A stretch of 42,255 nucleotides of DNA from Folioceros fuciformis (lineage: Eukaryota). This document shows positions 1 to 42,255 of this stretch, in pieces. The stretch is taken from NCBI GenBank assembly GCA_049999805.1, contig JBNGIO010006081.1, forward strand, positions 1 to 42,255, read 5' to 3'. The notes below the pieces were generated by a model. It was not told the DNA's origin, did not search any database, and saw only the letters and a list, made by a program, of their open reading frames with translations. Position numbers and translations under genes: made by a program. Position 1 is the first letter of the stretch. Every line of letters starts with the position of its first letter.

Positions 1-926
1 TGGGATCTGGAGGAGGCGAGAGTGGACGAACTGCTGGACAGCCAGAGGGGATCGGCCATCGTCTTGGTTGATCGCGACATCCGGGTTCCCGAGTTCGAGT
101 TTGACTTGAACAGGGAGGAGGATCGTAGCATCTCCCGATCTGCGGAACGGGCCGATCCTCATCTCCGCGAGTACTTGGCTAACGGAGAATTCGTGTTCAA
201 CGTTCGCGAAGGAGCTGCTGATGTGCGCGTCCGGGATGCCGGTTTCTACAACAGCGTCAACAGGTTCAAGCTGCCCATCCTAAGGGCTGTGGATTTGGGG
301 CTCACTTATGGTCGTCTGGAGAATGTGCGTGACGTGACGTTCATTCTCACCTTGGTCTCATTTGCAAGTAGCATGGTTTTGTAATGATTGACAGACGCGG
401 GTGCGGGTTGTGGCATGGTGCAGAATGCGATTTTGGCTCCGCAGTGGTCGGTCACGGGACATGAAGTGGTGCACATCTTGAGAGGTAGCGGCGATCTGCA
501 GGTGGTGGGACACAATGGAGAGCGGCTGGTGGACAGGGAAGTGCGGGAAGGTGAAGCGTATGTGATTCCCCGTTTCCATGCCCATGGCGTTCAGGCTGGC
601 GACCAAGGCCTCGAATGGATCAGCTTCCACACCACCGACCAGTGAGTGTCGAACCTTGAACCTGTTTCTTGTTCCACTTTATGTGTCACCATCTTGTTAA
701 TCCCCTTTACTGGGCGGATGGCATTCGCAGGCCCCTCGTGGAAGCTCTTGCGGGTAGCACCTCCGTCCTGAGGAGGCTTCCGGAGGAAGTGGCAGCAGCA
801 GCCTTCAACATCGATGTTGATCAGGTGCGTGAGGCAAGAGAGGGTCAACGGGCGGGTGAGGCCCTTCTACTCCCAGCTGCCAGGAGCTCCTACGAGAGGA
901 AACACGCCTTCATGGCCAGCTTCTAA
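1..926 (+). CDS. 11S globulin/legumin-like bicupin storage-type protein, 3' part (5' truncated by window edge); exons <1-324, 424-641, 731-926
   Basis: Spliced translation gives 'KLPILRAVDLGLTYGRLEN|NAILAPQWSVTGHEVVHILRGSGDLQVVGHNG...EGEAYVIPRFHA...GLEWISFHTTD|QPLVEALAGSTSVLRRLPEEVAAAAFNID', typical of the second cupin_1 domain of 11S proteins. GT..AG introns at 325-423 and 642-730. Confidence 0.8.
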
Positions 927-1199
927 AAAGCTGCAGGATCCTTCTCTTTAGAGATTTCCAAAGTAAGTGGGAGAGATGTTGTACATGCTAGAAACGAGGG
1001 GAGAGAATTTTGTTGTACATGCCAGAAACGAGGGAATCTTCCTTCAGCTAAGACTTTGTTAGGCTTTCCCTCTGCATTAAGCTGAATAAAGTTTGCGTTC
1101 AGTCCTCTGAAATTTCTGAAAGTGTTTACATCCGATAAGAAATTGAAAATAAATGGCCTCCGAGAGGAGATTGGTATTCCACAAGGAGAGCCTTTTCAC

Positions 1200-1360
1200 C
1201 AACCCAATGCTCGGCACATGTACCCATCTTGTCAGACTGGCTGCTTCCGACATATACTCGGTGAAATTGATTGAGAACATCAGCATGGACCTGGTACCTT
1301 GCCACAAATGCATAATTGACTCGGAATTCTGCATCTGTATGTAGTGCCGTGGACATTCGT
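1200..1360 (-). pseudogene. Degenerate PPR (PLS-type) fragment
   Basis: Minus-strand frames give 'YIQMQNS', 'YAFVA', 'QVHADVL' and 'VYVGSS', which parallel 'YRQMRRS..HVFVA..QVHADVL..LYVSSS' of the neighbouring PPR gene. Frameshifted and deleted. Confidence 0.4.
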
Positions 1361-1406
1361 GATGCTCATTTAGTGCTGCAGGCATGTGCAATGCTCAGCG
1401 CAAGCC

Positions 1407-4400
1407 ATGGCTGCCTGGAGGTCAACTGGTGCTCTAGGAAAAGCTACTGCACGCTTGAGGAATCGACCATTGGCACGCATCACAACCGCTTGGCGGACTA
1501 ACAGGCAAGACAAGTATGGCCTCCGGTGTCCTGACTTCCGTCAAGGGAAGTCTCAGGAGGTTTGGCCGGACAAACTGTGCAAGCCAGCTCGGGTGGTTGC
1601 ACAGCCTGCGGTTGTGGAGGTGGACACGGCCCATGGTGCATACAACTTCATGTTGAAGTTGAGGGATGATTCTCGCCCCCCCAGGCCAGCAAGATACGAT
1701 ACGAGAGTAATGGGTGATACTGTGAGCAGGCTTCTTGAGCAGGGGCATCTCAGGGATGCTGTTGAGGCTTTGGGATGTCTGGTGGAGACAGACCGTTCTG
1801 TTCCCAAATCACTCTTCTACAATGTGTTGAAGAGATGTGCAATTGAGAAGGACCTCGTTCTGGGTCGACGGGTGCATGCTTTCGCGGTGGACAAGGGATA
1901 CCAGTCGGACACAATCCTCTGCAACCACATGCTGCGAATGTATGCTGCTCACGGGAGGTTGCAAGACGCGATGAACGTGTTTGTACTTGTTGCCAAACCA
2001 GATGCCTACACTTGGTCTGCCATAATCTCTGCTCATGTTAAACACGGACAAGACAAGCAAGCTATACAACTGTATCGCCAGATGCGCAGGTCAGGGGTGA
2101 AGCCCGATGGGCACGTGTTTGTGGCAGCTCTTCAGGCTTCGGCAAGAGGAGGAGACTTGAAAGCTGGAAAGCAGGTGCATGCTGATGTGTTGGCCACTGG
2201 GGTTGAGCCCCATTTATATGTCTCTAGTTCTTTGGTGGACATGTATGCAAAGTGTGGCAACTTGGAAGACGCCCAAAGAGTTTTCGACGGACTTGGAAGA
2301 AAAGATGCGGTGACTTGGAATGCCATGATAGCAGGGTATTCCCAGAAGGGCATGGGCCAAGAAGCCCTTCGTCTCTACAGTGCCATGGAAGAAGAGGGCA
2401 CTGCTGTGCCTACTTCTGTCACGTTCGTGAGCCTCCTGCAGGCATGTGCAAATCTGGGCACCCAGGCGTTGGAGGTTGGGAGGCAGCTTCATGCACAAAT
2501 CAGAGCACGAGGACATCAGTCTGCTGTGAATGTAGCCAACAGTCTGGTAAACATGTATGCGAAGTGTGGCAGCTTGGATGAAGCACAGAGAGTTTTTGAT
2601 GGACTTTGCCAAAAAGATGTGGTGACATGGACTGCCATGATTGCAGGGTACTCCCAGCAGGGCATGGGCCATGAAGCTCTTCGCCTTTACACTGCCATGC
2701 AACGAGATGGCATTTCCATACCCAACACTGTGACGTTTGTGTGCCTCCTGCAGGCATGTGCAACTGTTGGGACACCAGCGTTTGAGATGGGTAAGCAGCT
2801 TCATTTGCAAATTAGAGAACGGGGACACCAAGCCGATGTGTCCGTAGCTAACGGTTTGGTAAACATGTATTCGAAGTGTGGCAGCTTGGAAGACGCTCGC
2901 AGAGTGTTCGACGGACTTGCTGAAAAGGATGTGGTGACGTGGAATTCCATGATAGCAGGGTATTCCCAGCACGGCACGGGTCAAGAGGCCCTTTATCTGT
3001 ACAGTGCTATGCAAGAAGAAGGCAAAGCCGTGCCAGATGGTGTGTCATTTGTTTGCCTGCTGCAGGCATGTGCACGTGTGGGAGCCCCAGCTTTGGAGAC
3101 GGGGAAGCAACTACATTTGCAAATTAGAGATGGAGGTCATGACGCTGCAGTGTTTGTCGCCAACAGTTTGGTAAGCATGTATGCAAAGTGCGGCAGCCCG
3201 GAGGACTCTCGCAAAGTTTTCGACGAAATTCAGCAAAAAGATATCGTGACATGGAATGCCATGATAGCAGGCTATGCTCAGCATGGCATGGGTCAGCAGG
3301 CTCTTCGTCTCTACACTGTTATGCGAGAAGAATGCAGTGCTGTACCCGATTCTGTGACAATTGTGCACCTTCTGCAAGCATGTGCAGGTGTAGGCAACCC
3401 AGCTTTGGAGAACGGGAAGCAACTTCATGCTGAAATTAGAGAACGAGGACAGTTAGCGGACATGGCTGTTGCCAACAATTTGTTGAACATGTATGCAAAG
3501 TGTGGCAGCTTGGAAGAAGCTCATATTGTGTTTGACGGGCTTGGTCAGAAAGATGTGTTGACATGGAACACCATGATCGCAGGGTATTCCCAGCAGGGGA
3601 GGGTCCATGAAGCTCTTTGCATGTACAAAGATATGGAAGACGAAGGCCTCATAGTACCCAATTCCATGACTTTTGTTCGCCTCCTGCAGGCATGTGCAAG
3701 TATGGGCCCTCCAGCGTTGGAGAAGGGAAAACAGCTTCATGTGCTAAGCAGAGAGCGAGGACATCAAGCTGATGTGTTTGTAGCCAACAGTTTGGTGAAC
3801 ATGTATGCAAAGTGTGGCAGCTTGGAAGACTCTCGCAACGTTTTTGATGGATTTAGTCAAAGGGATGTGGTTACGTGGAATGCCATGATGGCAGGGTACT
3901 CCCAGCAGGGTCTGGGCCAGGAAGCCCTTCACCTTTACGATGCCATGCAAGCAGAAGGCGTTGCAGTACCAGACTCTGTGACATTCGTTTCCCTGCTGCA
4001 GGCATGTGCCAGTGTGGGCAGGGAAGCTTTGAGGCAAGGAGAGCAGCTTCATGCGCACATCAGAGAGCAAGGACACGAAGATGATGTGTTTGTAGCGAAC
4101 AGTTTAGTAAACATGTATGCAAAGTGTGGCAACTTGGAACGTGCTCGTAGATTGTTTGATGCGCTTGGTCAAAAAGATGTGGTCACATGGACTGCTATGA
4201 TAACAGGGTATTCCCAGCAGGGAATGGGCCAGGAGGCTCTTCGTCTTTCTAGGGTTATGCAAGATGAAAGTGTTGCTGTACCAGACTCTGTGACACTTGT
4301 GTGCCTCCTGCAAGCATGTGCAAATGTTGCAGCTTTGCATCTGGGAAGGCAGCTACATGCACAAATTGTGGATCAAGGGCTTCAAGCTGACCTGTTTGTA

Positions 4401-5093
4401 GCTAGCAGTTTGATAAACATGTATGGAAAGTGTGGGAGCATGATTGATGCACAGAATGTGTTTGATGAATTGCCTGTAAGAGATGTGGTCGCCTGGACGG
4501 CACTGATTGGGGGCTACACCTCTCAAGGAGACTGTGAAGCTGTGTTCGACTTGGTCCAGAAGATGAGACAGGATGGGAAACAGCCAGTAAGCATCACACT
4601 TCTGAGTGTGCTAACAGTATGCAGTCATGCTGGTTTAGTGAATAAGGGGAGAGAGTACTTTGAAGCTATGGGCACAGAATATGGCATTGCTCCTACTGTG
4701 GAGCATTATACATGCATGGTGGATCTTCTGGGCCGTTCAGGCCAACTGGACGAGGCACTTGGTTTGATAAGGACGATGGCCTTTGTGCCTAATGCTACAG
4801 TGTGGCGCACTCTGCTGGGTGCTTGTCAAAAATGGAGCAACGTGGAAGTGGGACGCCGCGCTTTCGACTATTTGGTGAAGCTGGAGAGTAAGGATTCTGC
4901 AGCGTATGTGTTGATGTCCAACATCTACAGAGGTGCTCAAATGTGGGAACAGGCGAAGGGGATGCAGGCAAGAAGGATAAGAATGAGGGCATGGAAGCAG
5001 CCGGGTCAGAGCTGGTGGACAGACGTGGATGGACTGGTGCATACTTTTCTGGTTGGGGAAGCAGGATGTGATAGTCACCAGCGGCTGAAATAG
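1407..5093 (+). CDS. PLS-class pentatricopeptide repeat protein with E1/E2/E+ and a truncated DYW:WW-type C-terminus (organellar RNA-editing factor type); intronless
   Basis: Repeated P-L-S triplets (VVTWNAMIAGY / TFVSLLQACA / VANSLVNMYAKCG), then P2-L2-S2 ('LSVLTVCSHAGLV', 'EHYTCMVDLLGRSG'), E1 'VWRTLLGAC', E2 'AAYVLMSNIY', then 'KQPGQSWWTD...VHTF' and a stop. First in-frame ATG is at 1407; the basic Arg-rich N-terminus looks like a transit peptide. Confidence 0.95.
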   Translation: MAAWRSTGALGKATARLRNRPLARITTAWRTNRQDKYGLRCPDFRQGKSQEVWPDKLCKPARVVAQPAVVEVDTAHGAYNFMLKLRDDSRPPRPARYDTRVMGDTVSRLLEQGHLRDAVEALGCLVETDRSVPKSLFYNVLKRCAIEKDLVLGRRVHAFAVDKGYQSDTILCNHMLRMYAAHGRLQDAMNVFVLVAKPDAYTWSAIISAHVKHGQDKQAIQLYRQMRRSGVKPDGHVFVAALQASARGGDLKAGKQVHADVLATGVEPHLYVSSSLVDMYAKCGNLEDAQRVFDGLGRKDAVTWNAMIAGYSQKGMGQEALRLYSAMEEEGTAVPTSVTFVSLLQACANLGTQALEVGRQLHAQIRARGHQSAVNVANSLVNMYAKCGSLDEAQRVFDGLCQKDVVTWTAMIAGYSQQGMGHEALRLYTAMQRDGISIPNTVTFVCLLQACATVGTPAFEMGKQLHLQIRERGHQADVSVANGLVNMYSKCGSLEDARRVFDGLAEKDVVTWNSMIAGYSQHGTGQEALYLYSAMQEEGKAVPDGVSFVCLLQACARVGAPALETGKQLHLQIRDGGHDAAVFVANSLVSMYAKCGSPEDSRKVFDEIQQKDIVTWNAMIAGYAQHGMGQQALRLYTVMREECSAVPDSVTIVHLLQACAGVGNPALENGKQLHAEIRERGQLADMAVANNLLNMYAKCGSLEEAHIVFDGLGQKDVLTWNTMIAGYSQQGRVHEALCMYKDMEDEGLIVPNSMTFVRLLQACASMGPPALEKGKQLHVLSRERGHQADVFVANSLVNMYAKCGSLEDSRNVFDGFSQRDVVTWNAMMAGYSQQGLGQEALHLYDAMQAEGVAVPDSVTFVSLLQACASVGREALRQGEQLHAHIREQGHEDDVFVANSLVNMYAKCGNLERARRLFDALGQKDVVTWTAMITGYSQQGMGQEALRLSRVMQDESVAVPDSVTLVCLLQACANVAALHLGRQLHAQIVDQGLQADLFVASSLINMYGKCGSMIDAQNVFDELPVRDVVAWTALIGGYTSQGDCEAVFDLVQKMRQDGKQPVSITLLSVLTVCSHAGLVNKGREYFEAMGTEYGIAPTVEHYTCMVDLLGRSGQLDEALGLIRTMAFVPNATVWRTLLGACQKWSNVEVGRRAFDYLVKLESKDSAAYVLMSNIYRGAQMWEQAKGMQARRIRMRAWKQPGQSWWTDVDGLVHTFLVGEAGCDSHQRLK
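2220..4500 (+). repeat. 312-bp tandem PLS-triplet repeat (about 7 units) inside the PPR gene
   Basis: The 'ATGTATGCAAAGTGTGGCAG'-like anchor recurs at 2241, 2553, 2865, 3177, 3489, 3801 and 4113 (period 312 bp), and again at 4419. Confidence 0.9.
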
Positions 5094-5356
5094 TTGTTGC
5101 GAAAATTTCCACGAATCCGCTCTCGCCAGTCGCATGTGATGAAAGGAGAGAAGTGGTGATTTCTCTAGAGCGACACGCTGGTAGATCTGAAAAGCGATCA
5201 GGGCCCCTGCTCGCAATCTAGTTGTTGTGCATGTATGATGACAAGCTACGTGTGATTTCCAGGCAAGCTCACCACAGGGCGCCGGTCAATTGTGCACTGC
5301 AATGCAGTCTGCCTGTCGAAGCAAGGGATGTACCACGGCAGTGCAGGTACTCATCC

Positions 5357-8300
5357 CTAAGCCGCAGACCTAGAATCCTTCTGCTGCTTGTTGAAGATGC
5401 CCCGCCCGAAATACTCCGCTATAACTGAAAACCCGTCATCAGAGTTGCGCACGAGCTGGAAGAACCGATCATGGTCGTTTGCATTCTGTTCCAGACTACG
5501 CTTCATCTCCACTACGGCACGGTGTTGAGGGGCACACACAGGGCATTCTTTCTCGTTGTCACCCAAGCATCTCTGATGGAAAGAGTGGTTGCAAAGGAAG
5601 TGCACCGCTGGCAGATCCAAAAGTGAGGTGCAAGCAGTGCACTTACTCAGCGTGAAGACTTTGGGGGTCGTCCTCAGGTCTGTCAGCTCTTTTCTCATTA
5701 CCTTTGTTTCCTCCTGAAGGCAAAAATGATCAGATAAGTGACGACCGACAGTATACTAAGAAAACAGGATCTGATAGCACTGCTTGACATGCATCACAAA
5801 CACGAAACCTACCTCGTACTTCTCGACCGCAGTTCTGTCTTCCTCTATGAGCCTTGTCTCTTGCTGAAGTTGTTTAGCAATGTAGTCTTTGACAACAGAC
5901 AAGGTGAGATTCTGGTTCTTTGCAAGAGTCTGTATAACAATCAAAGGTGGCAGAAGGCTGTCTCGCTCAATATAAGTCAGCACTTCCTTGACTTCCTTCG
6001 CGCAGTTTTCTCCCTTCTCTCCAAAGTATGCCAAAGCATCAGCCCAAAGACTAGCATCTCCACCCTTACTAGAATCACCAAGTTGTTTGCAGCAGGAAAT
6101 CAAACCTTGATAATCCCCATCTTTCATGTAGCAGGCCATCACCTCCTTGTAGAGCTTCATTCGCTCGTATAAGAACAAAAGTCCGTCCCTAAAGTTGTGC
6201 ATTTGACAAAGCACTACTGCTAGATCAACATCATAATGGGGTTGCTGCTCATGGGGACCCCAACCACTTCTTAGTAACGCCAAAGCTTTATGTCGCCTTT
6301 CAACCATGTCTTCTGCATCATCCTTGCTCTGTGACACCAATCTACTCGGGCTTTTGCTTTTAGAGCCAGTGGGTGTTAGCCCACTTTTCACCAACTTGCC
6401 TTTCCTCAACCCAATTGCAATTGGACTACTCAGTTGGGCATCCTGTTGCTTGGTCATCTGGAGGGAGAGCACAGGAGTACTCAAATCGTCTGACAGATAG
6501 AGCTCCAAAAGGGTGTTGTGAATCTCAGTATGAGCTGCAGAGTCTTTGACTCTGTCAACGTATTGTTCCAAGAACTTCATTAACCACCTTGGTTGATCAC
6601 CATACACATGCACAAAATCCACGGGAGAAGGCAGCACCCCTGTTCTGCTGCCAGCTGCTCCTGCCACACTCAAACCATTGCCACTACTTGTGCAAAGATT
6701 CAGCAATGCAGCCGTAGTCTCCTCTGGTCTGTGACTCACAAGGATCTTACCATACTGTTTCAAAGTTACAGCAGCTTCATACAGTGGGAGACTGGAAATG
6801 TAGCCTAAAGCTTCCTCGTAGTTGCCAAGGTCCTCAAGCAAGATTTTCAGGTATCTCTCATGCTCCCCTGCTTTCTTTGCAACAAACAAAGCATGCTGAT
6901 GATAGCCTGCAGCTCTGCAAACCTTGATAGCAACTTCAACATCAAAATGATGCTCTCCTTCCTTCCCCTCATCACCTTTAATGAACTTATCCAACTTGAC
7001 CACGTCCTTCAGTTTTGTGTAACAATTGAGAAGAAGCGTGGTATGATCTGCAGTAGCTAGACACTTCTCATGGAGATTTTCCAAATAATGGGTCAAATTG
7101 TGGATTCTCTGGGCATCCAGAAACTTCTGAATCACATAAGAAGGTTCCAATTGACCAATAGTTTGAATATACTGTGCCATGGCTTCATCATAGTCCTGCT
7201 TCCCATACAGGTGGTCACCATACTTGCGCATGACTTCTGCTGTTGCTGCGGCATCTGCTTGCTGACTTTGCACGAGATTGATGGCCACCGTGTAGAGGTT
7301 TTTCTTGAACAGCATTTCCAATTTACTTCCCATGTCCTTTTCCCTGATGTAGAGATGCTTGTGATCTTTTGTCAGCACTATTATACTGCCCCATTCACAT
7401 AATACATGAGCAACCTCTCCTATTGAGGCACTGTACGCAATCAGCTTGTTTTTCAGGTCATAAATGTTGAGGGCGTTCGTCTCTGGTTTTCTTGAATCAG
7501 CCGTAACAGCTAGCAAGTAGCCACGAAACCAGGCAATGTATCGCTTCTCCCCTTCAAAAGCCCAGCATGGTCCTCGTCCGTCTACTTCATAGAAGTACAC
7601 TGCCTCAGGCCGTCCCACCACAAGGTCCTGAACGAAGCAAAGCATACCGTTGACCTGACTGGATTTTGATCACAGCACGCAACAGGTCTGCATCTTCTCA
7701 AGAAGCTGGGACGAGAGGTGATAGAGAACTGACCTGGTCATCACTCATAGTCACACACTGACTCTCAGCACCGATCTGATCCAATACATGCTTCACGGGA
7801 GAATGTTTGCTCATGTCAAACATGTTCACCGAGGTTTGCGTGACAGCGAAGAGCTGCAGAACTTGGCCATCAACACGAAATCCCAAGCCTGTAACCGGGC
7901 AGACTGGCCCCGGCTCGACTTGAAGTCTAAGCCGAGAAACTCGCTCCCGCGCAACATCTCCTCGTATGCCATAGATAGATCCTGTCTCCAGTCCTATACA
8001 GATTAGCAAAATTGGTGGTGCTTCCTCAAACACTAGGAAAGACGTGATCTGCAAAATCAGGATCCACAGACTGTCACAAGTGGTGCCAACCAAAGCGACC
8101 GTGTCACAACAAGGCATATCAGAGACAGAACAGCCCGGAGCACGCACAAACAGCCCGTACCTTGGCTTCGGGGAACTTGTTGGTGAAAACACGAAGTGAC
8201 CGCACACAAGCTGGGCCGCTACTACTGGAACCCTCCGGAGAGATCTTGTCCAAATCCCACATTTTCAGACTTACAGCTGACACCTTCGGGGACGGTGTTT

Positions 8301-8651
8301 CATCCTCCCCTACAGAAATGAGCATGTTCCGTTGCTGCACAAACAGAAATTGTTCTCATTCACGAACTCCCTGCTCCACCGCAAAACTACAAACCATGAA
8401 TCCCACTCTAATCAGCATGCCAGCGAGGTCACCTTGAGCTGCTGGATGAAGTGGACGCGGGCAGAATGCGCCTGGAAACTGTAGCTGAGCTTAAGGCCCC
8501 GGTCCAGAACATGAACCATGGCATCTTCCGCTCCAATTGCAATCTGTCCCCTCCCATTTGTGCTGCACACAAGATTTTCCTTCAGCTGCTCCGCCTCTTC
8601 CGCCCCGCTGGCCTTGTCCTCAAAAAACTGGAACTTCCGCCACTGATACAT
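5357..8651 (-). CDS. VPS11: Vacuolar protein sorting 11 (HOPS/CORVET subunit); exons 8651-8433, 8334-8161, 8048-7734, 7627-5813, 5713-5357
   Basis: N-terminus 'MYQWRKFQFFE', clathrin-repeat region 'KYGDHLYGKQDYDEAMAQYI..QKFLDAQRIHNLT', C-terminal RING 'CTACTSLLDLPAVHFLCNHSFHQRCLGDNEKECPVC' and 'DGFSVIAEYFG'. All four introns are GT-AG and phase-compatible. Confidence 0.96.
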
Positions 8652-9179
8652 GCTGCTAGCCTGCCCTGCCACTCTAGATCTGTCCCCTCCTTTCACATTC
8701 CCTGAGGACTCTCTAACACGGCAGATTGGATCGTGCAGAGTAACTACGCTCGGAGCTGCTCACTTAAGTGTAGTCCAGTTTGCCCTTGAATTTTACCTTG
8801 ACTTTCCATGCAAAATCAATAATTTGATTAATAATAATCTTCGAGAAGCCCAGGACTTCCCAAAGCAGTTGAGATGCATGTCTTGTTAAACTACTTACTG
8901 GCAACTGTAACTCGTGATAATTGAAACCTGACGAGGTTGGTATACAGAGGGTATCATCAGCCTGGTACATACTTTTCTTTTAGGTCAAGGTTCACTAACA
9001 AATAAAACTATAGACAAAATATAAACTGCACTTCTCCAACGGTTTTGTTTCATATACTGTTGATACGTATGTATACATGTACATAGGTATTTTGACTTTG
9101 ATATATTCCTTTCTATAGATAAATATTAATTTTAATTATTAAAAAATAACTTTATATACCCTCTGGCAAGGGGAACAAC

Positions 9180-10050
9180 CACAATAGGGAAAAGCCAAGA
9201 AAGGGGGCCTAATCCCCTTGTCCGTCTAGCTTGTAGATATCACATTCAGGTATGAGATATGGCCTACTTTTGGCCTACTTTCTACCCAGGCCGATGAAGC
9301 CACATCCGCCGCACTTGATTTTGTTCGAAAAATTGCGTTTGCCGAAGCCTTTTGTAGTGCAATCGAAACCCATTGCCGGAAAAATGCCACCACGCTGAAT
9401 AGGGAAAAGCCCTACACCCATTCTTATTGACATGATGGGCCTTCACACATGTCTTCAAAAGCTTGGAAAAATCCTTACCCATGGCCCCATGTGTTTCAAT
9501 AGCAAGGGGGATGAACAAGTGACCCTCCTATAGGGCCTATACTTGCAAGTCTTCTTTATTGTGCTTCCTTCTACTGCCCAACCCGGGGGGTTGATAATAA
9601 CATGCTCGTTGATGGTTGTCCGAGTGGGTCTGTGACCACCACATCCGCTATAGAAAACTTAGTCCCTCCTGGTTAAGAAAATGTATGTAACGAGGAAGAC
9701 GGTGTTAGCAAGGTATATGGGTGCTCCTTGTAAGGAAGAAGCCACCCTCCTCTGCTAAAGAAAACATAATGTCCCTCACTGCATTATGGGTGGCGATGTG
9801 CAGCCGCCGATAGGGCAATGCGCTAGGTGGCTCCCGGGGTCGTCGAAGGGGACCTTACAACTACAAGAAGAGAGAAACCAGGCCAGCGGCTGGACCAAGC
9901 CTAAGCGGAACCTCATTGTGATAGAAAAAGAAGTTGGTACGATTTGGAAAGCCTGGATGCATAGACGGGCCACCAGCCAAGAGCCAACCCCTTCCCGAAC
10001 AAGATCAAAGGTGTGCTCAAGCATGCTTGTCAATGGAGGAATCTAGCATA
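9180..10050 (-). mobile_element. Decayed 3' fragment of an RLE-type (CRE-like) non-LTR retrotransposon
   Basis: Across frameshifts the minus strand reads, in order: 'GSWLVA', 'MRFRLGL..CSCKVPFDDPGSHLAHCPIGG' (zinc knuckle), 'IADVVVTDP', 'KKTCKY', 'FIPLAIETHGAMG', 'FFRQWVSIALQKASANAI'. This is the motif order of the CRE-clade C-terminal restriction-like endonuclease region. Confidence 0.7.
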
Positions 10051-10099
10051 AGGACTTACAACTCTTACTTTTCCATGAGATAGCCTGAAACTCCTCAAG

Positions 10100-10327
10100 C
10101 CAACAATGTTCCCTAATTTCTTTAATTTTCAAGTCCCAAACCAATAATATCCCCTAATTCCTTCATTGCCAACGATGTCCCTGATTTCTTACTTTTCAAG
10201 TCCTAAACCAACANNNNNNNNNNCTTACTTTTCAAGTCCTAAACCAACAATGTCCCCTAATTCTTTCACTGCCAACAATATCCCCTAATTCTTTCACTGC
10301 CAACAATGTCCCCTAATTCTTTCACTT
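10100..10327. repeat. Imperfect tandem repeat, core ~28 bp (CAACAATGTCCCCTAATTCTTTCACTGC) with longer variants; spans a 10-N gap (10214-10223)
   Basis: Multiple copies of caacaatgtcccctaattct and tttcaagtcctaaacc are directly visible. Confidence 0.85.
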
Positions 10328-10338
10328 ATCGAAGTCCT

Positions 10339-10390
10339 CGATTTGTTTCCAATAGAGTGTATGGCGATTTGTTTCCAATAGAGTGTATGG
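10339..10390. repeat. Perfect 26-bp tandem duplication
   Basis: CGATTTGTTTCCAATAGAGTGTATGG occurs twice in tandem. Confidence 0.9.
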
Positions 10391-10699
10391 CACGGCCGGT
10401 GTTAGCCACAACTAGACCAGGCATCTTGTCAAGGGTTCCGAGGCACCAAGAGGAATCTTGCGCTTAGAGTGACAAGCTTGGAGAGACAAGTTTGAAGGCA
10501 TTCATGATATCGGTTTTCTTATCTGAAAGTCTCAGAATGTGGCGCTTAGTCTTAAGACACAATCGCTCTGATGACTCCGTGCCGAAGTTCCCACAAGACA
10601 GGTGAGTGGCCGGTCGACGACCAAAGAAGCCCCTTTTGAGTTGCTCGGTCACTCAGTGGTTGAAGCCGGTGCAGCAGTTTGTGCGGGTCTCAAACGAAC

Positions 10700-12412
10700 T
10701 CACCTACTGAGCTGCTGATCACATTCTGAATGCAGCGCTATGATAAAAGCCACCAGTGGTTCTTCTACATCCAGGAATTTGTCCTTCATGAGCGTCGTTT
10801 CCCCTCTATCCGTGACCACAATCACCTTCTGCTTCCGGGTCCGCAGCTCGTTGGCTACCACAGCGTGCATGCCGTACTTCTGTCGGGCAGCTTCAGCCTT
10901 CTTGACCAAGATCTCCAAATCAGTCTCCAACTGCAACCAGCAGGTTTCACCACTGCCGTCACTGCAACCAAAACCTAACCTCCGCAGGGCAGTAGGTGAA
11001 AGGGAACCTTGAAAGAAACACAGATGGCCTTTGGTGCCCATTTTTGCCTCAACAGCGTTAGCATCTTGGGAACAGGTGCCAGCTGCAGATCCAAAGGGCC
11101 CGTGCCTGATTGAATCTTGTGCTCCTCCTGAGGCCAGAGATACAGCTAACATTTGTGTGAATCTGTTTGGAACAGCACTAGAAACGAGTGAGTGAGCGGT
11201 GAAGCATATCATACCATGCTTTCCCAAGGCACGTAAAAGTCAGAAACCGCTGCAGCTAAGAAGAACAAAGCTCGAGAGTCCAGCTGACTCAGGGCTGATG
11301 CAACCGTTCGAAGAATCTGCAGCAAAAGACTCGAATCATCTGCATTGCTTTGTCTGAGAGCAGGCTTAGCTGTACAACGATGGCCACAGGGCAAGGGCTC
11401 CCGCAGGAGAGGGTAGACTGATGGGGAGGAAGGTAGTACTTGTAGATACTCGAACAGTGTGCTGTATTGCAGGGTGAGAAGATCCCCATTCTTGATTGCC
11501 TACAAACAAACAGCCCCACAGCTGAAGACATCTTCCACAACCTTTAAACTCGGCAACTTTGGCAAATCGTATGCAAGAGCAGAAAGTAAACCTGCGGTGA
11601 TGAATCTAAGGGAGTACCAAATGATGCTCCCTAACTGCTTCCTGAACGATATCGGCATACTGTGGACTCGCTGCAGAAGACAGCCAGCGCGCTGGATTAA
11701 TATAACGCCTAGCTCACAGGTACTAACCAACAGAGATGAGAGACCGACGTTGGATGGCTTGATCCTTGGATGCTTCGAAGCACTCGAGAAGTGGATTCTC
11801 TGGGAGAAATCGGCAGAACGGATGTGCCGATCCTCTGCTGAACGAAGCCATGGACAAATTGACAGACAGCCTTGCATGCAATATGCCTAAAACTCAGCCT
11901 GCAAACCGAAATGGCTACCAACCATCCCTTCACTGACCTGCGCTGGATGAAAACAACAGCGTATCCTGCCTTCAGGAAGTACCTGCAAGCTCTCAGAAAA
12001 AGCAGTTTGACCGCTAGAAACGATAGGCTGCTGCCCAGATGATCTCAATTTTCACTTAGGTGACTGTCCTCACTCGGTAGAAGCAGCTCCACGATGTCCG
12101 GAGCTGAAATTGTCGATGAACCGAACGCATCGCCGCTCCAGGGGCACGCTTGTGCCTCCTGAGGTTACACAAACAACTCTCCTCTGCGACACAGTCATCT
12201 CACCTGCAAGTTCCAACAGATCACACTGTCAGCCTGTCCAAAGCACAGACCAACAGTACAAAGGCCGTGGAGAGTGCCATGCCTGCTTCCCCACGATTCC
12301 GGACGACAAAACTGTGGACCAGATCAGAAATTTTCTGTCCATCTTGCAGCGGCGGCGCGGAAGAGAAAAACGCATCTGCCTCTGCCACAATCGTACAACT
12401 GTCGAGAGCCAT
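10700..12412 (-). CDS. PPCS: Phosphopantothenate--cysteine ligase (CoA biosynthesis), multi-exon
   Basis: Exon fragments: 'FFSSAPPL', '[36 protein letters not shown]', '[14 protein letters not shown]', '[19 protein letters not shown]', '[29 protein letters not shown]'. Not all internal exon borders were resolved. Confidence 0.92.
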
Positions 12413-12616
12413 GGCAAGCGGAGGTTGCCGCTTCCCTGGTCAGGTAATCCTCCGTCTCTCTGTGAGGTTAAGACTAAAACACGGGGTTGGAGATAACAGA
12501 ATGGCCACATGTCTTGCCTTCTGGGCCTCTCATTTCGTGTGATGAACGAAGAGCACCACATAGGAGAGTTGGTTCCGTGACGAATTCGTCCTCCTCTGAG
12601 AAGCGCAACTCGCAGA

Positions 12617-13555
12617 ATGGCTGTGGCCGCTTTGCAGATAAGCAGCGGACTGATTCTGTGCCGCAGCACGGAGCTACTTCAGGATCCGACGTGTTGCAAC
12701 AGAGTTTTCCTGAGGGAGAGGACGCCTAGGCCACAGGAATGGGAGAATTGCGTCCTGGCGAGCTCGAGATGCGCGGCTCCGAAGGGTCTTGCTATCAGGG
12801 CAGATGATTGCAGACCACCGGCTGCATCAGCACCTCGAAATGGACAGGTTTGGTGTGGTGAAGGATTGGTAGGTGGGGATGGATGTTCGACCATATCCCG
12901 AAGGGAAGCGGGAATTAAGCTGGGAGCAGCTGCTCTGGCCTCGCTTGTAGTCTTACCAGCGACAGATGCTGCCATTGCTGTACAGCAGACTCTTCTTGCG
13001 GGGCGCATCCCGGGACTATCCGATCCGGACAGTGACGGAAGGAGAACATATCGCAGACCCGATGCCAAGTCCGGTGGCCACGGCGTTGGCTGGAGTCCCA
13101 TCATTCCCTACACCTTCAAGGTTCCTGGTGACGGATGGCAAGAGGTTCCCGTTTCCATCGCTGATTTAGGAGGCACCGAAATCGATTTGAGGTTTGCTAA
13201 CTCTCGGGAAGGGAATCTGTCTGTGATTGTGGCTCCGGTTCTCCGATTTTCAAGCACCCTCGGAGACAACGCTACTATTGAAAAGGTTGGCAGCCCTGAG
13301 ATGGTGATCAATGCGTTTGGGCCAGAGGTGATTGGGAAGAATGTGGAGGGACTTGTGAAGGACATCAACGTGAAAGAGTACGAGGGAAGGAAGTACTACC
13401 AATATGAACTGGAAAACCCTCATGTGCTAATAAATGCCACGGCAGCTGGTAATCGGTTGTATTTGCTGAGCGTCTCGGCCAACGGCAGGCAGTGGAAGAA
13501 GTTCGCTCCTACCTTGAAGGAGATCCTCGACTCCTTCAGGGTGGAGTCTGCGTGA
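12617..13555 (+). CDS. PPD4: PsbP domain-containing protein 4, thylakoid lumen; intronless
   Basis: Transit peptide plus twin-arginine 'ISRREA' and a hydrophobic AxA signal; mature part 'RIPGLSDPD..TYRRPDAKSGGHGVGWSPIIPY..PVSIADLGGTEIDLRF'. Confidence 0.88.
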   Translation: MAVAALQISSGLILCRSTELLQDPTCCNRVFLRERTPRPQEWENCVLASSRCAAPKGLAIRADDCRPPAASAPRNGQVWCGEGLVGGDGCSTISRREAGIKLGAAALASLVVLPATDAAIAVQQTLLAGRIPGLSDPDSDGRRTYRRPDAKSGGHGVGWSPIIPYTFKVPGDGWQEVPVSIADLGGTEIDLRFANSREGNLSVIVAPVLRFSSTLGDNATIEKVGSPEMVINAFGPEVIGKNVEGLVKDINVKEYEGRKYYQYELENPHVLINATAAGNRLYLLSVSANGRQWKKFAPTLKEILDSFRVESA

Positions 13556-14084
13556 CTGTGACGATGCCCAGCAGAGATCAGACGAGCTTGGAAGATTTTG
13601 TTGATTGATGCAACGATGGAATTTCTGGTTGTTTTGACTGTGTGTAACTGGAAGGCTTTAGTACCTCTCTACCTAGCTAGAGATGTTCCCCGTTTTCCCA
13701 GCGTCCTACAGTGTCTGTGATGCCAAGTCGAGTATGCTATATGTACTATAGATGTGTCTCTGAACACGCGCTGCCGTATCATCACTGTATTCCCGCAAAC
13801 TGTAATCCTTCGTGGAAATGAAATCTGTGTCGCAGAAGCATAATACTTGATGGTCAATTCTGGTGCTCAGCTTGGAATCATTCTCTTTGTCGTAAAGAGG
13901 AGACGCAGTAAGTGCGAAGGAAATGGAAGGAGCGCCATCCTTCACGAAGATCTTTTCGACGAAGTTACCAAGTTTAAACACCACCAACAGAGCTGTGTGT
14001 GTGGCTCTCCTTTTTTGCTATGGCTGCTGCTGCATGGGAAGCCTTGACGCTTGCTGATGTACAAGTGCCAGTCGGATATCAGCA

Positions 14085-15398
14085 ATGGGACTGGGTGCTC
14101 TGCCGCTGCTCCTGCCGTCGTCTCTCGGCGCTGTGCATGCGCGTGGGCATCATAGTCGGCCAGCTTTCTGCGTCCCCTGGCAATCTGTGCTGCGTTGTCG
14201 TGCATCCTCCTCCTCCGCAGCATCCAGCTCTTCAGGGACTGGGGATGAGGGACGCAAGCAGTCTTCCTGGGATGCCAAGGACTCTGAAGGCAACGACTAC
14301 CTGTACCGCCTGGGCAAGGAGGCGGACAACCTCAACATCACTGTGGGGGCCAGGGCTGGGTTGATTGATGACCTGTTTGTGGGCGATTTCCTGGGGAAGG
14401 AGTCCGACATTGTGTTCGCATACCGGCAGCAGGTGACAAGGGAGTTCGGGCATCTGCAGGGAGATTACTATATCGCGCCTGCGTTTCTGGACCGGATCAC
14501 CACCCACATTGCCAAGAATTTCCTGGCCGCTAAACTCGATGCCAAGGTGCCACTCATTCTGGGTGTTTGGGGCGAGAAGGGCCAGGGCAAGACGTTCCAG
14601 ACGGAGCTCATCTTCAAGGCTCTGGGCGTGGAGCCGGTGACTCTGTCGGCAGGGGAGATGGAGTCCGAGTGGGCGGGCGAGCCTGGGAAGCTCATCCGGG
14701 AGCGCTACCGGGCTGCGTCTCAGGTGATCCACAACAAGGGCAAGCTGAGTTGTTTGATGATCAACGACCTGGATGCGGGTATCGGCCACTTCGACAACAC
14801 GCAAGTGACCGTTAACAACCAGATGGTGGTGGGGACGTTGATGAATTTGTGTGACGACCCCACTAGAGTGAGTGTTGGGCAGGAATGGAGGGAAGGGGAT
14901 ATCGTCAACAGGGTTCCGATCATCGTCACAGGGAACGATTTCTCCACAATCTGGGCGCCCTTAATCAGGGACGGCAGGATGGATAAGTTCTACTGGCAGC
15001 CCACCAGGGAGGACATCGTCAACATCGTGTTTCGGATGTACAGCAAGGAGGATTTGACGATCCAGGACGTTGAGGGCATCGTGGATACCTTCCCCAACCA
15101 GCCACTGGATTTCTTCGGAGCCCTCCGTTCCAAAACTTACGACCAGCATGTCCTGGACTGGGTGAACATGGCAGCTGGAGGGGCAGCCCAGATGGGATCC
15201 ATCTTGGTTGACAGAAAGAGGGACCAACCCCTTCCGCCCTTCATCGCACCCAAGAAGACTGTCAAGGATTTGATTGAGGCGGGGAGAGCACTGGTGGCTG
15301 AGCAAGAGCTGGTTGAGAGCATGAGATTGTCTGATGATTACATGAAGGAGCAAACTGGCCCTGGAATAGGACTCCCGGACTCGGAAGAGGGCCCCTGA
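14085..15398 (+). CDS. Rubisco-activase-like AAA+ ATPase (the At1g73110-like paralogue, not canonical RCA), chloroplast; intronless
   Basis: Walker A 'GEKGQGKT', 'SAGEMESEWAGEPGKLIRERY', Walker B 'LMINDLDAG', 'TVNNQMVVGTLMN', 'APLIRDGRMDKFYW'; N-terminal 'DYLYRLGKEADNLNITVGARAGLIDDLF'. Confidence 0.9.
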   Translation: MGLGALPLLLPSSLGAVHARGHHSRPAFCVPWQSVLRCRASSSSAASSSSGTGDEGRKQSSWDAKDSEGNDYLYRLGKEADNLNITVGARAGLIDDLFVGDFLGKESDIVFAYRQQVTREFGHLQGDYYIAPAFLDRITTHIAKNFLAAKLDAKVPLILGVWGEKGQGKTFQTELIFKALGVEPVTLSAGEMESEWAGEPGKLIRERYRAASQVIHNKGKLSCLMINDLDAGIGHFDNTQVTVNNQMVVGTLMNLCDDPTRVSVGQEWREGDIVNRVPIIVTGNDFSTIWAPLIRDGRMDKFYWQPTREDIVNIVFRMYSKEDLTIQDVEGIVDTFPNQPLDFFGALRSKTYDQHVLDWVNMAAGGAAQMGSILVDRKRDQPLPPFIAPKKTVKDLIEAGRALVAEQELVESMRLSDDYMKEQTGPGIGLPDSEEGP

Positions 15399-15870
15399 CG
15401 TCGTAGAACATGCAGTAAGGCCCCTCGTGCGCTGTCGACGTAGTGACAACACAGTCCTTGGGTGCTGCTGCTGCTATCTTTGAGACGCTACTCCGGAGTC
15501 ATGAAATGCTTACGAGTCACATCTGGAGGTCTTAAGGCATCTGCTATGGAAGACCGCGAGAAATGCAGGTTCAAAATACAGATTACAGACATGAGGTATG
15601 TGACTTCAGCACCTGTCTGGTGTCGTGAAACATGTGCGGACGCAAAGATCAGGATAGTTCACACTTGTATAGCTGCAATTGCAGTGGATCACAATGTACA
15701 TTGAAAGAGTTACTCTTCGTTCCGTAGGCACGTTATCCAGTGTCCTGCAGGACTCCTAGTTGTATAAGTACATGAAGGATTAGGGCATTTGATACAAATG
15801 AAAGCCACTGCTCGTGATAGCCAGTCTTCCAACAGGGCCATCTCCAGCTCCATGGTCCGAGCAGACTCCA

Positions 15871-16689
15871 CTAGCTGGCCGGCACGACCTTGAGAAGCTC
15901 AATATCGAAGAGCAATGTTTTGTCGATCAGGCCCTGATTCTTCAATACGAAATCCAGAGCTCGCTGGCCCGAAAAGGTGGTCGGCCTGGGGCCGCTCTTG
16001 CCGAAATCGTTGTCAGGGTAGCCGAGCGTTGGGGGCACCAGGATTCTCCTCACTCCGCCAACACGCATGCTCGCAACAGCCTCCTCGAAGGCCGGAATAA
16101 CCTCAGCCTGCCCCAGCTTGAATCTAAAGAAGTCCTTCTCGTTGCCTTCAAACGATCCCCCCTTGGCCTTGTTCCTGGCCTCGAAAATGCGGCCGTAGTA
16201 GCCGATGGTGTAGCCGTCCCAGTCCACCACCACCGTCTCCCCGCGCTGCGGCACAGCCCCAGACCCCTCCCTGAGATCCTTATACTGCAGTCCACTCTCA
16301 GTCTGGGTGTAGTCCGGGTACTTGGTGATGGTCTTGCCGTAATCCTTGCCCCGCAGAGCCGGCATGTCCGTATACTCCCCGGCACGCGCAATCTCCACTC
16401 CTTGCGCAGCCGCAGCCGCCATAGCCGCCGCGCCAACTGCTGCGAATCTACACACGCTTCGCCGGCTGAACACAGCCGATCCATCGCCCTCATCTCCGCC
16501 AGCCCTTCCGCTCTCGATGCCACACAAGGCGCTTGCAATCGGCGGAGTGAAACACCGAGTCTTTGACTTCGCACGTGCACGCGACGGAACCGACGACGAC
16601 AATGAGTGCAAGCAGGACGAGGAGGAAGGGGCCGTCTCCGGACCCGGGGCCGCGGCAGGCAAGGTCGAGCACGAGCACGCCAGCGCCAT
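15871..16689 (-). CDS. FKBP19: Thylakoid-lumen FKBP-type peptidyl-prolyl isomerase (FKBP19-like); intronless
   Basis: Twin-arginine 'FSRRSV' lumen signal; 'DMPALRGKDYGK..YPDYTQTESGLQYKDLREG..DWDGYTIGYYGRIFEARNK..GPRPTTFSGQRALDFVLKNQGLIDKTLLFDIEL'. Confidence 0.9.
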   Translation of the reverse strand: MALACSCSTLPAAAPGPETAPSSSSCLHSLSSSVPSRARAKSKTRCFTPPIASALCGIESGRAGGDEGDGSAVFSRRSVCRFAAVGAAAMAAAAAQGVEIARAGEYTDMPALRGKDYGKTITKYPDYTQTESGLQYKDLREGSGAVPQRGETVVVDWDGYTIGYYGRIFEARNKAKGGSFEGNEKDFFRFKLGQAEVIPAFEEAVASMRVGGVRRILVPPTLGYPDNDFGKSGPRPTTFSGQRALDFVLKNQGLIDKTLLFDIELLKVVPAS

Positions 16690-17199
16690 ATTACCTGTCC
16701 CGCTGCTGTAGCTGCACGACCATGTCTTCGGGGTAAGCCAGTTCTGTAATAGCTCGAACCCGTTTCACACAGCAAGGTCGCCGTGGCTAGCACTCAAACT
16801 GGCCATCCCCTTAGGTCATTCGCTCATCGCAAAATTTGGTTTTGCTTCTTGCGTAGTAGATTACTGGGATGGAGGTAGATTCCAGATGCCTGCTCGATTC
16901 CAGCGCATCGCAGTCTTCTGGAATCCTTGCGCTGGCCTGCAGGGATGGAGCCCTGTAGCTTAGGTCGGCTGTGTCGGAGAACGAAGTGGTCATGAATTCA
17001 GCGCCTTGGATGCCGGAGTGTTGATGAAGTGGTGGAGTGGAGGATCAGGAATGCGGTCCTTTTTGGGTCGAAATTTGAGGTGGGAGGACGGTAAGGATCT
17101 GCAGGAGGAGTGCATTCTGTGCAAGATGGAAGGACGGGTGACCTGGTGCAGCTGAGTCGAGATTCATCGGTGGTGATACGCTGATCTCGGGGAAAGAGC

Positions 17200-20126
17200 A
17201 TGGTGCAGCGCGTTGCTGCCAGCATTGTTAGTGGCAAGCAGCTGCAGCGGCTGTGCCGCCGCATTCTGGTTGGAGATGCCTGCGGGTGGCTGAGTCTGGT
17301 GCAAAATGTGGATGTCGCTGCCGTTCCCGCTGCCTTTCCAGATGGTAGCTGGTATTCTAATGGGACGGGTAGCCTCTGGGGGCATGACATGTCTGTTCGT
17401 GATTCGTCGGAGCTCGGGCACGCAGATTCCAGGGGTGCAGAAGTTCCGTTCAATCACAGCTCTGACTTGCTTAATCGGTGGAAGCGGGTGGGAGCAACTG
17501 TTGATGGGAGGGATTTGGTCAAGGATGATGCCGGCAAATACAGGGCAGCACAGGAGGCGAGATCGGCTCGTGAGCAACGAGGTTTCGGAGTTTTGTATGG
17601 AAAGAGTATTGGAGGATGTGTGAAGTCAGGATACCACGTTTTGTCCCCTTCCATTCGTACTCTAGCCGGCAGAGCACCACTGCAGCTTCAGTTTCAGGAT
17701 TTTGCGCAGTCCAGAGGTATTTTTTTTACTATCGTCTTGCGCTTGTGGCACTCGTTTGAGAGCTATGCACGCCCATGGGGCCTTATGTAATTGTCTTCTG
17801 TTCGCAATCTGCAAGATGGTGGAGCTCTTGATGTCACGCAGAAAGTGATAGTGGACTCTTAACTGCAGTGCATTGCATGCAGTGTTCAGCTCCGATGCGG
17901 TGGAGAGCTCGAAGGATCAGATTCCCGTTCCCGATTCGCATATGCACAGGTACCATTGTGGTTGAGAGAAGCCACATTGTGGTGGGGGGTTGCTGCTTTG
18001 TTTGCAACTGATGCCATTACTTCTGTCTCTGCAGCCAGAGGGCGGTTGTCACAGCTCTGTGGTGCAACCTCTTGGTTTTCAGTTTAAAGATCGGGGTATG
18101 GATGTACACTGCCAGCCATGTCATGCTGGCTGAAGCTGTCCATTCTTTGGCTGACTTTGCTAATCAGGTACGGTAGCCCTCAGCCTCTATGCTTGGATGT
18201 GTTTTGCGGTCATTCTGATACAGTTTTCTCATCAGGGTCTTTTGGCATATGGTCTTGTGAGCTCACGCCGCGCTCCTGACGCCCTCCACCCGTACGTTCC
18301 AAGCATGTGTCTTTGCATCGTGCTGTTATGTGAGAATGTGATCAGCGAACACCAATTGTTTGCTTCTCTTACCTGTTAATCTGGGTTGTTAGATATGGCT
18401 ACCAGAAGGAGCGTTTTGTTTGGTCCTTGATTTCTGCAGTTGGTATATTTTGCCTTGGCTCTGGTGCGACAATTGTGCATGGCATACAACATCTCTGGGA
18501 TGCCCAGGTGACAGTTGTTCTGCGTACGTCATTTCAATGAGAGTTTAGGTTCTTTAGCAGTTCTTTGGTGGGTTTCCCCTTGCCTCGCATCACCTGTTTT
18601 GCTCTTGTTTGCAGCCTTTGGAGCATGTGGGCATCGCAGCCGCTGTGATCGGAGGCTCAGTAGTGATGGAAGGTGACTCCAGATGACAACTCCCAGTTAG
18701 TGTTAATGTACCCATGAATTGTGTTCAGATTTTCATATCGCAGGTTGGGTTTACCTTGTGTCTGCTTTCCTCTCCTAGGGGCTTCACTCCTGGTGGCTCT
18801 TAGTGCTGTGCGAAAAGGGGCTGCAGCAGAAGGCATGACCGTGAAGGAGTATCTTTGGCGAGGTCATGATCCTACCTCGGTTGCTGTGCTCATGGAGGTA
18901 ATGCCTAATGGGAATGGTTTGTTTCTAAGTAGCTTGTGGCGAACAGCTTCCTTTTCTTGATTCCGAACTGAACTTCTTACCTGTGACTCGTATCACTCTG
19001 TGGAGCAGTCATCAATTTTCTCAAAGTTTAACTGCGACGTTAATAATTGCAGGATGGTGCAGCCGTAACCGGACTGGCTATTGCTGCCGTGACTTTGGCA
19101 GCTGTTCAAGCAACGGGCAATCCAATTTGGGATCCTATTGGTTCTATCGTGGTGGGGAATTTGCTTGGGGTGGTAAGTTGCAAGCGTTAGTTTCTATCGT
19201 GATGCAACAGATCTTCATGACGCTGACTGCCTGATGTCGATTGGAGGTGTTGCTTGTGGCATTCACGAGTTGAAGGTTGTGTGGGCAGGTGGCGATTTTT
19301 CTTATTCAAAGGAACAGACAGGCACTCATCGGTCGGTCTATTGAAGATAAGGACATGAAGAGGATCATGAAGATGTTGTCGAGTCACTCGGTATTGTAGT
19401 GCTGGTCACACACTCTTTGCGTTCCTCTGTTTTGCTTTGTTCTGTTAACAGCTTGCCCTCAACTTCCCCTGAAAATAGGTGGTTGATGCCGTCTATGACT
19501 GTAAAAGCGAGGTGATTGGCCCAGGGCAGTACAGGTTCAAAGCTGAAATAGGTTCGGTACCCTTGCCCTTGGCAATGCTTTCAATTGTATCATACTCGTA
19601 AGGATCGCGTAGCACTGATTTTCAATACCCTGTGCCCTGAAGATTTCAACGGAGTTCAGATCGTACAAAACTACCTGGAAAGAACTGGTCGGGCTGCATG
19701 GATAAGAGAGGTACGCGAAGTGCTATCATGTGAAAGTTATGTGCTTGAGACTGGCGATGGCTGAGCCCATTCCTTCCACCGTCCCTTTCAGTTCACGGCG
19801 GCAGTGAATGATCCGAGAGACGGCGCTATGGACATTGTGATGGCAAATTATGGTTTGCACTGCACCTGCAACCTCCCCCATTAGCCTTGACAGAATTGTG
19901 GGAGGAATGTAAGCTTTTGGGTGAGGATACCTGACGCCGGTCTTCGTCTCTCCTTTCAGGAGAAGAAGTTGTGTCGGCCATTGGAAGTGAAATCGACAGG
20001 TTGGAGAAGGAGATCCAGCTTCTTGTACCCGGCATCCGGCACGTTGATATTGAGGTCCACAATCCAAAGGGTCCTACTCCAAGGGAAAAGTTCTACACCA
20101 ATTTCATGGATGAATTCGGGAAATGA
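17200..20126 (+). CDS. MTP7: Metal tolerance protein C4 / MTP7 (CDF family, ZnT9-like), many short exons; start codon uncertain
   Basis: Exons translate to 'HSQRAVVTALWCNLLVFSLK..SHVMLAEAVHSLADFANQ', 'SRRAPDALHPYGYQKERFVWSLISAVGIFCLGSGAT', 'DPTSVAVLMEDGAAVTG', 'KAEVIGPGQYRFKAEIDFNG', 'PGIRHVDIEVHNP'. Stop TGA at 20124-20126. Confidence 0.9.
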
Positions 20127-20333
20127 CCCAATTCTTCTTCGAGTTAACACCCGAGTCTGGGAAAAATTATGTGGAGAATTACAGTTGCAGGCACAAATCT
20201 TATAAATGTCTGGAATGTGTTTTTAGTCTTCATACAAACTGTTTACGATTTCTGTACATGAACAATCCACGAGGCTGCACTACTTCACGAGATTGTGTGA
20301 CAAGGCAAGGAAAGCTCCGCGCGAGCTGTGTCT

Positions 20334-20981
20334 CTACTTCTTCCATTTCTTAAACTTCTTGCCACCGAAAAAGCCCTTCTTCCCCAATTTGAAGTGCCCT
20401 TTGTGCTTCCCATGCTTGCCATGAGAGTAGTGTCCATGTCCCACCCCGTGTCCATGCTTGTGATCACCATGCCCATGTGACTGTCCCACAACGTATCCGA
20501 GTCCAAACGGCGCAACACTGTGCGACATGTCGTGGCCGCCGCCATGAGCCTTCCCAGGCTTAGAACCTGCACAAAAACAAGGCACCGCAACTGGTACTCA
20601 AATCTGGCCAAGCATGGAGATGAAAACACCACGACAGAGAGCTCCATTACCATGTCCTCCAGCAGAAGAATGCGCGCCAGCGTAGCCAGCCGGAGGATAG
20701 CCAGCGGGAGGGTAACCAGCAGGAGGATAGCCAGCCGGCGCCGGGGGATATCCAGGAGTGGGCGGGTAGCCAGCAGGAGGATACCCGGCCGGAACCGGGG
20801 GCGCGTGTCCGTACGGAGCTGGGGCCGGAGGATAGCCTGGCTGGCCGGGAGGAGGATAACCCCCGGGAGCATAGCCCCCAGGAGGATACCCTGGCTGCCC
20901 CGGAGGAGGATACCCCGGTTGCCCGCCCGGGTAGCCATAGCCACCGCCAGGGGGAGGGTATCCTGGCTGCCGCGAATCCAT
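20334..20981 (-). CDS. Glycine- and proline-rich protein (GPRP/XYPPX family); exons 20981-20651 and 20566-20334
   Basis: N-terminal GYPP repeats and C-terminal His/Gly/Lys region 'HGKHGKHKGHFKLGKKGFFGGKKFKKWKK'; phase-1 GT-AG intron. Confidence 0.85.
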
Positions 20982-21581
20982 CGCACTCGGCAGTCACAAA
21001 GAGAAGACGTGCTCTTGCTCAAAAATCCGTGTCGCCACGAGAGATCACGCACTGGCACTAGCGCTCCGCTCCGCTGCGGATCTGTTGCACCTCACAAACA
21101 ACCTTTGAGAGCTGAGCCTCTCGAGTCCGGGACCTGGGAAGACTACGTCGGGATCAAGCGCGTTACAGTCCTCGACGCGTTCACGGACCCTGGCCCATGT
21201 CAGTATCTCGTTCCATATCGTGGCTGCTGATTCCTCCGAATGCACAGCAGCGGGGCCCTCACAAATGACGTCACCTCGGCTCCCCGATCCGCGGCGTTCC
21301 CATGCTGCAGTAGTGTTACCACCTTTATCCGGTAATTCTCCATTTCCGAGTAAGTAGCCTACTTCATCAAGCCCAAGGAATTTTGACCGAAGACTCGCTC
21401 AGCTTTTGAGCATCTACATGCGCTGTACAGAATGTGCGGCATCTATCGGCCCGCACATTGAACTGTGTGTACCCGGCGGTGCGGCCAAGCGACCATCGTT
21501 TCTGAGGGCACCCGTCCATACTGGGTGTCAATGTTTTCTTAAGAAGCTGGGTTTTCTCTTTGTTCCCACCCATCTTGGGCA

Positions 21582-21697
21582 TCAATACCTTTCTTAAGAG
21601 GCTGGACTCTATTTGCCTCCATCTCCATCCATTTGTTCTTCAATAGCTTTCTTAAGAGGCTGGACTCTATTGGCCTCCATCTCCATCCATTTGTTCT
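21582..21697. repeat. 58-bp near-perfect tandem duplication
   Basis: TCAATAnCTTTCTTAAGAGGCTGGACTCTATTnGCCTCCATCTCCATCCATTTGTTCT occurs twice. Confidence 0.9.
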
Positions 21698-21880
21698 TGT
21701 CCTAGAGTTTCATAATTTGGGACTCATCTTTTCTGAAGGCTTTTGGGACTACATGTGTCCCTACTAAGAAAACAGGATCAGAGACAAAGTGGAGTCAGCC
21801 CTCCACAGAGATTCCTTCATTTCTGAGCCTTGTCTTCATTCTTGCACACGAAGGGAGTGAGAGCTTAGCTTCTAACTTGA

Positions 21881-21936
21881 CTTCAGCATTACACCAGCAA
21901 CATATGGTTCCATATGTTGCTGGTGTAATGCTGAAG
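21881..21936. repeat. Perfect inverted repeat: 27-bp arms with a 2-nt loop
   Basis: CTTCAGCATTACACCAGCAACATATGG-TT-CCATATGTTGCTGGTGTAATGCTGAAG; the arms are exact reverse complements. Confidence 0.97.
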
Positions 21937-21960
21937 GGAGGTAGGGCATTGACGTACTCC

Positions 21961-21989
21961 GTCTAGTCTAGTCTAGTCTAGTCTAGTCT
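21961..21989. repeat. (GTCTA)n pentanucleotide microsatellite, ~5.8 copies
   Basis: gtctagtctagtctagtctagtctagtct. Confidence 0.95.
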
Positions 21990-23732
21990 CCACCCGTGCT
22001 AGTCACTCTCTTTAGGTGAATCGGGTGTTCCTTCTTTTCTTTAAAGATATGTGGATTTCCTTTCTATCTTCCAATAAAATCTCCATATCTTTTTACTACT
22101 TCATTGATTTAATCATTTCCTTCTGGCTCAACTCTTTTTCTAAATTTCCGTGTCCCGTACAAGCCCCGATGGCCATGTTCCATGTGAAGCACACTCTGGC
22201 AGCCGATAACGCGGTGTCGAAAGCAAGACATGAGGAAACGTGTCCCTTTTTCTTCCGTTACACGCTGTTATGCATGTACATGCATATGTACATAGACGCA
22301 GTAACGACTTCATCTGCACCGCCCCGGAGATTGACGGACGCGACGGATCCAGAACAAAAACGTCCGGCGGCCAGAGGTTGGTAAGGCTTCCTACATGTGT
22401 ACGGAGTGTGAGCTCAGAGTCGGCCTCTCCAAGGGCCATTGCCATCGTGCTTCTTCTTGCGGCAACGTCTCAATACAAGCACACAGCCGTTGAGAAAACA
22501 ATCCTACGAGTGTCCGGCATAGTAGCTGGGGTTAGTAGGGATTCCAGGTAGTTCCGATCCAAGCACAATGAACGCACGAGGATTGGTACCATCTGCTGGC
22601 GGGTCCAGGCAAGCTGCTGCCGTTTGGTTGGCGGTTGTTGAGGTTTTGTGCGTGTATGTGCGCCTGTCCCATCAACAAGTCGATCCCTCCTTCGGTAGCT
22701 CCCTTTGCACATCTGGCTCTGCGAATCGAGAACCATGGATGAGGCGGTCGGTGTTTACCATGGCTTCACACCTGCTGCTTCTTGATCATACGGGAAATGG
22801 TTCTCTGAAGTTCGAAATCACATCGTCCTAGCTACTCACGAGCTGCCTGCAAGCTTAGGGCTATAGCTAAGATGGAGCGGGAGCCTCTCAGATCCCTGAA
22901 AGAAAACTAGCCATAGGCAGGCTGTGCGTCCGGTCGGGATGGAAGCGTTGGTCAGAGGAGGTGCGATTGTAACCACAAGGCTACCTCGTGGTGCCCTCAC
23001 GTCCCTGCACGGGCAAGTGAAAGATACAGGGAAATCGGACGGCCTCTAGATTCAAGGATTATTCGTGCAAGCTTTGCACAGATAGGGCCGGGTAGAAACG
23101 GGGATGGAGCTGGGAAACAGAGGTCGCACATGGCCCGGCCAAGTCCAGATTCTCGCGTCCAATACAAACCTCTCGCCCCTTCTATCATCGGCGTCCAAGA
23201 GTAGTCCCAGCTAAGCCACGAGGTCAAGGCCAGGCCTCTGTGTCCGAAGTGAGGAAGCCCCTGGAGCAGACATGCGTGCCACTAGGATAGTAATAAACAG
23301 AGCAAAGAGCCCCATGCCCTGGTAACCTCGGGGTTATCTAACCGCCAGCCTTGTTAGTTTCATCTTCAAATTGGGGTGTACCGCGTCACATAGCCATGCA
23401 CGTCCTCTTCACAGCCGGTAGGCCGCGTGGGCAGCAAGACAGGAAGAAGCGTGTGCTTTCCGTTACAGGAGTACACGGGCCAATGGTGTCCCTCCACGGT
23501 CACGACCTTACCTGCCCCAATACAAGGATGGGACGGTCCAGGACGAAGACAAAAAAAACGTCTGAGCGGCACGCCAAGCTTCCAAGAAAGGCCAGTGCCC
23601 GTGTTGCGAGCCACGCGAGCAACAAAACCTGAAGCACACTGTTGAGTCTGTTACGCGCTGTTCTTACAAATGTACATGGACTGACTAGAAATACAGAGTG
23701 ATGGTACGCGTGAGACAAGGCTGGCCTGTCAG

Positions 23733-25078
23733 TCATCCTTTGAACTGGTCCTTCATCCTGCGTACTTCCGCCATCACTTCTACAGGGTTGGTGCGACCTG
23801 TGGCCACCTGACACCATGAGGTGGAGAGGTAAGTGCATTAGGTTTGGTCAAGTTGCTTGACACCTGCACATATCAGCTGGTGCATCAACTTCGCAACAGC
23901 TAGTGACTAACCTGGAGAGGCTTCAACTCCACACGCATGAAAGGGTTGATATCAAACTCCTCCCCGATTGTTGAGGGCACTGTGGGGGTGTGGGATTCCT
24001 GTTCTTGGATTGCCCACTTCAGCTTCTCCTTCAGGGCTGCGTTGTCTGGGTCCACTGTCCTGGCAAACTGGAGGTTCTTGAGGGTGTACTGACGAGTTGG
24101 GAGAGAGATGGTGAGAAAGTGGTGCCGCTGTGCCAACTGTAAGTGTGACTACATGAAGGGAAAGGAAGGAGGAACATACCTCATGGCCACAAAAGACACG
24201 AGTTGAGCTCGGCAGGGAGCCGAGCTTCTTCACAAGAGACTCGTACATCTGGCTGGCTGTGCCTTCGAAGAAGCGTCCACACCCGGCAATAAACTACATA
24301 ACGAGGGCACAGCAATATTCCGTCAACTGCTGTGCAACAGATTTATGCCCAAAGGTGTAGCACACCATGGGAGAATAGACCACACCAGGATGACCTACCA
24401 AGGTGTCACCTGTGAACACTGCAGGATCCTGTCCTGATGCAGTGCTCGTCACATAGTAGCTCACATGGCCCTTGGTATGACTGCGCCAAAAGAGAAGCAA
24501 CAGCTTCAGGTGCTAGCCAAGAAATCGTCGGAACAAGAGCTTTCCTTCTCAGGGATATGGATATGGAACCACACCAAGGGGTATGTAGAGCTCTGACTCT
24601 GATGTCCTTACTCACAGGAAACTCATCCCCATGTTGCAATTCATGGGTGCATCCCTCCACTTTGTCCAAAGCTCCCCCATACACCTTCACCCCCGGAATG
24701 AGGCTCTTCAGCTCGTTGTTGCCTCCAGCATGGTCCCTGACCACCACACCCAGCCACGTGAGATTTCTGGAACATCCAGAAACAAACCCACCAACTACAC
24801 ACAACCAGGCTGAGGACTCTAGCCCACCAATGGTGATGGGTCGTGAGCACGCTCCCGATGGATGCACCGTGGCTCTTAGCTGCCTCCACCACCTTCGCCG
24901 GCTGCACGGGATCCACCACCGCCGCCTCCCCAGTTCCAGAATCGATGATCCTGGACCAACCCACATCACGTTACGTCACATCACATCACTGCCCAGCAGC
25001 ATCAGTGTCCAGAGCTGCAGCAGCATCTTACAGGTAAGCGTAATTGTCCTCCAAGCACGGCACCGGAACCACCTTCAT
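23733..25078 (-). CDS. GLX2: Hydroxyacylglutathione hydrolase (glyoxalase II, cytosolic GLX2-2 type), multi-exon; an in-frame upstream ATG exists at 25246
   Basis: '[16 protein letters not shown]', '[14 protein letters not shown]', '[15 protein letters not shown]', '[21 protein letters not shown]', '[15 protein letters not shown]', '[16 protein letters not shown]'; last exon '[15 protein letters not shown]'. Confidence 0.95.
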
Positions 25079-26058
25079 GCCGCCCATACTGCCCCGCCTG
25101 CTGGTATTGCCCACCAGGAGCAGGAGGGAGACGAGGAGATAGCCGATCACACTACGCACTGCCGCCGCAGCCGCCGGGGACAGCAGTGCGGCCAGGACAA
25201 GGTCAGACCAGTGGCAGAGCCTGGGCCAGAGCTGAGGGGACGCCATGGGCGCCCATCGTCGCTCCGGATTCCAGCAGGCTCACCGCCAATCCAACCAGGG
25301 GGCGATCGGGGAGAGCTACAGGCGTCGCAGCAAGGCCCCGGGAGCCTCGAGCATCAAGGGTTTGTCAGGGTTTTGACCCGCACATGACCCACATGCATGA
25401 TTTGCATGCCTGCCGTCTTCTCGCTCTAGAGCGTCGCGGGCATTGCATTCAAACTTGCTGCCGGTGAAGTTCCAGACAGGCCTATGATTCTTTTTCTCCC
25501 CTTTCCCATTTCGCCAGCCAGCCAACCAGCCAGCCAGTCAGTCAGCTTAGATCTGCCAGTGTCCCCCTTTCCTACATGCCGGCGCCTAAGTCTGGGAGCG
25601 CAGCCCCATGGAGGAGTATGTTGCTCCGAGCCCCTAGGTCCCCCCCATGCATCGTCGCCCCAGCTGCAGCCACCTGGGGTTTGTTTTTGCACATGCCTAT
25701 GCCTCTGCCTCTGCCTGCCGGTTGCGCAGGAGATGTGAACTGGTGAGCACTGCAATCGCTTTGTGGTTTGCGTGTAGTGCTTTGTGGCTGCTACATTCCA
25801 TTTTCGCCAGGGCTGTGGTTACAAATTCACCATCGCTGCCCAATTAAGCTGGTGGCTGGGCTGGCCTGTCCGTCCGCCTTCCATACTCTTTCTGTCTTCT
25901 GTCTGCTTATGTGTGCGTTTGTAATTGTAGATATAGCTCTTGTATGGCTCCCGGCGTCGGTCTCTGGGTCTCTATATATGTCTGTTCTATGCTGACTGTC
26001 TGAGAACTAGTCTGCTTTCTGTCAGCACGACGACGCTCTGTGAAGTGAAGCTGTCCGA

Positions 26059-29000
26059 ATGCTAAATCCAATGGCTAGTACGGATGGTTTCATGAGGGAC
26101 GGGCCTGCCGTCGGGGAACATAAGGTGTACAGGTCTAAGAGGAAGTGGGAGCGGAGCACTGGCGGGGCTGGTCTGGACAGGTCAGGGGATACTGAAATTA
26201 GGCTCAAGGATCTCAAGGACATCAAGCCTGAGCAAGGGAGATTGGACAGTCTGGCGGCTCTGGCCAGGGAGCGGGGCTCAGATTCCCCCAGCGAGGAGCA
26301 GCAGCAGCAACAGCACAAGGCTCCTGTGATGGAGCAGGACAAGGCTCCCAGGTTCAAGCACTCTCGGAAGCCCAAAAAGTCCCGTGGCGCAGCGGCCGGA
26401 TCAACCAGTCGGGTTGTAGGGGAGGTGAAGCCGGCTCCTCCTCCTCCTCCTCCTCCTCCTCCTCCTAAACCGGAGGTTGTGAAGGAGGAGGAGGTTGAAT
26501 CAGAGGAGCAAGAGGTGGAGCCTGAGCCGGACCCGGCGTCGGACACTGTGAGTGAAGATGAGAAGCCTCGGCGGAAGCGCCAACGCCGTGCACGCAAGCA
26601 GGTGAAGGGCAAGGCAGGAGTATCGGAGAAGGGGAAGGTTGCTTCTAAGGGCAGAGGGAAGGCCAGAAAGGGGGGTGGCGATGAGGAGGAAGCGGAGGTT
26701 GAGGACGAAAATAGGTGTAAGAGATCTGATGGGAAGTCCTGGAGGTGCAGCAAACCGCTGTACAAAGAAGGGTGGTGCCAGTACCATTACGAATACTACG
26801 AGTGTAAGAAGTCCAAGTCGGCCCCGCCCGCTAGGGGAAAGAGACAGCCCAAGAAGGTTACTACTGCTCGGAGGGGCAAAGGTGCGCAGAATGAGGCAGC
26901 TGGGAGCAAGGATAGTGCTGATGAATCTCAGCAGGAGCAAGAGGAGGAGGAGTTCGTCGCCCAACATGAGGTAAAGTCGGTGAGACGAGGTGTGAAGAGG
27001 AAGGAAAGGGTTGATGAAGATGAGCAGCAGGAGGGTGAGGGCCGTGCAGAGGCTGTGGCAGAATCGGAGCCGAAGAAGGCAAGAAGGGGACAGAAGAAGG
27101 GTATAATGGATGAAGATCAGCAGCAGGAGGATGAGAGTCGTGTGCAGGTTGTGTTAGAAAGGGAAGGCAAGAAGGTGAAGAGAGGTCAGATGAAGAAGAA
27201 TATTGTGGACGAAGCTCGGCAGGAGGAGGATGAGAGCCGTGTGAGGGCTGTGGCAGAACCGGAGGTGAAGCCTGTTGTGGATGCAGAATTGAAGCTTGTG
27301 GTCAAAAGAGGTCAGAAGACGAGGGAGAGTCTGGACGAAGGTCAGGAGCAAGTTGAAGATCGTGAGCTGGCTGTTGCAAGACCGGAGGTGAAGAAGGCCA
27401 GAGGAGGTCTGAAGAGGAAGGCCTTGTCGGAAGGTGAAGCATCCAAACCGTCGCCCTATTTGCTGAGTGACCATCGCGAAGGTAAGCGTTTGAAGTCTCT
27501 GAAGGATACACAGCCTGCCAAATCTGAGGCGCAGGAACTGGCAGAGGAAAACACGAGTGCAGAGACTGATGATGTCGAGGAGCATGTTAGAGATTCGTTG
27601 CAGAAGTCTCATCCCAGGAGGTGTCACCAATGCTGGAGGTTGGGGAACGTAGCATCATGTGGAGCCTGTAGGGATACGCAGCGCCGCTATTGTGACCATT
27701 GTATAGCCAAGTGGTACCCACACCTAACGATGGAAGATGTGGCAGAGAGGTGTCCCTACTGTTCTGGCTACTGTAACTGTAAGACATGTCTACGGAGGGC
27801 ACGGCCAACAGCGGAGGTGGATAGTGCAGGGAAGTCTGAGCACCTGCTCTACCTCCTGCGTAAAGTTCTGCCGTCTTTGTGTCAAATGAATGAGGAGCAG
27901 GCTGACGAGCTGAAGTTTGAGAGGGAGTTGCGGGGAGATCCAGATTATCAAGTGGAGAAAACTCATATATCAATCAGGGAGAGGATGTATTGTGACAATT
28001 GCAACACTTCAATAGTTGATTATTACAGGACCTGTACAGAGTGTCAGTATGAGCTGTGCCTTGATTGCTGTAAAGAGACCCGGTTGGGAAGCATGCATCC
28101 AGCCCTCCTTAACTCCAAGGGATTGTCTGAACAAGATGGAGGCCACTCAGAGCGATTGGCTGAAATGCTAGCAGAGGAAAGGGAGAGGAGGGGGCCCGTC
28201 GTTCTTGAAGCTGATGCCATTGGAGGGGTAGGTCACGTTGTGTTATCCTCAGCTGTTATGGAGGTGGCAGAACATCATGTATCACCTTCAAGTGCTGTGG
28301 AGGAGATAGGTCAAGTTGCAACACCTTCATGTCCTGTTAAGGAGGTCAACCAGGTTGCATCACCTTCAAGTGCTGTGAAGGAGGTCAACCAGGTTGCATC
28401 ACCGTCAGGTGCTGTGAAGGAGGTCAACCAGGTTGCATCGCCTTCAGGTGCTGTCGGGGTCGTAGGTCTGAACTCATCACGTTCACGTGTTGTTGGGATC
28501 TTATGTAACGTTTTATCAACTTCAGATGTTGTGAAGGAGGTAGCTCATGTAGTATCAGACTCGGGTGCGTTGAAGGAGGTCTGCTGCGTATCACCTTCAG
28601 GTGCCGTGGAAGGGGTGGATCGTCTTGAATCACCATCAGGTGCTGCAGAGAAGGCGGGTCACTTAGCAACATCTTCAGGTGCTGCTGAGGAGGTGGGTAA
28701 CGTTGTAGCACCATCAAGTGCTGCTGAGGAGGTAGATCACGATGCAACACCTTCAGGACCTGTGGAGGAGCCAAATTATGTTGCATCGCGTTCATGTGCT
28801 GTGGAGGAGGGTGGCCACGTTGTATTACCTCCAGCTGCTGTGGAGATGGTAGGTTACGTTATGGAGGAGGGCAAGCCTTCTGGAGGTGCTGTGGAGAAGG
28901 TAGTTGACGCTGTTGACGTTTTTACTGTCAAAGTGGATGCTAGCTGCTCAAAAGCTGTGGGAACAGATGGTGAGCTGGAAGAGGACGCCAAGATGTCATC

Positions 29001-31386
29001 TCTGGGGAGCAGGGAAGGTGCAAGCTTGTCAGCAGCTTTTGAGGATGAGGCTACTGTACCTTCTGCTATGGATGAGGATGCTGGTCTTTCAGTGTCCGCT
29101 GAGGGAGATGGTAAGGGCTCTTCAGCTACAGCTCACAAAGATGCTGGCCCAGCGAATACAAAGACTGGAGATGAGAATGGTCCCTCCGCTATGGATGACG
29201 GAAATGCCGGGATACCAACCCTGGCAAATTCTTTAGTGCAAGATGAAGGGAAGGCTCAAGCCTCCTCTGCACCAGGTGAAGGGGATGAGGGCCTGCTATT
29301 GGTTAATGACGGATGTAATGTCCCTCCATCAGTGACTGAGCAGGAGACTAAACATCAGAGTGGCCCTTCAGCAATTGAGGGAGGAAGCGTCTGTGATCCA
29401 AACCCAGACCATCCAGAGGCTTCAGTGCAAGGTCAGGAAAAGGGCCTCCTGTTCCCTCATGATGAGGGTGATGTGCATCCCTCTGTGACCGAGAAGGTGG
29501 ATGCTAGCCGCTCTGGAGATTTGGGAGAACAAGATGTTGGTGCCTCAGTTGTGGCTGGGGGTGAGGTCAGCAGCCCTTCAGGTTTGGCTAAAGGGGATCC
29601 TGGTCCTTCAGCACCTGCTGACTGCTCTTCTGGTGACACCGGCAAGGATAAAGGAAGGATTGACCGTGGTTTAGTTGCTGATGAAGGAGAACGAGGCATT
29701 GATGGCGTGGATGTGGGCCCTCTGCCAGCTGGAGATGAGGAAGATGTTCCGCAAGGAGTAGGCAGCAATGAAGAGTCAAATGACAGAGTCACTCAATCTC
29801 AAGAAAGTCCACTGAAAGGTGGCAGGGATGGGACGAATGTATGCCTTCGCAAGAATTGTCGTGGATGTGGCAAACACAATCTATCCTTAAGATCACTTCA
29901 AGGTGGGAACGCAGTCAGTGAACTTTGGGCAAAGGTCGATAGTATCCTTTCCTTGTCATCTGTCAGTCTTGGAGAGGATAAGCCAGGATGCCAGTATTGT
30001 GACCAGAGCAGTGCATCAACGTCCAAGCAGTTGCGTGTGGCTGCTGATAGGTCCACAGGAGATGACAACTGTTTGTTCACGGCCAGTGTGGACAGTCTAA
30101 ATGATGAGAGCTTGCTTCACTTCCAACAACATTGGCGTCAAGGTCAGCCAGTGATTGTGACACGGGTCAATGAACTTGGCACTGGCCTCAGTTGGGAACC
30201 TATGGTGATGTGGCGTGCTGTTCGCGAAAAGAGCAAAAAAACGAAGCATGATGACACGCTCTCGGTGAAGGCTATCAACTGTAAGTCTGGTTGTGAGGTT
30301 GAGATTATGATTAAAAAATTCTTTCTCGAATATGAGAAACACAGGGCGTTTCTCGATGGTAACCCTCCTGATATGTACAAGTTAAAAGACTGGCCTCCTG
30401 CAACCTCTTTCAATGAACGTCTTCCTCGCCACCATGCAGAGTTTCTTCTATGTCTGCCATTCAAGCAATATACTCATCCAGAGTTGGGAATCTTGAATCT
30501 GGCTAGCAAAATGCCTGAAGGTGCTTTGAAACCTGATTTAGGTCCCAAGACATACATTGCGTATGGAATCCGTGAGGAGATGGGTCATGGAGATTCAGTC
30601 ACTAAACTTCACTGTGATATGTCAGACGCAGTCAATGTGCTTATGCACTCTCAAGGCACTGAGTCACAGATTTCAGGAAAGTTGCAGTGCACGGGCAAGG
30701 AGGTCTTACCGTCAGGAGGTGCTCTCTGGGATATTTTCCGACGAGAGGATGTACCGAAATTGAAGGACTATATTAAGGCACATTGGGCAGAATTTTCCGA
30801 CGAGAAATGGGATGATGGGATATCACACCCGGTCCATGATCAGATGGTCTATCTCAGCAATGAACACAAATCGAGACTGAAGTCTGAAATGGACATCGAA
30901 GCTTGGACCTTTGAACAGCGCGTTGGAGAGGCTGTATTTATACCTGCAGGCTGTCCTCATCAGGTTCGCAACCTCCAGTCATGCATAAAGGTAGCCATGG
31001 ACTTTGTATCACCAGAGAATGTGGATCACTGTGTTCAGCTTACGAAGGAGTTCAGACTGCTCCCCAACTACCATCCTGCCAAGGAGGACAAGCTTGAGAT
31101 TAAGAAGATGGTGTTCCATGCTGCAAAGATGGCCGTGGAATACTTGGAACTAGACAGTCTGAGTGCAGGGGCTCAAGCGGATGTGGAGGAGCAAGTGCAG
31201 AAGCCTTCAAAGGCTTCGAAGTCGCCTTCCAAACCGAAGAAGGGGAAAGGTTTTAAGAGGAAAACGAAGTTTTCCAGGAAGAAAACGGAAGTCTCCCCAC
31301 AATCGTCCAAGAAAAGAGGAGCTTCCGAAAGCAAAGTCGATGAATCCCCTCAGTCTTCTGAGGAAAGGCCACGTTCTTCTGAGTAA
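26059..31386 (+). CDS. KDM3/JHDM2-family JmjC H3K9 demethylase (WRC + RING-like + Zn finger + JmjC), single 1775-aa intronless ORF
   Basis: WRC 'RCKRSDGKSWRC..CQYH', RING-like 'CHQC..CGAC..YCDHCIAKWYP..CPYCSGYCNCKTC', 'ERMYCDNCNTSIVDYYRTC', JmjC 'KLKDWPP..PDLGPKTYIAYG..TKLHCDMSDAVN..GGALWDIFRREDV..IPAGCPHQVRNL'. The Fe(II) ligands H-x-D...H are intact. Confidence 0.95.
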   Translation: MLNPMASTDGFMRDGPAVGEHKVYRSKRKWERSTGGAGLDRSGDTEIRLKDLKDIKPEQGRLDSLAALARERGSDSPSEEQQQQQHKAPVMEQDKAPRFKHSRKPKKSRGAAAGSTSRVVGEVKPAPPPPPPPPPPKPEVVKEEEVESEEQEVEPEPDPASDTVSEDEKPRRKRQRRARKQVKGKAGVSEKGKVASKGRGKARKGGGDEEEAEVEDENRCKRSDGKSWRCSKPLYKEGWCQYHYEYYECKKSKSAPPARGKRQPKKVTTARRGKGAQNEAAGSKDSADESQQEQEEEEFVAQHEVKSVRRGVKRKERVDEDEQQEGEGRAEAVAESEPKKARRGQKKGIMDEDQQQEDESRVQVVLEREGKKVKRGQMKKNIVDEARQEEDESRVRAVAEPEVKPVVDAELKLVVKRGQKTRESLDEGQEQVEDRELAVARPEVKKARGGLKRKALSEGEASKPSPYLLSDHREGKRLKSLKDTQPAKSEAQELAEENTSAETDDVEEHVRDSLQKSHPRRCHQCWRLGNVASCGACRDTQRRYCDHCIAKWYPHLTMEDVAERCPYCSGYCNCKTCLRRARPTAEVDSAGKSEHLLYLLRKVLPSLCQMNEEQADELKFERELRGDPDYQVEKTHISIRERMYCDNCNTSIVDYYRTCTECQYELCLDCCKETRLGSMHPALLNSKGLSEQDGGHSERLAEMLAEERERRGPVVLEADAIGGVGHVVLSSAVMEVAEHHVSPSSAVEEIGQVATPSCPVKEVNQVASPSSAVKEVNQVASPSGAVKEVNQVASPSGAVGVVGLNSSRSRVVGILCNVLSTSDVVKEVAHVVSDSGALKEVCCVSPSGAVEGVDRLESPSGAAEKAGHLATSSGAAEEVGNVVAPSSAAEEVDHDATPSGPVEEPNYVASRSCAVEEGGHVVLPPAAVEMVGYVMEEGKPSGGAVEKVVDAVDVFTVKVDASCSKAVGTDGELEEDAKMSSLGSREGASLSAAFEDEATVPSAMDEDAGLSVSAEGDGKGSSATAHKDAGPANTKTGDENGPSAMDDGNAGIPTLANSLVQDEGKAQASSAPGEGDEGLLLVNDGCNVPPSVTEQETKHQSGPSAIEGGSVCDPNPDHPEASVQGQEKGLLFPHDEGDVHPSVTEKVDASRSGDLGEQDVGASVVAGGEVSSPSGLAKGDPGPSAPADCSSGDTGKDKGRIDRGLVADEGERGIDGVDVGPLPAGDEEDVPQGVGSNEESNDRVTQSQESPLKGGRDGTNVCLRKNCRGCGKHNLSLRSLQGGNAVSELWAKVDSILSLSSVSLGEDKPGCQYCDQSSASTSKQLRVAADRSTGDDNCLFTASVDSLNDESLLHFQQHWRQGQPVIVTRVNELGTGLSWEPMVMWRAVREKSKKTKHDDTLSVKAINCKSGCEVEIMIKKFFLEYEKHRAFLDGNPPDMYKLKDWPPATSFNERLPRHHAEFLLCLPFKQYTHPELGILNLASKMPEGALKPDLGPKTYIAYGIREEMGHGDSVTKLHCDMSDAVNVLMHSQGTESQISGKLQCTGKEVLPSGGALWDIFRREDVPKLKDYIKAHWAEFSDEKWDDGISHPVHDQMVYLSNEHKSRLKSEMDIEAWTFEQRVGEAVFIPAGCPHQVRNLQSCIKVAMDFVSPENVDHCVQLTKEFRLLPNYHPAKEDKLEIKKMVFHAAKMAVEYLELDSLSAGAQADVEEQVQKPSKASKSPSKPKKGKGFKRKTKFSRKKTEVSPQSSKKRGASESKVDESPQSSEERPRSSE
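26437..26466 (+). repeat. (CCT)10 coding microsatellite (poly-Pro) in KDM3
   Basis: Ten uninterrupted CCT units. Confidence 0.95.
28210..28900 (+). repeat. 39-bp (13-aa) coding minisatellite in KDM3, many degenerate copies
   Basis: 'CACCTTCAAGTGCTGTGAAGGAGGTCAACCAGGTTGCAT'-like units encode AVKEVNQVASPSG; near-identical copies at about 28320-28455 decay outward. Confidence 0.9.
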
Positions 31387-32733
31387 AGGGCAGAAGAGGT
31401 TGAAGGCAGTCCTGACCAATGTCAGGTTGTTTCTGGTGGTTGGTAACGGAGCAGGCCAGTTTGAGGTTGTGATGCGTGCTCAGCTCTTGAATGTCCGCTT
31501 CAGGATAATCCTGAGTTGATATTTCTGTTCTATGCCGCATAGGTTGCAGTGACGTGCACCAGTGTCCCATACAAAGGCATTGGAAGGATCAAGGATTAGA
31601 ACCGATTGTGCGGGGAAGGTGTCGTATTACATGGTAGTCCTATAACTTAGTACTTGTTGGTGTTTTGGTATCCCTATAGCGGAGCGTGGTGATAGTTCGA
31701 GGGCAGGATGTCAATCCCGAATTCGCCAGTGCATTTAATTGCTATATATAAAGCTCTCGTTGACATGAGTTTTGTTTCCTGCAGTTGAACCCACGAAAGC
31801 ACAAGCCCTCCTCTTCCAAACCAGATGCAGCACAATCCCTCCTACGGAGAAATCATCATAATCGGAACTAAAGTAGTAAAAGCACTAGGCTTTCACATAA
31901 CCAACACTTGGCTTTCCTCAACTCACCACCAAGACACCACTTTTGCTGCAAACCCTCAGTCCTAATTCTAGAGATATTTACAAAATTGCCCATTGCTTCA
32001 ATCTCACGTTTAATTCTGGCATATATACATAGATTAGCACCACCCTGCTCACTGGAGAGCTATCTAAGCATCATGTTGTAGGGTCGGAGCCTGTTGTCGT
32101 AGGACTAAATTTGGATCGCAGTGTGTGACTCTCTGGCTAGCCTAGTGACCTGTGAAGCATTTTGAGGAGAAACTATGTTTGAATGTGTCTGAAGGGCGTT
32201 TCCCTCTAAACACTTAGTCTGAAATTTTAGCCTGCTTTTGGGCGGCACAAGCTGGCGAAGGAGGAGGGACAATTAGGAGAAGGGGAATATTCAGTGGTGG
32301 ACGACAGTTGCCTCATCAATGACCTGGTGCTTCTTAGGCCAGCGGCTGGAGAGGAACCCAGTCGAAGGCACATATTAGCGGCTGGAGTCTAACTACCGTC
32401 TCATCACTGTATAACGGTACTTGTTGCGGTCCGTTGAGCTTATATGCTATGCTGTCCAGTGGTTTGTCGTGGTTCAGCTGTCACCCACCCGCCGAAGCCG
32501 CCGAAAACAGAGTGATCCGAGGTAGTCTAAATCTTGCATTACGGCTTCAGCTTCAGTGGTTTTGTTTGATTTCATATATTGTGTGAGAGCAGTGCACCTA
32601 CATTCTTTGGTGGCATACATTCACATACCAACATGTCTGAAGTTCAAGTGCTGCAGAACGTTCTCACAATGGTCATCCCCGCCTCACCACATGCACTAGG
32701 CGCACTTTAGCTGCAGTGAAGTGGGGTCAAGTG

Positions 32734-35089
32734 ATGGCTCTCGTTGGAGGGCTGCCGCAGGTTGTAGCCTTGCGGATTAATGGTCTGGACCAGCTGAAAA
32801 TGGGCTTGCCAATGCAATGCAAGCCTTCCCCTTCTTTCTCGTCCCAAGACCTTGCCTTGGGGCGGCACAAGCTGGTGGAAGCACTGAAGGACAAGCCTCT
32901 GGGGAGTGTGAGAGGTGGGCGCCAGGCGATTGTTGTGACTGCATCGGCCGTGGCACCTCCACCGCCTCCGATTGACGACGATTTGCATGTAAGCTGTCGA
33001 CCAGTATCGGGGGTCTGTTTACCTGCAGCACAGCTTACTTGGTGCTTACTCTCCTGGACTGGGACGCCTTGCAGACGTTGATTGAGGAAATGGGTGGTGA
33101 GGTCTCGGATACTGGAGTTGTGAAAACTTTCGGGAACGATGTCGAAGCCATAAAGGCTGCGGGGAATGGTGTCGTGGTGAGGGTTTGTCTGCTGCTGTGG
33201 CCGTCAGTGCGCCAAGCTCAGCTGCTAAGGCGAGGTTTCCATGTGTAACAGGTTGCCGAGCTCTCTCATTTTGGCAGGCTTCGTGGTAAGAGCCGTTGAG
33301 GCATTTGTTCGTTCATTTGCAACTGTGCCAGAAGTTTGCAAGGCAGCTCTGGTTGTTTTGCTGTAGTTACTGGAGACGACCGGATTAGATTCTTGCACAA
33401 TCAGAGTACAGCTGATTTTCAGTCTCTACGGGAGGGCCAGGTATTTCATTGTCACGTTCCTGGTACGACTGTGTGCACTGGGGTTTCTGATGGTGCCAGT
33501 GGGTCATGCATGCATCATTGGTTTGAGCGTCGACACAGGGTTGCGATACAGTGTTTGTGACGTCTACTGCACGAACAATTGACCTAGCGACCGCTTGGAT
33601 CATGGTATGATCTTCTGAACCCGTTGTGAAGGCTGCCTGAATTGTGTGTTGAGAGTAACGCTTTGTAGCTTCACAGTCACAAAATAATCTTTGCACAGGG
33701 TTAAATTCTTGCTGCAGAAGACGGCCGTGATACTGTTCGTGTCACCGAACACTCGAGAAAGCCTGCTGAAGATGCTGAATAAGTATGCCTCCTGTCTGGT
33801 GCGAACGTCAGTTTGTAGCTCATTCTCCTCCAGCTAGGAGTTGAAGGCTCTTGACGAAATGATGTCTGTCCTTGCTCTTAGGTACATATTTTTTGCAGAC
33901 AAGGTGGAGGTGGAGGACGTAACAGAGAAAACATATTTCTTGTCAATACATGGTCCCAAGAGCGACGAGGTACAGTGAACGCATCTGTGGCATTTTTTAG
34001 CTTGCGTAGCTGAGGTAGTACATGAGGCATTTCGAGCACCAAATGCCACTTTTCCACTGTCTGAGAACAGTTCAAATTTCCGTTGCAGCTTATGAAGCAA
34101 CTGAATCTTGGAGACATTGTGGGGGAGGCATATGGCACCCACAAACATTATGCCGTACGTGCTTCCTATGTCTAACTGGTCGCAATCTGGCTTCTCCTCG
34201 TTTCTGGTGCTCTGAACTCTTCCATGTTCTTTCTTTTCCAGTCTGCAGCAGGGTTCAATCTGAAAAGTTGGCCATGTAGGTTGAGGGCACTCCGGTTACG
34301 GTGGGAGTAGGTAATGGCCTGTCGGAGAAGGGGTATTCTTTATTACTGTCGACGGCAACCGCTGGGCTTGTGTGGAACCTCATCTTGCGTGCTGGTGCGG
34401 TGCCGATCGGAGCTACGGCGTGGGAGCGGCTCCGCGTCCTACATGGTTCTCATCAGCCTTCAACCTCCCCTTGGCTGTCTTTGCTGCAGAAGAGGTGATT
34501 GTTTGATAGCAAGTTTGTGCCCTGAAGGTTCAACCTTTGAGTGCTGCCTGTCCTCTCCAGGTAGGCCAGCGGCAGGCAAGGAACTAGTCGAGGAATTCAA
34601 CGTTCTAGAGGCTGGACTCTGGAAAACCGTCTCACTGACGAAAGGTTGTTGGCAGTCCCCGTGTCCATTCTCCTTCTATCTAGTTGTCACCACTGACGGA
34701 ACACCTCCATGCACCCGTAGGCTGTTACATTGGACAAGAAACTGTGACGAGGTTGATAACGTACGACGGCGTAAAACAGCAGCTGTGGGGGATCCAGCTC
34801 GACGGCCCTGCTGAGCCAGGAAGCAGCATCACCATGGATGGGAAGAAGGTGAGAGGTCGTCGAGCAGCCGAAGCATGTTTGTCTTGCATCAAAACACGCC
34901 CAGTTGTTTAAGAGCTTGTGTCACCAGGTTGGAACCCTCACGAGCTACACCTTGGGAAACGGATCGGACCATTTTGGCCTATGCTACATCCGCAAGCAGG
35001 CTGGAGGTGCTGGGCTTCAAGTTGACATCGCTGGTGTGAACGGAAAAGTTGTAGATGTTCCCTTCTTGACCCGATCGCTTCCGTCTTGA
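32734..35089 (+). CDS. Plastid folate-dependent YgfZ/IBA57-like (COG0354, At1g60990-like) aminomethyltransferase-family protein, multi-exon
   Basis: 'ELSHFGRLRVTGDDRIRFLHNQSTADF', 'GCDTVFVTSTARTID', 'YIFFADKVEVEDVT', 'WERLRVLHGRPAAGKEL..NVLEAGLW..SLTKGCYIGQETVTRL' (KGCYxGQE signature); N-terminal transit peptide. Confidence 0.9.
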
Positions 35090-35334
35090 TGGAATGGGTA
35101 CCGGTCTCACAAGCATCTTAATCCAATTTGGACGTTCGGCGCGTGTGTTGTCTAGTACGCCGTACGCATTCTTTGCCCGTGCTGCGCAGCTGTTTGTCGT
35201 GGTTAAGTGAATACCTATCCGCCGAAAGCAAACTCGCAGACACTTGGCTTTGAGACGTCTCTCGCTTCCAGGGCACATAGATCGGTCCGCGTTCCGGGTA
35301 GGGAAGAAGTCGATCCTGCTGGATCGATCACCCG

Positions 35335-35400
35335 GCCGGCGGGTTGGGACAGTTGTGAACCGCCGGCGGGTTGGGACAGGTGTGAAGCGCCGACGGATTG
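35335..35400. repeat. 27-bp GC-rich tandem repeat (~2.4 copies) upstream of RUS2
   Basis: GCCGGCGGGTTGGGACAGTTGTGAACC / GCCGGCGGGTTGGGACAGGTGTGAAGC / GCCGACGGATTG. Confidence 0.85.
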
Positions 35401-35534
35401 ATTGCCCCGGTTCGCTTTTCTGGGGAATTACGAATCTGTAGCGGTGATGGGAGGTGCGAGGCTACGGGAATGGAAGTGCGGCGGCATTTAGAGTCTAGGT
35501 GTGGTGGCCTTGCCAGAGGCCGTTGGGGAGAACC

Positions 35535-36878
35535 ATGGACGGCATGAAGGCGCGAAACATGAATGCTCTGGTACTGCGCAGGGTTCAGGAGGAGGAGAAA
35601 GTGGCAGCCGTCGAGAAGGAGCTGCCGAGATTCGAATGGATTGAAGTAGCTGACAACGTGCAGCGGAAGTATGAACTCGGGGGTCGTAAGGACAGCAGGC
35701 TGGTGGGGGTTGTGCTCAAGGACACCAGGCCGCCTGTGCAGAAGGTGGTGGACAGCTTTCTGGGCAGGTTTTTTCCTCTTGGATACCCTCACAGTGTGTC
35801 AGAAGGATATCTGGCCTATTCCCAGTATCGAGCGGTGCAGCATTTTGCAAGCGCAGTGCTGTCTGTCTTGTCTACGCAGTCTCTGCTGTTTGCAGCGGGT
35901 CTCAGACCTACTCCTGCGCAGGCAACCATTGTGAGCTGGGTGTTGAAGGATGGGATGCAGCATATCGGGAAGCTCTTCTGCAGCAGCCTGGGCGCCCGGA
36001 TGGACTCGGAACCTAAGCGGTGGCGGATATTCGCAGATGTGATGTACGATGTGGGAGCAGGGCTGGAAGTGATATCCCCGTTCTGCCCGCAGCATTTCCT
36101 GGGAGTGGCGGGGCTGGCAAACATGGCCAAGGGTATGGCTCTGGTTTCAGCTAGGGCCACAAGGCTGCCAGTCTATTCATCGTTCGCGAAGGAGGGTAAC
36201 CTGAGTGATTTGTACGCCAAGGGGGAGGCCATCTCAACTTTGTCTAACGTTCTAGGGCTAGGTGTGGGCATCCATCTGGCGTCCACAGTCTGTGCGTCCA
36301 TCGAAGGCAAGCTGTTGGTGGCTCCTCTGCTATCGGCTGTGCATCTCTATTCTGTGGCACAGGAGATGCGTGCGGCGCCCATCAACACTCTGAACGCGCA
36401 ACGAACGGCCCTGCTAGTGGCTGACTTTCTCAGGACAGGTGTAGTGTCACATCCTGCCCAGCTGAGAAACCGGGAGCGTCTGGTGCTGCCCATCCGTCTG
36501 AACCGTGATGCTGGAAACGTCAGGGTCGGAGCTCCCCTGCATCGAGCTGTGGGCAAGCCGTCCAAGCTGTTGGAGCTGAAGGAGAGTTTTCGCAAGGAGC
36601 GTTTTCTTCTCAACTTCAACGACAAATGCACCGACCTTGTGTTGCACCAGTCTGCTACTGGGGAGGATGCCGTGAGAGGCTGGCTGTTGGCAGCTTGCAC
36701 AGCCAAAGTAGCAGGATCCAGCTGTGATCGATCGTCGCCCGAGCAATTTTCTGCTGCCCTGGACAAGGCCTACTCCGAAATGGAACCGCTGCTGCCGTCT
36801 TTGCTATCTGGATTGAAGGATAAGGGATGGCACACCCATCTTTTCCTCGAGGGCTCGGGCATTCGAGCAGTCTGGTAG
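35535..36878 (+). CDS. RUS2: ROOT UVB SENSITIVE 2-like DUF647 protein; intronless
   Basis: 'FFPLGYPHSVSEGYLAYSQYRAVQHFASAVLSVLSTQSLLFAAGLRPTPAQAT..LKDGMQHIGKL..MDSEPKRWRI..FAKEGNLSDLYAKGEAIST'. First in-frame ATG at 35535. Confidence 0.9.
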   Translation: MDGMKARNMNALVLRRVQEEEKVAAVEKELPRFEWIEVADNVQRKYELGGRKDSRLVGVVLKDTRPPVQKVVDSFLGRFFPLGYPHSVSEGYLAYSQYRAVQHFASAVLSVLSTQSLLFAAGLRPTPAQATIVSWVLKDGMQHIGKLFCSSLGARMDSEPKRWRIFADVMYDVGAGLEVISPFCPQHFLGVAGLANMAKGMALVSARATRLPVYSSFAKEGNLSDLYAKGEAISTLSNVLGLGVGIHLASTVCASIEGKLLVAPLLSAVHLYSVAQEMRAAPINTLNAQRTALLVADFLRTGVVSHPAQLRNRERLVLPIRLNRDAGNVRVGAPLHRAVGKPSKLLELKESFRKERFLLNFNDKCTDLVLHQSATGEDAVRGWLLAACTAKVAGSSCDRSSPEQFSAALDKAYSEMEPLLPSLLSGLKDKGWHTHLFLEGSGIRAVW

Positions 36879-37200
36879 TATGTCTGTTCACTCACGTGCA
36901 GCCTCCACATCCAAAGCATGTCGCACGCCGCACAATTTTTGCCCGCTCGCCTCGTTTTGTTACGCTTGCAGTTTTGATAAAGTGCCAATCGGCAATCTCC
37001 ATATCGGCGATTCACGTTAAGAGTCTGCTAGGATTTAAACACGGACTTTTCTGCCGAACAGCTTGTCTCTAGGATTCCTGGTACAGTGATCTCTCTGTAC
37101 AACCAGCAGCCAGAGCTCATGGCTGTCGGGAACGATTGTTCACGAGAACTATGTACTTCTATCGCTGAAACTGAATCAAATATCACAATCCACCTACAAA

Positions 37201-37272
37201 CAGGACAGGGAGAATCGAATCCCCCTACTCAAAGTTAGAAATCTGGAGCTGTACGGAATAAGCTACAACAAA
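37201..37272 (-). pseudogene. tRNA-like relic, possibly derived from tRNA-Arg(UCU)
   Basis: Minus strand reads GTAGCTTATTCCGTACAGCT-CCAGA TTTCTAA CTTTG-AGTAG-GGGGATTCGATTCTCCC. A-box-like and B-box/T-loop-like motifs have tRNA spacing and there is a TCT anticodon loop, but the acceptor and anticodon stems do not pair well. Confidence 0.4.
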
Positions 37273-37642
37273 CAAAACAAAGCCGGACATGCCGCCAAGG
37301 AATTCAATTCTCCGAGCAACTTACTCCATGCAGCATCGGGACTGGCTGATAGTACCGAAGGCATTTCTCCCAATGTACCCCATCGAAGATTGCGTTTGCT
37401 CTAGCCCAAATCGTAGGGTGGGGAGTATTTATGGCAAAACTCTGGACAACATTGATGACACTGTTTTCCCTCTTCTTTTGAGAATGTATCGGTTTACGAC
37501 AGCGCAAGCTGACTGCGTCTAGAGCTTGAACGCAGTCTTGAACACACTTGACTCCTATCTAGCTATACTAATGGTGCTGAGCACATCGTAACCTGGTACA
37601 TCAGCAGCAGGGCATATTGTGAGGCACCTTGGACTCTCGCTG

Positions 37643-39560
37643 CTAAAAATGCTCATCATTCGCCAGATTGACGCCATTCATAATCCTCTCAAGTGTGAAC
37701 AAGACACTCTCACGTGCGATTGATGTCGAAGTAACCAACTCCTGCAATAAAGGCGTACAGACTTAATACGTGGAATACGATGACGCACTCTATTTTGGAA
37801 GAAAACACCCACACACCATGCAAAATACCTCGACTAATTCGGGTGAGTAGGGGAAGTCCGACAAGCTCCCCTGTTGCAGATTTGGGAACTTTGACTGCAA
37901 ATACTTGGACCAATAACTTTGAAACTTCGCCCCCAGCGAACCTGACAACGGCATCTCTATATGACAAACGACCTTCGCCGCTTTCGCAAAGTGATACACT
38001 GAAATACACCCACGGTCAGTATACATCGAAGGGAATCTTCACAAGAAGGTCAAGAAAGATGGTTGAGAGGTTTACCGAGGCATATCAAAAGCTGTTCCGC
38101 CCATGGGTAGTCTGGGAGTACAAAGATAGAGGACACGGTGAAACGATACCGTGAGCGTTTGTCCTGCAGGAGTGAAAAGCTCAGAGACTTGTAGGACACA
38201 CAGCACGCTGCACTTACAGAACTCAACCGTACACGAGTACAGTGCATGACAACTTAGTCCAACCTTTAAAAAGTATCCAATGAAATTAAGCCTCAGAGAT
38301 TCATCACGGCAATGGAGAACGTAAAACACATAGTCGCTCACGCTCCAATCCGCTGGAGCATGACCCGAGAAAAGCTTCGCCAAGAAAAAAATGTTTGCAC
38401 AGAACTTCTGATTCTCCTCACCCATGACCTGTGATACAAGGCACAATACATCAAATCAGCTCAAACTAACTTACGCAACAAGATTTCGTCAGAAAAAAGT
38501 ACTAACCGACACTGTCCACTTGCCTCATAAACTCCATACTTGTTTCTACCATCAGGGCCATCAGTGTAAACGAGACGTCCAGGTGGGGCGAGCGAACGGC
38601 AATGATCCTGGCAATTAGCAAGAGCGTCAGCGACACAGTAACCAGCTGACAACTTAGTGAAACAGTGGAAACGAAGTCTAACCTCAAGACCCTCTCCGTA
38701 TCTGTGCTCCAAACATGCCTGGCAGACGAAAAGCTTGGGCATGTACTCCCAACGATCAGGTGGCAACAGTGGGCACGACGAAGTTTTCATTGACTGCTTT
38801 CCAATTTGGATAACACACACAGGCCGGGGAACTCGCTGAATCACAATCGCAACGGCAACAGCATCAGAAACTAGGTCAACTCCCTTGCCCTTGACATCAC
38901 AAAGGAAGACCCTAAAGCAACTACCATTCCGACACAAACAATCACACCGATATCACAGGCCACCACGATCCTCTCACTCAGAAGGATGCTAAGCCCGTCA
39001 GATCATGTGTGTGATACTGATCATCACATATCAGCATTGCAGAATATCGATCATCCTCGGGCAGTCACTTGTACAGAAAGCAGAGCTCGAGAAACGAACG
39101 CCACAAGACACTCTCACGCACCACTACCACATACCTCACCGTTGGGATCGGGGCAAAACGTAACATCAAACTGAACCAGACTGGCCACCTCCTCTGTCGT
39201 CCTAGATATTCTCACCGGCAAAACCTCCACCGCATCCTCCACCTCATTGTCCACGCCTACGAGCTCAATTTGGACCCCGGGTTCGCGTCCAGCCCGGCCC
39301 GATTCTGCTTTCTGGCGTAGTAGTCCCTCGGCCGTCCGGGTGGCTCGAAATTTCCTCTTCCTTGGACGTACACTCGCCCGAGACTTGATTGTCCGTGGAC
39401 ACAGCTTGATACCTTGTACAGCATGATCGTCAGCCCCCCCGGCGCCATCGCCAGCGGCAGCCAAGCTCTCAGGACCCGGGGGCTCATTCCGCCGTACCGA
39501 AAGAAACCTAAGTATGTGCTTAGGGACACGGCGAACGTTCACCTTCCACTTGCTTGTCAT
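37643..39560 (-). CDS. Highly diverged MYST-family (HAM1/2, Esa1-like) acetyltransferase-domain protein; proposed exons 39560-39135, 38835-38683, 38607-38524, 38428-38264, 38163-38076, 37998-37829, 37741-37643
   Basis: The spliced frame is open and collinear with MYST: 'VCVIQIGKQSMKT..PLLPP..KLFVCQACL', 'PPGRLVY', 'YE|VMGEENQKFCANIFFLAKLF..YVFYVL..FIGYFLK', 'VSSIFVLPDY', 'EMPLSGSLG..FQSYW', 'ELVTSTSIARESVLFTLE'. Linkage of the first exon is less certain. Confidence 0.75.
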
Positions 39561-40088
39561 TTCTGATTGTTGCTATCGATATATGTACAGTATGCAGAAC
39601 GCAATTTTCGTAACTAAATTAATTTTACGAGCTCTCGGTTCCTACACCTTTCGAAGTGTATCGGTAATCAACTAAGCTAAGCATATTCACATATATAGAC
39701 GAAACATTGAACAGCAGTCGATAAAAGAACACGAAAGGTTAAGCATTTTTTTATATCGCTTAATATTAATTGTTTTTATTAATAATATTTGTTTAATACT
39801 ATTTTTATATTTAAAATATAATACTAGTCAAATAGAATTTGGATCACAATACACATAGATAATTCAATCGTTAAAATTCAAGATAAAAAATATATTTTTT
39901 TATTACTATTAGAGCTCAAATAGCAAAGCATAACGCTTTATCTCTTTCTTGTTCTCGCTTGAAGAAGGCTTGCGGTTTAGGGTTTAGGGTTTTATTCTAT
40001 CATTTCTTCATATTTAACATGATTAGTAGTATAATTTAAAAAAAATTATAACATATTTTATTTTTAAGCTAATAGATAGTGTTTTTGA

Positions 40089-40188
40089 NNNNNNNNNNNN
40101 NNNNNNNNNNNNNNNNNNNNNNNNNNNNNNNNNNNNNNNNNNNNNNNNNNNNNNNNNNNNNNNNNNNNNNNNNNNNNNNNNNNNNNNN
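40089..40188. other. Assembly gap (100 N) in AT-rich sequence
   Basis: Run of 100 Ns; adjacency across the gap is not guaranteed. Confidence 0.99.
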
Positions 40189-40203
40189 CGCCCAAGATTA
40201 GAA

Positions 40204-40419
40204 TAAATGTAGGGCTGAAATGAAAGCTACTATTTACATATTTTGTTTATTAAGACCTAAAATAGTATGATGCTTTTCTACAAGGAAAATATAGTATGTG
40301 TTCTCCGGGACTAAATGTAGTGGTTAAATGAAAGCTATTATTTGTAATATTTTGTTTAACAAGACCTAAAATAGTATGATGCTTTTATACAAGAAAAACA
40401 TATTACATGTTCTCAGGGC
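40204..40419. repeat. 108-bp degenerate tandem duplication
   Basis: TAAATGTAG..AAATGAAAGCTA..AAGACCTAAAATAGTATGATGCTTTT..GTTCTC starts at 40204 and again at 40312. Confidence 0.85.
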
Positions 40420-40490
40420 ACTTCATTCTCACTCATATAAAAGGCATGGTGTGATCTACTTGTACTCACAATGTATTTTCCATTACGCCC

Positions 40491-40645
40491 TTCACTCCTA
40501 GCAAGGAACAAATAAACTCCTTCCATTGCAAACCTTGGGACAAAGCTGCTATTGTTGTCTTTCACTCTTAGCTAGAAACAAATAAACTCGTTCCATCGCA
40601 AACCTTGGGATAAAGGTGCCATTGTTGCCTTTCACTCCTAGCTAG
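40491..40645. repeat. 70-bp tandem repeat (~2.2 copies) upstream of the ATG8-like gene
   Basis: TTCACTCYTAGC starts at 40491, 40561 and 40631; the first two units continue AACAAATAAACTC..GCAAACCTTGGGA. Confidence 0.85.
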
Positions 40646-40877
40646 GTGCCATTGGTGCCGTTGTTGTTTCGTGGTGAATTGCTAGTTGTGGAAGGTGCGT
40701 CGGCCAAGGAAATTTGATCCAACAAAAGGCTGTTGCGCATCTAGAGCTCAGGTATCTTTCTTGAACTTGGATTCATTATGTGAGTTTGTTGGAGTGTTAA
40801 GGGATAATGTAGCATCTTAAGAGTACCGGACATGTTATTTGTTGCCAACAGGAGTTATGGGGAGGCTTATTAGAGAA

Positions 40878-41755
40878 ATGCAAAGCTCTGTCAAGGAGAG
40901 CTATACTATTGGTTAGGATCTTGTCAAATTCCTTTGAGATTAGGAGTAGCTTGCTGTTTGGTCTAGCTAACTAGGATGTGCAAACAGAGCAAAGGATTGC
41001 GATGACTCAGGAAGCAAAAGAAAGATTTCCACACAAACTATCAGTATGTACACCAACTTGTGTTGCTATACCAAAACCTTCCTCCAAAGATCTTTAATGT
41101 ACCGCTTAGCTATGATGTTTTTCGTAATGGAGTTGTGCTTGTTGTGTTTTGTGTTTGATTGTAGGTCATGATTGAGAGAGCTCCTGGTGCCGATCTTCCG
41201 AAATTAGCTCAGAGTAGGTAGGTTTGTTGCTTTCTTTCATCTTCATGCATTTTTAGTGCTACCTACCTCTGGTCTCTCCAATCTTGTTATTGATTTCCGT
41301 TGTTATGTGAGTTCCCTTTCAGGTTATTGGTTCGTTGTGAGGCGTCACTCGAAGAACTCCGGTCTCAGATTCTAGTGCGAATCGAGCGCGAACACCACTT
41401 ACAATCCGAAGACACTATCGATTATGCTGGCAATGGGGCTCTTGATCGTGACGAAACTCTCATATTCTTTGTAGATGGATTTCTCCCTAAACAAAGTATG
41501 TCTTCTCGATAGGAAAACAACAACAATCTTTCGCATGCTTCTCGTTACTCACATTCAGATTAAATGTTTAGGATTTATGTAGACAACTTGTTTTGCTTCC
41601 CCTCAACTTTCTATTAAACTCGTTGCAATGTTTCGGATGTAGGTGCCATGATGAACACTTTGCATGCCGCTCATCATGATGAGGATGGCTTTTTGTATCT
41701 CTACTATATTGGTTCGAAGAAGTTTGACGACGGTAGATCATATATCTTCTCCTAA
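40878..41755 (+). CDS. Divergent ATG8/GABARAP-like ubiquitin-fold protein, 142 aa; exons 40878-40911, 40988-41043, 41165-41217, 41323-41495, 41643-41755
   Basis: Spliced product MQSSVKESYTIEQRIAMTQEAKERFPHKLSVMIERAPGADLPKLAQSRLLVRCEASLEELRSQILVRIEREHHLQSEDTIDYAGNGALDRDETLIFFVDGFLPKQSAMMNTLHAAHHDEDGFLYLYYIGSKKFDDGRSYIFS. It aligns with plant ATG8 throughout (DEDGFLY hallmark). All introns are GT-AG at the usual ATG8 positions. Confidence 0.85.
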
Positions 41756-42255
41756 ACTCGAATAAAATGGAAAAACAATCTACCCCTAGTCTACACCTAG
41801 AGGGTAACTCTTGAAGCTTAATGACTACCAATAGTACCTAAAATATTATGGTTCGGAAGGAGAAAGAATCTACCTACTAAGGAGTTATGAAGCCGCATAG
41901 AAAGAGTCTACCTACCACTGGGGAGAGCCCTCTTGTAAATATAGTCCTAGGCAATGTTCGATGTAAAGCAATGGAAACCCTAATACAATAATAGATTCTA
42001 AGATTAAGGATTACCATAGCTTATTAACTTTTATTATAACACCTCTAATTATACAGAGGCCTTAGATTATATTTTAATATTAAATTAATTTAGTCGTCCT
42101 AACCTATATAACAGGCTTGAATGTCAGCGGTTTCCGCAGCATGCATGTTCAGTGTTCACTGGCTTGTGTGAATGTTACAATCAGATGTTTCTTTGTTTTT
42201 CATTCATGTGAGCTAAATCTTAATCCGTGCCAAGTGGCGGCCAGAAGGCCACGTC

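Follow-up and report, generated by a model that had tools for sequence, protein, structure and literature searches.

Near the end of the window (the whole 42,255-nt stretch of DNA that was analyzed) lies a gene for a 142-aa protein that is, by sequence, an ATG8 homolog. We consider it about an even call that this gene is an intact, extremely diverged paralog with the ATG8 fold, maintained by selection in a land-plant nuclear genome, whose product would not be lipidatable. The conjugation Gly that characterizes the family is replaced by Asp, the peptide-docking pockets are remodeled, and 18 residues have been added, and the reading frame and the hydrophobic pattern of the fold are kept to a degree that neutral decay rarely leaves.

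The exon model was rebuilt by script on the + strand of the window from the sequence alone. Five exons of 34, 56, 53, 173, and 113 nt span positions 40878-41755, all four introns start with GT and end with AG, and the spliced 429 nt consist of 142 codons plus TAA with zero internal stops. A sequence-only reading of this DNA had proposed just such a five-exon GT-AG model with an open 142-aa frame, and the model held both in this reconstruction and in the junction test described below. The "ATG8 exon structure" that it claimed fits with respect to exon number, five being the commonest count reported for Brassica napus ATG8 genes in PMC9569553. The gene and its surroundings comprise the following features.

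40089-40188, no strand: assembly gap of 100 N, 690 nt upstream of the ATG
40204-40418, no strand: 109-bp repeat in two copies, just upstream of the ATG8-like gene
40487-40645, no strand: 70-bp tandem repeat in 2.3 copies (Tandem Repeats Finder, self-blastn), in the presumed promoter/leader region
40752-40851, + strand: putative 5'UTR intron (cag/GTatct ... ccaacAG/gag), from a reading of the sequence
40857-40859, + strand: in-frame upstream ATG, 21 nt 5' of 40878, which would add 7 residues (149 versus 142 aa)
40878-40911, + strand: coding exon 1, 34 nt, starting at the ATG chosen in the sequence-only reading; donor TTG/gttagg
40988-41043, + strand: coding exon 2, 56 nt, matching N-terminal helices 1-2 of an ATG8 model
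41165-41217, + strand: coding exon 3, 53 nt, aligned to strand 1 plus the loop ahead of the KKKYLVP-equivalent segment
41323-41495, + strand: coding exon 4, 173 nt, with the remodeled docking segment (LLVR...), helix 3, and the LIFFV strand
41643-41755, + strand: coding exon 5, 113 nt including TAA at 41753-41755, with DEDGFLY and the tail ..KKF-D-DG-RSYIFS
41761-41766, + strand: AATAAA, a possible polyadenylation signal, 6 nt past the stop codon

Exon 3 has an in-frame stop on either side, and reading through exon 4, intron 4, and exon 5 encounters three stops. The intron flanks agree with the splice consensus: the remaining donors are TCA/gtatgt, TAG/gtaggt, and AAA/gtatgt, and the acceptors include tttcag/G, ttgtag/G, and atgtag/G. 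The introns are 36-41% GC and 34-48% T and the exons 43.6% GC and 28% T; T-rich introns set against exons are the usual contrast in plants. The ATG at 40878 lines up with the ATG8-family N-terminus in the profile alignment. The plausible 5'-UTR intron of the sequence-only reading has its GT at 40752, and its AG can be placed at 40850-40851. This putative intron is T-rich, with about 38% GC, and if it is removed the upstream ATGs at 40778, 40807, and 40832 vanish and the first ATG becomes that at 40857.

Exon 5 alone matched the Pfam ATG8 family (PF02991) with an E value of 0.0011 and 19.6 bits, under the cutoff of 27. Against the PDB it found ATG8/GABARAP/LC3 chains, the best being 9j5g_A (E 2.9e-4); 100 distinct sequences were returned at E<=10, and the best 60 of these 100 all belong to the ATG8/GABARAP/LC3 family. 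Exon 4 alone gave no Pfam ATG8 match (only a sub-threshold match to YvrJ) and no PDB match at E<=10, and a 40-aa frame holding exon 2 also had no PDB match at E<=10. Identity as ATG12 was rejected, as exon 5 matches Pfam ATG8 and not the ATG12 family PF04110, to which neither exon 4 nor exon 5 had a match at E<=1.

A contig scan with a degenerate ATG8 motif detected two intronless ATG8 genes (L001 and L002) on contigs labeled as bacterial MAGs, with scores of 125-127 bits against Pfam ATG8. One of the two drew 3172 family members; 120 were retained, and a profile of 117 positions was built from the 96 fetched members that are 108-135 aa long. The spliced protein reaches 58.0 bits against this profile (E 4.2e-20, Z=1), in an alignment that spans profile positions 2-115 of 117 and residues 2-133 of the protein. 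By blastp against the family, the best-listed alignments show 26-28% identity over 128-137 columns, with E values down to 4e-20. Because the profile and blastp matches of the spliced protein run its full length, all five exons can be assigned to one ATG8 homolog, and the ATG8 kinship recognized in the sequence-only reading is confirmed over nearly the whole length of the profile.

The protein is extremely diverged. ATG8 ranks among the most highly conserved proteins of eukaryotes, the fetched members agreeing with the family consensus at a median of 93.5 of 115 columns; the query agrees at 38. Full-length family members score 164-262 bits against the profile (median 207), with one 103-aa fragment, at 96 bits, as the only exception to this range, versus 58 for the query. 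The family has 50 columns with conservation of 90% or more, of which the query keeps 19 and has changed 31. A quick tree gives it an end branch of 10 changes per column versus a median of 0.18 (>50x), with no supported neighbors. A young pseudogene, named in the sequence-only reading as a case that would count against it, does not fit with divergence this extreme.

We compared the query with simulated neutral decay. The simulations started from 40 family members, with 15 runs each, back-translated with the window's codon usage; transitions occurred at twice the rate of each transversion, indels were left out, and the end point was an identity of 38/115 to the consensus. Decay to this point takes 0.45 substitutions per site, with 5.8 stop-creating hits on average, and just 4 of 600 runs remained stop-free; counting indels and damage to the eight splice dinucleotides or to the start codon would cut this figure further. 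Of the 37 columns with at least 90% hydrophobic residues in the family, 32 are hydrophobic in the query as well; the median in the simulations is 26, and 11/600 attain 32. When the ambiguously aligned columns 54-76 are set aside, the query's count is 24 of 26 columns, which is reached in 4/600 simulations. If the insertion is placed by hand as one block, the hydrophobic count is about 30/37, and 74/600 simulations reach 30. A run of seven identities such as DEDGFLY occurred in 15/600 simulations, this being a pattern that was spotted before testing. Since the frame is open and the hydrophobic pattern kept (4/600 in each case), an old, freely drifting pseudogene is unlikely, and against that alternative the "intact gene" of the sequence-only reading stands.

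The profile score does not set the query apart from stop-free neutral decay once both have equal identity to the consensus: the stop-free simulations have a median of 52.6 bits, and 220/600 reach the query's 58.0. Without the inserted residues the real scores are 68.5 and 76.2 bits, which are reached in 97/600 and 43/600 simulations, respectively. An ancestor-matched version of the profile-score test, in which 1/640 and 2/400 simulations reached 58 bits at 33%, was dropped in view of the consensus-matched result.

The strongest rival explanation is that the gene is a relic. It would then be either a divergent ATG8 paralog that once functioned and has since fallen silent or died recently, as a unitary pseudogene not yet carrying a disabling mutation, or a duplicate that drifts with hardly any constraint. 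We lean against it, and regard it as a serious rival nonetheless, because a gene that was functional for long and died only recently fits the present data as well as a functional one. The changes at 31 of the 50 conserved columns, the conjugation Gly included, and a profile score not above the stop-free neutral expectation are both consistent with a relic. So is base composition: the GC3 of the ATG8-like gene, 0.42, is the lowest among the measured window genes (0.48-0.73), and weak expression or decay would be expected to leave such a value. The surroundings are AT-rich and repeat-rich and adjoin the assembly gap, with 20-29% GC on either side of the gap and about 50% in the remaining window. 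Weighing against a relic are the rarity of stop-free frames under neutral decay and the over-retention of hydrophobic columns outside columns 54-76.

A relic would also be consistent with the outcome of the protein searches, in which no relatives were found. Exon 4 produced 20 candidates and no match at E<=0.01 in a word-based search of proteins >100 aa, and no match at E<=0.001 among 1.84 billion representatives. A 45-aa frame holding exon 5, nine residues of which are translated from the preceding intron, produced three candidates and no match at E<=10 in a word-based search of proteins of 80-2000 aa. The missing relatives are weak evidence, because none of nine neighboring ORFs of the window occurs in the protein collection as an exact sequence either (0/9). 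The source's proteome may be absent from the collection or modeled differently there.

Two other origins were considered. A processed (retro-copied) pseudogene is ruled out by the four GT-AG introns within the coding region and by the lack of stops and frameshifts. The reading as a transposon or captured fragment is unsupported, with no inverted repeats in 40189-42255 and no second copy of the ATG8-like gene in the window by self-blastn, although this is weak evidence from a flank of only 2 kb. An Rfam search of the window identified no RNA families.

We judge it improbable that the gene model is wrong, in the sense of another start, a last exon past the window, retained introns, or a misplaced 2-kb stretch. 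The model was derived purely from the DNA sequence, an alternative in-frame ATG is present at 40857, and the gene sits in the last 2,067 bases of the window, beyond the 100-N gap, with the window end 500 nt downstream. However, the splice junctions argue for the model. When all GT..AG pairs up to 45 nt from the proposed sites were compared (38, 24, 24, and 6 pairs for the four introns, respectively), the proposed donor/acceptor pair had the top ATG8-profile score among open in-frame pairs at 4/4 introns, so the exon boundaries are not arbitrary. Homology continues through the five exons in family order up to the family's last-but-one residue, and for this reason no further coding exon is expected. 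A misplaced stretch is also at odds with the AT-rich DNA on both sides of the gap. An additional intron inside exon 4, excising the 18 added residues, is considered unlikely, 54 nt being too short for a plant intron.

ATG4 requires Phe-Gly. In the PDB alignments and in the last profile column, the query has Asp at the position of the lipidation Gly, which is Gly in 96/96 family members; among 122 fetched proteins examined, all 102 that bear the C-terminal motif have Gly there. The query's end, ..YIGSKKFD, is aligned to ..YSGENTFG, and the aligned Asp is followed by Asp-Gly and then by six residues (RSYIFS). The sequence-only reading had described this replacement, with the next Gly two residues on, and both kinds of alignment agree with it. 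The Phe before the conjugation site, Phe in 96/96 family members, is retained. Among the tail columns S, G, E, N, and T, each at least 90% conserved, only the Gly is kept and four of five have changed. ATG4 exposes the C-terminal Gly of ATG8, and ATG7, ATG3, and ATG12-ATG5-ATG16 then join it to PE, as described in PMC7301642 and PMC7615515; the C-terminal Gly is treated as a hallmark of the ATG8 family in PMC9569553. Given the Asp at the conjugation site and the changed tail, the query protein is most likely not processable or lipidatable in the canonical way.

A shifted form of conjugation, in which ATG4 or another protease would cut after the Gly two residues on (..F-D-D-G/RSYIFS) and that Gly would be joined to lipid or protein, strikes us as very improbable. 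A Gly does occur two residues past the canonical position, ahead of a 6-residue tail, and tails after the Gly range from 0 to 39 residues in the fetched family members. However, it is Asp that precedes the shifted Gly, where the family invariably has Phe; the Phe that is kept is followed by Asp; the family's SGENT tail is changed at 4/5 positions; and the equivalent of yeast F77, an ATG4-contact residue according to PMC7615515, is Ile.

The docking pockets were examined with residues as they are listed in PMC7615515, mapped onto profile columns by residue type and spacing and with the aid of one family member (P0080) whose numbering equals that of LC3B for residues 51-67. In HP1 the changes are E to M, I to A, P to S, I to M, and K to R, with L and F unchanged (2/7 identical). 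In HP2, Y is replaced by L, P by R, F by I, and V by R, with one V and the I unchanged (2/6 identical). Pocket residues thus differ at 9/13 positions, and in HP2 two of the replacements are Arg. The gatekeeper lysines of the AIM/LIR docking site are replaced by Gln and Arg. The family's KKKYLVP segment reads QSRLLVR in the query, and DEDGFLY is kept; the profile alignment agrees with the sequence-only reading on both of these and on the kept LIFFV. Because 9/13 pocket residues and both gatekeeper lysines are changed, AIM binding is predicted to be weak or re-specified, and canonical AIM cargo receptors probably bind the query weakly or not at all.

Strand 3 has the sequence LIFFV where the family has IFIFV. 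The suggestion in the sequence-only reading that the UIM-docking strand is kept holds for its hydrophobic character and for the equivalent of yeast F79, which is Phe, and fails for the F77 equivalent. ATG4 and Hfl1 contact this strand-3 surface, and UIM binding there is presented in PMC7615515 as lacking structural proof.

The extra residues number 18, as indicated by 18 gap columns in every listed blastp alignment, in line with the approximately 18 previously noted in exon 4. They are acidic or polar and occupy about residues 71-88. On an AlphaFold model of the canonical P0080 (pLDDT 91.8) they map between the helix at 60-70 and the strand at 77-83. The profile aligner divides the insertion 4+14, with the 14-residue part falling within the strand; this division is probably an aligner artifact, and the exact placement is uncertain. 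Inspection by eye revealed no AIM-like motif (aromatic-x-x-aliphatic) in the insertion or the tail. The query has a pI of 5.48 and a net charge of -6, versus family medians of 7.82 and +1, and a pI below 6 also occurs in 13/96 family members.

These features suggest how an intact, diverged ATG8 paralog might work. Selection would have kept the reading frame and the ubiquitin-like hydrophobic core through most of the gene's history. With Asp at the site on which ATG4, ATG7, and ATG3 act, we infer that there would be no lipidation and that the product, if expressed, would be a soluble protein with the ATG8 fold. The remodeled AIM/LIR pockets would leave canonical AIM binding weak, lost, or re-specified. 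Strand 3, on the UIM-docking and ATG4-contact side, is largely kept in its hydrophobic character, and the protein could still meet partners of that surface. An acidic loop of 18 residues would be added beside helix 3 of a protein that is predicted to be acidic as a whole. A role as a decoy or regulator is possible but purely conjectural.

A more specific proposal, which we advance only tentatively, is a selected "pseudo-ATG8" that is never lipidated, does not read canonical AIMs, carries the acidic loop, and acts as a soluble regulator. With the strand-3 patch that it retains, such a protein could, for instance, engage and tie up ATG4, ATG7, or partners of the UIM type. Alternatively, it could bind a new class of ligand via the remodeled groove.

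Several known systems invite comparison. With canonical plant, algal, and fungal ATG8 (PF02991; plant clade I) the query shares homology along its full length, the DEDGFLY block, the Phe before the conjugation site, and, as predicted from the alignment, the hydrophobic pattern of two N-terminal helices and of the ubiquitin-like core. In contrast, canonical ATG8 is neutral to basic and has the Gly and canonical HP1 and HP2, whereas the query is acidic and has Asp, remodeled pockets, and the 18-residue insertion. The query, an ATG8 homolog by sequence, lacks two tested hallmarks of the family, namely the Gly and conserved docking pockets. For bryophytes, the ATG8s are reported to be of clade I, some of them ending at the Gly (PMC9807217).

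The atypical ATG8A/B/C proteins of kinetoplastids, including Leishmania, are described in PMC10903960 as having an LIR interface that is not conserved and a surface near the UIM site that is kept. Like the query, they are paralogs with a non-conserved LIR interface. However, they come from an unrelated lineage, form large amplified arrays, and have been modeled as compatible with ATG4 cleavage (PMC10903960), whereas the query is single copy in the window, has introns, and has lost the conjugation Gly.

Loss of the Gly has a parallel in ATG12. ATG12 without its C-terminal Gly is a non-covalent partner in Toxoplasma gondii as well as Komagataella phaffii, and for the Gly-less ATG12 of Chara braunii non-covalent action is only proposed (both from PMC6652269, citing Pang et al. 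2019). Gly-less ATG12 is, like the query, an autophagy-related ubiquitin-like protein minus its conjugation Gly; it differs in having a partner that is known, ATG5, and a linked loss of ATG10, whereas the query derives from ATG8. Lipid-free roles of ordinary Atg8 are also described: yeast Atg8 acts with Hfl1 via the docking site together with the hydrophobic site opposite it (PMC7615515), and Drosophila Atg8b has a lipidation-independent role in male fertility (PMC6279349). Both of these proteins have the Gly and canonical pockets and are lipidatable, whereas the query has lost both the Gly and those pockets. In full-text searches covering the main text of freely accessible papers, we found no plant ATG8 paralog without the Gly.

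A selected "pseudo-ATG8" of the kind proposed above would be the first non-conjugatable ATG8 paralog described in the green lineage. If the gene is an intact paralog that stayed open while losing the Gly and the AIM pockets, it would show a conjugated ubiquitin-like protein turning non-covalent, as is known for ATG12, and would provide a natural separation-of-function variant, with the fold and the strand-3 surface but without lipidation or canonical AIM binding. If it is a silent relic, it would be an ordinary by-product of gene duplication. The other genes of the window are ordinary land-plant genes. They encode a 1228-aa PPR protein with an E motif, VPS11, a PsbP-domain protein, Rubisco activase, an FKBP, a JmjC/WRC protein, and a ROOT UVB SENSITIVE protein.

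Linkage of the ATG8-like gene to its neighbors rests on scaffolding because a run of 100 N separates it from the remainder of the window, in which a shorter gap is also present.

10214-10223, assembly gap, run of 10 N
40089-40188, assembly gap, run of 100 N
40204-40418, short tandem repeat, 109 bp x 2, 85% matches
40487-40645, short tandem repeat, 70 bp x 2.3, 86% matches

The two tandem repeats lie immediately upstream of the ATG8-like gene and could be promoter elements or the remains of a mobile element. Positions 39500-40500 form an AT-rich island (20-29% GC) within a region of ~50% GC, and inside it the plant telomere-type unit TTTAGGG occurs twice in tandem (~39975-39992). One further motif, AAACCCTAA, is found near 41975.

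Between the gene for the ROOT UVB SENSITIVE protein and the AT-rich island are two minus-strand frames, neither of them matched by Pfam. GC content rises to as much as 60% in the second, a GC-rich frame that faces the ATG8-like gene on the far side of the gap. Very long uninterrupted frames occur elsewhere in the window, including one with PPR repeats for which Pfam reported no DYW domain. The genes of this genome seem intron-poor, in contrast to the five-exon ATG8-like gene.

38461-39572, minus strand, two frames (163 and 152 codons)
1374-5093, plus strand, open frame of 1239 codons, PPR repeats with an E motif at the end
26044-31386, plus strand, open frame of 1780 codons, WRC, zinc finger, and JmjC domains

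Complete, intronless ATG8 genes, which Pfam scores at 125-127 bits, lie on two AT-rich contigs titled as bacterial metagenome-assembled genomes (MAGs; Candidatus Pacebacteria and Rhodobacteraceae).

L001, 876-1247, minus strand, ATG8 gene
L002, 1689-2054, plus strand, ATG8 gene

Both contigs probably represent sequence from a eukaryote or giant virus that ended up in a bacterial bin. Judged by eye, another frame on L001 looks like a putative UMP-synthase gene. In a quick tree of ATG8 family members that included the spliced ATG8-like protein, both intronless genes have long branches (2.2-2.6).
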